DNA of 64,000 nt from Victivallis vadensis (GTDB taxonomy: Bacteria > Verrucomicrobiota > Lentisphaeria > Victivallales > GWF2-50-93), in assembly GCA_945883805.1 (NCBI GenBank), contig CAMCYE010000003.1, positions 25,859 through 89,858 on the forward strand. The letters run 5' to 3'. Position numbers and translations under genes: made by a program. Shown here one piece after another: positions 1 through 64,000 of this stretch. The notes under the pieces were generated by a model, which was given only the letters and a program-made list of their open reading frames with translations, made no database searches and was not told the DNA's origin. How positions within the stretch are numbered: position 1 is the stretch's first letter; every line of letters begins with the position of its first letter.

Positions 1-1
1 A

Positions 2-799
2 ATCTATGGTATTTCCGGACTGAAAATACACTGCAAAAGCCTTCTGATAATCAGGAAGGAGGAAGGTGTAATCCGCAGATACCTGCATCTCTCTACCGGA
101 AACTACAATGAGAAAACCGCCAGGGTCTACACCGACATAGGAATATTCACATCGGATCCTGAACTATGCTCGGACGTTTCCGCACTCTTCAATGTGATGA
201 CAGGCTATGCCGCGGCTCCTGAGCGCTGGAACAAGATTGCTGTCGCGCCATATGACCTGAAGGAGAAATTCATTTCCCTTATTGACCGTGAAATCAGGCT
301 TTCCGACAAGCACAATCCCGGGCACATAATCGCAAAAATGAATTCCCTTGTCGACCAGGATGTAATCGAACGTCTTTACGAAGCGGCATATGCCGGTGTC
401 AAAGTTGACCTGATTGTCCGTGGAATATGCTGCCTGAAACCCGGAATAAAAACCGACAACATCAATGTGACAAGCATTGTCGACAGGTTCTTGGAACACA
501 GCAGGATTTATTATTTCGGCAATGGGGGAACCCCGGAATATTACCTGTCCAGTGCCGACATGATGCCGAGGAATCTGTACAAAAGGATCGAGATTCTTTT
601 CCCGGTTCAGGACGTCACAACCTGCAGGATGCTGAAAAAAATACTTGATCTGGAGCTGTCAGACTTAAGGAAGGGGCGGCGCATGGACGTCAACGGCGAC
701 TATTCCGCCACCGCCCAATCAGGAGATAAAAACATCGCCTCAAGAAGCCAGAAAAGGATATACGACTTCCTCAGGGAAAATTCAACTCCCAGGAAGTGA
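2..799 (+). CDS. ppk: polyphosphate kinase 1, C-terminal portion (5' end outside window)
   Basis: Frame is open from the window edge to the stop at 797-799. Translation contains HLSTGNYNEKTARVYTDIGIFTSD, IIAKMNSLVDQDVIERLYEAAYAGVKVDLIVRGICCL and SIVDRFLEHSRIYYF, typical of the PLD-like C-terminal domains of PPK1. Confidence 0.9.
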   Translation: MYGISGLKIHCKSLLIIRKEEGVIRRYLHLSTGNYNEKTARVYTDIGIFTSDPELCSDVSALFNVMTGYAAAPERWNKIAVAPYDLKEKFISLIDREIRLSDKHNPGHIIAKMNSLVDQDVIERLYEAAYAGVKVDLIVRGICCLKPGIKTDNINVTSIVDRFLEHSRIYYFGNGGTPEYYLSSADMMPRNLYKRIEILFPVQDVTTCRMLKKILDLELSDLRKGRRMDVNGDYSATAQSGDKNIASRSQKRIYDFLRENSTPRK

Positions 800-834
800 T
801 ATTTTTCAACTTCAGCGAAGTTGGAAAAATATAT

Positions 835-1398
835 TCATCCATTTTTCGCTTTTGGAAAGTCTTCTTTCTTGGCTGTCAGCTTCTCGTAGTCTTCAAGCAT
901 TAATTTAAGGCGGACTGTCTCTGATGAATTAAAAGGGGTGGTTGATTGACTGATTTCCCCTGTTTTCTTCATGTTCTGATATTCTTTTTCATCAGAAATG
1001 GCGTTTCCTATCGCATCTGCGACTTTGCATATGTAATCCTTCTTCATCATGTTTTCACTTAAGATTGCCAGCCTGCGTCCGCCTACCGCCACAATCAGTT
1101 CAGTGTAATTTCTAAATACCATAATGAGCCATGAAAATGCAGAGGCTATTACAATGATTGTGAAAAACAAAAAGGGAACGTCATATTCCTCCGGGATGAA
1201 GTCTGAAAATAGCAAAGGTGAAAATGAAAGTAATAAGAGAAGGACGCTGAAGCTGAACATCTCTATCCTGAAATTCACGTTCACGCTCTCAATTTTCTCG
1301 ACCGGCACGGTAATGTGGTTGCAGGTCACCCTTACATTTGTCACCTTGGATGTGGCATCGCCAAAATAAATTTTCTCCCCGATTTCATTTGCAGGCAT
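835..1398 (-). CDS. hypothetical membrane protein
   Basis: 187-aa ORF with ATG at 1396-1398. Two hydrophobic segments (FSFSVLLLLLSFSPLLF, FLFFTIIVIASAFSWLIMVF) are followed by a charged C-terminal tail. No catalytic motif recognised. Confidence 0.5.
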   Translation of the reverse strand: MPANEIGEKIYFGDATSKVTNVRVTCNHITVPVEKIESVNVNFRIEMFSFSVLLLLLSFSPLLFSDFIPEEYDVPFLFFTIIVIASAFSWLIMVFRNYTELIVAVGGRRLAILSENMMKKDYICKVADAIGNAISDEKEYQNMKKTGEISQSTTPFNSSETVRLKLMLEDYEKLTAKKEDFPKAKNG

Positions 1399-1505
1399 TT
1401 TCTTTCTCCTTTTAGGCTAAAAGACTATTTCAAATCCGGCTCTTTACAATGCACAATTAAACTGGACATTGCAAGTGCGAATACTGAAATTTTCAATATG
1501 TCCGC

Positions 1506-2372
1506 TCATTCGTTGCGCCTTATGTTCCGTAAGAGGAGTGGCTTTTTTAACTCCGACGCCGATATTCCCCTGTGTTTTTTAAAGAGCCTGGAGAAATGCG
1601 CCTGATTGGAGTAACCCGCCGACAACGCGGCTTCTGAAACAGTTATTCCGCTTACCTGCCGGAGAATCTTCTCCACCTCGTCAAGCTTGGCGTTTATCGT
1701 GTATTCCTTGAATGAAATCCCGTAGCGTTTTTTGAAAAGATGCGAAACGGTTGATTTGCTTCTGCCGGCATTTCTCGCAACTTCATCAAGCGAAATCGGC
1801 CTTTTCATGTTGTCGCTGACAAACCTCCGGACCTTGAGCAATGTCAGATCGCTTTTAATTTCAATAATCCTCTGGCTGATAATGGAATTCACAATCAGGG
1901 AAAACAGGGAATTCAGATGTGTCAGCTTCGCCGCAGAAATAAAAGGAGTTTTCTTGTATAACTTTATCAGCTCTTTAGGGTCAAGCCCTTTTTTACGGCA
2001 TTCGGCGACGAGTCTGTCGGGGCATTCGTTTTCAGTGCGGAACTGTCCAATCATCAGGAATCCGGCAAGTTCGTTCTCGATATAAACAGGATGAATGGAT
2101 TCATTCAAACCGGCATGGCACTTATATGATACGAGTTTTTTCCCGGTTGCGGCCTTTCCGAACATTTTCCTGTCAGTCTCGATGCACAGAGGGAGTTTCC
2201 CGAGTTTGCCCCTGAGGAAACTGCAGAATCCGCAGTTCGGAAGTTTCAATCCAAGTTTTTTCGCCTCGCCTTCAGGAGAAAAATATCCGATCCTGATTTC
2301 AAAGCACGCGGCAAAATGATCCAGTATCCGTTCCAATTCCCCCGTAAAAACTATTTCCGAATAATCTTTCAT
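1506..2372 (-). CDS. AraC-family transcriptional regulator with N-terminal PocR-like sensor domain
   Basis: N-terminal Cys-rich PocR-type pattern (PNCGFCSFLR...LPLCIETD...YKCHAGLNESIHPV...GQF). C-terminal double HTH (ISLDEVARNAGRSKSTVSHLFKKRYGISFKEY...SEAALSAGYSNQAHFSRLFKKHRGISASE). Confidence 0.8.
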   Translation of the reverse strand: MKDYSEIVFTGELERILDHFAACFEIRIGYFSPEGEAKKLGLKLPNCGFCSFLRGKLGKLPLCIETDRKMFGKAATGKKLVSYKCHAGLNESIHPVYIENELAGFLMIGQFRTENECPDRLVAECRKKGLDPKELIKLYKKTPFISAAKLTHLNSLFSLIVNSIISQRIIEIKSDLTLLKVRRFVSDNMKRPISLDEVARNAGRSKSTVSHLFKKRYGISFKEYTINAKLDEVEKILRQVSGITVSEAALSAGYSNQAHFSRLFKKHRGISASELKKPLLLRNIRRNE

Positions 2373-2617
2373 AAGTCATGTATCGACAGTTTTTAAGTTC
2401 CAAGTTTTAGGTTTTAAGTAAAGAGTTCGATTTATCCGGAAAAATATCCAGGACTTAATACTTAACACTTTGAACTTAAAACTTCTTTCATTAATCTATC
2501 ACATTCTGCATCAATATTGCATAAAAGTGCAAACAAATTGCTGATTTCGCAATTCCCGAAGGCTTCTGCCTGCATTATTATAAGCACATAAGAAAAACCA
2601 AAAAGGAGTTGCACGTC

Positions 2618-3634
2618 ATGAAAATGCGCGACGTTGTTTTAAATCAGATCAGACATAGGGAAACCCCTGAATTCCCATACACTCTGCCTTTGGAAGAGGA
2701 AGTGGCGGAGCGCGTAGACGCACACTACGGCAATGCCGACTGGAGAAAAAAGATCAAGCCCTATATTATCGGCGTAGCCGCCGTTGACACAGATCCCAAA
2801 ACACCGATTGATTCGCGCTATGTCCGCGATGAATACGGCGGAATATGGCGTCAGGACATGCGTCCCTGGCATCTTGAGAAACCACCGCTCGCGGAACCCT
2901 CATTCGCCGGCTACGAATTTCCGAAACCTGAAATATTCTACCGTCCGGAATCCAAGAAAATGGCATTGCGGACCTGTGCCGACAATAAAGACAGTTTCAT
3001 TTACGGCACCTTGGGATGGGGACTTTTCGAAAGAAGCTGGAATCTCCGCGGCTTTGAGAATGTTCTTGTCGATTCCATTATGGAACCCGAATTCTTCGAG
3101 GAGATGCTGGACAAGCTTATGAATCTGTACCTCTCCTTTGTCGAATATACCGCAGATCTGCCGATCGATGCGATACTGTTCGGGGACGACTGGGGCGACC
3201 AAAGGGGAGTAATCATCGGACCGGAACGCTGGAGGAAGTTCCTAAAACCGCGCTGGGCGAAAATCTACAAAGCTGTCCACAGTCACGGAAAAATCGTCAT
3301 GAGTCATTCCTGCGGTTCGGTCTCTGAAATCATCCCGGATCTGATCGAAATAGGTCTTGATGTCCTTGAAAGCGTCCAGCCGGAGGCGGAAGGAATGAAC
3401 CCATATGAACTGAAAAAGAAGTTCGGGAAAAACATCTGTTTCTGGGGATGTCTCGGCAGCCAGAGCACGATTCCAAGAGGCACACCGGCAGAGATTCAGG
3501 CGGAAATCCGCAAACTCAGGAGGGAAATGAGTTGCGGAGGAGGATACATCCTTGCGCCGGCAAAGCCACTGCAACCCGAAACCCCGACAGAAAACGCAGT
3601 AGCCATTATTGAGGCGTTCACAGGGGAACCGTAA
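2618..3634 (+). CDS. uroporphyrinogen decarboxylase (URO-D) family protein, MtaA/CmuA-like Zn-type
   Basis: URO-D family pattern (ILFGDDWGDQRGVIIGPERWRKFLKPRW...KIVMSHSCGSVSEIIPDLIEIGLDVLESVQPEA...GGGYILAP) with an H-x-C motif (SHSCG). ATG 2618 lies 10 nt after AAAGGAG; the ORF track starts at TTG 2609. Confidence 0.8.
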   Translation: MKMRDVVLNQIRHRETPEFPYTLPLEEEVAERVDAHYGNADWRKKIKPYIIGVAAVDTDPKTPIDSRYVRDEYGGIWRQDMRPWHLEKPPLAEPSFAGYEFPKPEIFYRPESKKMALRTCADNKDSFIYGTLGWGLFERSWNLRGFENVLVDSIMEPEFFEEMLDKLMNLYLSFVEYTADLPIDAILFGDDWGDQRGVIIGPERWRKFLKPRWAKIYKAVHSHGKIVMSHSCGSVSEIIPDLIEIGLDVLESVQPEAEGMNPYELKKKFGKNICFWGCLGSQSTIPRGTPAEIQAEIRKLRREMSCGGGYILAPAKPLQPETPTENAVAIIEAFTGEP

Positions 3635-3690
3635 GGCAATTGGGTAATCGTTGGACTTGGATTCTCCCGTATAGTAATTCATGAAAGATA

Positions 3691-3944
3691 AAGAACAGCC
3701 CTTGCGGGCTTAACTACGAACAAGCAATTCGTTTGCAGTTAATCCGCCCTAGATACTTTCGGCGGAAGTCCTTCCACACAAGAAATAGATGGAGCCGACC
3801 AGACGGTCAGCGTTCCCGGGAACGCCAAGCGTCTGCCCCGAGCTCATGATGTGACTCGGGATCTGAGACGACTTGGCTTAAAAATATGCGAAAAGACTTC
3901 CGCCAAGCAAATCTAGGCGGATTAATGCTGCAAGGCATGTTCTT
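3691..3944. repeat. family-1 palindromic intergenic element, copy 1 (interrupted by insertion)
   Basis: Left part AAGAACAGCCCTTGCGGGCTTAACTACGAAC...GTTTGCAGTTAA and right part TGCTGCAAGGCATGTTCTT become collinear with the intact copy at 6363-6444 once 3743-3921 and one TTAA are removed. Confidence 0.75.
3743..3921. mobile_element. MITE-like non-autonomous insertion (179 bp) with terminal inverted repeats and TTAA target duplication
   Basis: Ends are TCCGCCCTAGATACTTTCGGCGGAAGTC and GACTTCCGCCAAGCAAATCTAGGCGGA, about 30 bp of imperfect inverted repeats. Flanked by TTAA at 3739-3742 and 3922-3925. The paralogous uninterrupted site at 6421-6426 reads GTTAAT. No ORF inside. Confidence 0.6.
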
Positions 3945-3961
3945 GCCGTTTGATTGCAACT

Positions 3962-4600
3962 TTAGCGAACCCTTCTTATTTCCGAGAACAGTGCCTTCAT
4001 CCTGCCGTGATCTTTTACTCCCGGCGCCGATTCCACTCCGCTACTGACATCTATTCCAAAAGGATGCACCGAACTCACGGCTTTCCCGATATTCCCGGAA
4101 TCCAGTCCTCCGGCAAGGATCACAGACCTCTTTAAGTTCTCAACTGCGAATTTCGCAATTTCCCAGTCTGCGGTCTTTCCGGTTCCGCCGTAGGCTTTAC
4201 CGCTATAAGTGTCAATCAGGAATTTATCGGCCGGATAATCCACATATTTCAGAATGTCGTCCTTGGTTTCAGGCCTTATCGCCCTCCAGACCTCTGCGAA
4301 TTTCGCAACTTCCACTGCGAATTCCGCAGTTTCGTCGCCGTGCAACTGGATCACGTTCACACCTGTGCCGACATATTCCCTCACCTCATCAATGGTCGGG
4401 TTGACGAAAACTGCAACCTTATGGACGTTTTCAGGAATTTTCCCTGCAATCATTTTCACGGAAGACGCAGTTATGAATCTTGGGCTTTTCGGATATGCGA
4501 CGAAACCGAGCGCGTCCGCGCCGGATTCGGAGGCGAAAAGCGCATCCGCGAGCCCTGTTATCCCGCATATCTTTACAAAAATTCCGTCTCTTTGCAGCAT
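3962..4600 (-). CDS. trpF: phosphoribosylanthranilate isomerase
   Basis: FVKICGITGLADALFASESGADALGFVAYPKSPRFI...IQLHGDET...IDTYSGKAYGGTGKTADW...ILAGGLDSGNI...FGIDVSSGVE are classic PRAI TIM-barrel motifs. Confidence 0.88.
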   Translation of the reverse strand: MLQRDGIFVKICGITGLADALFASESGADALGFVAYPKSPRFITASSVKMIAGKIPENVHKVAVFVNPTIDEVREYVGTGVNVIQLHGDETAEFAVEVAKFAEVWRAIRPETKDDILKYVDYPADKFLIDTYSGKAYGGTGKTADWEIAKFAVENLKRSVILAGGLDSGNIGKAVSSVHPFGIDVSSGVESAPGVKDHGRMKALFSEIRRVR

Positions 4601-4863
4601 TTTATCTTCCTAGGTCTGTGTTTTCATCATAGAGAATCTCCAGCCAGGTCTGATGTCTTGGGAGATACCCGTAATACCCCGTTGCTTGCGGCGTGGATAG
4701 GATGGACGTCAGGATATTCTTTATTTTCAAATAAATTGATTGCTCAAATTGTAATTTACAATAGGAAAATTACCTTATTTCTTTTAGGTTTCACAGGCAG
4801 AGACGTAGATTTTCGTTTTTACCTGAAATCAAACATGCTGAATCGTCAGTCCCAGGCAATAAT

Positions 4864-6303
4864 ATGTCAGAAATATCCATCAAAATGCTTTTGGCTTTTA
4901 TACTGTTCGCGGCAGTGGTATACATTTTTTATCTGCGCTACATGAATTTCACCATCAGAAGAATGCTTGATGACACTCTCCACAAGAAATCTGAAATCGG
5001 GAATTTTCTTAGCATTTTCTCGAAAAACCTGAAAACTGTAGGGGAAATAGAGGATTCAATGAACATGACGGCGCGATATGTCGCCGATCTTGTCGGTGCG
5101 AGTTCACTGTGCATATTCACGCTTGACGAGGACGGTTTTCTGAAGGCGGCCGGAATATCCGGGGCATTTCCCACTCTTCGCAAATCGACTGAATATGTCC
5201 TTACAAAACCACGTTTCATCCTTGAATCCCTGCGAAGGGAGAAAATCAAGCTCGGAGAAGGAATCATAGGGGAAATCGCCCAAAACCGAGAATCCCTTCT
5301 TGTTGAGGACGCCTCCGAGGATCCGAGAATTACTGCCACCGGGAGCGTAATTCCGATTGAAACTTTAATGGCCGTGCCGATGGTGAAGGAAGGTAAACTC
5401 ATAGGCGTTGTCTGCGCGGTCAACAACAGGGAAAACGGCAAAGGCTTCACTCCTGAGCAGTTCAGCGCCCTCAAATTCATGTCGGCGCAGGTCGAACTGG
5501 CATACAATATCGTGCAGGTCTACTCCAACCTCAGCCAACAGCAGAGGATCAACCAGGAACTCGAGTTTGCAAAACAGCTCCAGTCGTCACTGCTCCCGAA
5601 GGAATGCCCGGAATGGGGTTCGTTCGCAGTCCAGGCTTTTTCAAAATCGGCAAAGGAGGTCAGTGGCGATTTCTATGATTTTGTTGAAATCGACCGGGAT
5701 CGACTGCTGGTTGTCATCGGCGACGCCTGCGGAAAAGGAATTCCTGCATGCCTTCTGATGTTCATGGCCCGTAGTTTCATCAGGGCGAACATTGAAAGAT
5801 TCGCGGGATTGCCAGAAATGATGAAAGAGCTCAACAACAACCTTTACAGGGACACCAGCGCCGAAAGGTTCATCACAATCGCATGCTGTGTCTTGAACAA
5901 GAAGGACAACACAGTCGAATACGCAAGAGCCGGTCATACCGAACTTCTCATCTGCGTTCCCAGCCACAGGCACAAACTGAGGAAATTCTACACGCAGGGA
6001 ACCGCCCTGGGACTAATGCCGGGAGACATGGTCGAGGAGTTCGACTCCATATCTTTCACATTCTTCAAAGACATGTCCATCCTGCTTTTCACCGACGGCA
6101 TCACTGAAGCCCTGGATAAACACGACAAAGAGTTTGGAATTGAAAAACTAAGGGAGAATTTCATGACCTCATGTGAAGGCAGGGCCTCCCCGCAGGAGAC
6201 AATTGAAAAAGTACTGAGATCCGTAGATATGTTTGTCGAGGAAACACCCCAGTCCGACGACCAGACCCTTGTTGTAATCAAACACCGTGAACATTTCGTC
6301 TGA
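4864..6303 (+). CDS. membrane-anchored GAF domain / PP2C (SpoIIE-type) serine phosphatase
   Basis: N-terminal TM (MLLAFILFAAVVYIFYL), a central GAF-like region (GIIGEIAQNRESLLVEDASEDPRI...AVPMVKEGKLIGVVCAVN), and a C-terminal SpoIIE/PP2C region (SGDFYDFVEI...VVIGDACGKGIPACLLM...FTDGITEA...QSDDQTLVVIK). Confidence 0.85.
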   Translation: MSEISIKMLLAFILFAAVVYIFYLRYMNFTIRRMLDDTLHKKSEIGNFLSIFSKNLKTVGEIEDSMNMTARYVADLVGASSLCIFTLDEDGFLKAAGISGAFPTLRKSTEYVLTKPRFILESLRREKIKLGEGIIGEIAQNRESLLVEDASEDPRITATGSVIPIETLMAVPMVKEGKLIGVVCAVNNRENGKGFTPEQFSALKFMSAQVELAYNIVQVYSNLSQQQRINQELEFAKQLQSSLLPKECPEWGSFAVQAFSKSAKEVSGDFYDFVEIDRDRLLVVIGDACGKGIPACLLMFMARSFIRANIERFAGLPEMMKELNNNLYRDTSAERFITIACCVLNKKDNTVEYARAGHTELLICVPSHRHKLRKFYTQGTALGLMPGDMVEEFDSISFTFFKDMSILLFTDGITEALDKHDKEFGIEKLRENFMTSCEGRASPQETIEKVLRSVDMFVEETPQSDDQTLVVIKHREHFV

Positions 6304-6327
6304 GGCGTGCCCGCAAACCAAATCGAA
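6304..6327 (+). repeat. post-stop-codon module (degenerate copy)
   Basis: GGCGTGCCCGCAAACCAAATCGAA starts 1 nt after the stop at 6301-6303. It matches GCGGGCTTTGCCCGCAACCCAAACTCGAA at 25877. It is followed by GAATATCCAATATC, which is also found at 39428. Confidence 0.5.
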
Positions 6328-6362
6328 TATCCAATATCGAACACGGAATGTCAAAGTAAACA

Positions 6363-6444
6363 AAGAACAGCCCTTACGGGCTTAACTACCAACAAATTCA
6401 AATCCAGGAGTTCGTTTGTAGTTAATGCCGTAAGGCATGTTCTT
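6363..6444. repeat. family-1 palindromic intergenic element, copy 2 (intact, 82 bp)
   Basis: AAGAACAGCCCTTACGGGCTTAACTACCAAC-[20 nt loop]-GTTTGTAGTTAATGCCGTAAGGCATGTTCTT. The arms are complementary over ~31 nt apart from two symmetric 2-nt mismatches. Each arm also holds its own mini-hairpin (AGCCC-TTAC-GGGCT; ATGCC-GTAA-GGCAT). Confidence 0.8.
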
Positions 6445-6636
6445 AGATTATTTATTGAGCTGATTTCAAAACTCAGGAAACGACTCGGACAAGCCTCTCC
6501 CTTCATGCCAGAAACGGGCGTTAATATGGAAGGTTTTGCTTGTCAAAACCGCAGTTTTGAAATTGCCTCTGTTATTATCTGGGTTTGAATTACCGATGGA
6601 TCTTGGGTGTTCATCTCTTTACAATGGAGTTCTTCC

Positions 6637-8379
6637 ATGTCCTGGTTGAAAATCAGTTCTGCGGTATTCGCATTTTCCTCATTCCAGTTTCTTTCTCTCT
6701 GCCAGCAGCCGTCAGCTGTCATTAATCCGCAGCCTCCCGCAGTCGAATCCAAAGCAGGTTATCTCACGATTTCCGCCGATATTGAGATTCCACCTGAATC
6801 CCAAAAAATATTCATAACTCCACAGACAACGCTTCCAATCATGGAGGAGTCCGGAGAGACTTATGTTTTCCTTGTCAATACTAATTTCTCCGCAGTCTGC
6901 TGTAAAATCCCAAAATACCAGAAATTCATGGTCTTGATGGACCTTTCCAAGGATGGTAAATCCGTTTATTTCAGGGGTGGAATCGAAGCCGAAGTATCAC
7001 CGTTCAAGTTTTCCGCAGGGGAGGAACTGCCGATAACCGGAGAAGATTCCAAAAACTATTTTGTCTCAGCTTTAAGACGAAAAGCAAATGTGACTGTAAA
7101 ACTGCCGAAACAGACGGAAGGAATTGTCTTCAGCAAGAAAAGCGCTTTTGCGAAATTCGCGGAAAGTCAGAAACGGAGCGGCTTGGAATATTACAACGGC
7201 GTCTGGATGCCCGTGGATAAATCCCGTGATCTGCGAAATTCGCAGATTGCAGGAGATCTGGAGAAACAGAAAAAATTGGACACTCTGAGGGCTATGGCGG
7301 ATTCCGGAGTTATTGTCCTGAAGAACGGAAAAATAGTTCACGGCTCCTGCAAGGGAGGAGACAAGACTTCGATACTTTTTGAATCAGAAAACGGCGATAC
7401 GCGGCAGTACGGCATTGACGATATTGAAAACATTGACTGTGAAAATGCCGTGGCCCTGGGCAATCTCGACTCCGCCAATCAGCTGGTTTTAAAAGCAAGA
7501 GGGCTAATGGATTCCTCTCCAGGCGAAGCAAGGAAGAATATCGAACAGGCGCAGAGCTGCCTCAGGAAAATCACCTCTTCTCTTCCAGATATCACGGAAA
7601 AATCAAGGGAGGTCGGCGCACTCCTGACAAGTATAAATGAAAAGATTGACAGCGGCCTCAGGAGAAAAGGCCTTGTCCTTTTCAACTATGAGGCGTTTCC
7701 TGCGGACGCCCTGGATTACCATCAGAAGAAAGGACACATGCTGACAGCGGGGAAAACATGGATAAATCCGGATCAGCTGTGCAGAATCTGTTCCGGTTCC
7801 GGGGAAATCGTCTGCGCAAAATGCCAGGGGTTTGGAAAAATCAGTAAAAAATGCGAGAAGTGTCAGAACGGAAGAATCAAATGCCACATCTGCGAGGGAA
7901 GCGGATACAGGCCATGCAATGCCTGCAACGGAATCGGCAAATTTTCACGGTCATGCACGAGATGCGGCGGAAGCGGAGTGTTTTCCGGATATTACTCGTA
8001 TCCTTCCAGACCAAGCCTTTACCTCTCCAGCGGAACATTTTCTGTGCCATGCTCACCATGGTTTTATTATCCCACTTACACTACCAGACCCTGTTCCGAG
8101 TGCGGAGGAACCGGAAATTTAAGCATTGCATGTTCATACTGTGGAGGAGCCGGAAATTTAATATGTCCGAAAACCGAGAAATGCCATCTCTGCAACGGAG
8201 TGAGTTTCTTTAAAATAATATGCCCCGATTGCCAGGAAAAAGGCAGAATCCCATGTCCCGACTGCAAGGGAAAAGGCTTCAACGGAGAAGCGCAGAAATA
8301 TCCAGGGCAGGAAGCAAATCCTGAGTCCGGCACAGGAGGCGTTTCCCGTGGGGCAAAATCCCAGACAAGGCTACCATAA
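6637..8379 (+). CDS. exported protein with C-terminal array of 11 DnaJ-type CxxCxGxG zinc-finger motifs
   Basis: ATG 6637 is preceded by GGAG; the ORF track starts at GTG 6607. Signal-like N-terminus MSWLKISSAVFAFSSFQFLSLCQQ. Residues encoded by 7780-8277 carry CRICSGSG, CAKCQGFG, CEKCQNGR, CHICEGSG, CNACNGIG, CTRCGGSG, CSECGGTG, CSYCGGAG, CHLCNGVS, CPDCQEKG and CPDCKGKG. Confidence 0.75.
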   Translation: MSWLKISSAVFAFSSFQFLSLCQQPSAVINPQPPAVESKAGYLTISADIEIPPESQKIFITPQTTLPIMEESGETYVFLVNTNFSAVCCKIPKYQKFMVLMDLSKDGKSVYFRGGIEAEVSPFKFSAGEELPITGEDSKNYFVSALRRKANVTVKLPKQTEGIVFSKKSAFAKFAESQKRSGLEYYNGVWMPVDKSRDLRNSQIAGDLEKQKKLDTLRAMADSGVIVLKNGKIVHGSCKGGDKTSILFESENGDTRQYGIDDIENIDCENAVALGNLDSANQLVLKARGLMDSSPGEARKNIEQAQSCLRKITSSLPDITEKSREVGALLTSINEKIDSGLRRKGLVLFNYEAFPADALDYHQKKGHMLTAGKTWINPDQLCRICSGSGEIVCAKCQGFGKISKKCEKCQNGRIKCHICEGSGYRPCNACNGIGKFSRSCTRCGGSGVFSGYYSYPSRPSLYLSSGTFSVPCSPWFYYPTYTTRPCSECGGTGNLSIACSYCGGAGNLICPKTEKCHLCNGVSFFKIICPDCQEKGRIPCPDCKGKGFNGEAQKYPGQEANPESGTGGVSRGAKSQTRLP

Positions 8380-9405
8380 ATCAGCAATCTCCTCTACAAC
8401 CATTTCCAGACCTTTGACAACTCTTGCCATCTTGTCGAAATCAAGTTTGTCGGGAATGTCGGAGGGAGTGTGATAATACGGATATCTGAAAGGCGCGGTG
8501 TCGGTGACCATCAGGGCGGGATATCCCATTTCCCAAAACGCCCAGTGATCCGACCATCCTACTCCGGGAATATCGGCGTATATTGCCGCCCCTTCGCATG
8601 GAAATTTAACTTTCCCCCTGAAAATCCCGACGCTTTTCCTGACAAGGCTCCGCGATGAGATATTACCGATGAAACCGACAAAGTTCCCCCTGTCCGGATA
8701 AAACCTGTTCAACGGGTACGGATAGTTCTGACTTCCGGTCTCGTCAGAATAATAACCGATCGTTTCAAGGCTGAACATTCCGACAATGTTTTCCTTTCTG
8801 TTTTTACACTCTTTTGCATAAACATAACTTCCCATGGAGCTTGTCTGAAAAAACGGAGGTTCTTCATTTGGAAAAGTTGCGAATCTCACAGTCCTGTCGA
8901 AAGTCCTGCCTGAAAACATTCTTGCAAGTTCGAGTACGGCGGCAACGCCGGACGCATTGTCATTTGCCGCACGGCACCTATCCAAGGGCGCAGAATCATA
9001 ATGGGCGCCGATGACGATTATTTCATCCGGATATTTTGCGCCCTTTATTTCTGCAACAATATTCTCGTACGGGAAATTGCCGTTTTTAGAAGCATCCCTG
9101 TAAGCTGCTGTTAAACTGACATCAACCTTGAAAGAAGACCTTTCAGGCTTGTACCCGTATTCGGAAAACTTCGCTTCGATATAATCCGCAGAATCGCGGA
9201 GGCCGTCCGGATAGAGGAAATTTCTCTGTCCGATTTTCAGGGCAAGATACTCCACATGCGATCTGAGACCTGAGGAAATTTCCTTTTCGGCCACGGAAAG
9301 TTCAGGCAGAACTCCTGAATAACTCTTCCCAGGCATGGAAACCATGTAATATATTCCTGCAGCCATAGCAAGCGCGACAGCTGCAAGAATAAACACAATC
9401 CTCAT
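8371..9405 (-). CDS. M28 family metallopeptidase (aminopeptidase-like), membrane anchored
   Basis: VIGAHYDSAP...ANDNASGVAAVLELAR...FPNEEPPFF...SDHWAFW are M28 zinc-ligand motifs. N-terminal TM MRIVFILAAVALAMAAGIYY. The start is uncertain: the ORF stays open up to 9510, which would overlap the upstream gene. Confidence 0.8.
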   Translation of the reverse strand: MRIVFILAAVALAMAAGIYYMVSMPGKSYSGVLPELSVAEKEISSGLRSHVEYLALKIGQRNFLYPDGLRDSADYIEAKFSEYGYKPERSSFKVDVSLTAAYRDASKNGNFPYENIVAEIKGAKYPDEIIVIGAHYDSAPLDRCRAANDNASGVAAVLELARMFSGRTFDRTVRFATFPNEEPPFFQTSSMGSYVYAKECKNRKENIVGMFSLETIGYYSDETGSQNYPYPLNRFYPDRGNFVGFIGNISSRSLVRKSVGIFRGKVKFPCEGAAIYADIPGVGWSDHWAFWEMGYPALMVTDTAPFRYPYYHTPSDIPDKLDFDKMARVVKGLEMVVEEIADLW

Positions 9406-9469
9406 CAGGGATTTTTTCTCGGCAAATCTTACTTTCACAATGTTTATAAAAAATCCGCCCTCGGATTTT

Positions 9470-11497
9470 TTATTCTTCCTCTTCGGTGACAGTCTTATTG
9501 TAGTTTTCAATTATCTGCTTGGCTACAATGGATGGAACCTGGTTATACCTTGAAAACTCCATTTCAAAGGAGCCGCACCCCTGAGTAAGACTGCGAAGTT
9601 CGCTGGCGTAACGCGCCATTTCCGCGAGCGGCACCTCTGCGTTGACCACTTCCATCCCCTCTTCAATGTTTATTCCGAGAATGTGTCCGCGCCGATGGTT
9701 CAGATCACCGGTAATGTCTCCCATATACTTGCTGGGAACCATTATTTTGACCTTCTGTATTGGTTCAAGAAGAATGGGTTTGGCAAGCTGCATGGCTTTC
9801 TTGAAAGCGGCTCTGGACGCTATTTTAAACGCCATTTCAGAGGAGTCTACGTCGTGGTCCTTCCCGTCATAGACGGCAACCGTCATGTTCTCGACATGAC
9901 ATCCGGCGAGAGGCCCTTTAACCATGGCTTCGCGCACGCCTTTTTCAACAGCGGGAATATAATTTTTCGGGATGCTGCCGCCGAATACGTCGTTCACAAA
10001 CTCAAAACCTGCGGGATTTGGAGAAACACGGAGGAACACTTCAGCGAACTGTCCATGTCCGCCACTCTGTTTTTTGTGCCTGTGCTGACCTTCCCCTTTC
10101 GATGTGATCGTCTCCCTGTACGGGATTTTGGGGCTGGAGAGATGGACTTCTATCTTGTTGTTGTTCTTGAGTTTCTTGACGACCTGATGTATATGCTGGT
10201 CTCCCATTCCGCGGAGCAGCTGCTCATGGGTCTCGTCATTGCGTTCAAGCTTGATTGTCGGATCGCTGTCGGCGATTTTTATCAGTCCTGCCATTATCTT
10301 CTCCTCCTCGCCGGCCTTGACCGCTGTGACAGCATAGGACATTACAGGGTTCGGGAATGGAATCGGCTCGAAAAGCATATCGCCTGAAACTGTTGAAATG
10401 GTGTTTGATATTTTCGTGCTCTTGAGTTTTGCCACGGCTACAATGAACCCGGGAAGGGCCTCGGTTATCGGAGTCTGGATCTTCCCGTTAACGATCATGA
10501 GGGAGCCATATCTCTCCTTTTCCCTTGACGAACGGTTGAACATTTCAGATTCAGCTATGAACTTGCCGCTGTAGACACGGTAGAAATTAAGATGGCCTAT
10601 GAACGGATCAATAATTGACTTGAACACGAGCGCCATGCCCGGCCCGTCCTCCTTGAGCGCAAGTTTCTTATCGTCCTTCATTTCCTTTTCGCCTGCGGCG
10701 AGAGGATTCGGGAACAGATTTGCAATCGCATCAATAAGCTCGGTCACTCCGATATCCTTAATTGAACTTCCGGCGAATACCGGAACAAGAGTCCCCCTGC
10801 TTATCGCCTTGTTAAGGCCCTTTAGAATCTCCTCGTCCGAAAACTGCTGCCCTTCAAGATAGCGCACCATCAGTTCCTCGTCCGCCTCCGCAATGGCGTC
10901 CATAAGTTTCTCCCGGTACAATGCGACATCTGCGGCAATATCATCTGGAATATCCTTGCCGCTAATCACGTTCACCACTTTGCTTAAATCTTTCTCTCTG
11001 CCAAGCGGAACAGTGATCGGGATGCATATTGTTTTGCCATAGGCTTCCTGTATCTGTTCGAGCACCCTGTTGAAATCTGAAAGTTCGCGGTCAAGCCTAT
11101 TGATGAAAAACATTCTCGGAAGATTTCTTTCCCTTGCAAGCGTCCAGGCCTTGCTCGTACCGACTTCGAGACCTGTCACTCCGTCAACGACAAGCAAAAC
11201 AGCGTCGCTGCTATGGATTGCAGCTATTGTCTCCCCGATGAATTCCCCGTATCCAGGAGTGTCGAGGAAGAAGAAATGATGGTTGTTCCAGGCGCAGTTA
11301 AGGGCTGTCGCGTAAATGCTGCTGAGTTTTTCCTGTTCGTCCGGGGTGTAGTCCGAAACACTGGTCATGTGATCCACGCTTCCCAGTCGTTCAACGGCTT
11401 TAGCCTTGAAAAGCATAAGATCACAAAGTGTCGTCTTGCCGCTGCTTGTGTGACCCGCCACCGCAAAATTCCGAATTTTGTCAACAGATACTTTCAT
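9470..11497 (-). CDS. elongation factor G paralog (EF-G family translational GTPase)
   Basis: G1 AGHTSSGKTT, G3 FLDTPGYGEF and G4 NRLD, followed by EF-G domains II-V (HRHKKQSGGHGQFAEV...GGSIPKNYIPAVEKG). Confidence 0.85.
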   Translation of the reverse strand: MKVSVDKIRNFAVAGHTSSGKTTLCDLMLFKAKAVERLGSVDHMTSVSDYTPDEQEKLSSIYATALNCAWNNHHFFFLDTPGYGEFIGETIAAIHSSDAVLLVVDGVTGLEVGTSKAWTLARERNLPRMFFINRLDRELSDFNRVLEQIQEAYGKTICIPITVPLGREKDLSKVVNVISGKDIPDDIAADVALYREKLMDAIAEADEELMVRYLEGQQFSDEEILKGLNKAISRGTLVPVFAGSSIKDIGVTELIDAIANLFPNPLAAGEKEMKDDKKLALKEDGPGMALVFKSIIDPFIGHLNFYRVYSGKFIAESEMFNRSSREKERYGSLMIVNGKIQTPITEALPGFIVAVAKLKSTKISNTISTVSGDMLFEPIPFPNPVMSYAVTAVKAGEEEKIMAGLIKIADSDPTIKLERNDETHEQLLRGMGDQHIHQVVKKLKNNNKIEVHLSSPKIPYRETITSKGEGQHRHKKQSGGHGQFAEVFLRVSPNPAGFEFVNDVFGGSIPKNYIPAVEKGVREAMVKGPLAGCHVENMTVAVYDGKDHDVDSSEMAFKIASRAAFKKAMQLAKPILLEPIQKVKIMVPSKYMGDITGDLNHRRGHILGINIEEGMEVVNAEVPLAEMARYASELRSLTQGCGSFEMEFSRYNQVPSIVAKQIIENYNKTVTEEEE

Positions 11498-11751
11498 CAG
11501 ACAACTCCAGGTTTTATTGTTTTTATTTTAACTCTGACTATTCGATAAAAACATTCCCCGCCCCTGCCCATTGGTCAGGGCGGATTTAAAAACATAGCCG
11601 AATGTTTTGGAATTGTAAAGGTACCCCTCAAGGATATCCTGAAAATTTTATGAGATGCGCATCGCATGCCAAATTTAGGATGAAGCCTTGCATTTTCCGG
11701 CAAAAGTTGTATATAATTTTAGAAAAAGAAACAACTGCTCTGTCGAGGCAA

Positions 11752-12537
11752 ATGCTGGACACCGTCAAAAAATACATAGTCAACGACAACATCGGCCCCG
11801 TTGATGTTGTCGCAGGCACCCATGTGGGTCTGGTAAGGGAAGTCAACGAAGACAGCTATGTTTACTGCGTCAACGAAAACCACGAAAACACATTTGTGGC
11901 GGTTGCGGACGGGATAGGCGGACACGACAGCGGGGACATCGCAAGCAGAATGTGCAGTCGCATCCTGCTCACTGAATGGAGGAACCGCCAACTCTGGCGT
12001 CACTCGTCGTCAGCCGAGGTTATGAAATTCCTAGAAACTGAAATAGTAAAATCAAATGAGGCCATTTACAGGCTCAACAAGACTTTCAACGTACAGCATC
12101 CCATGGGGACAACCCTTGTCGCAGGGGTGTTCACCCCTAATTCGGTGATCGTTGCGCATGCAGGAGACAGCAGATGCTACAGAATGCGGAAAAGTGTCTT
12201 GGAATCCATCACACAGGATCACAGCTTCGTGGCCGAACTCATAAAAAGGAACATCATCAGCAGGGAGGAATCGAAAAACCATCCATTCGCCCATATAATT
12301 TCAAAATCCATCGGAACAAACCTTGATTTCAAACCGGAAATAAATATTTTTGACAGAAGGCCCGGAGACAGATTCCTTTTCTGTTCGGACGGTGCAAATG
12401 TCCATCTGGAAGATGCACAGATCGAAATAATAATCAATGACGCCTCTACCCCCTATGAAGCCGTAAAAAACATCATTTACTCGTCATTGCGTGGCGGCGG
12501 AGAAGACAACATCACCGCGCTTTGCGTCTTCACATAA
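11752..12537 (+). CDS. PP2C-family Ser/Thr protein phosphatase
   Basis: REVNEDSY, VADGIGGHDSGDIAS, AHAGDSRCY, FLFCSDG and GGEDNITALCV. ATG 11752 is preceded by GAGG; the longer ORF from 11602 lacks homology-like sequence. Confidence 0.88.
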   Translation: MLDTVKKYIVNDNIGPVDVVAGTHVGLVREVNEDSYVYCVNENHENTFVAVADGIGGHDSGDIASRMCSRILLTEWRNRQLWRHSSSAEVMKFLETEIVKSNEAIYRLNKTFNVQHPMGTTLVAGVFTPNSVIVAHAGDSRCYRMRKSVLESITQDHSFVAELIKRNIISREESKNHPFAHIISKSIGTNLDFKPEINIFDRRPGDRFLFCSDGANVHLEDAQIEIIINDASTPYEAVKNIIYSSLRGGGEDNITALCVFT

Positions 12538-12598
12538 AATTTTCCCGAAACACGGAAAATTTTATAAATAAACCAATATAAATTTTAGGATAAAATTT

Positions 12599-13570
12599 AT
12601 GAAAATACTTGTTACCGGAGGCGCAGGATACATCGGAAGCGCCTGTACTGAATATCTTCTCGACAAAGGCTACGCAGTCACCGTCTTTGATTCTCTTGTC
12701 ACAGGGCACAGGGATGCCGTTGACAAGCGCGCCGAATTCTTGGAAGGGGATATTTCCAACCGCGAACTGATTATCAACGTGCTGAAAAAAGGAGGGTTCG
12801 ACGGAATAATGCATTTCGCCGCGTATTCCCTCGTCGGAGAGTCGATGACAAATCCGGGAAAATATTTCCAGAACAATCTAGGTGCCGGAATAAATCTCCT
12901 TGACGGGGCGGTTGAGGGAAAGGTCAAGTCTTTTGTCTTCTCAAGCACCTGCGCCACGTACGGCGAGCCGACACAGATTCCTATTCCGGAAAACGAAAAA
13001 CAGTCCCCGATAAGCCCCTACGGCGAATCAAAGCTGATGTTTGAGAAGGCATTGAAATGGTACAGTTCCATCTTCGGACTCAAATATGTGGCCCTCCGTT
13101 ATTTCAACGCCGCCGGCGCCTCGAAAAATTTCGGTGAAGACCATAATCCTGAAACTCATCTTGTCCCGATTGTCTTGAAAGTCGCCCTCGGAAAAATGAA
13201 AAGCATAAAGATCTTCGGCGACGACTATCCTACGCCGGACGGCACCTGCATCAGGGATTACATCCACATCCTGGATCTCGCGCAGGCACACGAGCTTGCA
13301 CTCCACTCACCGCGCAGCGGCCATTACAATCTTGGCACAGGCAACGGATGCAGTGTAAAGGAAATAATAGAAGCCTCAAGAAAAATCACCGGACACGCCA
13401 TTCCCGCCGAACTAGTCGGCCGCCGTCCCGGCGACCCTCCGCGCCTGATCGGATGTTCCGACCTCGCCAAAAAAGAACTCGGATGGAAACCCCGGTTTGA
13501 AAATGCCGAAGCCGTAGTCCAGTCCGCCTGGGACTGGGCAAAAAATAATCCGGAAGGATACCTCTCATGA
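12599..13570 (+). CDS. galE: UDP-glucose 4-epimerase
   Basis: MKILVTGGAGYIGS Rossmann motif, SSTCATYG, YGESKLMFE (YxxxK) and ALRYFNAAGA. Confidence 0.92.
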   Translation: MKILVTGGAGYIGSACTEYLLDKGYAVTVFDSLVTGHRDAVDKRAEFLEGDISNRELIINVLKKGGFDGIMHFAAYSLVGESMTNPGKYFQNNLGAGINLLDGAVEGKVKSFVFSSTCATYGEPTQIPIPENEKQSPISPYGESKLMFEKALKWYSSIFGLKYVALRYFNAAGASKNFGEDHNPETHLVPIVLKVALGKMKSIKIFGDDYPTPDGTCIRDYIHILDLAQAHELALHSPRSGHYNLGTGNGCSVKEIIEASRKITGHAIPAELVGRRPGDPPRLIGCSDLAKKELGWKPRFENAEAVVQSAWDWAKNNPEGYLS

Positions 13571-13938
13571 AATCACTGAGCAAAATAATGGTTTTAGCGG
13601 TTCTGTTTTCAATTCCAGTTATGCTCTCCTCGTGTAGCAATACCGGCGGTCTTTCCCATGGTACAGGCACACAGGTGGATCTCGGCAAAAAAAATTACAG
13701 GGTTGTAAAATCCAACGCCACAGGCACCAGCTGGGGTTTCTGGCTTTTGGGATTTATTCCGATTATTCCGACAAGTCAAACTGAAGCGATCACACATATG
13801 TGTGAAAAATCAAGTCTGAATGAAGGCACAGCCCAGGCATACATAAATGTCGCAGAAGAAAAATCAACCATATACCTGATACTTTTCTCGCTTCCAAAAA
13901 TATCAGTGCGCGCGGATATTGTGGAGTTTACAGAGTAA
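13567..13938 (+). CDS. small lipoprotein, function unknown
   Basis: Signal peptide plus lipobox (VLFSIPVMLSSC). ATGA start/stop overlap with galE. 123 aa. Confidence 0.6.
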   Translation: MKSLSKIMVLAVLFSIPVMLSSCSNTGGLSHGTGTQVDLGKKNYRVVKSNATGTSWGFWLLGFIPIIPTSQTEAITHMCEKSSLNEGTAQAYINVAEEKSTIYLILFSLPKISVRADIVEFTE

Positions 13939-13983
13939 CTTATACTTATAGGAATCTTGTACTATTGCAATTATCTCAAGGCA

Positions 13984-14964
13984 CTATGATTCTTTGATGT
14001 GCTTGAGGATTGCCTTATATGCCCAGCTGTCCCATTCGGGATCCACTCCTATGCCTTTGAGATCCCCGTAGTTTTTCAGGATGAGGAAACCTTCAAAGTG
14101 CTCGAACATCTCTTCAACACCCTTTTCGATGATATGGCGATTTCCGGTAGGAAGGATTTTCTGGATGTCTATCGGAGACCACAGCGCAGCCTTGTGCTTC
14201 TTCAGCAGCCGGGAAAGGTCAGGCATATCATAAACGGTTGGTTGGTCAAATTGGAAACAGTCAACTCCCGCATTCAGGAGAGGTTCCAGTATTTCCCGGT
14301 TCTTACCGCAGGAATGCATCAGCACTTTCATCCCGCATTCATGCGCCATACCAAAAAGCCTGGCGTACAGGTCTCCGAAATATTCCTGCCACAATTGAGG
14401 GGAAAATAAAATCCCGTTTTGGGTACCCATGTCTTCACAGAAGAATATGCCTTCTGCTCCGGCTTTTCCGGCCGCCTGAATCACTTGTTCAAAAACTACG
14501 GCCACTTTATCGTGAAGATGTCTGAGTTCTTCCGGATAAAGAAGCATGTCCATCAGATAATTTTCCATCTTCCGCAGATAGCGGGAGGATGCGAAAACCC
14601 AGCCCGGCATTCCTGCGAGTTTGAATTTATCATTATTGTGCAGAAAATCTTTGCGATATGCGTCAACGGTTTCATTAAAATCAAAATGAGGAACCTTCAG
14701 ATCCTTCAGCTGCGCCCAATCTTCAATCGCCGGCTTGGTTATCTCCCCGGCAGCACAACCATCAGTCATCCGAGCCCAAATGTTACCCCACATGTCATCA
14801 TAATATTCTAGCTGCCCCTCCACCCATTTTTTTTGAGTATAGCCTTTAGGCGTTCCCGGACTGCCATAGACCATGTCGTTTTTCCTGTCGTTGCTAAAGG
14901 TGAGTCCAGCCCTCGGAGGATTGCAATGTCCGAAATTTGCGCAAATTATTTCTTTCGAGTTCAT
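13984..14964 (-). CDS. uroporphyrinogen decarboxylase (URO-D) family protein, MtaA/CmuA-like Zn-type (second paralog)
   Basis: GIFFCEDMGTQNGILFSPQLWQEYF...MKVLMHSCGKNREILEPLLNAGVDCFQFDQP with an H-x-C motif. ATG 14964 is preceded by AAAGG; the ORF track extends to 15051. Confidence 0.8.
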   Translation of the reverse strand: MNSKEIICANFGHCNPPRAGLTFSNDRKNDMVYGSPGTPKGYTQKKWVEGQLEYYDDMWGNIWARMTDGCAAGEITKPAIEDWAQLKDLKVPHFDFNETVDAYRKDFLHNNDKFKLAGMPGWVFASSRYLRKMENYLMDMLLYPEELRHLHDKVAVVFEQVIQAAGKAGAEGIFFCEDMGTQNGILFSPQLWQEYFGDLYARLFGMAHECGMKVLMHSCGKNREILEPLLNAGVDCFQFDQPTVYDMPDLSRLLKKHKAALWSPIDIQKILPTGNRHIIEKGVEEMFEHFEGFLILKNYGDLKGIGVDPEWDSWAYKAILKHIKES

Positions 14965-15033
14965 TTGAAAAACCTTTGTTTGTTGATAATTGTCTATTAT
15001 AATATCCGTTTGCAACTTAACAAATGTTTTATT

Positions 15034-15060
15034 TTGACAATATTTTGTCAAATATTGACA
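15034..15060. promoter_or_regulatory. three alternating TTGACA(A) half-sites in a divergent control region
   Basis: TTGACAA-TATT-TTGTCAA-ATA-TTGACA gives two overlapping perfect palindromes between the URO-D gene (-) and the AraC gene (+). TTGACA also equals the sigma-70 -35 consensus. Confidence 0.3.
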
Positions 15061-15062
15061 GA

Positions 15063-15143
15063 AGTAACACAGGCTTTAGCCTGTAGTTAAAAGCAAAAAG
15101 AAGAATACAGGCAAAAAAATTGCAGGCTAAGGCCCGCATTACT
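15063..15143. repeat. family-2 palindromic intergenic element, copy A (81 bp)
   Basis: AGTAACACAGGCTTTAGCCTGTAGTTAAA-[spacer]-AATTGCAGGCTAAGGCCCGCATTACT. The arms are complementary apart from transition-type mismatches. Nearly identical to 37414-37489. Confidence 0.8.
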
Positions 15144-15179
15144 CCAGAAGATACATTAGATACAAGGGATGATAGTATC

Positions 15180-16130
15180 ATGGCCTCCAGTTTCGAATAC
15201 ATCAGGACGGGACATGGAATACCGGATTCACAGCTCTTGGGGGTGAACAGTCCGGACGCTTTTTTCTTTTTCCGCATACAGACATTCCATCTGGAGGAAA
15301 TACCAAAACAAATCACAAGGAAACCGCCCCCTTCACATATCCATAATGTCTTCCATATTGTTTTTTTCACTGAAGACAGTGAAAAAAACTTCTTCATGCT
15401 AAAAGGGCGGAAAACTGAATCGGAACCTGGCACTTTGGTGATGACTGCCCCAGAAGATTCACACTCCTTCAGCCCATTGGACCCAAGCAGGACTGTGTAT
15501 CATGAACTGACATTCAGCCTGGAAAATGAAAACGGGCCTTTTCTCGGCAACTGGAATCAGCTCATGTCCTATTACTCAGGCCATGAAGACATTTCCATTC
15601 CCACACTGACAAAACTTGACTCCAATATGATGCATACACTTGACAAGCATTTCCGCGAACTGGGAGTTTTACTGGAAAGCCACGGAGGAGGAAATCATAT
15701 GGCGGCACTGAAAAAAGTGCTGGACATATTGTATTTGTTAAAAGTGGATGTTTTTACTGAAAAAAATTCCGGATACAAGGATAATCCCCTGAAAAACGCG
15801 AAAAGATATATTGAAATGCATTTTCAAGACGATCTGGACTTAAAAGGGCTTGGTCTGCGTTTTTTCATGTCTCCCGAACATCTCTGCCGCAAATTCAAGT
15901 CTGTTTACGGGATATCGCCTTTGAAGCTTGCCGTAGAACTGAAGATTTCCGCCGCAAAGAACATGTTGCTTCACTCCGAACAGAGCATCAAGGAAATTTC
16001 CGACAGTCTGGGTTTTTCCGACGTGTATGCGTTTTCCAAATCATTCAGGAAAAACACCGGTGTCCCTCCAGGCAAATTCAGAAAAGGCATCCCTGAGCCA
16101 ATTTCAAAAGTAGTCAGAAGTAAAACCTAA
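15180..16130 (+). CDS. AraC-family transcriptional regulator (cupin-like N-terminus)
   Basis: C-terminal double HTH (LGLRFFMSPEHLCRKFKSVYGISPLK...IKEISDSLGFSDVYAFSKSFRKNTGVPPGKFRK). ATG 15180 follows AAGGGA. The TTG 15120 start in the ORF track lies inside the repeat. Confidence 0.82.
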   Translation: MASSFEYIRTGHGIPDSQLLGVNSPDAFFFFRIQTFHLEEIPKQITRKPPPSHIHNVFHIVFFTEDSEKNFFMLKGRKTESEPGTLVMTAPEDSHSFSPLDPSRTVYHELTFSLENENGPFLGNWNQLMSYYSGHEDISIPTLTKLDSNMMHTLDKHFRELGVLLESHGGGNHMAALKKVLDILYLLKVDVFTEKNSGYKDNPLKNAKRYIEMHFQDDLDLKGLGLRFFMSPEHLCRKFKSVYGISPLKLAVELKISAAKNMLLHSEQSIKEISDSLGFSDVYAFSKSFRKNTGVPPGKFRKGIPEPISKVVRSKT

Positions 16131-16149
16131 TTTGAGTTCAAATTCAATT

Positions 16150-16177
16150 CTGTCTCCTGTCTTCTGACTCCTGAATT
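16150..16177. repeat. four tandem heptamers CTGTCTC/CTGTCTT/CTGACTC/CTGAATT
   Basis: Read directly from the spacer downstream of the AraC gene. Confidence 0.6.
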
Positions 16178-16245
16178 CCTAGTATTGTGAAATAATTACC
16201 CCAAAATGAATTTATAAATCAGTTTCACAAGTTAAAGTAATCGCC

Positions 16246-17232
16246 ATGAATACAAAAATTAAAAAGCTCTTCTGGTTCACGCTCAGAATCCTGCTGGCAG
16301 CCGGAATTATCGGCTGGCTGGTTTACAAGAATTACGACAAGCTTGCAGATGCCGTACTTAAAATCAATCCGCTGTGGCTGATTCCGGCGGTCCTTCTTTA
16401 CACCCTTCATATTGCCGCAGGCGCATGGAGATGGCAGATACTGCTTAAGGTTCAAAAAATCCACCTCTCATTTTTCGAATCCCTTTCCCTGACGCTACAG
16501 GCTCTTTTCTTTTCCCTTGTGATCCCCGGTGGCGCAGTCGGGGGCGACCTGGCAAAAGCCGGATTCATCGCGGCAAGGACGCAGAAAGGGGAACGACTCA
16601 AAGGCGTATTCACCATTCTTATTGACCGTGTCGTCGGAATGATCGCACTGTTCTCAATTGCCGGTATCGTAGGAATAATGTCAATCAAATTTCTGAGAAG
16701 CCTGTCCGGCATCATGGAACTTGTCATTTATGCCCTGATTTTCGGATGCATCATGGGCCTGATTTCGGCGGCCGTGCTTTTCTTTCACAGGAATCTGGAG
16801 AGAATAAACATATTCTCCTGGCTCATCTCCCACGGAAACAGAATGTCAAAAGGAGCTCTCCACAATCTCATGAGCGCAATGGACGACTTCAGGTCCGAAT
16901 ACAAAACACTTATATTCTGTTTTGCCATAAGTGTCATATTGGTGCATCTGAATATTGCATTGATCGTGTATTTGATCGGACACGGTACCGGTGCCGACAA
17001 CCTGACTTTCTCCCTTTCCATACTGACATCCTCCCTCGCAAACACTGTGGGAGCCCTGCCTATAACCCCGTCCGGCGTAGGAACCAGGGATTATGTTTTC
17101 GAAAAACTGCTCAGTGCCGGCGGAATAAAGGAACAGGCCCTCTTGATACCGTTGATCTACACTTCAATATTCCTCTGCTTCAATTTTTTTGGCGGACTTA
17201 TATTCATTTTCAGTAAAAAGAAGAAAGCGTAA
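16246..17232 (+). CDS. polytopic membrane protein, UPF0104 / lysyl-phosphatidylglycerol-synthase-TM-region-like (flippase-like)
   Basis: About 8 hydrophobic helices. The N-terminal pattern LLAAGIIGWLVYKNYDKL...AGAWRWQILL is typical of the flippase-like domain family. No catalytic domain. Confidence 0.65.
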   Translation: MNTKIKKLFWFTLRILLAAGIIGWLVYKNYDKLADAVLKINPLWLIPAVLLYTLHIAAGAWRWQILLKVQKIHLSFFESLSLTLQALFFSLVIPGGAVGGDLAKAGFIAARTQKGERLKGVFTILIDRVVGMIALFSIAGIVGIMSIKFLRSLSGIMELVIYALIFGCIMGLISAAVLFFHRNLERINIFSWLISHGNRMSKGALHNLMSAMDDFRSEYKTLIFCFAISVILVHLNIALIVYLIGHGTGADNLTFSLSILTSSLANTVGALPITPSGVGTRDYVFEKLLSAGGIKEQALLIPLIYTSIFLCFNFFGGLIFIFSKKKKA

Positions 17233-17250
17233 AACTTATTAGGAATCATC

Positions 17251-19134
17251 ATGAACAGAAACGTGTATCTCAATATTGTTGCGACGATTCTCCTCTTGTG
17301 TGTTTTGATTATAGGACTGGCTTTAATTTACTCCATCGACCTCATGAGGAAACGTACTGAACAAGTCTCGGAACAGCTCAACGCCATCCAGTCGAAAATA
17401 AACAACCTGGAAAAGAAAATTGCCGAAGGCTCGATTACACCCTCCCGATCTCAGGAAAAGCAGGATCAGAAGTCAATGCCTGCTGCGAACATCGCAAATT
17501 TCCAGTACTACGATCCCAGCGCCGAATCCGGAGGCAGACTGATCAGCGCGGTCGCAAGCGAGACGAAAAACATGAACTCGCTTGTCAACAACGAAAGTTT
17601 CGTGTCTGCAATATGGGATTACGCTACCGATTCACTCACCGACAGAAATCTCAAGCATGTGGAAATATTCGAACCCAAGCTCGCCGAGAGTTGGTCCTTG
17701 TCCGATGACAAAATGACCTATACGGTAAAACTCCGGAAAAGCGTACTCTGGCATGACTTCACCGATCCTGTCACCGGAAAAAAATGGTCCGATGTCGAAG
17801 TGACCGCCAATGACTTCAAATTCTATGTCGACGTCATAAAGGATGAGACAACCGACTGCGCCCCGTCACGCACCTATCTGCAGGACTTGGAAGGCATTGA
17901 AGTAATCTCCGACTACGAATTCAAAGTCCAATGGAAGAAGAAATACTTCCTGTCGGAGTCAATCACGCTCGGGCTGACTCCGCTGCCAAGGCATCTTTAC
18001 CACGCATACGACGGTCCATTTGACGGCAAACGATTCAATGACGATCATGAGAGGAACCGCATGATAGTCGGATGCGGTCCGTATTGTTTCGACCGTTGGG
18101 AGAAAGGACAGAGGGTTGTACTGAAAAGATGGGAGAAATATTACGGAAAAAAATATGGTGTCATGCCACCGATAGAAAACGTGGTTTTCGAAATCATCCA
18201 GCATCCGAACACACAGTTTCAGTCCCTCCTGTCAGGAACAATCGACAGAATGGGGCTTACCCCGGAACAGTGGATGACCAGGACGAATATTCCCGAATTC
18301 GACGAGAAGAACGGCAAGCTAGTGAAAATAAAGTATCCCTCCCGTGTCTACAGCTATGTCGGATATAATTTTAAAACCCCGATTTTCCAGGACAAGACAG
18401 TCCGGCAGGCGCTGACCCATCTTGTTGACAGGGAAAAACTGCTGAAGGAAGTTTATTATGGACTGGGAAGAATTGTTTCAGGCCCGTCCTTCATCGACTC
18501 ACCATATTACGACAAGAGCATTGAACCTTATCCTTTTTCCGTAGAAAAAGCCAAAGAACTGCTGAAGAAAGCAGGATGGCAAGACACTGACGGGGACGGG
18601 ATTCTGGAAAAGGACGGGAAGAAATTCGAATTCACGATTCTTGGCGTCTCAAACCATCCGATACAGGAGAGAATTCTCCCCATAGTGAAGGAAGACATGG
18701 CGAAAGCTGGAATCGTCATGAAAATAGCGACCGTCGAGTGGTCGGTTTACACGCAACGCCTTGAGAACAAGAATTTTGAAGCCTGCATTCTTGGATGGTC
18801 CATGGGATTTGAAGACGATCCCTACCAGATATGGCATTCAAACGAAGCGGACAAGAAGGGGTCGAGCAACCACATATCCTTCAAGAACAGTGAAGCCGAC
18901 AGGCTCATTGAAGAAATAAGGACATGTTTTGATCTCGACAAAAGAATCAAACTCTGCCATGATTTTCACCGGCTCCTCCATGAAGAACAGCCTTACACTT
19001 TCCTTATATCTCCATACAGCCTTGTCGCCCAGAGCGGCACTTACAGGAACGTAAGGGTGTTTCCCGGAGGCATTGATTCAAAGATAATGTGGTGTCCGAA
19101 ATCCGAACAGAAGGCGGTGCCGTCAGGTAAGTAA
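17251..19134 (+). CDS. ABC-transporter family-5 solute-binding protein (peptide/nickel type) with N-terminal TM anchor and coiled coil
   Basis: TM IVATILLLCVLIIGLALIY, then a coiled coil, then an SBP_bac_5-like body (LAESWSLSDDKMTYTVKLRKSVLWHD...GPYCFDRWEKGQRVVLKRWEKY...GWSMGFEDDPYQIWHS). Confidence 0.8.
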   Translation: MNRNVYLNIVATILLLCVLIIGLALIYSIDLMRKRTEQVSEQLNAIQSKINNLEKKIAEGSITPSRSQEKQDQKSMPAANIANFQYYDPSAESGGRLISAVASETKNMNSLVNNESFVSAIWDYATDSLTDRNLKHVEIFEPKLAESWSLSDDKMTYTVKLRKSVLWHDFTDPVTGKKWSDVEVTANDFKFYVDVIKDETTDCAPSRTYLQDLEGIEVISDYEFKVQWKKKYFLSESITLGLTPLPRHLYHAYDGPFDGKRFNDDHERNRMIVGCGPYCFDRWEKGQRVVLKRWEKYYGKKYGVMPPIENVVFEIIQHPNTQFQSLLSGTIDRMGLTPEQWMTRTNIPEFDEKNGKLVKIKYPSRVYSYVGYNFKTPIFQDKTVRQALTHLVDREKLLKEVYYGLGRIVSGPSFIDSPYYDKSIEPYPFSVEKAKELLKKAGWQDTDGDGILEKDGKKFEFTILGVSNHPIQERILPIVKEDMAKAGIVMKIATVEWSVYTQRLENKNFEACILGWSMGFEDDPYQIWHSNEADKKGSSNHISFKNSEADRLIEEIRTCFDLDKRIKLCHDFHRLLHEEQPYTFLISPYSLVAQSGTYRNVRVFPGGIDSKIMWCPKSEQKAVPSGK

Positions 19135-19154
19135 CTCGGGCATTCCTGCCCGAG
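19135..19154 (+). terminator. GC hairpin abutting the stop codon
   Basis: CTCGGGCA-TTCC-TGCCCGAG (8 bp stem) begins 1 nt after TAA 19132-19134. No U-tract follows. Confidence 0.4.
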
Positions 19155-19251
19155 ACTCTTGAATCCGTCGTCGCTGAGAAGCTATGCCGGACACAGTCGG
19201 AGAAACGGTGAATCGGAGACAGGGAGATCTGGGGAAATTTATTTGTTTAGG

Positions 19252-19300
19252 AATTGCAGGCAAGAATGCCATCATTACTCAGAACAGCTCTTACGAGCTT
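19252..19300. repeat. chimeric repeat: family-2 right arm joined to family-1 left arm
   Basis: AATTGCAGGCAAGAATGCCATCATTACT (compare AATTGCAGGCTAAGGCCCGCATTACT) is directly followed by CAGAACAGCTCTTACGAGCTT (compare AAGAACAGCCCTTACGGGCTT). Confidence 0.6.
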
Positions 19301-19333
19301 TGATACAAACCTTGAAAATATCATAATAATTTT

Positions 19334-20161
19334 TTGGGAACAAAAAAATTGAAAACAAAAATCATAAAGCTCAAATCCTTTATAAAAGACTGCGGGAAAG
19401 TCATGGTCGCATATTCCGGGGGAATTGATTCCTCCTTTGTCCTCAAGCTCTGTGTCGATCAGATTGGAGGGGAAAACGTCCTGGCTGTCACCGGCGCTTC
19501 GGAAACATTCACCGAAATGGAACTTGACAACGCTGCGGATTTCGCAAAATCAACCGGAGTGGAGCATGCAGTTATCACGACCAGGGAAATAGACAATCCC
19601 GATTTCAGATCCAATCCGCCCCTGCGCTGTTACCACTGCAAAAAAGAGTTTTATTCAAAACTTGCGGAACTCGCAGGAAAGCGGGGTTTCAAATTCATTT
19701 TCGACGGCTCGAACAAGGACGATCTTTCAGATTACCGTCCGGGTCGGAAAGCGGCGGCGGAGTTCGGGATAATCAGTCCACTGATAAAATTCGGACTGGC
19801 GAAAAAGGAAGTCCGCGAACTCTCGAAGAAAATGGGGATAAAAATCTGGGACAAGCCCTCGAACCCGTGTCTGGCAAGCAGAGTCCCCTATGGCGAAGAG
19901 ATTACCGAGGAAAAACTCGAGATGATTTTCAAGTCGGAAAAATTCCTGAGGGATAATGGTTTTATAAACGTAAGGGTGCGGCATCATGGAAAACTCGCCA
20001 GGATTGAAGTGCCTGAAAAGGAAATAATGAAACTTCTGAAAGAACCTCTGAAAAGTGCAATCATCAAAAAACTTAGCTCGATCGGCTTCACTTGGGTTTC
20101 CATCGACATCAAAGGCTACAGGACAGGAAGCCTGAATGAAATCCTGGATTTGAAGAAATAA
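19334..20161 (+). CDS. larE: PP-loop ATP pyrophosphatase, LarE-like sulfur transferase
   Basis: PP-loop VAYSGGIDSS, plus CYHCK and the conserved Cys in SNPCLASRVPYG, as in LarE / TIGR00268-type proteins. Probable TTG start. Confidence 0.7.
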   Translation: MGTKKLKTKIIKLKSFIKDCGKVMVAYSGGIDSSFVLKLCVDQIGGENVLAVTGASETFTEMELDNAADFAKSTGVEHAVITTREIDNPDFRSNPPLRCYHCKKEFYSKLAELAGKRGFKFIFDGSNKDDLSDYRPGRKAAAEFGIISPLIKFGLAKKEVRELSKKMGIKIWDKPSNPCLASRVPYGEEITEEKLEMIFKSEKFLRDNGFINVRVRHHGKLARIEVPEKEIMKLLKEPLKSAIIKKLSSIGFTWVSIDIKGYRTGSLNEILDLKK

Positions 20162-20175
20162 TTTTTCAATTGCCT

Positions 20176-21258
20176 CTACGACCAGTTCTTATTGTTGGAC
20201 CGGTGGTAGCGTGAGGCTGAAATGGCCAGCGCCCTTGTCATGTTCTCGAGTTCCTGGAGAACAACACCGGTGCCGTTTGCAACAGCCTTCGAAGGTTCGT
20301 CGGAAAGGAAAACAGGAAGACCCGTCTCCTCGGAAATAAGCCTGTCCAAGCCCCTCAGCTGAGAACCTCCTCCTGCAAGCATGATACCGCGGTCGATGAG
20401 GTCGGCCGCAAGTTCCGGAGGACATCTCTCAAGTGTGACCCTGACTGCTTCGACAATGCTCGTGAGCGGCTCCTGGAGAGAAGCCCTGATTTCCTGGGAT
20501 GTGATTTTTATCGTCTTTGGAAGGCCTGAAATGAGATCCCTGCCTTTGACATCGAGGACGGTCTCCTCGGACTGCGGGTAGGCGCTGCCAATTTTAATTT
20601 TGATGTCTTCAGAGGTTCTTTCGCCAATCATGAGATTGTAAACGCGCTTCATGTGCTGGCAAATCGCGGCATCCATCTCGTCTCCCGCAACGCGCACGCT
20701 TCTGGACTCGACAATTCCGGAAAGGGAAATTATGGCGACTTCGGTTGTACCTCCGCCGATATCCACTATCATACTCCCCGAAGGTTCCGCAACCGGCAAC
20801 CCAACGCCTATGGCCGCAGCCATGGGTTCCTCAATCAGATAAATGTCTCCGGCGCCAGCCCTCTGAGCACTGTCCTTGACGGCCCTGGTTTCAACTTCCG
20901 TGATCCCGGACGGTACGGCTATGAGAACGTGTGGAGCAAGAATTCTTCTGCGCTTCGGAACGTACTGACGCGCCTTCTGGATGAAATATCTCAGCATTTC
21001 CTCGGTTATTTCAAAATCGGCGATGACTCCGTCTTTCATCGGGCGTATGGCGCGAATATTTCCAGGTGTGCGTCCAAGCATCCTTTTAGCTTCGCTTCCA
21101 ACTGCAAGCACCTCTTTAGTGCCCTCCATGATGGCGACAACGGAAGGTTCGCACAGGACGATGCCCTTATCACGCACAAAAACAAGACATGTCGCAGTTC
21201 CCAAGTCTATTCCAATATCTGTGGAGAACATCCTTGATAATTTCTGATATAGCATCAT
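20176..21258 (-). CDS. mreB: rod shape-determining actin homolog MreB
   Basis: [22 protein letters not shown] parallels the E. coli N-terminus [20 protein letters not shown]. Also has [29 protein letters not shown] and [12 protein letters not shown]. Confidence 0.95.
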
Positions 21259-21357
21259 AAGTCCCCTTCATAATTTTTACAGAAAAACAATCTGATGCGT
21301 AACTTAATTCATAACCTCAATGACATCAAGCGGAAATGCGATAACTGATATGAATTT

Positions 21358-21530
21358 TTATTTCCCCTTCCTGTCCATTCTGAATTTTGACGGAGTGCCG
21401 CCTATCCTTTTTCCTAATTCCCTTGAAAAATAGTTGCCATCGTTGAAACCAGATTTAAATGCGATTTCACCGATGCTGAGCTACGTGCTGTCCGGGAGTT
21501 CACAGATCTTTGCCTGTGATTACGCCTCGA
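21358..21530 (-). pseudogene. AraC-family regulator remnant (3' end only, with in-frame stops)
   Basis: The reverse strand reads ...SQAKICELPDST*LSIGEIAFKSGFNDGNYFSRELGKRIGGTPSKFRMDRKGK*. This is the second AraC HTH with a TAG inside and a TAA further upstream. No N-terminal part is present. Confidence 0.65.
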
Positions 21531-21532
21531 TT

Positions 21533-21700
21533 GATGCTGAAATAGAACGGCTCAAGCCGCTGATTGAACTCGGCGGATACATTCCGTGCCCCGATCATCG
21601 AATCGCACCAGATGCGGAATTTCTGAAAAGGGGGCATGCCATACATTTCAGATGCAATCATCCGGACGCGCTTGGAATGAGACGAGACATTTTACGATGA
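21533..21700 (+). pseudogene. URO-D-family gene remnant (3' end only)
   Basis: DAEIERLKPLIELGGYIPCPDHRIAPDAEF resembles the C-terminal GGGYI...H/P segment of the URO-D paralogs in this window. The preceding ~300 codons are absent and the tail diverges. Confidence 0.45.
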
Positions 21701-21720
21701 TAAATTTTGCAGGACAAAAT

Positions 21721-22998
21721 TTAACTCATCAAATCCCGCAGCAGCATGATGTTCAGGAATGTCACAATAGCGGCGATTGTGAACAGGATTGTCCGGCCGA
21801 GCCTGTCGTTCTTGTATTTACCCATGACTTTGCCTGAGGAAGTCAGATATATCAGCGTGAAAATGGTAAGCGGCAACTGGATGCTGAGGAGCACCTGTGA
21901 AAAAATGAGGCCTTTGAATGGATCGGAGATGAAAAATATTACTACTGCTCCTCCGATCAGGGTGATGCCGGCACCGATTTTTGAATGTTTGTCTTTAATA
22001 TCGTAAGGCTCTCCGACTATTCCAGCGAAAATGGAAGCGCCGGCTATGCCTGCGGTGAGCGCTGAAGCGAGTCCGGCAAGGAGAAGGGCGACGGCGAAGA
22101 CAGTTGCTGAAGTCGAACCTAGCAGGGGATCAAGGGTTTTAGCCGCCTGCTGAAGCTCCGTCACCTGTATTGAATTCGAAAAGAAGACCGCTGCCGCGAC
22201 AATTATCATGGCGCTGTTGATGGCCCATCCCACGCCCATTGAAAAAAGGGTGTCTAGGAATTCAAATTTCAGCTTATCCTTTATGAATTCGTCTTTTTCA
22301 TTCTGCCATTGCCTGCTCTGTATTATTTCCGAATGCAGGAAAAGATTGTGCGGCATCACAACCGCGCCAAGCACGCTCATTATGACAACCATGCTTCCCA
22401 GCGGGAAGGACGGGACTGTCCAGCCAACAGCGGCGGAAGTCCAGTCCACTTTGATGAGTATTATCTCAAATACGAATGAAATCCCGATAAGTGAGACAAA
22501 TCCTATGATGATCTTCTCTATTTTCCTGTATGCGCTGGAATAAAGCATCCATGAGACAAACGCAACTGACAGGACTGTTCCGACTTTCAGGGGGAGGCCG
22601 AAAAGCATCTGCAGGGCTATTGCGGCTCCGAGAATTTCGGCAAGCGCGGTTGAAACCACGGCAATCATGGCGGTTGCAAGGATTGTGCGCGAAACTGACG
22701 GACGGAGGTGCTTTGTGGCAGATTCAGAAAGACACAGTCCGGTTGAAATGCCAAGATGCGCCGCGTTGTGCTGAAGGAAAATAAGCATGATCGTGGAAAG
22801 CGTGACTATCCATAGGAGCTTATACCCGAAAATCGAACCGGCCGCCATATTTGAAGCCCAGTTGCCGGGATCAATAAAACCCACGGTAACCAGAAGCCCG
22901 GGTCCGATGTACTTCAGCACTTCAAGCCCCGTAATCTTCGGGGGCACCGCATCCTTCAGCAACTGCCTGAAACATGAAATTGTGAAAATGTTTTTCAT
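21721..22998 (-). CDS. mntH: Nramp-family divalent metal (Mn2+/Fe2+) transporter
   Basis: GFIDPGNWASNMAAGS (DPGN motif), MPHNLFLHSEI, and about 11 TM segments. Confidence 0.88.
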   Translation of the reverse strand: MKNIFTISCFRQLLKDAVPPKITGLEVLKYIGPGLLVTVGFIDPGNWASNMAAGSIFGYKLLWIVTLSTIMLIFLQHNAAHLGISTGLCLSESATKHLRPSVSRTILATAMIAVVSTALAEILGAAIALQMLFGLPLKVGTVLSVAFVSWMLYSSAYRKIEKIIIGFVSLIGISFVFEIILIKVDWTSAAVGWTVPSFPLGSMVVIMSVLGAVVMPHNLFLHSEIIQSRQWQNEKDEFIKDKLKFEFLDTLFSMGVGWAINSAMIIVAAAVFFSNSIQVTELQQAAKTLDPLLGSTSATVFAVALLLAGLASALTAGIAGASIFAGIVGEPYDIKDKHSKIGAGITLIGGAVVIFFISDPFKGLIFSQVLLSIQLPLTIFTLIYLTSSGKVMGKYKNDRLGRTILFTIAAIVTFLNIMLLRDLMS

Positions 22999-23032
22999 TT
23001 CGTACGTTTGTCCCTGTATCCCTGCGGTTAAT

Positions 23033-24052
23033 TTACTGCCGGATGATATTGCGTACCGACGCCCCGATCCTGCAAAGGAAAGAATAGAGCCCCTTCCTGA
23101 AATGTTTTTCCATGAATATGATTATCTGCATGACCATAGAACCGGCATAAAGTCTTGCAAATGTGCGTGAGGATACCCATCTGAAGTTAAGGTTCTTTTT
23201 TTCTGCGATGCATTCCGCCCAGAGACCGCTCATGCGTGAAATGTATCTCAATCCTTCTCCATTCAAAGGCAACACCATGCCCGCGGAATCCCCGAATAAA
23301 CAGACATCCCCTTTCATCACTGCTATTGCAGGACGCATTGGAATTCTGCCGCCTCCCTTGGAGACGACTTCGCCGTTTATGTTTTCCTCCTCTTTGAATC
23401 TTTTAAAATCAGAAGGGGAGAAAGGCGTTTTTGAAAATGAACCTATTCCCACATTGAGTTTTCCGTCGGGCAACGGAAATATCCAGTAGTATCCTATCTG
23501 GTTCTCAAGGATTTTGAAATAAAGGGAGTCGTCATATTTACTTTGACCCCCTATTATTTCAACATAACTGGTTCCATGGAAGCTGTTGCCTAGTTTTTGG
23601 ACGAATCCTTTTGCGAGGATGAGTTTTCTGTATGCAGCGTCTGACGTTTTCATGCCGTGTCTGAGCTTCACAATGTTTTTTCCGGGGTCGTGGGAGATGT
23701 ATTCGGCCTTCTGGAAGACCGCTCCGGAAGCTATTGCCTTTTCCAGTATTGCCGCATCAAGAACCCGTCTATCGGCGACGACATACCCTGATTTGAATCC
23801 TGATGTTTTTCCGCCCGCGGAAATTATGATGTTGTTGACTCTGACATGCGGTATTTCGATTTCGAGTTTTTCAAATTCCTCATCCCTTATCCCGCCTGCG
23901 CATTTCAAGCGTATTCCGGGCTGTGCTTTGTCGAAAAGAACGACACTGCCGTATCTTGCGAGTTTGGAGGCGAGCAGGCTTCCCGCGAATGAGGCTCCGA
24001 TTACTGTGAAATCGCTTTCCGGGAAAAATGATTTGGAATCTGCGTCAGGCAT
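23033..24052 (-). CDS. FAD-dependent oxidoreductase, geranylgeranyl-reductase-like
   Basis: N-terminal dinucleotide fold DFTVIGASFAGSLLASKLARYGSVVLFDK, then RLKCAGGI and LFGDSAGMVLPLNGEGL. Confidence 0.7.
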   Translation of the reverse strand: MPDADSKSFFPESDFTVIGASFAGSLLASKLARYGSVVLFDKAQPGIRLKCAGGIRDEEFEKLEIEIPHVRVNNIIISAGGKTSGFKSGYVVADRRVLDAAILEKAIASGAVFQKAEYISHDPGKNIVKLRHGMKTSDAAYRKLILAKGFVQKLGNSFHGTSYVEIIGGQSKYDDSLYFKILENQIGYYWIFPLPDGKLNVGIGSFSKTPFSPSDFKRFKEEENINGEVVSKGGGRIPMRPAIAVMKGDVCLFGDSAGMVLPLNGEGLRYISRMSGLWAECIAEKKNLNFRWVSSRTFARLYAGSMVMQIIIFMEKHFRKGLYSFLCRIGASVRNIIRQ

Positions 24053-24096
24053 TTATATCAGCTTATCCTTATACTCCGCATTAAGACCTTGATAAA

Positions 24097-24127
24097 GACA
24101 CGCTAAAGCCGTGAACTCCAACTAATT
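24097..24127. repeat. family-5 short repeat (CACGCTAAAGCCGTGAACTCCAA...)
   Basis: GACACGCTAAAGCCGTGAACTCCAACTAATTT compares with GCACACTAAAGTGTGAACTCCAAAATTT at 44531-44558. Both contain a mini-hairpin around CTAAAG. Confidence 0.6.
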
Positions 24128-24272
24128 TCGTCAGTCTTCAGTCATTAGCTGATAGGTCATAGGTGTTAGTTGATAGCAATTAACTTTGAGCTATGAACTA
24201 CGAGCTATGAACTTTTAACGCTCCGATTCACCGCTTCGCCGATTCATTTTTCAACAGATCACTGATTACCGG

Positions 24273-24698
24273 TCACGGATCACTGGTTTTAGCGTCGAGA
24301 TAAGCCTGGAGGATGATGCAGGCTGCGACCGTGTCAATTTTTTGTTTCCGTTTTTCTCTGGAAACATTTCCTTCAATTAGGAGTTTTTCGGCCGACACGC
24401 TGGTCAGCCGTTCATCAAGATAATCCACTTTTATATTCAATTTCGTTTCAAGCAGCGTAGCGAGTTCCCTCACCTTACCGGCGTGGGTGCCTTCATCGCC
24501 GCTCATGTGCTTGGGAAGACCGATAACTATTTCCCCGGCATTGACCTCGGTGTATTTTTTTGCGATCTGTCCGGCAAGTTCCTCTAGGGAAATTGAATCG
24601 CACCTTATAAATCCGGCCGGTTGCGCAATAAAGGCCGACGGATCGCTTACAGCTATTCCGGTTCTGACAGTACCATAGTCTATCCCGATGACACGCAT
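24273..24698 (-). CDS. ruvX: Holliday-junction-resolvase-like nuclease YqgF/RuvX
   Basis: MRVIGIDYGTVRTGIAVSD...IVIGLPKHMSGDEG...DERLTS. ATG 24698 is preceded by AGGGA; the ORF remains open to 24722. Confidence 0.9.
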   Translation of the reverse strand: MRVIGIDYGTVRTGIAVSDPSAFIAQPAGFIRCDSISLEELAGQIAKKYTEVNAGEIVIGLPKHMSGDEGTHAGKVRELATLLETKLNIKVDYLDERLTSVSAEKLLIEGNVSREKRKQKIDTVAACIILQAYLDAKTSDP

Positions 24699-24800
24699 TG
24701 TGTATTCCCTGAAATTTTTCATAATAAAGATGACGAAACTATTTTATACAAATCCTTGAAATATTATAAGCAACTTATATTATTCTGAGAACATAAATTA

Positions 24801-25346
24801 ATGGGGAAAATCATGACACGCGTGGAAATTCCATTTGAAAAGTTTTCGACTCCGGTTTTCAAATCCTGGGGCAGTGACTGGTTTCTGCTCACTTCCGGAA
24901 GCTTTAAAACCGGCAAGTTCAACACTATGACGGTCGCATGGGGAAGTTTTGGAGTAATGTGGCAGAAGCCCTTTGCGATGGTTGTCGTGCGCCCGAGCCG
25001 GCATACATACGGGTTCATGGAAAAATTCGACACCTTCACTCTCTGTGCTTTTCCGTCCGAGTTAAAAAAAGTTCTCAGCTTCTGCGGCGTGAAATCGGGA
25101 AAGGATGTTGATAAAATAAAAGAGACGGGAATAACCCCGATAACATCCCTGAAGATCGAGGCGCCCGGCTTTGACGAGGCGGAACTGATAATTGAATGCA
25201 GAAAAAACTATTCTGATGATTTCCGTCCGAAAAATTTCCTGGACCCCGCGATTGAGGGAAATTATCCGGGAAAAGATTACCACAGGATTTACTTTGGGGA
25301 AATTATCGCAATCAACGGAGTGAAAAAGTATCTTGATGAAAAATAA
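24801..25346 (+). CDS. flavin reductase-like (FMN-binding split-barrel) domain protein
   Basis: WFLLTSGSFKTGKFNTMTVAWGSFGVMWQKPFAMVVVRPSRHTYGFM is typical of this family. An alternative start at ATG 24813 has a better GGGGA spacing. Confidence 0.7.
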   Translation: MGKIMTRVEIPFEKFSTPVFKSWGSDWFLLTSGSFKTGKFNTMTVAWGSFGVMWQKPFAMVVVRPSRHTYGFMEKFDTFTLCAFPSELKKVLSFCGVKSGKDVDKIKETGITPITSLKIEAPGFDEAELIIECRKNYSDDFRPKNFLDPAIEGNYPGKDYHRIYFGEIIAINGVKKYLDEK

Positions 25347-25875
25347 GGAAGAAAAGAAGGTCAAGACAATACTTCTGATGAGACACAGCAAATCCGACTG
25401 GGAGGAGGGTGTTTCCGATTTTGATAGACCTCTGGCAGAAAGGGGGAGGAGTGATTCCCCCCTCATGGGTAAGTTCCTTCTGAAGTGCAGAAAAGTGCCG
25501 CTCCTGATAATTTCATCCCCCGCCGAAAGAGCCAGGGAAACGGCTGAACTTCTTGCCAAGTCCTGTAGATACAGAAAGAAAATAGAATACAACGATTCCC
25601 TGTATGAAAACAGTCCCGGTGAAATAATCAAAATCCTCCAGAAAATAGATGATGAAATCGATACGGCCATGGTCATCGGACACAATCCGTCAATCGAAGA
25701 AGCTACGAAGAAGCTCTGCTTCAGGGAGATGAAATCAATTGAAAATGGAATCAAGTTCCCGACATCGGCAATCGTATGTCTTGAAGTTGAAACAGAGTCC
25801 TGGTCGGAACTCTATCCCGGAAACTGCACCATGGCGTGGTTTGTCACCCCAAAACTGGTGAAAGAGCTTTTTTAA
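25333..25875 (+). CDS. histidine phosphatase family protein (SixA-like)
   Basis: ILLMRHSKSDWEEGVSDFDRPLAERG (RH catalytic motif) and VIGHNPSIEE. 14-nt overlap with the upstream gene. Confidence 0.75.
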   Translation: MMKNKEEKKVKTILLMRHSKSDWEEGVSDFDRPLAERGRSDSPLMGKFLLKCRKVPLLIISSPAERARETAELLAKSCRYRKKIEYNDSLYENSPGEIIKILQKIDDEIDTAMVIGHNPSIEEATKKLCFREMKSIENGIKFPTSAIVCLEVETESWSELYPGNCTMAWFVTPKLVKELF

Positions 25876-26007
25876 GGCGGGCTTTGCCCGCAACCCAAAC
25901 TCGAAGCACGAAATCCGAAATTCGAAACAAATTCAAAATTTTAAATTTTTCAAACATTTAGATTTACTGTTTTTTGTTTCGTATTTCGTGCTTCGAATTT
26001 CGGATTT
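25876..26007 (+). repeat. post-stop-codon module (GC hairpin plus TTCGAAAT-word region) with competing long-range complementarities
   Basis: GGCGGGCTTTGCCCGCAA starts 1 nt after TAA 25873-25875. Perfect complements are 25901-25914/25983-25996 (14 bp), 25911-25926/25992-26007 (16 bp) and 25923-25931/25973-25981 (9 bp). Confidence 0.7.
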
Positions 26008-26051
26008 TAGACACGCATACGCTTAAAATAAAACAAAGACGCAGGCAAAGC

Positions 26052-26354
26052 ATGGATCTGACCGAATTAACCCAGTTTGTCAAAATATCCGAAGGCGGCA
26101 TTTCCATCGACTGCTGGATTCAGCCAAAAGCTTCTAAAACCGCTATTTCAGGGATTCACGGAACTTCAATTAAAATTACGGTCGCGGCGCAGCCGGAAGA
26201 CGGGAGGGCTAATGCGGAGTTGTGCACGTTCCTCAGTAAAAAACTTGGGATATCCAAGTCTTCAGTCCAAATAAAATCCGGACATGCCTCCAGAAGGAAA
26301 ATTGTTTTCTGCTCCGGCGCATCAAAGGAAAAACTTCTGGCCTGCGTCCAGTAG
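26052..26354 (+). CDS. DUF167 / YggU-family protein
   Basis: ISIDCWIQPKASKTAISGIHGTSIKITVAAQPEDGRANAELCTFLSKKLGISKSSVQIKSGHASRRK matches the YggU pattern (GKAN-type motif present as GRAN). Confidence 0.8.
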   Translation: MDLTELTQFVKISEGGISIDCWIQPKASKTAISGIHGTSIKITVAAQPEDGRANAELCTFLSKKLGISKSSVQIKSGHASRRKIVFCSGASKEKLLACVQ

Positions 26355-26364
26355 TGCCAATGAT

Positions 26365-26407
26365 AAATTCGAAATTCAAAGTTTTAAAAATTTCAAACAT
26401 TTGAGTT
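26365..26407 (+). repeat. TTCGAAAT-word module copy
   Basis: AAATTCGAAATTCAAAGTTTTAAAAATTTCAAACATTTGAGTT aligns with 25918-25965 and 33180-33214. Confidence 0.6.
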
Positions 26408-26545
26408 TTTTATCTTCTGATGTTTCGGATTTCGATATTATAGTCCGTTCCAATGCGGAAAAACTTTTTTTAAGTGCTATCCTATATCACCTGCAAAGAG
26501 CACGGCTGCAGAGTGCCGTGGCTATCCGCCGCGGCGGACTGTAGC

Positions 26546-26573
26546 CGCGTCACTCCGCTGACGCGTTTCTTTT
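26546..26573 (+). terminator. intrinsic-terminator-like hairpin 37 nt upstream of glmM
   Basis: CGCGTCA-CTCCGC-TGACGCG (7 bp stem) followed by TTTCTTTT. It is preceded by two further GC hairpins at 26500-26522 and 26525-26538. Confidence 0.5.
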
Positions 26574-26609
26574 CCAATGAATGCAACTCGGTATAAAATG
26601 GAGACTGAC

Positions 26610-27959
26610 ATGGGGAAATTATTTGGCACTGACGGAATACGCGGAAAGGCGAACACATATCCCATAACTCCTGAAATAGCCCTTCAGGTCGGGAAAGCTG
26701 TGGCTCATGTATTCAACGCAAAGGGACGAGGGCATTCAAGGGCCGTTGTGGGCAAGGATACAAGACTTTCGGGATATATGCTCGAGAATGCAATCGTGAG
26801 CGGACTCGTCAGCATGGGAATGGACGTATATTCTGTCGGTCCAATGCCGACTCCTGCTGTCGCCCATCTAACGAAATCCTTCTGCGCCACTTGCGGAATC
26901 ATGATAACCGCATCACACAACACATCCGAAGACAATGGGATTAAAATATTTGACGGGAACGGCTTCAAGCTTCCGGATGAAACGGAAAATGACATTGAGT
27001 CGCATATCCTCGGGGGAGAAATAAACAGCGCCCACATAGGAACAGAATTTCTCGGAAAGGCGTTCAGGATAGACGACGCCAGAGGACGTTATATCGAATT
27101 CGCAAAAGCCTCGATAAAAAACCGCAGCCTCAAGGGACTGAAAATAGTGCTTGACTGCGCCCATGGCGCCGGTTATTTCATCTCTCCTATAATCTTCAGG
27201 GAGCTTGGAGCTGAAGTCATAAAATCCTCTACCGAACCGGACGGTTTCAACATCAACCAGGACTGTGGGGCGACCCATCCTGAAAATATTTCAAAACTTG
27301 TGCTTCACCACAAGGCTGATGTGGGAATCGCCCTTGACGGTGACGGGGACAGGGTGATCTTCTGTGATTCACAGGGTAGAGTTGTCAACGGCGACCGCAT
27401 CCTCGGTCTTTGCGCCCTTGATTACAAGGAAAGGGGGAGACTGGCGAAAAACACCATTGTTGTCACCTCCATGAGCAATCTCGGACTGACTAAGGCCATG
27501 GAAAAGGCGGGTGTCAATGTGGTTGTCACGGATGTGGGCGACCGTTATGTCGTGGAGAAGATGAGGAGTGACGGATACAATATCGGCGGCGAACAGTCGG
27601 GACATGTGATCTTCATGGATTACGTGACCACGGGAGACGGGACGATTACCGCCCTCCATGTCCTGAAACTCATGATGGACAAGAAGAAGTCGCTTGCGGA
27701 ACTCGCAGGTTTCATGGAAGAATTTCCACAACTGCTCTCAAGCATAAAGGTCAAGGAGAAAAAGCCTATTGACCAGATTCCAAGTCTCTGCAAAGCCATC
27801 TCCGAATGTGAGAAGGCCCTCGGCAATGACGGGCGCGTGATTGTCCGTTATTCAGGGACTGAAAACAAGATCAGGCTTTTGATAGAGGCAATAAACCAGA
27901 AGGACGTGGAAACATGGACTGCGAAAATAAAATCCGTCATAGATAAGGAACTCTGCTGA
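26610..27959 (+). CDS. glmM: phosphoglucosamine mutase
   Basis: MGKLFGTDGIRGKAN, active-site ITASHNTSEDNGIKIF, ALDGDGDRV and GGEQSGH. GGAG lies 8 nt upstream of ATG 26610. Confidence 0.95.
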   Translation: MGKLFGTDGIRGKANTYPITPEIALQVGKAVAHVFNAKGRGHSRAVVGKDTRLSGYMLENAIVSGLVSMGMDVYSVGPMPTPAVAHLTKSFCATCGIMITASHNTSEDNGIKIFDGNGFKLPDETENDIESHILGGEINSAHIGTEFLGKAFRIDDARGRYIEFAKASIKNRSLKGLKIVLDCAHGAGYFISPIIFRELGAEVIKSSTEPDGFNINQDCGATHPENISKLVLHHKADVGIALDGDGDRVIFCDSQGRVVNGDRILGLCALDYKERGRLAKNTIVVTSMSNLGLTKAMEKAGVNVVVTDVGDRYVVEKMRSDGYNIGGEQSGHVIFMDYVTTGDGTITALHVLKLMMDKKKSLAELAGFMEEFPQLLSSIKVKEKKPIDQIPSLCKAISECEKALGNDGRVIVRYSGTENKIRLLIEAINQKDVETWTAKIKSVIDKELC

Positions 27960-28867
27960 TGAAACTTAAAATAATATCTTCCGATAAAATCAAGTCTCTT
28001 TACCCCCTCACATGCACAAGGAAGATTTCGGAATGTCCCGTCGGCACTTCCACATTGGGGGCCGAACTTGAAAAACGGATTTCAAAAGTCCTCAAGTCCA
28101 TGAAAGATGAAGTCACTCTCTGCGTCTGCGAAGATTTTTGGCCGTCCCTAGATCTTGTCTCATTGCTCTGCGAAATCCGCAACGAGGCGGTCGTCTACTT
28201 CGGGGAAAATAAAAAAGTGGTCGCCTGGATTTCCTCTGATGGCAATATTCCAAAAAAGGCCGAATGGATTCCAGCAGATCCAAAATCCCACATAATCAGT
28301 GCGCCATGGCATCTTCTGTCAGTGAATGAAGACATTGTCGGATCAATAAAAAAGAGCGTCATCAACGGCGAAGTCCGCAAAGGGGTGACGGTTGAGGGCA
28401 ATATAGTTGTCGGAAAAGGGACCGTGATCCTGCCCGGAGTTTACATTGACGGAAACGTTGTTTTCGGGGAAGACTGCAAAATCGGACCGAACTGCTATTT
28501 CAGGGGCAATACGTTCATCGGGAACAAATGTCATGTAGGACAGGCCGTGGAAATAAAAAATTCGATCCTGATGGAAAAAGTCAGTGCCGGACATCTGAGT
28601 TATGTCGGGGATTCCATAATCGGAGCTTTTTCAAATTTAGGAGCGGGCACTATAACCGCGAATTTCCGCCACGACGGGAAAAACCACCGGTCTATGCTGA
28701 ACGGTGAACTCGTTGACACCGGTCGCAGGAAGCTCGGTGTCATTATGGGTGACAATGTACATACCGGAATCCATACAAGCATCTATCCCGGCCGCAAAAT
28801 CTGGCCGGAAATGTCAACCCTCCCCGGCGACATAGTGATCAAGGATTTGATGCCGTGCAAAAAATAA
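27959..28867 (+). CDS. GlmU-like left-handed beta-helix acetyltransferase with degenerate N-terminal nucleotidyltransferase domain
   Basis: Hexapeptide repeats run through VEGNIVVGKGTVILPGVYIDGNVVFGEDCKIGPNCYFRGNTFIGNKCHVGQAVEIKNSIL...SYVGDSIIGAFSNLGAGTITANF. The N-terminus (IISSDKIKSLYPLTCTRK) lacks the LAAGxGTR signature. TGATG overlap with glmM. Confidence 0.65.
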   Translation: MKLKIISSDKIKSLYPLTCTRKISECPVGTSTLGAELEKRISKVLKSMKDEVTLCVCEDFWPSLDLVSLLCEIRNEAVVYFGENKKVVAWISSDGNIPKKAEWIPADPKSHIISAPWHLLSVNEDIVGSIKKSVINGEVRKGVTVEGNIVVGKGTVILPGVYIDGNVVFGEDCKIGPNCYFRGNTFIGNKCHVGQAVEIKNSILMEKVSAGHLSYVGDSIIGAFSNLGAGTITANFRHDGKNHRSMLNGELVDTGRRKLGVIMGDNVHTGIHTSIYPGRKIWPEMSTLPGDIVIKDLMPCKK

Positions 28868-29316
28868 AAATCAGGAAAGCCAAATCTGCAGATGCCGGAT
28901 CAATCGCGGATTTTAATATCGCGATGGCATTGGAAACGGAAGGCAGGGAACTTTCACCGGCCAATATTGGGCCGGGGGTGCTGGCGTTGTTCAGCAAACC
29001 CGAATATGGGTTTTACGTCGTTGCGGAAATTGAAGGGCTGGTCGCAGGATCTTTAATGGTCACATATGAATGGAGCGACTGGAGGAACGGCCTTTTCTGG
29101 TGGATCCAGAGCGTCTATGTAAGGCCTGAGTTCAGACGCAAAGGTGTTTATCGCGCAATGTTCTCATACGTTAAGGAACTTGCGGGGAAGGATCCCGGAA
29201 TCTGCGGTTGCCGCCTCTATGTTGAACAGGACAATACCGTAGCTCAGAAAACTTATAAAAGTCTTGGCATGGAAGAAACCCACTACAGATTGTTTGAGGA
29301 GATTTTTCATGAGTGA
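28855..29316 (+). CDS. GNAT-family N-acetyltransferase
   Basis: WIQSVYVRPEFRRKGVYRAMFSYV (acetyl-CoA-binding R/Q-x-x-G-x-A/G-type motif). GTG start overlaps the upstream gene by 13 nt. Confidence 0.8.
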   Translation: MQKIKIRKAKSADAGSIADFNIAMALETEGRELSPANIGPGVLALFSKPEYGFYVVAEIEGLVAGSLMVTYEWSDWRNGLFWWIQSVYVRPEFRRKGVYRAMFSYVKELAGKDPGICGCRLYVEQDNTVAQKTYKSLGMEETHYRLFEEIFHE

Positions 29317-30076
29317 ATTGAAAGATAAAGTCGCCCTTGTCACCGGTGGCGCACAGGGAATCGGAAAGGGCATTGCAAAGCATTTTCTCGGACTCGGGAT
29401 GCGGGTTGTCATTGCGGATATTGACGAAGAGGCCGGGCGGGAAACTTTGGAAGAATTGAAAGGACTTGACGAATTGAAATTTGTCAAGACAGATGTGAGC
29501 AACGAATCCGAAGCTAAAAACGCTGTGGAGAAGACAGTCGGATATTTCGGTGGCATTTACGCCCTGATAAATGATGCGGGAATCGCAAATCCTGGAAGCA
29601 CCGCTCCTGATGAACTGAACCTGGAATCCTGGAACAGAGTCATCGGAGTCAACCTCACAGGTAGCTTCCTTATGGCGAAATTCGCTATCCCTCATCTGAA
29701 AAAATCCAGAGGTTCGATAGTCAACATCTCTTCAACGAGATCAATCCAGTCCGAACCCAATACCGAAGCCTACGCCGCCACCAAAGGCGGCATCCTGGCG
29801 CTTACACACGCACTGGCCATCAGTCTCAGCGGAAAGGTGAGGGTTAATTGCATAAGCCCCGGCTGGATTGATGTCGGTGATATGAAGAAAAAAAGCACAG
29901 GGAAAAAATACGAGCTGACCCTTGCCGACCATGAACAGCATCCGGCGGGACGTGTCGGAAAACCCGAGGACATCGCGGAAATGGCGGCGTTTCTGATTTC
30001 AGAGAAAGCCGGATTCATCACCGCGCAGAATTTCATTGTGGACGGCGGCATTACGAAGAAGATGATCTACTTATAA
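29309..30076 (+). CDS. short-chain dehydrogenase/reductase (SDR)
   Basis: VALVTGGAQGIGKG, NDAGI, SSTRS...YAATKGG (YxxxK) and ISPGWI. GAGGAG lies upstream of ATG 29309. Confidence 0.9.
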   Translation: MSELKDKVALVTGGAQGIGKGIAKHFLGLGMRVVIADIDEEAGRETLEELKGLDELKFVKTDVSNESEAKNAVEKTVGYFGGIYALINDAGIANPGSTAPDELNLESWNRVIGVNLTGSFLMAKFAIPHLKKSRGSIVNISSTRSIQSEPNTEAYAATKGGILALTHALAISLSGKVRVNCISPGWIDVGDMKKKSTGKKYELTLADHEQHPAGRVGKPEDIAEMAAFLISEKAGFITAQNFIVDGGITKKMIYL

Positions 30077-30094
30077 ATTTTGCGGACGCAAAAT

Positions 30095-30676
30095 TTATTT
30101 CCAAACGGTGATCTCTTCAGGCTTGAATTTCGGGACGTGGATTACGTCCTTGTCATCAAGATAGTATTTGGTTGAATCGTTACTGCCGATATCTTCCTGG
30201 ACTGGACTTTCATCCGGATATCCGACCGCCACAAGATACATGACCGCTGTGTCTGAACCCAATGCTAAAATTGAATTGACATCTTCCTTGAAACTGCCAA
30301 TCCAGCAGGTGCCAAGGCCAAGCTCAACAGCTTTTAAGAGAATGTTTTGTATTGCAGCGCCTGCATCGGCATAGATGTGCTTAAAATTTTTCACAGATTC
30401 TGCTGGTGCAAGCACTGCAATGAAAGCAAGAGGAGCATCTTTGAGCCATTCGGGACTTCTTTTCGGTTTGACAGACCCGCCCCAGCCGGTCTGGAAAAAC
30501 ACTTTCTCGACAGTTTCCGGAGTTCTTATGACAATGTAGCGGAGCTGCTGCATGTTTGAGGCGGAAGGTGCGAATCTCGCAGAATCTATGAGGTCCAGGA
30601 GAAGTTTATCTCCTACAGGTTTCTGTTTATATCTGCGAATGGTGCGTCGGTTCCTGATGGCGTCTGAAAGATTCAT
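30095..30676 (-). CDS. nitroreductase family protein
   Basis: IRNRRTIRRYKQKPV, APSASNMQQLRYIV and LGTCWIG. Confidence 0.85.
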   Translation of the reverse strand: MNLSDAIRNRRTIRRYKQKPVGDKLLLDLIDSARFAPSASNMQQLRYIVIRTPETVEKVFFQTGWGGSVKPKRSPEWLKDAPLAFIAVLAPAESVKNFKHIYADAGAAIQNILLKAVELGLGTCWIGSFKEDVNSILALGSDTAVMYLVAVGYPDESPVQEDIGSNDSTKYYLDDKDVIHVPKFKPEEITVWK

Positions 30677-30694
30677 GTTTAATTTCCTTTTAAA

Positions 30695-30733
30695 TTTTCT
30701 TCCCGGTCGCTTTGAAAGCGACCGGGAAGAAAA
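30695..30733. terminator. perfect 12-bp hairpin between two minus-strand genes
   Basis: TTTT-CTTCCCGGTCGC-TTTGAAA-GCGACCGGGAAG-AAAA. Symmetric T/A flanks. It lies 9 nt downstream of the stop of the 30742-32568 gene. Confidence 0.55.
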
Positions 30734-30741
30734 TTATGAAG

Positions 30742-32568
30742 TCATCGGATCACATCAAGCGCGGTCTGGACGTTGCCGAACGGGGCGCTGACCTGGATTC
30801 CTCTGATGTATTTGCGGATCTTTTCTATGGATTCTTTTGCGATGAGAATTCCTTCGAGGCGTTGCTCCTCTTTGGTTTTTGCCTTTGACATGCGTTCCAT
30901 GATCGAATCGGGAACCACTACGCCCGGAACTTCATTCTTCATGAATTCGGCGTTGCGGTAACTCGACAGCGGCCAGATTCCGGCAATAACGGGAATATTG
31001 AGGTCGCTTATTTTTCCAATGAATGAAATCAGCGGTTCCACTGCGAAGACCGGCTGTGTGATGATGAACTCGGCGCCGGCCTCGGCTTTTTCACGTGTCC
31101 TGCGAAGTTCGCGTTCAATGTCGATCGCATTGGGATCGGCTCCCACACCTATCAGAGCCCTCGTGGGATCTTTTATCGCATTGCCGCCGATATCCACTCC
31201 GCGATTGAGCCTGCTCTGGATTTTCGCCATCCCGACCGAATCGGCATCAAATACTGCTGAAGCGAAAGGATAATCTCCAAGTTTAGGAGGATCTCCTGTT
31301 ATGAAAAGGATGTTGTTTATCTTAAGGGCCGCGCAACCGAGCAGGTCCGACTGCATTCCAATCAGGTTGCGGTCGCGGCAGCAGAAGTGGAGTATGGTTT
31401 CTATCCCGGCCCCTTCCTGGATTTTTGAAGCTGTCACGATCGGGGACATCCTCGCGCTGGCCCTCGGCCCGTCGGGAATGTTTATGGCGTCAATCCCGAA
31501 GGCTTTGCACTGCTTCGCCTTTTCAATTATAGGATCGAGATCGTATCCTTTCGGCGGGACAATTTCAATGGTGGCTATCCATTCGCCTTTTGCGAACTTC
31601 GCACCGAGCCGAGATTTTTCGGCAAGTGGCACCGGTTCTTTAAGATGTTCCCGGTGTTCCTTGACAGTAATCTTTTCGAAGGACGCGGTCTTTGCGAGCG
31701 GACGGATACTGCGGGAGATGTCCCTGATATGTTCAGGCGAAGTTCCGCAGCAGCCTCCGATTCCGCGTACGCCAAGATTGACAAACCGTATTGCGTAAGT
31801 TGTGAAATATTCGGGGCTGGCCATATAAATCAGGCGGCCTTCGACATTTTTCGGCATGCCGGCATTCGGCTGGACGATTATCGGAAGATCGGTCAGGTTT
31901 GCAAACCTCTCAACAGAGGAGAGCATTCCTTCCGGACCGGCTCCGCAGTTAAGCCCTATCGCAGCAGGCTTCCTTCCGCCAGTCCTGAAAACATTGAGAA
32001 GGCTCTGGATAGGTTCGCCTTTGAGGGATTCAGAATTCTCGTCCAGCGTAAAACTAAGGACATAGGGAAGCTTAGAGTTTTTATTTATCGCCGTAAATGC
32101 GAATTCCGCATCCGCCATCGAGGGAAGTGTCTCAAAAATAATAAAGTCTGCGCCTCCTTCCTCCAGTGCGGCAATCTGTTCGGCAAGCGTTTCCACAATG
32201 TGCTCCGGGGAATGGTTGCCGTGATGGTGTATTTTCCCGATAGGTCCGACGGAACCCGCTATAAGGGTGTTTTCATTTCCGCTCTCACGGGCCAGTCTTA
32301 CACCCGCCATGTTTATTTCACGGACTTTGTCGCCGAGTCCGAAGCGGGCTAGTTTATTCGAATTCGCGCCGAAAGTGTTGGTCGTGAGAACATCCGCGCC
32401 TGCCTCAAAGTATTCTTTGTGGATCTGGGAGATTACTTTCGGGGCGGTAAGGCAAAGTTCATCAAAACAGGTGTTTACAAAGAAATTCTTCTTGTAGATT
32501 TCAGTTCCCATTGCACCGTCGAATATTGTGATCTGCGATAAAAGCTTTTCTTTAAATTTGTCTGTCAT
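30742..32568 (-). CDS. bifunctional homocysteine S-methyltransferase domain / 5,10-methylenetetrahydrofolate reductase
   Basis: N-terminal Hcy-binding domain (ITIFDGAMGTEIY...TNTFGAN...GLNCGAGP...GGCCGTSPEHI, with the Zn-ligand Cys pair). C-terminal MTHFR fold (ATIEIVPPKG...ITQPVF). Confidence 0.85.
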   Translation of the reverse strand: MTDKFKEKLLSQITIFDGAMGTEIYKKNFFVNTCFDELCLTAPKVISQIHKEYFEAGADVLTTNTFGANSNKLARFGLGDKVREINMAGVRLARESGNENTLIAGSVGPIGKIHHHGNHSPEHIVETLAEQIAALEEGGADFIIFETLPSMADAEFAFTAINKNSKLPYVLSFTLDENSESLKGEPIQSLLNVFRTGGRKPAAIGLNCGAGPEGMLSSVERFANLTDLPIIVQPNAGMPKNVEGRLIYMASPEYFTTYAIRFVNLGVRGIGGCCGTSPEHIRDISRSIRPLAKTASFEKITVKEHREHLKEPVPLAEKSRLGAKFAKGEWIATIEIVPPKGYDLDPIIEKAKQCKAFGIDAINIPDGPRASARMSPIVTASKIQEGAGIETILHFCCRDRNLIGMQSDLLGCAALKINNILFITGDPPKLGDYPFASAVFDADSVGMAKIQSRLNRGVDIGGNAIKDPTRALIGVGADPNAIDIERELRRTREKAEAGAEFIITQPVFAVEPLISFIGKISDLNIPVIAGIWPLSSYRNAEFMKNEVPGVVVPDSIMERMSKAKTKEEQRLEGILIAKESIEKIRKYIRGIQVSAPFGNVQTALDVIR

Positions 32569-32622
32569 TGATATTCTTCTTTTCTGAATTATGGATTATT
32601 TGAAGTTCATATCTTATCACTT

Positions 32623-32661
32623 ATATTTTTTCATTCAAAATTTATTTGAATGAAAAAATAT
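32623..32661. promoter_or_regulatory. 39-bp palindrome (17-bp perfect arms, 5-nt spacer) in the Rrf2 / methionine-gene divergent region
   Basis: ATATTTTTTCATTCAAA-ATTTA-TTTGAATGAAAAAATAT, verified base by base. It lies 55 nt from the start of the 30742-32568 gene and 68 nt from the rrf2 start. Confidence 0.45.
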
Positions 32662-32728
32662 TATATCAGTTGCAGACAAGATTTTCCAATGTATACTTCG
32701 ATTATAAACAATAAAGGATATACTGGGA

Positions 32729-33163
32729 ATGAGACTGTCTACAAAATCAAGATACGGATTGAGAATACTTCTGCAGATTGCCATAGACAACCGCGACGGA
32801 AAAGCGGCTCAGGGCAAATCTATTTCAAAGAAACAGGAGATCTCGGAACCCTATCTGGAACAGATTATGATTCCCCTGAAAAACTCCGGACTTGTCAGGA
32901 CAACGCGCGGCTGCAACGGGGGATACTTCCTCAACAAGGATCCGAAGGACATAACTATCCTCAATGTCATAGAGCTTTTTGAAGGCGAGCTTAATCTGGT
33001 GGACTGCGTTTCCGAGGAAAAGAATTGTCCGAGAATTAAAAACTGCCAGACAAGCAATGTATGGAAAAAGATTGCAAGCTCTCTCAGAGATGCGGCTGAT
33101 GAGATAACCTTGGCGTCAATACTTGAAGAGCACAAGGGCAACGAACTGGAATATGCGATTTGA
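32729..33163 (+). CDS. Rrf2-family transcriptional regulator
   Basis: MRLSTKSRYGLRILLQIA...ISKKQEISEPYLEQIMIPLKNSGLVRTTRGCNGGYFL is an Rrf2 winged HTH. Cys residues (CVSEEKNCPRIKNC) are suggestive of a cluster-binding type. Confidence 0.9.
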   Translation: MRLSTKSRYGLRILLQIAIDNRDGKAAQGKSISKKQEISEPYLEQIMIPLKNSGLVRTTRGCNGGYFLNKDPKDITILNVIELFEGELNLVDCVSEEKNCPRIKNCQTSNVWKKIASSLRDAADEITLASILEEHKGNELEYAI

Positions 33164-33164
33164 A

Positions 33165-33214
33165 GCGGGCCCTGCCCGCAAATTCGAAATTCGAATTTTG
33201 AAACATTTGGAGTT
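33165..33214 (+). repeat. post-stop-codon module copy
   Basis: GCGGGCCCTGCCCGCAAATTCGAAATTCGAATTTTGAAACATTTGGAGTT begins 2 nt after TGA 33161-33163. Confidence 0.65.
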
Positions 33215-33286
33215 GCTGGTTTATCGTTTTTGATTTATATACGCTGAAAAAATGGAAAGTTAAAAAAAATAGAAAGGGTTTTCAAA

Positions 33287-34582
33287 ATGGGCAAATTAGG
33301 CGATTCGACAATAACTCTTCATGCAGGACAGGCGCCTGACCCGACTACCGGGGCAAGGGCCGTGCCCCTTTATCAGACGTCAAGCTATGTGTTCAAATCT
33401 GCGGAGCACGCGGCAAACCTGTTCGCCCTTAAAGAATTCGGAAATATCTATACGCGCCTCATGAACCCCACAACAGATGTCTGGGAGAAAAGGGTTGCCG
33501 CACTTGAAGGCGGTACCGGAGCGCTCGGGACATCCAGCGGAATGGCCGCTATTTTCCTGGCGATCACAAATGTCGCACAGGCCGGCGACCATATAATAAG
33601 TTCGTCTTCGCTATACGGCGGAACAGACACGCTATTCCGTTATACTTTCCCGCGTTTCGGAATCAGTGTCACATTCATTGACGATTTCACTCCGGAAAAT
33701 GTCAAAAAGGCGATAAAGCCGAACACCAAGCTCGTCTATGCGGAGACAATCGGGAATCCGAAAGGCGATGTGCCGGACATTGAAAACATTGCGAAGGTCG
33801 CACACGCGGAACGCCTGCCGTTTTTCATGGACAACACATTTGCACCAGTTCTCTGCAAACCCATTGAACACGGTGTTGATGTCGTAATTCATTCATGTAC
33901 AAAATGGATTGGCGGACACGGCACGTCGATTGGCGGAATCATTGTCGACAGCGGAAAATTCGACTGGTCAACCGGAAGGTTCCCCGAATTCACTACTCCT
34001 GATCCCAGCTATCACGGTGTCGTTTACTGGGACGCCCTCAAAAATGTGCCGGGAATGGGGAATGTCGCTTACATCATCAAGGCAAGAGTCCAGGGAATGA
34101 GGAACATAGGTTTCTGCCCAAGTCCGTTCAATTCCTTCCTGTTCATACAGGGACTGGAAACACTTCCACTGAGAATAAAAGCGCACGGTGGAAATTCTAT
34201 TGCGCTTGCGGAATATCTGAAAAAACACAAACTTGTCGAATGGGTCAGTTATACCGGACTGCAGGATCATCCCTACCACAATCTCGCCAAAAAATATCTG
34301 AAAGGCGGATTCGGCTCCGTATTCGGTTTCGGCGTGAAAGGCGGACACAAGGCGGCGACGAAGTTCATTGATTCGGTAAAACTCGCAAGCCATCTCGCCA
34401 ATGTGGGAGACGCCAAGACACTTGTCCTTCATCCCGCTTCGACAAGCCATCAGCAGATGAGTCCTGAAGCCCAGAAAGCGGCGGGAATCACTCCTGAATT
34501 CATCCGCGTCTCAGTCGGAATCGAGAATATCGAGGATATTATCGCCGACTTCGACCAAGCTCTCGTGAACTCGCAGAAGTAA
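33287..34582 (+). CDS. metY: O-acetylhomoserine sulfhydrylase (PLP-dependent)
   Basis: [29 protein letters not shown] (PLP lysine) and HPASTSH. Confidence 0.88.
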
Positions 34583-34602
34583 CTGCCCGGAATATTTCAA
34601 CA

Positions 34603-34639
34603 GAAAGCCCGTCATGACAAAAAACATGATGGGCTTTTT
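34603..34639 (+). terminator. rho-independent terminator after metY
   Basis: AAAGCCCGTCATG-ACAAAAAA-CATGATGGGCTTT followed by TTT. The stem has one G.T pair. Confidence 0.7.
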
Positions 34640-34785
34640 TATGGAGTTGAGTTGAAAATTACAAGTTCAAAACAGACCTTCGGGTGGAAAAAAGTCGCAC
34701 TTGCAAAATCGCAGTTCGACACGATCGGCCCCGGCTCTTGAAAGTCGGGGAATTACCGCAATTTCCATTAATGTCAAAGTTTTCA

Positions 34786-35943
34786 TCACTTGTCCGCGTT
34801 TTTTATGACTTGAATGCTTTCCCTGACAGGATCCGTTTTTCCTCGCGTTCCGTCATTCTTTTTTGAATATTTCCTCAGCAAATTATAGACTTTCATCGCC
34901 TGTGCATTATCCATGTTTTTGTCTAAGAGATTTTTTTTAATTTTAGAATAATTGACTCGAATCGTATAGTCATTTGTTCCAGTTTCCCTAAGTCTATTTA
35001 CAATTTCTGTATTTTCAGGTGAATTCAATAATTTCTGGTACTCATTCTCCTCCTCTTTACTCAAAACCTGCTTCTTTTTATTGTTTTGCTCATAAAGCTC
35101 CGCAACCCGCTTACTGTATTCTTTATCTGCAGCCAACCTTTCATCCTCGTACTTGTTCAGTTTTTCATAAATAATCTTCCCCCATTCGGCAATTGCGGAC
35201 AGTTCGTTTTCATCAATGTCCTTAGTCATGGCATCGTGCTCCTCATGTGAGATTCTCTTCACCCAATATCCGTCAACTCTTTGTTCGGACGGTTTCTGTC
35301 CGGTAAGAGCAAGCGGCGGTGAAATAACTGTATTCCATGCATATCCGCTTACCGGCATAACCATTCCAGGCCCGACAAAATAATAAGTCCCCTTGACGGT
35401 CGAGTCGAGCACGTGATATCCAGGCACAAGGACTGTTCCGGCGGTTGCTCCGAGAACGCATCCGGTAAATCCTGCGGTAACTCTGAAAATATTGTCCACA
35501 AAGACCTGGAAAGTAGCAATCGGATAAGCCATCGGCCACCCGAAAATCCTTTTTTCAACTTTGTTGCTGGCGGCACAAAAATACTCCGACCATGCATTGG
35601 GAATACCTTTGATTATGAATTTGTTGACGCAATCATTAAAAGCCCAATCGTAGGCGTCTCTGCTGTGTCTGGAAAGATTTCTGTATTTTTCACTGTCCAA
35701 ATATTCCCCAAAAGAATCTGTCACATTCCCCCAGTTTTCCCATGCATATTTTGACGGGGTGACATAACCGGGAACAATACGAATATCGTACCAGTTGCCG
35801 TCGTCTCCCTGAATCTGACCTCTCCAGATCAGTTGCCCTTTCTGGCTGAATGAAAGAAAATATCCGCTATCTTCGTAGTTTTTATCTGCTAAAAGATTAA
35901 GGGACATAATGCAAAAAAGGATGACAGCAAAAAAATATTTCAT
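34786..35943 (-). CDS. hypothetical secreted protein with Lys/Glu-rich coiled-coil C-terminus
   Basis: ATG 35943 is preceded by GGAG. Signal-like MKYFFAVILFCIMSLNLLA. The C-terminal third is highly charged (KEYSKRVAELYEQNNKKKQVLSKEEENEYQKLL). No recognised domain. The ORF continues to 36528 only as an antisense shadow of nadC. Confidence 0.6.
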   Translation of the reverse strand: MKYFFAVILFCIMSLNLLADKNYEDSGYFLSFSQKGQLIWRGQIQGDDGNWYDIRIVPGYVTPSKYAWENWGNVTDSFGEYLDSEKYRNLSRHSRDAYDWAFNDCVNKFIIKGIPNAWSEYFCAASNKVEKRIFGWPMAYPIATFQVFVDNIFRVTAGFTGCVLGATAGTVLVPGYHVLDSTVKGTYYFVGPGMVMPVSGYAWNTVISPPLALTGQKPSEQRVDGYWVKRISHEEHDAMTKDIDENELSAIAEWGKIIYEKLNKYEDERLAADKEYSKRVAELYEQNNKKKQVLSKEEENEYQKLLNSPENTEIVNRLRETGTNDYTIRVNYSKIKKNLLDKNMDNAQAMKVYNLLRKYSKKNDGTRGKTDPVRESIQVIKNADK

Positions 35944-36007
35944 GTTTTCTCCGTGTGTTCTGTGAGTTCTGTGGTCATATTTGCCGACGTGTACTATATT
36001 TAGATCC

Positions 36008-36877
36008 ATGAAAATTACAAAAACTCCAAAACCTGACTGGAAAAGAATAAAAATCCTCATAAGCCTTGCGCTTGAAGAAGATATCGGGGGAGGCGACGCG
36101 ACAAGCGTTTCCGTAATTCCGAAAAATCTCAGGGCCAGCGCTGCGTTGATCTGCCGCGAGGACTGTGTCTGCGCAGGTCTTCCGGTTGTGGAGGCTGTTT
36201 TCAAGGCAGTGGACAAGAATATCAAGTTCACGGCAAAGGTGCGCGAGGGCCTGCATTGCAGGAAGAACACCGTGATGGCTGTTGTCGAGGGAAATGCGCG
36301 TTCATTACTAACCGCCGAACGGACAGTCCTCAACTTCTTCCAGCGCCTCTGCGGAGTCGCCACCATTTCCGCGAAATTCGCAGATGCGGCAAAGGGATCC
36401 AATACAAAAATCCTCGACACCCGCAAGACAACTCCCTGCTGGCGTAATCTTGAGAAATACGCGGTAGCTGTAGGTGGCGCTTCAAACCACAGAATCGGTT
36501 TATATGACCGGATCATGATAAAGGACAATCACCGCGAACTTGCGGGGCTGGAGGGATCGGGTGGAATCCGCCGTTCAGTAGAAAAGGCCCGCAAAGCATA
36601 TCCCAAGCTCGAAATCGAAGTGGAGGCGGACAGCCTTGAGGAAGTCCGCGAAGCCGCGGAGGCCGGAGCGGATTACATTCTTCTTGACAATATGACCAAT
36701 CAGATGATGGCAAAGGCGATTAAAATAAATGCCGGAAAGGCCAAACTCGAGGCAAGTGGCGGAATCACACTCTACCGCATTCCTTCAATAGCCAAACTCG
36801 GAGTAGATTACATTTCGGCAGGCGCCCTCACACACTCCGCAAAGTCAATTGACATTTCAATGGATATTTCCGTCTGA
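36008..36877 (+). CDS. nadC: nicotinate-nucleotide pyrophosphorylase (carboxylating)
   Basis: LALEEDIGGGDATS, ERTVLNFFQRLCGVAT, ILDTRKTTPCWR, GGASNHRIGLYD and ILLDNM. Confidence 0.92.
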   Translation: MKITKTPKPDWKRIKILISLALEEDIGGGDATSVSVIPKNLRASAALICREDCVCAGLPVVEAVFKAVDKNIKFTAKVREGLHCRKNTVMAVVEGNARSLLTAERTVLNFFQRLCGVATISAKFADAAKGSNTKILDTRKTTPCWRNLEKYAVAVGGASNHRIGLYDRIMIKDNHRELAGLEGSGGIRRSVEKARKAYPKLEIEVEADSLEEVREAAEAGADYILLDNMTNQMMAKAIKINAGKAKLEASGGITLYRIPSIAKLGVDYISAGALTHSAKSIDISMDISV

Positions 36878-36931
36878 TTATTTTTTCATTCGGATATCTT
36901 CAAAACAGGAATTTATCCAAATAAAAAAATA

Positions 36932-36947
36932 TGGCACGTATTATGCT
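36932..36947 (+). promoter_or_regulatory. candidate sigma-54 (-24/-12) promoter
   Basis: TGGCACG-TATT-ATGCT against the consensus TGGCACG-N4-TTGCW, with correct GG-N10-GC spacing. It lies ~52 nt upstream of ATG 36999. rpoN is encoded in this window. Confidence 0.5.
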
Positions 36948-36998
36948 TGAAAGAATTTCCGGCTGAATGTATCTGAACGGGTCTTATGGAGAATAACG

Positions 36999-37379
36999 AT
37001 GATCCTGATCTTCGAAGACAACATGGACATAGCGCTTGTCGTGAAGCGGATGCTCAACCTCGTTTTTCACGAGCGCTGCGTGATAACATGTAACTGCGTT
37101 GTCGCGGAAAACATGGTGCTCGCAGGAGAAATCGAGCTTGTCCTCAGCGACCTCGATATCGAAGGGCATAAGGGACAGGGGCTCGATCTGATCAGGAAAA
37201 TAAAAAGGTTCATGCCCCACACTTCCCCGCCAATTGTCATTTACACAGGTCTCAGCAAAGGCGATTCCACATACAATGAAGCCGAAAAATTTTCCGACAG
37301 TATTTTCGAGAAAAGTGAAATCTCACTTCCTCAGCTCTGCAAGGAACTATGCCGTCTGATTAAATTAAGAGCTCGCTAA
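36999..37379 (+). CDS. stand-alone response-regulator receiver (CheY-like) protein
   Basis: MILIFEDN (acidic pocket), LVLSDLDI (phospho-acceptor Asp), IVIYTG and FEKS. 126 aa with no output domain. Confidence 0.75.
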   Translation: MILIFEDNMDIALVVKRMLNLVFHERCVITCNCVVAENMVLAGEIELVLSDLDIEGHKGQGLDLIRKIKRFMPHTSPPIVIYTGLSKGDSTYNEAEKFSDSIFEKSEISLPQLCKELCRLIKLRAR

Positions 37380-37413
37380 AAATAAATTAATCGACCAAAG
37401 CGCCGCAACTTTA

Positions 37414-37489
37414 AGTAACACAGGCTTCAGCCTGTAGTTAAATTAATCTGGAAACACAAGGGAAATTGCAGGCTAAAGCCCGCATTACT
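37414..37489. repeat. family-2 palindromic intergenic element, copy B (76 bp)
   Basis: AGTAACACAGGCTTCAGCCTGTAGTTAAA-[spacer]-AATTGCAGGCTAAAGCCCGCATTACT. Confidence 0.8.
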
Positions 37490-37583
37490 ATCTTCCACAG
37501 CTTTGAAATTCCTTAACGTTAACGTGAGCCTTTGCCGGCGAATATTCCATGAACCTCCAACTTGGTGGTGTCCCCCACCCCAC

Positions 37584-37618
37584 AAAAAAAAGACCCCGGA
37601 TTTTCAACATCCGGGGTC
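37584..37618 (-). terminator. rho-independent terminator of pal
   Basis: GACCCCGGA-TTTTCAACA-TCCGGGGTC (9 bp stem). The A8 run on its left becomes a U8 tract on the minus-strand transcript. It lies 22 nt downstream of the pal stop. Confidence 0.8.
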
Positions 37619-37639
37619 TAATACTTAAATGTGTCTAAA

Positions 37640-38200
37640 TTACTTTGCCGCTATGAGGTCAGCCCTTCTGTTCTTCGCCCACACGGATTCGCCGCTCCCC
37701 TGAACGGCGGGACGTTCCGAGCCGTAGCTGATTGTCTGTGTGCGTGCATCTGCAACACCGAGTTTTGTGAGATAATCCCTTACGGCAAGGGCGCGGCGCT
37801 CTCCCAGCCCCCTGTTATATTCTATGCTTCCACGTTCATCGCAGTTACCTTCGATGATCAGATTGGAATCCTTGTTCTTGAGAAGGTAGTTCGCAACCTG
37901 TTCAAGTTTCGCCTGCTCACTTGTTCCAATTGTGGACTGGTCGTATGCGAAATAAACTGTGGGAAGGGTAACGCCGGGAATCGGCTTCCATTCAGCTCTG
38001 CCTGATGGAGGAAGTCCCCCGGGTGTGCCCCAGGCACCACCAGGCGTAAGACCGTCGGGTCCAGGCACTATGCCTGCGGTCTGCGCGGCCTCATCATCAT
38101 CCCCCCAGCCGAACCATTTTGAAATTGTCGAACATCCTGAACCCGCAACAAGTGCCGATAAAAGAACAGCAAGTGCCGCCACTCTGAATAATCTATTCAC
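37640..38200 (-). CDS. pal: peptidoglycan-associated lipoprotein (OmpA-like C-terminal domain)
   Basis: Lipobox LVAGSGCS. OmpA_C motifs YFAYDQSTI...NLIIEGNCDERGSIEYNRGLGERRALAVRDYL. Confidence 0.8.
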   Translation of the reverse strand: MNRLFRVAALAVLLSALVAGSGCSTISKWFGWGDDDEAAQTAGIVPGPDGLTPGGAWGTPGGLPPSGRAEWKPIPGVTLPTVYFAYDQSTIGTSEQAKLEQVANYLLKNKDSNLIIEGNCDERGSIEYNRGLGERRALAVRDYLTKLGVADARTQTISYGSERPAVQGSGESVWAKNRRADLIAAK

Positions 38201-38387
38201 TTTACACCTCCGTTAGATTTTAAAAATAAATTTGCACATAATCTAAACTTCAAATAATGAATTTACCAAAACTTTATTTGAAAAAAGTCTTAAAACTTTA
38301 TTTGTAGGATCATTCAAAACAGTTATTGTTATGCGTCATTACAAAAACAAGACAAATTGACAACCTCTAAAACCAGCAGAGAACCTT

Positions 38388-39401
38388 ATGAAAAACATTG
38401 ACTGGAACAATCTCGGATTCGAATATATCAAGACGGACTGCCATGTCCGCTCAACTTTCAAGAACGGTAAATGGGGAAGGCTCGGCATACACAGAAAAGA
38501 CACCATCACAATGAATGTCGCCGCGACATGCCTTCATTACGGGCAGGCCTGTTTCGAGGGGCTCAAGGCGTTCCGCTGCAAGGACGGAAAAGTCAGGATT
38601 TTCAGACCGAAAGAAAATCTCAAGAGGATGAACGACACGGCAAGTTACATTCACTGTCCGCAACTTCCCGAATCCATGTTCATCAGGGCTGTCAAGAAAG
38701 CCGTCAGTGAAAACATTGATTTTGTTCCACCGTACGGCACTGGCGGATCCATGTACCTGAGACCTCTTCTCATAGGCACAGGTCCCAGAATCGGAGTTGC
38801 TCCCGGAGACCAATATGATTTCATCGTGCTCGCAATTCCCGTCGGAGCCTATTATAAGGGGAACATAAAACCTGTTGACGCCGTCATCCTGGACGATTAC
38901 GACAGATCCGCACCCAGAGGAACCGGACATATCAAAATGGGAGGCAACTACGCGGCCGGGCTTCACGCCCATTCTCTCGCAAAGAAGATGGGATTTCCCA
39001 TAAACCTCTATCTTGACTCAAAAACAAGGCAGTATGTCGACGAGTTCGGAACCAGCAATTTCATCGGGATAACCAGAGATGGGAAATATGTGACTCCCGA
39101 TTCAACTACGATACTCCCCAGCATAACTAACAAATCCCTCACGCAGCTTGCCGAAGACATGGGCATACCCGTTGAACGCCGCCCGGTAGCCTTTCATGAA
39201 ATTGCGGATTTCGCAGAAATAGGCGCATGCGGGACGGCGGTTGTCATAACTCCCATCGGGCGCATTGTCTGCGGAAATAAGACTTTCGAATATGACAGTG
39301 AAAAATGCGGACCGGTCCTGAAGAAACTCTATGATGAATTAACCCGTATACAGTACGGGGAAATCCCGGACAGGCATGGATGGCTGATGGAAGTGGAATA
39401 A
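38388..39401 (+). CDS. ilvE: branched-chain amino acid aminotransferase
   Basis: Class IV aminotransferase pattern: HYGQACFEGLKAFR, YLRPLLIGTG, GHIKMGGNYAAGL and GTSNF. Confidence 0.88.
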   Translation: MKNIDWNNLGFEYIKTDCHVRSTFKNGKWGRLGIHRKDTITMNVAATCLHYGQACFEGLKAFRCKDGKVRIFRPKENLKRMNDTASYIHCPQLPESMFIRAVKKAVSENIDFVPPYGTGGSMYLRPLLIGTGPRIGVAPGDQYDFIVLAIPVGAYYKGNIKPVDAVILDDYDRSAPRGTGHIKMGGNYAAGLHAHSLAKKMGFPINLYLDSKTRQYVDEFGTSNFIGITRDGKYVTPDSTTILPSITNKSLTQLAEDMGIPVERRPVAFHEIADFAEIGACGTAVVITPIGRIVCGNKTFEYDSEKCGPVLKKLYDELTRIQYGEIPDRHGWLMEVE

Positions 39402-39480
39402 GCCCCCCATCTCCTTTTTTCGGCTCTTTGAATATCCAATATCCAATCCGCCACGGCGGAAATATCCAACCGGCTAGGGG

Positions 39481-39528
39481 AAGTTCTAAAGTTCTAAAGT
39501 TCTAAAGTTCGGAAGTTCGGAAGTTCGG
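39481..39528. repeat. six tandem octamers (AAGTTCTA x3, AAGTTCGG x3)
   Basis: Read directly. Flanked by the ATATCCAA word triplet around a CCGCC-AC-GGCGG hairpin (39431-39470) and by AGTAGAAAAC/GATAGAAAAC. Confidence 0.85.
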
Positions 39529-39737
39529 AAGGTAGAATTTAGAAAGTAGAAAACTAATTTTAGATAGAAAACGTGAGAAGAAGTTCTGGAGTTTGTTTTT
39601 TGTTTATAGGCTTATTACAAATGCGGAAGCATTCCCCAGAGTGCGGTGACAGAGTCACAGGGATATTTATTCAACTCTGGGAATTATCGGCTCTATGCGA
39701 ATGTCGCAAATTTTACCGTTTGGCTTGCTTTGAATTG

Positions 39738-41726
39738 CTACTGCATTAAAGCCGGAGGATTAACTTCGAGTTTTATTTCCCTGATCTCCGTCTTGTAATC
39801 GGCGACGGTCTGTTCAAGTTTTGACGGATCCCCTTTTGCGGATTCCGTCCATTCCTTCCAGTCCGGAACCCTAGCGGCCCATGCAGCGCCCCAGAATTCC
39901 CCTGGAGGGAGGCTGGAAATAAGACTCAAGTACTTGTTCGAGTAATTCATGAGCTGGACTCCGGAAGTTTTCTCATAAATACCCCTAATGTAAACGGCAA
40001 GAGCCGCCAGAACGGCGAAATATCTATTACGCTCAAGCTCAACCCTTTCATCAAGAGCCCTGGTGGAGCTGGAACTGCCGCCCAGATATCTGAGGATTTC
40101 AAGATAAAAGTCTTCTTCAGAAACATTAGCCGCAACAAGTTTCTCATAGATCCCTGCGCAGAATGCCTCCGCATCAGGGTCATTGGAAAGATATTTTGCA
40201 AATGCCATCTGTATCGCCGCCTGTTTCCTTGCGGCTATTTTGATAGTGCCATCATCTAGAACTTTCTCTGATCTTGCACTCGCCTGGACACAGTCGCCGG
40301 CTTTGAACATTACAGTGACGCCGGGAAGCAGATCCTGCGGCATTTTCCCGCCCTTATGGAGAAATCTGTCAAAAGCCCCATACTGCCAAAGTAAATATGC
40401 CGCAAGGATGAACACTGCCGAAAAAACTGCATGGGTGAGAATGGTTTTAGAGATATTCATTCCGATAATTGTGAAGGTGGAACCGGATTTATTTCTGGAA
40501 GGAAACTTACGTCCGCCCTTGAAAAAAGCAGCCCTTTTTTCAGCCATTTTCCCATTCCTGTCGGCAACTGTTCTCTTTTTTCCATTCTCTTTCATGTAGA
40601 TGTTCAGCTCATTGATGATATCCCTGTATGATGGTCTCTCCTCAGGATTCCGGCTCAACATTCTCATAACCAAGTCGGAAATGGCCTGGGGAATGTCCGG
40701 ACGATGCTTTTGAGGGGAAGGCGGATCCATCTCCGTCCTTATCCTGAGAAGCCTCTCAAGATTGTCCACTTCAAAAGGGGCATGCCCTGCCATGAGCTGA
40801 TAGAATGATGAGCCCAGGCTGTAAATATCCCCAGTGTGGTCTTCCTTGCCGGAAAGAACTTTTTCAGGGCTTACATAGCATGGGCTTGCCCAGCCTTTGG
40901 TTATCTTGTCTATTGATTCCGAACTGGAATCCCTGAGCGCCTGCGAAATGCCGAAGTCACCGACTTTCACATTCCCGTCCCTGTCCATCATGATGTTGGC
41001 TGGCTTTATGTCATGATGAATGATTCCATGCCTTCTCGCATTGTCGAGTCCTTCAGCTATGTCCCTCATCCACTTGACTACATCATTTACCGGCAGAGGC
41101 TCCCTGCTCTCCTCAAGTTTCCTGTCAAGCGATCCTCCATCCATGTACTGCATGACAATGTACGGCTGGTCTTCAAATTCCCCACACGTGTAGATTGGAA
41201 GAACTGCATAATGGTTGATGGTTGCGGCGGTTCTTGCCTCGTGGAGGAATAGACGGCAACTTTCATTCTGGCTGGCGACATCCGGGTTGAGGACCTTTAT
41301 GGCCACTTCCCTGTCAAGGGTGAGGTCAAGCGCCCTATATACGACAGCCATACCCCCTACTCCGCCGGACTCCTCAAGAAGATAGTTGTCGAACCATTTC
41401 GGTATTATTATCTCGACATTGCAGGAGGGGCATTTCACTTTTTCAAACGGAACCATATCGGTGAGGTCGAGTTTCTGCATACAGCGGTAGCATGTTATTT
41501 TAAGGGGGCGCGTTTCGGAAACGGTATCCTCATTTTCAGGAACCGTGATTTTTTTCAGGGAAATTGTTTCGGAGGAAACAGGTTCTTCTGCGGCGGCGAA
41601 AATGATTTCCTCCGGTTCTCTGGGAACCGGTGAGGGAATCCTGTTTATCCTCCTCTGCCCGGTGGAAGACGGGGAATTGGATTCACCTCCAGTTTTTCGG
41701 GCATCATCTTTAAATTCTTCAGTCAT
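39738..41726 (-). CDS. Ser/Thr protein kinase with N-terminal zinc ribbon, TM segment and C-terminal extracytoplasmic domain of unknown type
   Basis: CYRCMQKLD...CPSCN zinc ribbon. Kinase motifs GGMAVVYRA, VAIKVL, HHDIKPANIM, VGDFGIS and SPE. TM AVFSAVFILAAYLLW. About 210 aa of unassigned C-terminal region. Confidence 0.88.
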   Translation of the reverse strand: MTEEFKDDARKTGGESNSPSSTGQRRINRIPSPVPREPEEIIFAAAEEPVSSETISLKKITVPENEDTVSETRPLKITCYRCMQKLDLTDMVPFEKVKCPSCNVEIIIPKWFDNYLLEESGGVGGMAVVYRALDLTLDREVAIKVLNPDVASQNESCRLFLHEARTAATINHYAVLPIYTCGEFEDQPYIVMQYMDGGSLDRKLEESREPLPVNDVVKWMRDIAEGLDNARRHGIIHHDIKPANIMMDRDGNVKVGDFGISQALRDSSSESIDKITKGWASPCYVSPEKVLSGKEDHTGDIYSLGSSFYQLMAGHAPFEVDNLERLLRIRTEMDPPSPQKHRPDIPQAISDLVMRMLSRNPEERPSYRDIINELNIYMKENGKKRTVADRNGKMAEKRAAFFKGGRKFPSRNKSGSTFTIIGMNISKTILTHAVFSAVFILAAYLLWQYGAFDRFLHKGGKMPQDLLPGVTVMFKAGDCVQASARSEKVLDDGTIKIAARKQAAIQMAFAKYLSNDPDAEAFCAGIYEKLVAANVSEEDFYLEILRYLGGSSSSTRALDERVELERNRYFAVLAALAVYIRGIYEKTSGVQLMNYSNKYLSLISSLPPGEFWGAAWAARVPDWKEWTESAKGDPSKLEQTVADYKTEIREIKLEVNPPALMQ

Positions 41727-41805
41727 TATACCTTATCCAAAAGTTCCAGTTTTGCCAATCCATAATTTTCTTGGAAAACTATAGCATCCAATATTGTTTT
41801 TTTTA

Positions 41806-42588
41806 TCACAAAATCCAAATTGTTTCCGAAGGCTTGTCCTGCGAAACTACTGTCAGTCTGATGTCCTGACGCCCGATATCTGCAAGTTTCCTGTTTCCAA
41901 CTTCCTGCACCAGGGAATATTCATTGCAGTCGCTGCTGACATGGACGAGAAAAATGAATCTGGTTTTCTCTGTGACTAGGAAATCAAGCGCCTTCATCGC
42001 ATCGTCGTTGCTCAGATGTCCGCGTTTCCCAAGCACACGTTTTCTCAGCTTGATGCTTCTGTCTGACCTGTTCTGCATCTCCACATCGTGGTTACACTCC
42101 AGGATTAGCGCATCGCAGTCCCGCAGCCTCTGCATGCACAACGAATTCATATGCCCCAGATCGGTGGCAATCCCAACCCTTGTCGAATCCAGTGAAATTA
42201 CAAACCCGACCGGATCTTCAGCATCATGGGGCACCGAAAAAGGCCTTACGCTGAAAGGCTTGACTTCAAATATGGAACCAGTTTCAAAAAAAACTCTTTT
42301 TTTTCCGAGTTTCCCAAGATTATCGAGAAACAGCCCGGTACCCGCGGTCAGATAGGTGGGTATCTCGAAATCATCCGAGAAAAGCCTCGCCCCGTTCACA
42401 TGATCCCCGTGTTCGTGACTGATAAGAAGGGCTTTTATTTTTTTAGGGTCGAGCCCGCAGACTGCGAGCCTCGCAATAAGCTCCTTCCTGCTGAAACCCG
42501 CATCCACCAGCACCCCCTCGTCCTCCGTGTGGATGAGAATCGCATTTCCGCGGCTCCCGCTGCCCAGTACTGTTATTCCGAAACGCAT
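41806..42588 (-). CDS. MBL-fold metallo-hydrolase
   Basis: VLGSGSRGNAILI...ALLISHEHGDHVNG (HxHxDH)...ECNHD...GHLSN. Confidence 0.85.
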   Translation of the reverse strand: MRFGITVLGSGSRGNAILIHTEDEGVLVDAGFSRKELIARLAVCGLDPKKIKALLISHEHGDHVNGARLFSDDFEIPTYLTAGTGLFLDNLGKLGKKRVFFETGSIFEVKPFSVRPFSVPHDAEDPVGFVISLDSTRVGIATDLGHMNSLCMQRLRDCDALILECNHDVEMQNRSDRSIKLRKRVLGKRGHLSNDDAMKALDFLVTEKTRFIFLVHVSSDCNEYSLVQEVGNRKLADIGRQDIRLTVVSQDKPSETIWIL

Positions 42589-42694
42589 AAACTATTTTCC
42601 CGCCATTTTAAATCATGTTTGGCTAAAATTAGAAATAATGGTTATATTGTCGAAGAGTCAAGTATGTAAAATAACAGTATTTGGATTTTTATCT

Positions 42695-44155
42695 ATGGCG
42701 AATCAGGGATTAATTCAATCTCAGCAGATGAAACAGGAACAGATACTGGCCCCACAGCAGATCCAATCCTTGGAAATCCTTGTCGCCCCCCTCCTCGAGC
42801 TCCAGATGAAGGTCAGCCAGGAACTTCAAGACAATCCCATCCTCGAACAGGAGAAACCGGGCGGAGAGGAACTGGCAGGCGATGTCCTCACTGATTCATC
42901 CTCCGCGGAAAACGACACGGATGAAAACCGGACACGGGACGATGCAGACAAGTCAAACCAGGAAATATCGGAACTTCTCCAGCTCGCCGACTCATGGCAG
43001 AATTCCCTTGCCCCTGCCAGCACCGGCAGAAAATACACCGACGAGGATGACGAGAAACGCCATCATTTCCTGGAGTCGCTCACCGAAGAGGCATCCCTTC
43101 AGGAACAGCTTCTTGAACAACTGAAACTTTCCAGTGTGGACGACAAGACAAAAGAACTTGCCGAACTGATCATAGGCAGTATTGATGAACAGGGATATCT
43201 TAGGAGCCATCTCGCAGATCTCGCGACCGCAGGAAGAATCACCGTGAAGGAAATGGAGAAAGTATTGGAGCTCGTCCAGGCTTTCGACCCGCCGGGAATT
43301 GCCGCAAGAGACCTGAGGGAATGCCTTCTGCTACAGCTGAAAGCCAGAGGGAAATCAACATCTATGACCGCAGAACTTATCAGGACCCACCTGAAGGAAC
43401 TGGGGCAGAACAAACTTCCCCAGGTTGCGCGGAAAATGAAAATATCGATGCAGAAATTAAATGATCTTATCGGGCAGATACGCGCCCTAAACCCTCATCC
43501 GGGATTGGCCCTGGCCCCCAACAATCCAATTTTCATACTGCCAGAGGTGACCGTTGAAAAGAGTGGCGAAAAATATTCAGTGACCTCCAAATCCGATAAT
43601 TTCCCCAGACTGCGGATTTCACACTTCTACCTGAAGCTACTCGAAGATCCGAACACTTCCGAGGAAACTAAAACCTACATAAAGGGAAAACTGCTTCAGG
43701 GCAGAGCCCTGATTAAAAGCCTGTCACAGAGGCAAAGCACAATCAAAAGCATTGCCGAAGTCATTGTTGACAGCCAATTCGACTTCTTCGAGAAAGGCGT
43801 TGAATTCCTCAGGCCTCTGACAATGCAACAGGTCGCGGACAAGCTCGACATACATGAGACAACCGTCAGCCGCGCCATCGCCAACAAATACATGCAGACC
43901 CCGAACGGCCTTCTTGAATTCAAATATTTCTTCTCCTCCGGATTCAGGGCTGATGACGGCGAAGTGCTTTCAAACAGGAGCATCATGGAGAAAATCAAGG
44001 ACTTCGTCTCAAATGAGAACACTTCAAAACCCCTTTCCGACAAGCAGATCGCCGAGATGCTCCAGGCGGACGGCCTTAAAGTCGCCAGGCGCACCGTCGC
44101 AAAATACCGCGAAGAACTCAACATCCAGCCATCGCACCTGAGAAAAGAATTCTAA
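42695..44155 (+). CDS. rpoN: RNA polymerase sigma-54 factor
   Basis: Gln-rich region I (MANQGLIQSQQMKQEQILAPQQIQSLEIL), an acidic region II, the core-binding region, and the RpoN box GLKVARRTVAKYREEL. Confidence 0.95.
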   Translation: MANQGLIQSQQMKQEQILAPQQIQSLEILVAPLLELQMKVSQELQDNPILEQEKPGGEELAGDVLTDSSSAENDTDENRTRDDADKSNQEISELLQLADSWQNSLAPASTGRKYTDEDDEKRHHFLESLTEEASLQEQLLEQLKLSSVDDKTKELAELIIGSIDEQGYLRSHLADLATAGRITVKEMEKVLELVQAFDPPGIAARDLRECLLLQLKARGKSTSMTAELIRTHLKELGQNKLPQVARKMKISMQKLNDLIGQIRALNPHPGLALAPNNPIFILPEVTVEKSGEKYSVTSKSDNFPRLRISHFYLKLLEDPNTSEETKTYIKGKLLQGRALIKSLSQRQSTIKSIAEVIVDSQFDFFEKGVEFLRPLTMQQVADKLDIHETTVSRAIANKYMQTPNGLLEFKYFFSSGFRADDGEVLSNRSIMEKIKDFVSNENTSKPLSDKQIAEMLQADGLKVARRTVAKYREELNIQPSHLRKEF

Positions 44156-44524
44156 GGAATTACCACTTTGTAATGCAATTCGAAAATATTGTGCCATGAG
44201 CCACCTGTACCACACTCTTTTTTCTTCTAAAGGATTTATTTTGCAATATATTCCATCTCCTGATTCACTGTCGCCTATATCGCTGTAGCGATATAAATAC
44301 CAAACACCTGTCAACACGAACAACGGCTCACATCTTGCATTTATCGGGTAAATTTCCGACAGGCAAACGGGGGAAAGCAAAATTCCTGTCAGTTTTTTTT
44401 CAGTCCGCATGTTGAAAGCTTTTCATTTTAACATAGATTCTGAATTCGTGCATTTATTTTGCAAAAGTAGTAAGAAATCTGCGACCTCCTACGGTGGCCG
44501 CAGATTTACCAATAAGAAACTATT

Positions 44525-44630
44525 AAAGGCGCACACTAAAGTGTGAACTCCAAAATTTGGAGTCCAGCCCTAGTCGCCTTTGGCGCCACCTGTGGCGGGT
44601 AAGCCTTTAGGCTGTTCTTTAAGAAGTAAC
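44525..44630. repeat. composite of repeat modules (family-5 unit, family-1 right-arm-like unit, family-2 left-arm start)
   Basis: CACACTAAAGTGTGAACTCCAAAATTTGGAGT, then TAAGCCTTTAGGCTGTTCTT (compare GCCGTAAGGCATGTTCTT), followed by TAAGAAGTAAC (compare AGTAACAC). Confidence 0.55.
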
Positions 44631-44795
44631 GCTAATTTTCAAAGGAGGACTTAAAAGTTTTAAGTGTTAAGGAAAGCAATTGCAGTTTCCGGAGAACAAT
44701 CTCTTGCTTAAAACTTAAAACCTGACACTTAAAACTGAATTTCTGCAACCCGCGAATTTCGCAATTGGCTCAATAACAATACAGGGAGACAATCA

Positions 44796-46049
44796 ATGTC
44801 GGTTTTTAAAAAAATAAAAGTGCCTGCGGGCGATAGAATCACAGTCAACAGCGACGGGGGACTCAATGTTCCCGACAATCCGGTGGTCGCATTTATCGAA
44901 GGCGACGGCATCGGTGCGGACATTACGAAAGCCAGCATGCATATCTGGGACAACGCAGTCAAAAAGGCTTTCGGCGGCAAAAAGAAGATTTCCTGGATGG
45001 AAATCTACGCCGGTGAAAAAGCAAACGCCATATATGGCGAAAACACCTGGCTGCCTGATGAGACCATTGATGCCGTCAAAGAATATATCATAGGGATAAA
45101 AGGCCCTCTGACAACTCCTGTCGGAGGGGGGATCAGATCCCTGAATGTCGCATTACGCCAGAAGCTTGATCTATATGTCTGCCTGCGGCCTGTGCGCTAT
45201 TTCAAGGGAGTCCCCTCACCCGTTAAACAGCCTGAAAAAACCGACATGGTCATTTTTCGTGAGAATTCCGAGGATATCTATGCTGGCATAGAATGGAAAG
45301 CCGACTCCGCGGAGGCGAAGAAAGTCATCAATTTCCTGCAGAAGGAGATGGGCGTCAGCCAGATAAGGTTCCCGGAATCGTGCGGAATCGGGATCAAGCC
45401 GATTTCAAAACAGGGAACTGAAAGGCTTGTGCGCGCCGCAATGAAATACACGGTTGAGCAGAAGAGGAAAAGTCTGACCTTCGTCCACAAGGGCAACATA
45501 ATGAAGTTCACCGAAGGAAGTTTCAAGGAATGGGGATATGATCTGGCGAAAAGGGAATTTCCGGATGTTTCGGCAGTCGCGTCAGACTGCAACTGGAAGG
45601 CGCCCGCCGGAAAATTCCTTGTAAAAGACGTCATCTGCGACGCATTCCTCCAGCAGATACTCACCCGCCCGGACGAATATGACGTTGTCGCCACGATGAA
45701 CCTCAACGGCGATTACATCTCGGATGCCCTTGCGGCATGCGTCGGGGGGATAGGGATCGCGCCCGGGGCAAATATAAATTATGAAACCGGACACGCCATG
45801 TTTGAAGCGACCCACGGGACTGCGCCAAAGTATGCGGGGCTTGACAAAGTCAACCCGTCGTCACTCGCCCTTTCCGGGGAGATGCTTCTCAGGCATATCG
45901 GCTGGGCAAAAGCGGCGGACTTGATAATCCAAGGCGTTGAAAGAGCCATTTCGGACAAGGTTGTGACCTATGATTTCGCAAGGCTTATGACCGGTGCAAA
46001 AGAGGTGTCATGTTCGGAATTTGCGAAAGCAGTTGTTGAAAGAATGTAA
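44796..46049 (+). CDS. icd: NADP-dependent isocitrate dehydrogenase (homodimeric type)
   Basis: PFIEGDGIG-type ([13 protein letters not shown]), [41 protein letters not shown] and [12 protein letters not shown]. Confidence 0.95.
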
Positions 46050-46109
46050 CATATGATTTTGTTTAAAACAAAACAGGGCATACATTAGGGAAAAGGCGAA
46101 AAAGATTGC

Positions 46110-47381
46110 ATGTTCAAAAACCGTCACATAATCACAGCCGTTGAAATAGGCACGTCAAAAGTCTGCGTACTTATCGGTGAGGCGAACCAGCAGGGGCACA
46201 TATCCGTCCTGGCGCACGGTGAATCTCCTGTTGAATCCGGAGCGGTATGCAAAGGTGAAATCATTGACATGGACAAGGTTACCAGATGTCTTGACGAAGC
46301 CATAGAAAAGGCCGAATGTGCGGCGGATGTTGATGTGGACAGCAATAACCTGTACATATCTGTTACAGGAAGCCATATCCGTTCGATGAAAGGTTCCGGA
46401 CATGTGATTGTGTCAGGGGAGGGACGCAGGATATCCCAAGAGCACATGGTCGAGGCACTGCGCAACGCCACAATGGTTCCGATTCCGCCCGAATGCGTAA
46501 TTCTGAATTCGGTAGACGGGAACTTCCTGATTGACGGGCTGAGGAGGATAGCCGACCCTGAAAAACAGATAGCCGACAAACTCGAGGCGTTCGCCCATAT
46601 CATCTACGGCAACCGCAACTGCGTTGAAAATTTCCAGGCTCCCTTGCGTGAACTCGGCTACGACGGTTCCATTCCGGTTTTCAGCGCCATAGCCGCAGCC
46701 TCCGGCGTCCTCACCGACGACGAACTCAAAAACGGGGTACTGATGATTGACATGGGTGCCGGCACAACCGAATACATGCTCTTCCACGATTCCGGAGCGC
46801 AGGCCAGCGGCATTCTGGCGGTTGGGTGCGACCACATCGCAAATGACATTTCAGTGGGGCTAGACCTCAATATTTCCCTCTGCAGGAAAATGATCCTCGA
46901 CAACACGTTCCATTCCAAAAAAGGACATGGGCAGGCCTTCATCGAGATAGAGGGGAACATAGGATCACGAAAAATCCCAACCGTATCGGTCGAAAAAATC
47001 GTGGATCTCAGGCTGAGGGAACTTTTCGGGCTTATCCTTTCACAGCTTCAGTCCACTAGGATGCTCCCCTTCATCGACAGGGGCATAGTCCTCACCGGAG
47101 GGGGAGCCCTTCTTCCGCAGGTGCGGGAAACTGCGGGTTCCGTGTTTGAAACCCCTGTCAGAATCGGAAATCCACTTGAACTCAGCGGTTCGGTGACAAA
47201 TCTCAAATCACCCAGATACGGTATGGTTTTCGGTCTCTTGAAACACGGGGACAGGGACAGGCAGATCAGGAAATCCGGTCCGGAAGGGACATCGGGTGCC
47301 ATTATAAAAAATATTGACAGGAAACTTATTTCAGCATCCCGCAACACCATGCGATGGCTGAAAAGCGCGATAAAATTCTAG
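46110..47381 (+). CDS. ftsA: cell division protein FtsA
   Basis: Actin/HSP70 fold: ITAVEIGTSKVCVLIGE, MIDMGAGTTEY and LTGGGALL. Confidence 0.9.
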   Translation: MFKNRHIITAVEIGTSKVCVLIGEANQQGHISVLAHGESPVESGAVCKGEIIDMDKVTRCLDEAIEKAECAADVDVDSNNLYISVTGSHIRSMKGSGHVIVSGEGRRISQEHMVEALRNATMVPIPPECVILNSVDGNFLIDGLRRIADPEKQIADKLEAFAHIIYGNRNCVENFQAPLRELGYDGSIPVFSAIAAASGVLTDDELKNGVLMIDMGAGTTEYMLFHDSGAQASGILAVGCDHIANDISVGLDLNISLCRKMILDNTFHSKKGHGQAFIEIEGNIGSRKIPTVSVEKIVDLRLRELFGLILSQLQSTRMLPFIDRGIVLTGGGALLPQVRETAGSVFETPVRIGNPLELSGSVTNLKSPRYGMVFGLLKHGDRDRQIRKSGPEGTSGAIIKNIDRKLISASRNTMRWLKSAIKF

Positions 47382-47392
47382 GAATATAAAAC

Positions 47393-48550
47393 ATGGACAA
47401 TGCTTCGGACATAACAGCTAAGGCCGTGGTGCTGGGACTCGGAAACGCCGGGACAAAAATAGTCCGGGAGCTTTCACAGCTCAACGGCTCGTCATGGCTC
47501 TCCATAGGCGCAGCCGATACCGACAAGTCATCACTGGAATACGGCGGCCTTCAAAACTCTTTCCCGGTGGGATTCGAATGGACACAGGGGGTAGGTTGCG
47601 GAGGCAACGTGATAAAAGGCGAAAGGGCGTTCGCCCATCCTTCGCGAACCCATGTCATTGAATTCCTTTCCGGCGCCTCGTTGGTGGTCGTAACCGGCGG
47701 CATGGGTGGAGGAACCGCAACCGCAGGTTGTTCAAGCATTGCCAGGGCGGCAAAGAAATTGGGAATCCCCTCCATATTCGTAATCACAGCCCCTTTCTCC
47801 TTTGAAGGACACAGTAAAAGGGAAACATCTGAGGCTGGAATCAAAATGCTCTTGACAGATGCCGATGTTGTCATATCGGTCCCGAACGACATACTTTATT
47901 CTTCAATAGCCGCACACACTTCCGCAGAAGACGCATTCAAGAAATCCGACATTGAAATCGCAAAGGCGGTCCTTGGTATCGCGGAAATAATAAGGTGCAG
48001 AAACATACTTTCAGCAGATATTTCCGACTTTAAAAACATTCTCCATAAAAGGAAATCCCTCTGCTGTCTGGGACTTGGCTCCGCAGAAAGGGGTGAAGGC
48101 GAAAACTTCAGCCATCTCGCAGTTGAAAGGCTCATGGCATCCCCTCTTCTCGGCGGAACCGAAAACATAAGGGAGGCGGACGCAGTCATACTTACCCTTA
48201 CCGGCGGTCCGGAACTTAGCATAGCCGAGATGAAACATTCACTCGAGTCAGTTCAGCGCCATACGGGGAAAGACACCAAACTCATTGTGGGCGCAAACAC
48301 AGATCCACTTTATACCGGACAGATACAACTTACTCTCGTCTCCGTCCGATACGAGTTTTCCCAGGACGCGCCTAAAGAGCCGGACATGCCGGATTTTCCG
48401 GAAAAATCAGGATCCAGCCAGCCCGAACTCCCCCTACTTCCTGTTTCAAAAGGCATTTTCACCAATGCATCAAAAAATATCATATCATCCCAGGATCTCG
48501 ACATTCCCACATTCCTCCGGCAGGGAATCCATCTTGATAAAGGCAGATGA
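47393..48550 (+). CDS. ftsZ: cell division protein FtsZ (divergent nucleotide-binding motifs)
   Basis: VVLGLGNAGTKIV, GVGCGGN, TGGMGGGTATAG (where canonical FtsZ has GGGTGTG), APFSFEG, VPND, a SADISDF T7-like loop, and the C-terminal peptide DLDIPTFLRQ. Confidence 0.85.
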   Translation: MDNASDITAKAVVLGLGNAGTKIVRELSQLNGSSWLSIGAADTDKSSLEYGGLQNSFPVGFEWTQGVGCGGNVIKGERAFAHPSRTHVIEFLSGASLVVVTGGMGGGTATAGCSSIARAAKKLGIPSIFVITAPFSFEGHSKRETSEAGIKMLLTDADVVISVPNDILYSSIAAHTSAEDAFKKSDIEIAKAVLGIAEIIRCRNILSADISDFKNILHKRKSLCCLGLGSAERGEGENFSHLAVERLMASPLLGGTENIREADAVILTLTGGPELSIAEMKHSLESVQRHTGKDTKLIVGANTDPLYTGQIQLTLVSVRYEFSQDAPKEPDMPDFPEKSGSSQPELPLLPVSKGIFTNASKNIISSQDLDIPTFLRQGIHLDKGR

Positions 48551-49455
48551 TGAGAGCCCGCATTAAACCGTACCGCATGACCGTAATGCTGGCACTGCTA
48601 TGCTCCTGTCATGAAAAACCTATCGTTATTCCGGAAACAGACGGGGGATACGCCTTCAAAAAAGTCTCTGAAATATATGAGATCGGCCCCAGAGCCAGCG
48701 GTTCGGAAGGCGCCAGAAAAACAGCCGAGTTCATAGGAAATGAAATAAGAAAATACGGGCTCACGCCGGAAATAGACGAATGGGTTGAAAAAACACCGTC
48801 CGGCAATGGAACCGTATTCAGAAATGTGACAGTTGTCATCCCAGGCAAAAAAAAAGAATTCATGATAATCGGCAGTCATTATGACACCAAGAAAATTGAA
48901 ACCGTCCCTGAATTCTCCGGAGCAAACGACAGCGCCTCAAGCTCAGGACTCCTGCTGTCTCTCATCAAAACTGTCAAAACCAACCCGGAGCCGCCTCCAC
49001 TGACTCTTAAATTTGCATTCTTCGACGGGGAGGAATGTGTTTACCAGTACAACGACGGCGACGGCCTGTTCGGCAGCAGGCGGATGGCCGGAAAACTCAA
49101 GGAATCCGGGGAGGATTCAAACTGCAGGGCCATGATAGCGCTTGACATGGTAGGCGACAAAAATCTGAATATTTCAATACATTCCGACTCCGACCCGGTC
49201 CTCGCAGACAGGATCATGAAAATGGCCGGTGAAAGAAACTTGGGGAAATATTTTACAAAATCCGCTGCGTCCATAATCGACGATCACACCCCTTTTCACA
49301 AACTGGGAATACCCTCTGTCGACATCATCGATTTCGAATACGGCGAAAACAACATGTTCTGGCACACAAAGGCGGATACGATTGACAAGATCTCCCCTGA
49401 CAGCTTAAAAAAGGTCGGAGACATTGTCATGACACTTATTTACAACCGAAAGTAA
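48547..49455 (+). CDS. M28-family metallopeptidase / glutaminyl-cyclase-like lipoprotein
   Basis: IIGSHYDTKK...GANDSASSSGLLLSLI...FAFFDGEE...ALDMVGD...DDHTPF. Possible lipobox ALLCSC. ATGA overlap with the ftsZ stop. Confidence 0.8.
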   Translation: MMRARIKPYRMTVMLALLCSCHEKPIVIPETDGGYAFKKVSEIYEIGPRASGSEGARKTAEFIGNEIRKYGLTPEIDEWVEKTPSGNGTVFRNVTVVIPGKKKEFMIIGSHYDTKKIETVPEFSGANDSASSSGLLLSLIKTVKTNPEPPPLTLKFAFFDGEECVYQYNDGDGLFGSRRMAGKLKESGEDSNCRAMIALDMVGDKNLNISIHSDSDPVLADRIMKMAGERNLGKYFTKSAASIIDDHTPFHKLGIPSVDIIDFEYGENNMFWHTKADTIDKISPDSLKKVGDIVMTLIYNRK

Positions 49456-49569
49456 CATGTCGGGGAATTTAATATTTTTTTGATTTTTTTATTTTTTTGA
49501 TTTGTCATGGTTGAATATGCAAGATATACTACGTTTAGGTTTTAAGGTTTTAAATATAGGAGGATGAAT

Positions 49570-50391
49570 ATGTTACAGAGTCTCGGCGTCAGCGGTATCC
49601 TTGCGGTAGTCTTCATGGCTATCTCACTGGTGGGAATGATCATTTGTTCAAAAAAACAGAACACCTCGGCGATTGCTAAACCCATCGCCGTTCTTCTCAT
49701 GGTAGTCGTCATAGGATGTGCTGTCACATTGCTTATCAAGACAGGAGTCATAGGCAACCAGGCGACCAATGCGCTTATGGCCAATGAGCTCAAATATTCC
49801 AAGTCGAGCTATTTCATCCTCGGAAAACAACTTGCGGAAAAAATGCCAAACGCAAAGACTCTCCTCTTAATCGACACAGTCAATCCCAATGACAAACGAA
49901 GCGGCGAGATGATGCAAGCCTTCAAAGACGGCGCTGCCGGAAAATTGGTTTTTTCAGCCGAAATCACTCCTATGCCGGAAGGCATCAAGCCTGACCCCAC
50001 TGGGATGATGATGCCTCTATCCGAACTGTTGAAAGCTAAAGACTTCAACACTGTAATAAGCAAATATCCCGCCTGCAATCTGATTGTATCTTTCATCGGA
50101 CTGCCAAGAGATATCGAAAACTTGAACGTATGGTCAATGCCTTCGGACAAACAGCCTAAAATCGCCTTGCTCAACGCCTCTACCTATGATCTTAAAAATG
50201 CGATTAAGACTGGTGCTGTAATTGCTGCAGTCACAATGAATCCGGCAGCCAAGTTTGATGAGAAGCCGGCACCGAAAGACGTGAAAGACGCATTTGATGT
50301 CAGGTATATCATGCTGACTCCAGACAATGTAGATAAGATGGCCGAAGGCAACAAGAACATGTTTGCTCCGGACAAGGTGCTTAAAAAATAG
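49570..50391 (+). CDS. hypothetical membrane-anchored protein (two N-terminal TM helices plus soluble alpha/beta-like domain)
   Basis: ATG 49570 lies 6 nt after AGGAGG (49558-49563); ATG 49564 abuts the RBS. TMs GILAVVFMAISLVGMII and IAVLLMVVVIGCAVTLLI. No recognised motif. Confidence 0.55.
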   Translation: MLQSLGVSGILAVVFMAISLVGMIICSKKQNTSAIAKPIAVLLMVVVIGCAVTLLIKTGVIGNQATNALMANELKYSKSSYFILGKQLAEKMPNAKTLLLIDTVNPNDKRSGEMMQAFKDGAAGKLVFSAEITPMPEGIKPDPTGMMMPLSELLKAKDFNTVISKYPACNLIVSFIGLPRDIENLNVWSMPSDKQPKIALLNASTYDLKNAIKTGAVIAAVTMNPAAKFDEKPAPKDVKDAFDVRYIMLTPDNVDKMAEGNKNMFAPDKVLKK

Positions 50392-50439
50392 TATCCAGCT
50401 ATTTTTTCATGCAGTCTATAAAATTAACAGTGCGATTAG

Positions 50440-50475
50440 AGGCGTTGCAGTTTCTTGCTGTAACGCCTTTTCCTT
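50440..50475 (+). terminator. rho-independent terminator
   Basis: AGGCGTTGCAG-TTTCTTG-CTGTAACGCCT (one G.T pair) followed by TTTCCTTT. Confidence 0.65.
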
Positions 50476-50509
50476 TATGAAATCCATGAAAACACAAGGC
50501 TGTCACTGA

Positions 50510-51325
50510 ATGAAATTTGATTTTACCAAAATGCACGGAGCGGGAAACGACTTCATCGTCGCGTTCGATACTTCGGAAAAATGGCCGCGGCTCCCGGATG
50601 CAATCAGAAACCTTTGCAACCGGAAGCGGGGAATAGGCGCCGACGGGCTCATTCTCCTTTCACGTAACTCGGACAAGAAAATCCCCTTTAAAATGATTTA
50701 TTTCAACAGTGACGGCTCCGTCGCTGGAATGTGCGGTAACGGCCTGAGGTGCGCCGCCCTCTTCTGCCACGACAACCTCGACTCTGGCAAACACTTGAAA
50801 ATAATGACTGCGTCAGGCCCACTTGAAGCGTCAATACTTTCAAGGAACACCGTCAAAGTTAAAATCCCGGTGGCGGGGGATTTTCATAAAATTGTCATAG
50901 ACGGGGATGAGATGTATTTTGGGAACACAGGCGTTCCCCATCTGGTCAGACCAGTAAAATTCATCGACAAGGTGAATGTTCCTGTTGAGGGTGGAAAACT
51001 GCGCCGCCATAAACTTTTCGCTCCAGCAGGAACAAATGTCAATTTTATTTCACTCCCGGAAAAAGACATGGCCGCACCCTGTAAAATCCGCACTTACGAA
51101 AGAGGCGTTGAGGATGAGACTTCCGCCTGCGGAACAGGAATCACGGCTTCCGCCATATGTCTTTTGCATTTCCTCGGGCGAAAACCCCCTTTTGAGTTCA
51201 TAACACGGGGGGGAGACATTCTCAAGGTTGAATTTCGCGGGTCTGATAATATTTTAAAGACCTCTGCAGCTGCATATCTCACAGGACCTGCAGCAGAAGT
51301 GTTTTCAGGTACAATCATAATTTGA
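50510..51325 (+). CDS. dapF: diaminopimelate epimerase
   Basis: FTKMHGAGNDF, NSDGSVAGMCGNGLRC, PHLV and ETSACGTG (the two catalytic Cys). Confidence 0.92.
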   Translation: MKFDFTKMHGAGNDFIVAFDTSEKWPRLPDAIRNLCNRKRGIGADGLILLSRNSDKKIPFKMIYFNSDGSVAGMCGNGLRCAALFCHDNLDSGKHLKIMTASGPLEASILSRNTVKVKIPVAGDFHKIVIDGDEMYFGNTGVPHLVRPVKFIDKVNVPVEGGKLRRHKLFAPAGTNVNFISLPEKDMAAPCKIRTYERGVEDETSACGTGITASAICLLHFLGRKPPFEFITRGGDILKVEFRGSDNILKTSAAAYLTGPAAEVFSGTIII

Positions 51326-51338
51326 AAGGTGATATCTT

Positions 51339-52208
51339 ATGGAACTCAAAGGAGTTTACACGGCTATAGTGACCCCATTTTCCGACGGGAAAGTTGACTT
51401 TAAAAAACTCATCAGGCTTGTAGAGATCCAGATTGATGCCGGCATTGACGGCATTGTCCCTGTCGGAACCACCGGAGAATCCCCCACTCTGTCGGTTGAA
51501 GAGCACATTGAAGTCATAGAGAAAGTCATCAACACTTCCAACGGCCGGTGCAAAGTCATCGCAGGCAGCGGGGCGAATTCAACGGAAGAGGCCATTTACC
51601 TTACAAAACAGGCGAAAAAGGCCGGAGCCGACGCCACTCTCCAGGTTACCCCGTATTACAATAAGCCCACCCAGGAAGGGCTTTACAGGCATTTCAGCGC
51701 CGTATCTGAAAACGGGGGACTCCCGGTAATACTCTACAATGTTCCGGGACGATGCGGAGTCCCCATCGCAGTTGAAACCATTGCGCGCCTCTCGGCAGAC
51801 AAAAATATTGTCGCAGTAAAAGAAGCCGGCGGAAGCGTTGAAAGGGTCAGCGCGATTCTTGACATATGCGACATAACCGTCCTCAGCGGGGATGACGCCC
51901 TGACGATTCCGATGATGGCAGTGGGAGCGACAGGGATAATAAGCGTGGTTTCAAACCTGATACCCCGAGAAATAAAGGAGATGGTTGACGCCTTCGCATC
52001 TGGAGATTTCGCAAAGGCGAAAAAGCTCCACATGAGATTTTATCCGCTGTTCAGGGACATGTTCATCGAAACCAATCCCATTCCCATAAAAGCCGCAATG
52101 GCCGAAAAGGGGCTTATCAGGGAGGAATACAGGCTTCCTCTCTGCCCGATGAGCGAAAAAAACAGGAGTATTCTCCTGGAAGCGATGAAAAAATCGGGCG
52201 TACTGTAA
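51339..52208 (+). CDS. dapA: 4-hydroxy-tetrahydrodipicolinate synthase
   Basis: GVYTAIVTPF, VPVGTTGESPTLS, TPYYNKP, LYNVPGR and VAVKEA (Schiff-base Lys). Confidence 0.95.
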   Translation: MELKGVYTAIVTPFSDGKVDFKKLIRLVEIQIDAGIDGIVPVGTTGESPTLSVEEHIEVIEKVINTSNGRCKVIAGSGANSTEEAIYLTKQAKKAGADATLQVTPYYNKPTQEGLYRHFSAVSENGGLPVILYNVPGRCGVPIAVETIARLSADKNIVAVKEAGGSVERVSAILDICDITVLSGDDALTIPMMAVGATGIISVVSNLIPREIKEMVDAFASGDFAKAKKLHMRFYPLFRDMFIETNPIPIKAAMAEKGLIREEYRLPLCPMSEKNRSILLEAMKKSGVL

Positions 52209-52302
52209 AATCAGCATTTGCCTTATCTCCCGGAAGTTTACTCCATTAAACTAAGTTGCCCGACTGGAACCGGGTTTTTCAAATTTCACAGAACGGTACG
52301 GC

Positions 52303-53433
52303 ATGACGGACAGGGAAGCATATATAATACTTAACATAATAAGCGGGATCGGTCCGGCAAGAGTCAAATCACTCTGCGAACATTTTGGTTCCGTTTCAGG
52401 CATTCTGCAGGCATCCCCAGGGGAATTAAAGTCCGTCCAGGGGATTGGAATAACCCTAGCGGAGGCTATTTCATCTTGGAAAACCGATTTGGACCATGAA
52501 TCGGAAATGCAACTCGCGGAAAGGGCTGGAGTTCAAATCATCACTCTCGCTGACGATGAATATCCATCCATACTTAAAGAGGTGCACGATGCGCCGCTTT
52601 GCCTTTACGTGAGGGGGCAGATGCCCTCGGACAATGATTTCATGCTGGGAGTGGTGGGATCAAGGAGGATCACAAATTACGGGCGCTCAATGTCCGAACA
52701 CTTGTCAAGGGCGGCGGTGTATGCGGGATGGACTGTTGTTTCCGGACTCGCCTATGGCACCGATGCGGTGGCGCACAGGACGGTGGTTGACGCAGGCGGA
52801 AGGACAATCGCCGTTCTCGGCGGCGGACTCGCCCGGATATTTCCGCAGGATCATATACCTCTTGCGAAAAGCATAATAGACGGCGGGGGCGCGGTGATCA
52901 GCGAGTTCCCCATGGAATTCGCGCCTAACCGGCGGTCCTTCCCAATGCGGAACAGGATTATTTCCGGACTTTCAAAGGGAGTAGTTGTCATCGAAGCTGG
53001 AACAACGAGCGGCGCCCTGATAACTGCAAAATTCGCACTGGATCAGGGACGTCTCATTTTCGCTGTTCCAGGACAGGCGGACAATCCGCAGGCCCGGGGC
53101 TGCAACTCACTCATCAAGCAGGGTGCAAAACTTACCGAAACCTTTGACGACATCATGGAGGAATTTGAATTTCTCCCGGAATTCTCACGCCAGAAAAATT
53201 ATAAAGTGGTTGCCGACCAGGCTGTTACAGACGAAGTTGAAGAACACGGCTTGAAACTTACGGAAGATGAGGGCAGAATAATCGGCCTTTTGAAGAACGG
53301 AGATGCAAGCGCTGACTCACTGGTTGCAGAAACAGGCATGGGCGCCGGAAAACTTCTCTCCCTTTTGATGAAAATGGAAATGAAAAAACTTATTTCGCAA
53401 CTGCCAGGAAAAAGGTTTTCATTGAGGAAATAA
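52303..53433 (+). CDS. dprA: DNA-processing protein DprA (Smf)
   Basis: GVVGSRRITNYG, SGLAYGTDAVAHR, FPMRNRIISGLS and a C-terminal winged-helix tail. The usual dprA-topA adjacency is present. Confidence 0.9.
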   Translation: MTDREAYIILNIISGIGPARVKSLCEHFGSVSGILQASPGELKSVQGIGITLAEAISSWKTDLDHESEMQLAERAGVQIITLADDEYPSILKEVHDAPLCLYVRGQMPSDNDFMLGVVGSRRITNYGRSMSEHLSRAAVYAGWTVVSGLAYGTDAVAHRTVVDAGGRTIAVLGGGLARIFPQDHIPLAKSIIDGGGAVISEFPMEFAPNRRSFPMRNRIISGLSKGVVVIEAGTTSGALITAKFALDQGRLIFAVPGQADNPQARGCNSLIKQGAKLTETFDDIMEEFEFLPEFSRQKNYKVVADQAVTDEVEEHGLKLTEDEGRIIGLLKNGDASADSLVAETGMGAGKLLSLLMKMEMKKLISQLPGKRFSLRK

Positions 53434-53488
53434 ATCCATTGCCAGTCCGGTTCTGCGGCAGAAATCTTTAAATTCTGGAATCTTAATT

Positions 53489-56068
53489 ATGTCTGATGCA
53501 AAAAAAGTCGTTATCGTTGAATCCCCTGCAAAAGCAAGGACTATCGGGCGCATTCTTGGAAACGGGTATCACGTCCTCGCGTCCATGGGGCATGTGCGTG
53601 ATCTTCCCGAACGGACACTCGGGGTTGACATAAAAAATAAATTTACGCCAATCTATCAGGAGACAAAAAAGAAAGTCATACAGGATCTCAAGGCCGTCTC
53701 TCGGGATGCTTCAAACATATATCTCGCATCCGATCCGGACCGTGAGGGTGAAGCTATCGCATGGCATCTCATGGAAGCCCTGAAGAAATCCACCAAGGCT
53801 CCTTTCAGCCGCGTCGTATTCCATGAAATCACGCGCAGCGCCGTCAACAACGCGTTCAAGCATCCTGCGGACATAAACATGAATCTTGTGGACTCGCAGC
53901 AGGCAAGGAGAATCCTTGACCGTCTCGTCGGGTACAAGGTCAGCGAGATACTCTGGTCCAAAATAGAGAGGGGTATAAGCGCAGGACGGGTGCAGTCGGT
54001 GGCCCTCAGGATAGTATGTGAAAAGGAACGGGAGGTTCAGGCATTCAAGCCGCAGGAATATTGGAATCTCACGGTCAACCTTGAAATTGAACCGAAGGGT
54101 AGCGGGAAAAAATACCAGGCGAAACTCTTCCAGATCGACGGGAAAAAAACTGAAATCACGAATGGCGATGAATCCAGCAGAGCCATCGATTCGATCCGGA
54201 ACGCAACTGACTTCAGGATTGCAAACAATGAAATCAAACCGCGCAAAAGATATGCCCCTGCCCCTTTCATAACAAGCACCCTTCAGCAGGCGGCAGGTCC
54301 GGCACTCAGATTTTCAGCAAGTCACACTATGCGGGTAGCGCAACAGCTTTACGAAGGCGTGGATCTCGGCGCATCAGAACCCGCAGGTCTTATAACCTAC
54401 ATGAGGACAGATTCCTTCACCATCGCGAAAGAAGCCCAGGACGCGTGCAGCGCCTATATCGTTTCCAATATAGGGTCCGAATACCTCCCCGACACCCCTA
54501 ACTTCTTCAAAAACGCAGGAAGGGCGCAGGAGGCACATGAAGCTATTCGTCCGACGGACGTTACAAGAACCCCAAAGGAACTGGAGCCATACCTCTCCCC
54601 GGATCAGATAAAACTTTACACACTTATCTGGAAGCGTTTCATAGCAAGCCAGATGAGGCCTGCGGAACAGAAAGTCACAACAGTCGATACCGCCATAGCC
54701 GGTTCCGACGGCAGGAATTTCACTTTCAGGACCACTTCCACAGAAACTGTTTTTGCCGGTTTCCTGAAAATATATGATTTTCTGGACAGGGACAAAGACG
54801 ACAAATCACCCGACGACGGGTCCGAAGAGGACGAGTTCATGCCGACAACTTCCCTTTCCGAACTTGTCAAAGGACAGGAAGTTCTGCTTCTTGATTCAAA
54901 ATCGGAACAAAAGTTTACAGAACCTCCTCCGAGATTTTCAGAATCGATGCTTATCAAAGCCCTTGAGGCGAACGGGATCGGAAGGCCTTCCACGTACGCC
55001 ACAATCGTAAACACCATCCAGCAGAGGAAATATGTCGACAAACTGAAGGGGAAGCTGATTCCGACCGTGCTCGGATTCAAAGTGAACGACTTCCTTGTGG
55101 CAAACCTCGGAAATCTTTTCCAGATAAGCTTCACGGCTGAAATGGAACTCAAGCTCGACAAGATAGAGGAGGGGGAAATCCAGTGGCAGGCAATGCTTGA
55201 GGAGTTCTACAAAAGCTTTTCAGGATGGGTCGGCGAGGCAAAGACGCTTGGCGCCCCCGAAAAGGAGAAAGCGGATAAGGCGATTCATCTGTTTGACACC
55301 GTGCAGAACTGGAAAGCGCCAGAGAAGAAAGCCCGCAGGACCTACGACGACCACAAATTTATCGAATCCATAAAGGGCCAATTCGAGAAAAACGGGGGAA
55401 TATCGGAAAAGCAATGGGGAGCCATCCTGCGCATCGCATTCCAATACAAGGATCAGATTCCGGAATATGATTTAAAAATGACGGCTCTCGGAGTGGATCC
55501 GGCAACAGCAGGTGATCCGCGGGTCAAAGGCGAAACAGTGCCCGACCCTAGAACACAGGCGGAAAAAAACGCCGCAATGGAAGTATTCAAAGAAGCACTT
55601 TCCTCCCTGGCATCGGTAAAAACCGCCGACCCGGAGACTGAACGCAGGCGCGGCGGCAGGAAATTCGACGATAAAAAATTCATCACCTCCATAAAGAATC
55701 AGCTTGAAGACGGCAGAATACTCTCGGAAAAGCAGATTAACGCGGTCAATAAGCTCACAGTGAAATACAAGGAACAGATACCTGATTATGAAAAACTTTC
55801 CGCAAAACTGAACCTAGTTGAAAACGCCTCGGAAACGGGAGCAAAGGGCCTCCCCGCGTCAGCCGCAAACGCCGAAGAGATACAGGGATTGATTGACCAG
55901 CTAGCCGGGATCACCGAATGGGAAACACCCGTAAAAAAAGGCTTCAGGACTTTTGATGACAAATCATTTTACAGCTCTCTTTCAAAACAGTTCGCAACAA
56001 AGAAAAATCTATCCGAAAAACAGATTGTCGCTTTGAAGAAAATTGCCGGAAAATATATAAAACAGTAA
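53489..56068 (+). CDS. topA: DNA topoisomerase I with three C-terminal ~45-aa repeats and no zinc fingers
   Basis: Toprim VIVESPAKARTI and ASDPDREGEAI, plus active-site ITYMRTDS. The C-terminus (nt 55310-56065) has three FDD(K/H)KF...SEKQ...KY repeats and contains no Cys. Confidence 0.95.
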   Translation: MSDAKKVVIVESPAKARTIGRILGNGYHVLASMGHVRDLPERTLGVDIKNKFTPIYQETKKKVIQDLKAVSRDASNIYLASDPDREGEAIAWHLMEALKKSTKAPFSRVVFHEITRSAVNNAFKHPADINMNLVDSQQARRILDRLVGYKVSEILWSKIERGISAGRVQSVALRIVCEKEREVQAFKPQEYWNLTVNLEIEPKGSGKKYQAKLFQIDGKKTEITNGDESSRAIDSIRNATDFRIANNEIKPRKRYAPAPFITSTLQQAAGPALRFSASHTMRVAQQLYEGVDLGASEPAGLITYMRTDSFTIAKEAQDACSAYIVSNIGSEYLPDTPNFFKNAGRAQEAHEAIRPTDVTRTPKELEPYLSPDQIKLYTLIWKRFIASQMRPAEQKVTTVDTAIAGSDGRNFTFRTTSTETVFAGFLKIYDFLDRDKDDKSPDDGSEEDEFMPTTSLSELVKGQEVLLLDSKSEQKFTEPPPRFSESMLIKALEANGIGRPSTYATIVNTIQQRKYVDKLKGKLIPTVLGFKVNDFLVANLGNLFQISFTAEMELKLDKIEEGEIQWQAMLEEFYKSFSGWVGEAKTLGAPEKEKADKAIHLFDTVQNWKAPEKKARRTYDDHKFIESIKGQFEKNGGISEKQWGAILRIAFQYKDQIPEYDLKMTALGVDPATAGDPRVKGETVPDPRTQAEKNAAMEVFKEALSSLASVKTADPETERRRGGRKFDDKKFITSIKNQLEDGRILSEKQINAVNKLTVKYKEQIPDYEKLSAKLNLVENASETGAKGLPASAANAEEIQGLIDQLAGITEWETPVKKGFRTFDDKSFYSSLSKQFATKKNLSEKQIVALKKIAGKYIKQ

Positions 56069-56170
56069 AATAAACGAATTAAATTTGCCTTTTGAAGTTT
56101 CGGCTTTATATTCAACGCTTCTGTTTAAATATCAGCTTGTTGCGAGGTCGGGCAATTCACCGGCAGGGTC

Positions 56171-56971
56171 ATGAAATATGTTGGTTTACCAAAATTTTTC
56201 AATATTTCTGCAAACTTGAACTGGACAGTTTGCATATTACCGATTATCTTTTACGCCCTGTTTTCCACGCTACTTGCTAATGACATAAAAACTGATGCGG
56301 CATCGCTGAAAAACAGCAGTGAAAAAATGAGGAACAGTGTCACTAGTGACGCTGTCAATTTGGCAGAACTGGAAGCAGCCAGAAGAGAAACGGAAATGCT
56401 GCGGAAGGAACTTGCCGATGTTCTTTTAAAAAGTGGAGATGTTTTAAATTCTTATCGGCGGTTGCAGTTGAGCGTTGCTTCTACTGTTGCAAACTCCGAA
56501 AAGAAAAATGTGACCGGGGAGGAACTCAAATCCCTAGAGTCTTTTGAATATGTCCGCCGGGAGATAAAAGTCCTGGTGAATGAAACGGTGGAGCTTTCAC
56601 AGTTCATCGGAGCGGTACTCGAAAAGAAAGACATGACCGAGACCGATAGGATCAGGATGAAGTTCAAGCTGGATGATTTGAAGGCGACAGCCGACAGGCT
56701 CAACGCCCTTACATCCTTGCAGGAGTCAGGAGAGAGAGCTGATAAATGCAGGATTCTGGCCGTCAATGAAAAGCTTCAGATAACGATACTGGATGCGGGA
56801 ACGGCGAATGGAGTAAGCACCGGACTGATATGGCGGGTTACTGCAGGAGACGGAAAGCCTGCGAAACTGAAGGTGGTTGCGGCAAGGCCGTTCATATGTG
56901 CGGCAATGGTTCTCGAAGGAAACTTCGGTTCGCTCGCACCGGGAATGCTGGCGACAATTGGCGACAGGTAA
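56171..56971 (+). CDS. hypothetical coiled-coil protein with small C-terminal beta-rich domain (tentatively MreC-like)
   Basis: N-terminal hydrophobic segment WTVCILPIIFYALFSTLLA, a long heptad-like region, and a C-terminus CRILAVNEKLQITILDAGTANGVSTGLIWRV...KLKVVAARP that resembles the MreC beta-barrel pattern by eye only. Confidence 0.5.
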   Translation: MKYVGLPKFFNISANLNWTVCILPIIFYALFSTLLANDIKTDAASLKNSSEKMRNSVTSDAVNLAELEAARRETEMLRKELADVLLKSGDVLNSYRRLQLSVASTVANSEKKNVTGEELKSLESFEYVRREIKVLVNETVELSQFIGAVLEKKDMTETDRIRMKFKLDDLKATADRLNALTSLQESGERADKCRILAVNEKLQITILDAGTANGVSTGLIWRVTAGDGKPAKLKVVAARPFICAAMVLEGNFGSLAPGMLATIGDR

Positions 56972-57026
56972 ATTTTGTTTTAAATAATTATGTTTAATAA
57001 ATAAACAGGAAAGCCACGATTGTAAA

Positions 57027-57365
57027 ATGGAAATACATGCGATAACAAAATATTCGAGAGTGTCCCCGTCAAAGGGGAACGATGTTGCACACCTTCTGCG
57101 GGGGAAGACCGCTGTAGAGGCGTTAATCATGCTTGATCTTGTTCCAAGGAAGTCCGGCGCAATACTTGCGAAGACACTCCGCTCGGCGATAGCAAACGCC
57201 GAAAACAATCTCAGTCTCAAACGTGAAAGCCTTTTTATAAAAACTGCGACAGTATGCCCTGGACCAATGTTCAAGAGATACCGCGCAAAAGCTAGAGGAA
57301 TGGCTGGACGCATACGCAAACGCACAAGTCACTTTACAATAGTGCTTACTGACGAAAAAGTCTAA
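57027..57365 (+). CDS. rplV: 50S ribosomal protein L22
   Basis: RVSPSKGNDVAHLLRGKTAVEALIML...AKTLRSAIANAENN...PGPMFKRYRAKARGMAGRIRKRTSH. Confidence 0.95.
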   Translation: MEIHAITKYSRVSPSKGNDVAHLLRGKTAVEALIMLDLVPRKSGAILAKTLRSAIANAENNLSLKRESLFIKTATVCPGPMFKRYRAKARGMAGRIRKRTSHFTIVLTDEKV

Positions 57366-57380
57366 GGAAAGGAAGTTAAG

Positions 57381-58070
57381 GTGGGGCAGAAAGTAAATCC
57401 AATAGGATTCAGGGTAACAGTAAATAAGAACTGGGACTCCCGGTGGTTTACCAAAAAAGCCAATTTCGGGAACTGGCTTCATGAAGATCTGAAAATCAGA
57501 GAATTCATCAAAGAGAAATACTACAACGCGGCAATTGCAAGAATCATGATAGAGAGGTCCGCAAATAGAATACGGATCATCATATATACTGCGCGTCCAG
57601 GACTTCTTATCGGGCCGAAAGGCGCAGACTTGGAAAACCTCAGGTCGTCCGTATCGGGGCTTGTCGTTTCAAGGGACATTATAGTGGACGTGAAAGAAAT
57701 TCAGAATGCTGAACTTAACGCCCAGCTTGTTTCTGAAAGCATAGCAGCTCAGCTTGTACGCAGAATAGGTTTCAAGCGGGCTATGAAAAAAGCAATTCAG
57801 ACAGCTATGGATCTCGGCGCGCTCGGCGTCAAGGTGCAGTGCTCCGGCCGACTTGGAGGAGCAGAACTTGCCCGTACTGAACAGTACAAGGAGGGCAAAG
57901 TTCCCCTGCATACGCTTCGCGCAAATATTGACTATGGTTTTGCCGAGGCGAACACTACAGCTGGAAAAATCGGAATTAAAGTTTGGATTTGCCATAAAGA
58001 GGCAGTGGAGGAAATAAATCATGCCGTTGATGCCAAAAAGAGTAAAGCACAGAAAAATACAGCGCGGTAG
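57381..58070 (+). CDS. rpsC: 30S ribosomal protein S3
   Basis: [12 protein letters not shown]...WDSRWF and the KH domain ...[18 protein letters not shown]...[17 protein letters not shown]. Confidence 0.97.
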
Positions 58071-58437
58071 TATTGCCGGGCTTGCGAAAAAATGCAATAA
58101 GCTTGATTTCGGGGAGTATGGTCTCCAGGCGTTGGATCGCACTTATATCACGAACAACCAGATCGAAGCTGCGCGTGTCGCGATCAACCGTCACCTGAAA
58201 CGCCGCGGAAAAGTCTGGATAAGGATGTTTCCGGACAAGCCGGTCACCTCGAAGCCCCTTGAGACACGTATGGGAAAAGGGAAAGGAAATCCGGAAGGCT
58301 GGGTTGCGAGAATAAAGCCGGGGAGAGTTCTTTTCGAAATCAGCGGATGTGGAGAGACGATTGCGAGGGAAGCACTTTATCTCGCATCGACAAAAATCAG
58401 CATTCGCTGTAAGTTCCTCTCAAGAGCGATTCACTAA
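58021..58437 (+). CDS. rplP: 50S ribosomal protein L16
   Basis: [16 protein letters not shown]...[45 protein letters not shown]. The start lies inside the rpsC 3' end. Confidence 0.95.
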
Positions 58438-58469
58438 AATAAACTTATAAACGGAATAACCGACGCATT

Positions 58470-58667
58470 ATGAAAGCCAAAGAAATAAAGCAGATGACGA
58501 AAGAGGAGCTCGAGCACTCGATTGAAGGACTTTTCAGGGAAAGACTCAATCTCCGTGTTCAGGCCAAGACGGGACAGCTTCAGAACAGTGCCAGAATATT
58601 TCATATCAGGCGCGATATCGCCAGGATAAAAACAGAATTAAGAAGCCGGGTATTAGCCGGAAAATAG
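58470..58667 (+). CDS. rpmC: 50S ribosomal protein L29
   Basis: MKAKEIKQMTKEELEHSIEGLFRERLNLRVQAKTGQLQNSARIFHIRRDIARIKTEL. Confidence 0.93.
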   Translation: MKAKEIKQMTKEELEHSIEGLFRERLNLRVQAKTGQLQNSARIFHIRRDIARIKTELRSRVLAGK

Positions 58668-58689
58668 TAAATCCATATAAAACCGAGAA

Positions 58690-58974
58690 GTGAATATGCC
58701 TGAGGAAAAAACAGAGATTAAGCGTGGACAGAGAAAACAGAGGGTTGGAACCGTAGTAAGCGACGCAATGACCAAGACAATAGTTGTCGAAGTCGAAAGG
58801 CGTGCACCCCATCCCCTCTACAAAAAAGTTGTTAAATCCAGAAACCGCTATGTTGCTCATGATGAGAAAGAAGAAGCAAAAACCGGCGATACGGTCAGAA
58901 TCGTTGAGACGAGACCGTTGAGCAGGACGAAAAGATGGCGTTTGTTGGAAATTATCGAAAAAGCAGAAAAATAA
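58690..58974 (+). CDS. rpsQ: 30S ribosomal protein S17
   Basis: [42 protein letters not shown]...[18 protein letters not shown]. Start is GTG 58690 or ATG 58696. Confidence 0.95.
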
Positions 58975-58995
58975 TTTTTTGGAGAATATCGGCAA

Positions 58996-59358
58996 ATGAT
59001 TCAGATGCAGACAAAATTAGATGTGGCTGATAATTCCGGAGCGAAACGCCTCATGGTTATAACTGTCCTCGGACAGAGAAAACGATACGCTCATCTTGGC
59101 GACATTGTCACGGCCGCAGTCAAAGAGGCCATACCTGACGGTACAGTCAAGAAAGCGGAAGTTGTCAAAGCCGTTATAGTCAGGACTTCCGCCAAAATAC
59201 GCAGGGAAGACGGTTCTTATCTGAGATTCGACCGTAACGCGGCTGTGATAATCGATGATCAGAGCAATCCGCGCGGAACCCGTATCTTCGGACCAGTAGC
59301 CCGTGAGCTTCGCGATAAATACATGAAAATAATTTCTCTTGCGCCGGAGGTGATATGA
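58996..59358 (+). CDS. rplN: 50S ribosomal protein L14
   Basis: [22 protein letters not shown]...[11 protein letters not shown]...[10 protein letters not shown]...[14 protein letters not shown]. Confidence 0.97.
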
Positions 59359-59651
59359 TTAAGTTTTCAATTAAAAAAGGTGATGTAGTGGAAGCGATTT
59401 CCGGCAAATGGAAAGGTGAACAGGGCAAGGTTATCGCTGTTCTCATTAAAAAACAGAGAGTCGTGCTTGAGATGACAGGCCTTTCTCCTGAAAAACTTCA
59501 GGAAGTCGGTAGACGTACCGTAAAGAAAACTCCGGAAAATCCGAAGGGCGGACTCATTGAAAGAGCTGTTTCAATACATATTTCCAGTGTAAAGCTCAAA
59601 GTTAAGGGCGAAAAGGAAATCAAAAAAGCCGAAACCAAGAAGGCATCATAA
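59355..59651 (+). CDS. rplX: 50S ribosomal protein L24
   Basis: [24 protein letters not shown] (KOW motif). ATGA overlap with rplN. Confidence 0.93.
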
Positions 59652-59663
59652 GGGGTAAATACA

Positions 59664-60200
59664 ATGCCGAATGTGCGTGATACATATAGACAGATAGTTT
59701 CTCCCGCTTTGAAGAAAAAGCGCGGATACAAGAATGACCTTGAAGTTCCAAGACTTCGCAAAATTGTGCTCTCGTCCGGAATCGGAACAAAAATGGAGAA
59801 GGATGCTTTTACAGAAGCCAAGGAACATTTTTCCGTGATTACCGGGCAGCAGTGCGTTGTCAAAAACTCCAAGAAGAATATTGCCAACTTCAAGCTCCGT
59901 AGCGGTATGCCGGTTGGCGTCATGGTCACCCTCAGGGGTCAACGGATGTATGACTTCCTTGACAGGCTCACACATAATGTCCTCCCGCGGGTCAGGGATT
60001 TCAGGGGTATACCGAAAACCGGTTTTGACGGATCAGGGAATTATAATTTCGGATTGAACGACATCACGGTTTTTCCTGAAGTCGACCTCGACAAAGTTAA
60101 GAGACAGCTCGGGCTCAACATTACAATTGTCACATCAGCGAAGACAAATGATGAAGCGTTCGACCTTCTTCAGATGCTTGATATGCCTTTTGCCTTATAA
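59664..60200 (+). CDS. rplE: 50S ribosomal protein L5
   Basis: VPRLRKIVLSSGIG...ITGQQCVVKNSKKNIANFKLRSGMPVGVMVTLRGQRMYDFLDRL...NYNFGLND. Confidence 0.96.
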   Translation: MPNVRDTYRQIVSPALKKKRGYKNDLEVPRLRKIVLSSGIGTKMEKDAFTEAKEHFSVITGQQCVVKNSKKNIANFKLRSGMPVGVMVTLRGQRMYDFLDRLTHNVLPRVRDFRGIPKTGFDGSGNYNFGLNDITVFPEVDLDKVKRQLGLNITIVTSAKTNDEAFDLLQMLDMPFAL

Positions 60201-60227
60201 TTAAAATAAACGGGAGATATTGCGATA

Positions 60228-60413
60228 ATGGCTAAGAAAAGTCAAATAGCAGAAGCTAAGAGAAAACCAAAATTCACTACAAGGGCCTATCACCGCTGTG
60301 GGCGTTGTGGCAGAAGGCGCGCATTCATCGGAAAATTCAAAGTTTGCCGCATATGTTTCAGGGAGCTCGCCTTATCTGGGCAGATTCCCGGTGTAACCAA
60401 GGCCAGCTGGTAA
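60228..60413 (+). CDS. rpsZ: 30S ribosomal protein S14, type Z (zinc-binding, 61 aa)
   Basis: [48 protein letters not shown], with CxxC...CxxC. Confidence 0.95.
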
Positions 60414-60426
60414 GGAGAAAAACAAC

Positions 60427-60822
60427 ATGAGTATGCAAGATAATATTTCAGATATGATTTCACGCGTTAAAAATGCGGGAATCGCTTCGATCAAGGAAAT
60501 TTCCATCCCAAACTCCAAGATGAAGGCATCTGTCGCAGCTGTCCTCAAAGAGGAAGGATACATAACCGATTACAGCATTGAGGGAAGCGGAGTTGTAAAA
60601 AACCTTTTAATCAAACTTAAATATCACAATAAGTCACCCGTGATAGATGGGATCAAGCGGGTAAGCAAGCCGTCGTGCAGAATCTATTGCGCCAGCGCAG
60701 ATATTCCGAAAATACGAAACGGGCTCGGAATTGTGATACTTTCCACACCCAGCGGAGTTATCAGCGGGAAAAAGGCCGCCGCCTTGAATGTCGGCGGAGA
60801 AATTCTCTGTTACGTTTGGTAA
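60427..60822 (+). CDS. rpsH: 30S ribosomal protein S8
   Basis: DNISDMISRVKNAG...ILKEEGYI...GIKRVSKPSCRIY...GLGIVILSTPSGV. Confidence 0.96.
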   Translation: MSMQDNISDMISRVKNAGIASIKEISIPNSKMKASVAAVLKEEGYITDYSIEGSGVVKNLLIKLKYHNKSPVIDGIKRVSKPSCRIYCASADIPKIRNGLGIVILSTPSGVISGKKAAALNVGGEILCYVW

Positions 60823-60848
60823 ACAATAATAAATGTGAGGATAATTTA

Positions 60849-61388
60849 ATGTCTCGTATAGGTAAAAAACCATTGCCTCTGCCCCAGGGAGTCAAGGCAT
60901 CCGCTGGAACTGCGGATATAACCGTTGAAGGCTCGAAAGGGAAGCTATCCTTGGCTTTACCGCCAATGACCAGTGTTAAAATTGAAAATGGCATAGTTCA
61001 GGTTTGCAGGGCTGACGACTCGAGAACAGCACGCACAATGCACGGACTCGCCAGAAGCCTTATATCCGGAATGATCATCGGAGTGTCGGAAGGTTATAAG
61101 AAAGACCTTGAAATAGTCGGTGTAGGTTACAAAGCTCTTCTTGCGGGTCAGAAACTGACTCTCAATCTCGGATATTCGCATCCTATCGTATACGATGTGC
61201 CCGAAGGCATAAAGCTCACTGTCACGGACAACAATACGAAGATCAATATCTCCGGTATTGACAAACAGCTTGTGGGTCAGGCCGCCGCAACAATCAGACT
61301 ATTTAAAAAGCCGGAACCCTATAAGGGCAAAGGCATACGCTATGCAAATGAACACATAACAATTAAAGAAGGCAAAACTGTTGCCTGA
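60849..61388 (+). CDS. rplF: 50S ribosomal protein L6
   Basis: MSRIGKKPLPLPQGV...VGVGYKA...LNLGYSHP...PEPYKGKGIRY. The ORF-track start at 60675 overlaps rpsH and is rejected. Confidence 0.96.
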   Translation: MSRIGKKPLPLPQGVKASAGTADITVEGSKGKLSLALPPMTSVKIENGIVQVCRADDSRTARTMHGLARSLISGMIIGVSEGYKKDLEIVGVGYKALLAGQKLTLNLGYSHPIVYDVPEGIKLTVTDNNTKINISGIDKQLVGQAAATIRLFKKPEPYKGKGIRYANEHITIKEGKTVA

Positions 61389-61408
61389 TTTTTCTGGAGA
61401 TTAAAGAG

Positions 61409-61774
61409 ATGTCTACGTATAAAACAAGAAAAGAACAACGCGTCAGGCGGCACAACCGCCTCCGTCAAACCTTGGCTGGAACTGCTCAGAAGCCGCGCCT
61501 TTCAGTCAGTTTCACCTCGAAACACATTTATGCCCAGCTTATTGATGATGATGCAGGGACAACTCTCGCCGCAGTATCATCAATGAGTCCCGAGTTCAAA
61601 AAACTCAATGCAAAAGCGAATCTTGAAGGTGCCAAACAGCTTGGAAAAACCGTTGGGGAAAAAGCTGTCGCCGCCGGGATCAAGACTATTGTTTTTGACA
61701 GGGGCGGATTCAAATATCACGGCAGGGTCAAAGCTCTCGCCGATGCAGCAAGAACCGTCGGATTACAATTTTAA
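61409..61774 (+). CDS. rplR: 50S ribosomal protein L18
   Basis: RRHNRLRQTLAGTAQKPRLSVSFTSKHIYAQLIDD...VFDRGGFKYHGRVKALADAAR. Confidence 0.96.
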   Translation: MSTYKTRKEQRVRRHNRLRQTLAGTAQKPRLSVSFTSKHIYAQLIDDDAGTTLAAVSSMSPEFKKLNAKANLEGAKQLGKTVGEKAVAAGIKTIVFDRGGFKYHGRVKALADAARTVGLQF

Positions 61775-61789
61775 GGAATATAAGAAACT

Positions 61790-62272
61790 ATGGACAACAG
61801 GAAGCAGGATTCATCAGGTTTTGACGAGCGGGTAATAAGTGTCAACCGCTGTTCTAAAGTGGTCAAAGGCGGCAGGAACTTCAGTTTCAGCGCCCTTGTA
61901 GTGGTCGGAGACCGCAAAGGACATGTCGGTGCCGGACTCGGCAAAGCCAATGAAGTGTCGGACGCAATACGCAAGGGTGGCGAGATAGCCAGAAAGAGTC
62001 TTGTCACTGTGCCCATGAACGGATCTACCATCACACATTCCATCGAATCAAAATTCAGAGCGGGCAAAGTAATGATTAAACCGGCTTCAAAAGGAACCGG
62101 TCTTATAGCTGGCGGCGGAATGCGGGCTGTCCTGGAACTTGCCGGGGTCAGCGATATTCTTGCAAAATCAATGGGATCTGCAAATCCGGTAACTGTTGTT
62201 AAGGCAACTATCAAAGCCATCACCATGCTCCGTTCAAGGGAAGAAATCCTCTCAAGAAGAAATTTAATCTAG
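61790..62272 (+). CDS. rpsE: 30S ribosomal protein S5
   Basis: [42 protein letters not shown]...[22 protein letters not shown]. Confidence 0.97.
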
Positions 62273-62298
62273 AATAATAAAAATAGGACTGAAATATA

Positions 62299-62739
62299 AT
62301 GAAACTCCACGATTTAGTTACTAGCCCTTCAAAAAAACGCCGCAAAGTGGTTGGCAGAGGCGACGGTTCCGGTTCCGGGGGAACATCAGGAAAGGGACAT
62401 AAAGGCCAAAAGGCAAGATCTGGCGTTACAATCCGTCCATATTTCGAAGGCGGTCAGATTCCCTTCTTCAGACGCATACCTAAACGCGGCTTCAAAAGCC
62501 ATATGCACAAGGACTACAATGTCATCAACATCTCAAAGCTTGAGGAATTGTTTTCAGCAGGCGACCTGATTGATGATGCAATTCTCCATAAAAGGGGCAT
62601 AATTCCAAAATCGAAAAGTGGACTTAAGATTCTTGGAACCGGCGATCTGACAAAGGCGTTCACAGTCAAGGCGACAAATTTTTCCGCTTCAGCCAAGGCC
62701 AAAATCGAAGCCGCTGGCGGGAAATGCGAAATCGTGTGA
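62299..62739 (+). CDS. rplO: 50S ribosomal protein L15
   Basis: VGRGDGSGSGGTSGKGHKGQKARSG...FEGGQIPFFRRIPKRGF. It follows rpsE directly, with no rpmD (L30) between them. Confidence 0.95.
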   Translation: MKLHDLVTSPSKKRRKVVGRGDGSGSGGTSGKGHKGQKARSGVTIRPYFEGGQIPFFRRIPKRGFKSHMHKDYNVINISKLEELFSAGDLIDDAILHKRGIIPKSKSGLKILGTGDLTKAFTVKATNFSASAKAKIEAAGGKCEIV

Positions 62740-62795
62740 AATTCCTCCCGATGATTGCGCCTCTTTTCTGAAAAACCTAATCTTGGAATCTGAAT

Positions 62796-64000
62796 ATGTT
62801 CTCAGCATTTACAAATAGTTTCAAAATTAAAGAATTGAGAAATAAAATTCTCATTATGCTGGGAATCGTGGCGTTGAGCCGCATTGCCGCAAACATCCCC
62901 TGCCCTGGCGTTGATCCGAAAGCTTTAAGCGAATATTTTGAGCAGTACCGGCAACTCGACACTGCTTCATTTATGGGGATGTTTGATCTGTTCAGCGGCG
63001 GTGCGCTGGGGCATTTCGCCATAGCAACTCTAGGTATCATGCCGTATATCTCCGCTTCAATCATAATGCAGCTCCTCATACCTGTTCTCCCCGCACTGGA
63101 AAAAATGGCACGGGAAGGCGACGTGGGCAAACAGAAAATCAACCAGTACACGCGTTACCTGACTCTCATAATATGCGTGGTTCAAGGTGCAATGGCGGCA
63201 ATGGCAATGATGAGGCCGGAACGTCTCGGACTGCCTCATCCCGCCCAGGATCTTGTCCTCAACCCCGGGCCGGCATTCGTCTTAATGACGGTTGTCATCC
63301 TTACCTGTGGAACAATGTTTCTCATGTGGCTGGGCGAGCAAATCACTCATTACGGCATAGGAAACGGAGCTTCCGTGATAATAACCGTAAGCATTATTTC
63401 CAGAATGCCCGCGTCCTGCCTGCATCTTTTTGACATGGCGAAAAATGGAATATCCGACTCAGGTCAGAGATTTACCGGCGTACATGTCATGATCCTCTTT
63501 ATAATCTTCGCCCTTGTAACCGCCGCCACCATTTTGATAACCCAGGGACAGCGTCGGATCCCAATCCAGATGGCGAAGCGCATTGTAGGTTTCAACAAGA
63601 TGAAGGGAGGCACAACCTATATGCCCCTAAAAGTAAACTTCTCCGGAGTCATGCCTATTATTTTTGCGAGCGCAATCTTGATGTTCCCCCCGATGATTCT
63701 CGCATGGATACCGACAGAGTTCACCCGTTCGACACTGGCTGGCCTTTTCGTGAGACAAGAAAGTTTTCCCTACATGTTCATCTATGGCTTCATGATTCTG
63801 ATATTCTCATATTTTTGGGTTGCAAACCAGTTCAACCCTATTCAGATCTCGGAAAATCTGAAAAAAGAAGGAGCATATGTCCCTGGCATACGCCCCGGCA
63901 GGCCAACCGCAGAATTTCTTGATCACACAATGACTAGGATCACCCTTGCCGGAGCAATATTCCTGACGGCACTTGCGCTCTTCCCGACGATTCTTACCGC
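62796..64000 (+). CDS. secY: preprotein translocase subunit SecY (3' end outside window)
   Basis: ATG 62796 opens a frame with no stop before the window edge, which is why it is missing from the ORF track. It translates MFSAFTNSFKIKELRNKILIMLGIVALSRIAANIPCPGVDPKAL...LFSGGALGHFAIATLGIMPYISASIIMQLL, the SecY N-terminus. The position after rplO is canonical. Confidence 0.93.
   Translation, partial: MFSAFTNSFKIKELRNKILIMLGIVALSRIAANIPCPGVDPKALSEYFEQYRQLDTASFMGMFDLFSGGALGHFAIATLGIMPYISASIIMQLLIPVLPALEKMAREGDVGKQKINQYTRYLTLIICVVQGAMAAMAMMRPERLGLPHPAQDLVLNPGPAFVLMTVVILTCGTMFLMWLGEQITHYGIGNGASVIITVSIISRMPASCLHLFDMAKNGISDSGQRFTGVHVMILFIIFALVTAATILITQGQRRIPIQMAKRIVGFNKMKGGTTYMPLKVNFSGVMPIIFASAILMFPPMILAWIPTEFTRSTLAGLFVRQESFPYMFIYGFMILIFSYFWVANQFNPIQISENLKKEGAYVPGIRPGRPTAEFLDHTMTRITLAGAIFLTALALFPTILT

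Follow-up and report, generated by a model that had tools for sequence, protein, structure and literature searches.

What is the 179-bp sequence that splits a palindromic repeat at positions 3691-3944 of the 64-kb stretch of DNA analysed here (hereafter, the window), which family of mobile elements does it come from, and where exactly does its mobile part end? The repeat (hereafter, family-1) and its insert sit between the convergent 3' ends of a uroporphyrinogen-decarboxylase-like ORF and trpF. The features of the host DNA around the insert are as follows.

Ending at 3634: uroporphyrinogen-decarboxylase-like ORF (338/341 aa).
3691-3742, no strand assigned: left arm, spacer and start of the right arm of the family-1 host repeat, running to the first TTAA (3739-3742) and collinear with the intact copies.
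3922-3944, no strand assigned: second TTAA (3922-3925) and the remaining family-1 right arm, which aligns with GTAGTTAATGCCGTAAGGCATGTTCTT of the intact copies.
3962-4600, minus strand: trpF (Pfam PRAI).
6363-6444, no strand assigned: intact family-1 palindrome, the reference "empty" copy in the alignment.

The closest named trpF homologues come from Victivallales MAGs (75-77% identity), which makes an uncultured member of Lentisphaerota/Victivallales the most likely source of the window. No database record was found for the upstream uroporphyrinogen-decarboxylase-like protein with either start codon tried. On the other side of trpF, in the spacer to a divergent GAF/SpoIIE gene, a 65-nt stretch (4667-4731) is 88% identical to a stretch of another Victivallales MAG (L068:983-1047), and may be either a conserved regulatory region or a repeat.

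Family-1 is a dispersed intergenic palindrome of ~80 bp with two inverted hairpin units, the build of a REP/REPIN-like repeat. Each arm consists of GTAGTTAA, a GC hairpin and TGTTCTT, and the building block of family-1 itself can be described as "TTAA + GC hairpin". The arms score as terminator-like for whichever gene reads into them: on the minus strand, the hairpin AGCCCTTGCGGGCT of the left arm with GTTCTTT after it, and on the plus strand, the hairpin TGCTGCAAGGCA of the right arm with TGTTCTT after it. Three copies are present in the examined data, two in the window (starting at 3691 and 6363) and a third in a Lentisphaerae MAG (L005:1631-1708), and one compensatory change in the stem (TGCC..GGCA to TGTC..GACA) was seen among them. 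In the interrupted copy the two halves read AAAGAACAGCCCTTGCGGGCTTAACTAC...GTTTGCAGTTAA (3691-3742) and TTAATGCTGCAAGGCATGTTCTT (3922-3944), and the intact form is found at 6363-6444. When the 179 bp and one TTAA were deleted in silico, the restored sequence aligned end to end with 6362-6450 and with L005:1630-1715, the sole difference being an 11-nt indel in the central spacer. The alignment bears out the collinearity of the split and the intact copy that an earlier sequence-only reading of this DNA had described. Both intact copies are without the insert, contrary to what would be expected if the 179 bp were an ancestral part of the repeat, a possibility which the same reading had raised.

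The insert (3743-3921) starts with TCCGCCCTAGATACTTTCGGCGGAAGTC and ends with GACTTCCGCCAAGCAAATCTAGGCGGA, which form imperfect terminal inverted repeats with a 1-nt gap, and TTAA lies on either side of it (3739-3742 and 3922-3925) where the intact copy has a single TTAA. Its interior contains the hairpins GCGTTCCCGGGAACGC and CCCGAG...CTCGGG. No ORF with a start codon inside the insert exceeds 38 aa, and one frame is free of stops over 57 codons. The inverted repeats, the paired TTAA, the internal hairpins and the lack of an ORF had all been reported from the sequence alone, and each was found as described. With 162-179 bp (depending on the limits chosen) and no similarity to a transposase, the insert has the size and content of a MITE, and no transposase gene was found anywhere within the 64-kb window. 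A repeat search showed the insert to be single-copy within the window, so its copy number had to be sought in other assemblies; for a 28-mer of the insert ends, 0 matches are expected by chance, as judged from shuffled sequence.

Searches for related ends started from a strict pattern, TCCGCC..TAGAT..GGCGGAAGTC. It had no match in the contigs of species-representative genomes and a single match in metagenome contigs, a 346-bp element (in contig L002) with ends as in the window insert and a different interior; no match to the end pattern was found in viral contigs. A looser pattern, TYGGCGGAAGTCYTTYCRCA, derived from the four known ends, recovered 83 loci, ~60 of them in Lentisphaerota/Victivallales MAGs. 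Many of the loci lie ~110 nt from contig ends, which is the signature of a multicopy IS that breaks assemblies. The parent IS and its deletion derivatives are represented by ~65 ends in Victivallales/Lentisphaerota MAGs, and the parent IS is abundant in these genomes. In the aligned ends, similarity stops at c/TAGAT... and ...ATCTA/g (the slash marks the boundary). The base preceding TA is C in ~63 of 67 related ends, and positions further out are weakly biased.

Taken together with the flanking TA and read inward (3892-3915), the right end of the window element is identical at 24 of 24 positions to ends in three contigs (L042, L086 and L087), and the left end agrees with the left-end type of the family over 25 of 26 nt, with one mismatch. 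L042 carries a 929-bp element that has both ends and encloses a 142-aa ORF matching Pfam DDE_3 (PF13358, E 1e-9), the database relatives of which include proteins annotated as "IS630 family transposase". L086 and L087 each contain a 230-aa DDE_3 ORF, preceded by an N-terminal ORF; after the 230-aa ORF comes ...GTAGATTTGCTTGTGCGGAAGGACTTCCGCCAAGCAAATCTAG, which has the window right end as its final 24 nt (identical part ...GACTTCCGCCAAGCAAATCTAG). The inverted repeats of the insert match, in other words, the ends of an IS that encodes a DDE_3 protein. No full-length IS with both ends on one contig was found among the recovered loci: L042 has both ends and a deleted transposase, and in L086 and L087 the gene is accompanied by the right end alone. 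Several MAGs contain complete short elements of 155-540 bp bounded by these ends, more than 10 of them having been found besides the window insert, and several of them keep remnants of the transposase C-terminus, which indicates that the MITEs arise from the parent IS by internal deletion.

IS630 itself reportedly favours the TA of CTAG (Tenzen & Ohtsubo 1991, cited in PMC2170065). Elements of the IS630 family insert at TA and duplicate it (PMC2170065). The c/TA...TA/g rule seen in the ends is the signature of IS630 (CTAG, with TA duplication) and marks the window element as an IS630-family MITE. We put the probability that the insert is such a MITE, meaning a gene-less, internally deleted derivative of an IS630-family (Tc1/mariner-type, DDE_3) IS, at about 0.85. 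The sequence-only reading had proposed a non-autonomous transposon nested in another repeat and could not name the parent transposase. The first part is upheld by the IS630-family ends, the lack of a transposase gene and the intact repeats without insert. The parent can now be named, by end identity, as an IS630-family (DDE_3) IS of Victivallales, and the longer, transposase-encoding element with the same ends that the reading suggested looking for is represented by L042 (both ends) and by L086 and L087, all with DDE_3 ORFs.

A further observation concerns the ends of the parent IS. Each of them is a ~41-nt palindrome, TA-GAT..GGCGGAAG-TC-CTTCCGC..ATC-TA (seen at every full IS end, for example L042:4657-4697), made of two inverted copies of the end sequence. 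The 41-bp unit also occurs solo, as c/TA...TA/g in unrelated DNA (L003:3587-3627, L007:3910-3950 and L083:5250-5290), with a further solo unit on the minus strand of L015 (901-941). The solo units may be mini-MITEs of 37 bp (plus TA) or solo ends, and could be the smallest transposable units of the parent-IS family.

The interior of the insert (~3780-3885) had no match among the 83 end loci. To allow for copies miscalled as coding, six-frame translations of the 179 bp were compared with proteins as well and gave one match, at the C-terminus of an AraC-like protein (P0241). The underlying sequence (L095:827-1004) proved to be a second copy of the window subtype; identity is ~87% along the entire unit, interior included. 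It lies at an unrelated locus, the 3' end of an AraC-like gene, to which it gives ~60 codons and a stop codon (P0241-P0243), and other alleles of the gene are without the element (P0244-P0246, L096 and L097). The 3' end of this gene exists in at least three alleles, which split right after GACCTTAAA (L095:760-1020, L096:2040-2151 and L097:2460-2775). A Logan contig (L001), from a sample with an identical trpF, stops at the terminal 30 nt of the unit (TCCGCCTAGATTTGCTTGGCGGAAGTCTTT, reading from its right end). Logan assemblies are built with k=31 and their contigs meet at k-1 overlaps (PMC12424806). A stop after exactly k-1 = 30 nt of the unit marks a graph junction, and so points to one or more additional copies in that sample. 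The L095 copy, the L001 junction and the other short elements with the same ends document that copies are dispersed over unrelated loci, and the worry expressed in the sequence-only reading that no further copies might exist anywhere is thereby removed.

The limits of the element are less straightforward than its affiliation. By the rules of the family, the mobile core would be 3752-3913, with TA at 3750-3751 and 3914-3915, and not 3743-3921. The corresponding parts of the insert are listed below.

3743-3749, no strand assigned: left collar TCCGCCC, outside the family terminus c/TA.
3750-3751, no strand assigned: TA, left copy of the presumed IS630-type target duplication (C at 3749 followed by TAG gives CTAG).
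3752-3913, plus strand: putative MITE core of 162 bp, oriented like the parent IS (left end first), with the left inverted repeat (~3752-3779), a unique structured interior (~3780-3885) and the right inverted repeat (~3886-3913).
3914-3915, no strand assigned: TA followed by G, right copy of the presumed duplication, on the same basis as 3750-3751.
3916-3921, no strand assigned: right collar GGCGGA, complementary to the left collar.

The c/TA...TA/g signature is found at 3749-3751 and 3914-3916, and the available empty copies fit the outer boundary. The limits first given for the element (3743-3921) lie outside the family terminus, the inner c/TA, and keep some weight: similarity to L095 starts exactly there, and family-1 is restored at this boundary. 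No orthologous empty site for the inner boundary was found among the trpF relatives and the AraC-locus alleles. For the closest trpF relative (L089, 97% identical), the contig ends 28 nt past the gene and the downstream sequence differs; the trpF relatives at 75% have a different neighbour gene; and the AraC-locus alleles L096 and L097 diverge from L095 and are not collinear downstream, so that they do not define the right boundary. No record was found for P0244.

Two origins can be considered for the left collar TCCGCCC: it may be host sequence that formed the 5' side of a GC hairpin (TCCGCC-loop-GGCGGA), or the left inverted repeat may reach 7 bp further outward. The same collar is present in the second copy in L095 and beside the element in L002, which belongs to a different MITE type. 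The element in L002 adjoins the same ATCCGCC, and other copies of that MITE type have unrelated flanks, which shows that adjacency to the motif can come from target choice. Intact TCCGCC-NN-GGCGGA hairpins are ~30-fold enriched, with 6 observed against 0.2 expected in 622 kb; they include two in the window and others at L037:1709, L037:4843 and L042:5643. In another Victivallales MAG, two such hairpins have TTAA directly after them. The hairpins in the window are the following.

26525-26538, no strand assigned: intact TCCGCC-GC-GGCGGA hairpin, a host motif like the proposed target.
39447-39460, no strand assigned: intact TCCGCC-AC-GGCGGA hairpin within another dispersed intergenic repeat.

Flanks of the type CGCC(C)/TA are ~6-fold enriched across the IS family, and the right-hand collars vary (GGCGGA in the window, GGCAGT in L095, and also GGCATC). 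We lean towards reading the collar TCCGCC(C)/GGCGGA and the second TTAA as a host "TTAA + GC-hairpin" module, the CTAG in the loop of which was probably the target.

Among the other explanations, one keeps the IS630-derived MITE and moves its borders. The mobile unit could be the full 179-181 bp, with inverted repeats 6-8 bp longer ((A)TCCGCC(C)TAGAT...), having entered an ordinary family-1 copy at its only TTAA, with duplication of TA (T-TA-A) or TTAA. This is possible, if unlikely. It would account for the restoration of family-1 when exactly 179 bp and TTAA are taken out, for the similarity of L095 that begins exactly at TCCGCCC (not at TA) and stops at GGC(G/A)G, for the allele in L096 that departs from L095 exactly at the start of TCCGCCC, and for the L001 junction 30-mer that begins at TCCGCC; outer TA dinucleotides are also available on both sides in the window. 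However, the transposase-binding part of the ends is as in the canonical elements, whose site of cleavage and duplication is the inner TA, and a cut 7-8 bp further out is not expected of IS630/Tc1 enzymes. Neither L095 nor L002 has TA or TTAA beyond the collar, the right-hand collars differ among copies, and the collar in L002 adjoins a MITE type whose other copies are without it. Somewhat more doubtful still is that an IS630 lineage has an extended preference for the CTAG apex of TCCGCC/GGCGGA REP hairpins, or that a composite "hairpin + MITE" unit is spread whole by a non-canonical mechanism and left the apparent TTAA duplication. Under either placement of the boundary the element is an IS630-family MITE, and a piggyBac-like TTAA mechanism is not supported.

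The presence of TTAA on both sides of the insert, as opposed to the single TTAA in the intact copy, had led the sequence-only reading to a 4-bp TTAA target duplication, and it would suit a TTAA-specific (piggyBac-like) element. An IS200/IS605-type hairpin element (PATE) might also be considered, as each end can fold as a TCCGCC...GGCGGA hairpin. Elements of the latter type have no inverted repeats, carry subterminal hairpins, derive from a Y1 or TnpB parent and make no target duplication. A parent of either kind, unrelated to IS630, is very improbable given that the ends are near-identical to those of DDE_3/IS630 IS. Not one of the ~65 related ends is flanked by TTAA, nor are the second copy in L095 and the element in L002, so the duplicated TTAA expected at every copy of a piggyBac-like element is lacking. 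Since ~63 of the 67 ends have C/TA and the other related copies are not flanked by TTAA, the 4-bp duplication is not a rule of the family, which inserts at TA, mostly in CTAG, and this part of the sequence-only reading is not supported. The clear, true inverted repeats, unlike IS200/IS605, and a parent that encodes DDE_3 likewise speak against a PATE. Equally improbable are readings without a mobile insertion, in which the 179 bp would encode a structured non-coding RNA or would have belonged to the palindromic repeat from the start. Predicted folding is strong on both strands (-95 kcal/mol, z -8.4 for minus; -77 kcal/mol, z -6.3 for plus), and the interior is 87% conserved in the second copy. 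However, the predicted fold is dominated and closed by the pairing of the inverted repeats, no Rfam family matched the whole window at the gathering score, and a search of 3400-4200 at E up to 10 returned chance-level hits only. The insert is absent from both intact family-1 copies, its second copy occupies an unrelated setting, within a coding sequence at its 3' end, and its ends belong to a transposon family.

Returning to the IS630-family MITE with the inner TA boundary, its history may be pictured as follows. A full-length IS copy elsewhere in the genome would supply the transposase in trans, which would bind the ~25-bp inverted repeats. Double-strand cuts at the ends of the element would excise it, and its 3' ends would be joined to a TA, preferably that of CTAG, the repair of which would duplicate the TA. 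The target here would have been a CTAG at the tip of a GC hairpin, TCCGCC-CTA-GGCGGA (the TTAATCCGCC-CTA-GGCGGATTAA module), with TTAA before and after it, and this hairpin would have been one module of the terminator-like intergenic palindromic repeat, with convergent 3' ends on either side. The collar and the second TTAA would then be host DNA and no part of the element, and a cognate transposase is presumably present in the source genome. With one mismatch at the left end and none over 24 nt at the right end, the window element may still be mobilisable in trans.

The element resembles those of the IS630 family (IS630, ISY100) and their MITEs in several respects: the parent IS has a DDE_3 transposase and inverted repeats of ~25-30 bp, insertion would be at TA with duplication and a preference for CTAG as for IS630 itself, and the short non-autonomous derivatives come from internal deletion. 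It differs from IS630 and ISY100 in its host phylum (Lentisphaerota/Victivallales), in that each end of the parent IS is itself a ~41-nt palindrome, and in the 6-7 bp GC collar of the window subtype. To our knowledge, IS630/Tc1-mariner-type MITEs of bacteria are well known and little attention has been paid to them in Lentisphaerota. IS that target the loops of REP or palindromic units include IS1397 and ISKpn1 (IS3 family) and REP-targeting elements of the IS110 family, and we know of such targeting so far for IS3- and IS110-family elements only. The window element is like them in lying in the apex of a small host palindrome within a dispersed intergenic repeat. It is unlike them in its transposase family and in that most members of its family have unrelated flanks, and the apparent hairpin specificity may simply reflect a CTAG that happened to lie in the loop. 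On the host side, family-1 resembles REPIN/BIME in its size of ~80 bp, its two inverted hairpin arms, its intergenic and dispersed occurrence and its conservation across genomes; its form is terminator-like, and it has three copies in the data examined.

Several other repeats were noticed in the window. A second palindromic intergenic family, AAGTAACACAGGCTTTAGCCTGTAGTTAAA ... AAATTGCAGGCTAAGGCCCGCATTACT, occurs at 15062-15143 and 37413-37489 and is built like family-1, with an outer inverted repeat, two GC hairpins and a TTAA motif. Downstream of ilvE, at 39420-39520, lies a dispersed repeat (GAATATCCAATATCC..TCCGCCACGGCGGA..GGGGAAGTTCTAAAG with short tandem units) that is also found at L097:2560-2660 and in relatives is partly translated into the AraC-like 3' end (C-terminus of P0244). 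A 46-nt stretch at 44532-44577 is 93% identical to L087:1086-1131, the DNA flanking the IS in that unrelated metagenome contig; it adjoins a solo family-1-like arm, AAGCCTTTAGGCTGTTCTTT (~44600-44620), and is probably yet another dispersed intergenic repeat. A 20-nt motif around the palindrome TGCGAA(A/T)TTCGCA has nine copies in the window (2538, 4144, 4294, 4315, 6659, 7231, 17483, 19533 and 44750), some of them within coding sequence. No tRNA was found in the 64-kb window.

Nothing suggests that the insert is more than a passenger in the terminator-like spacer that separates the two convergent genes. A previously unannotated repeat is now annotated and its parent family named, and the IS630 lineage with its MITEs proves to be widespread in Victivallales/Lentisphaerota, where MAG assemblies fragment at them. 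The locus is a clean case of one repeat nested in another, within a terminator-like element between convergent genes, and in a relative an AraC-like regulator gene owes its final ~60 codons and its stop to a copy of this MITE. The collar could, in addition, reveal a preference of an IS630-family transposase for hairpin-loop targets.
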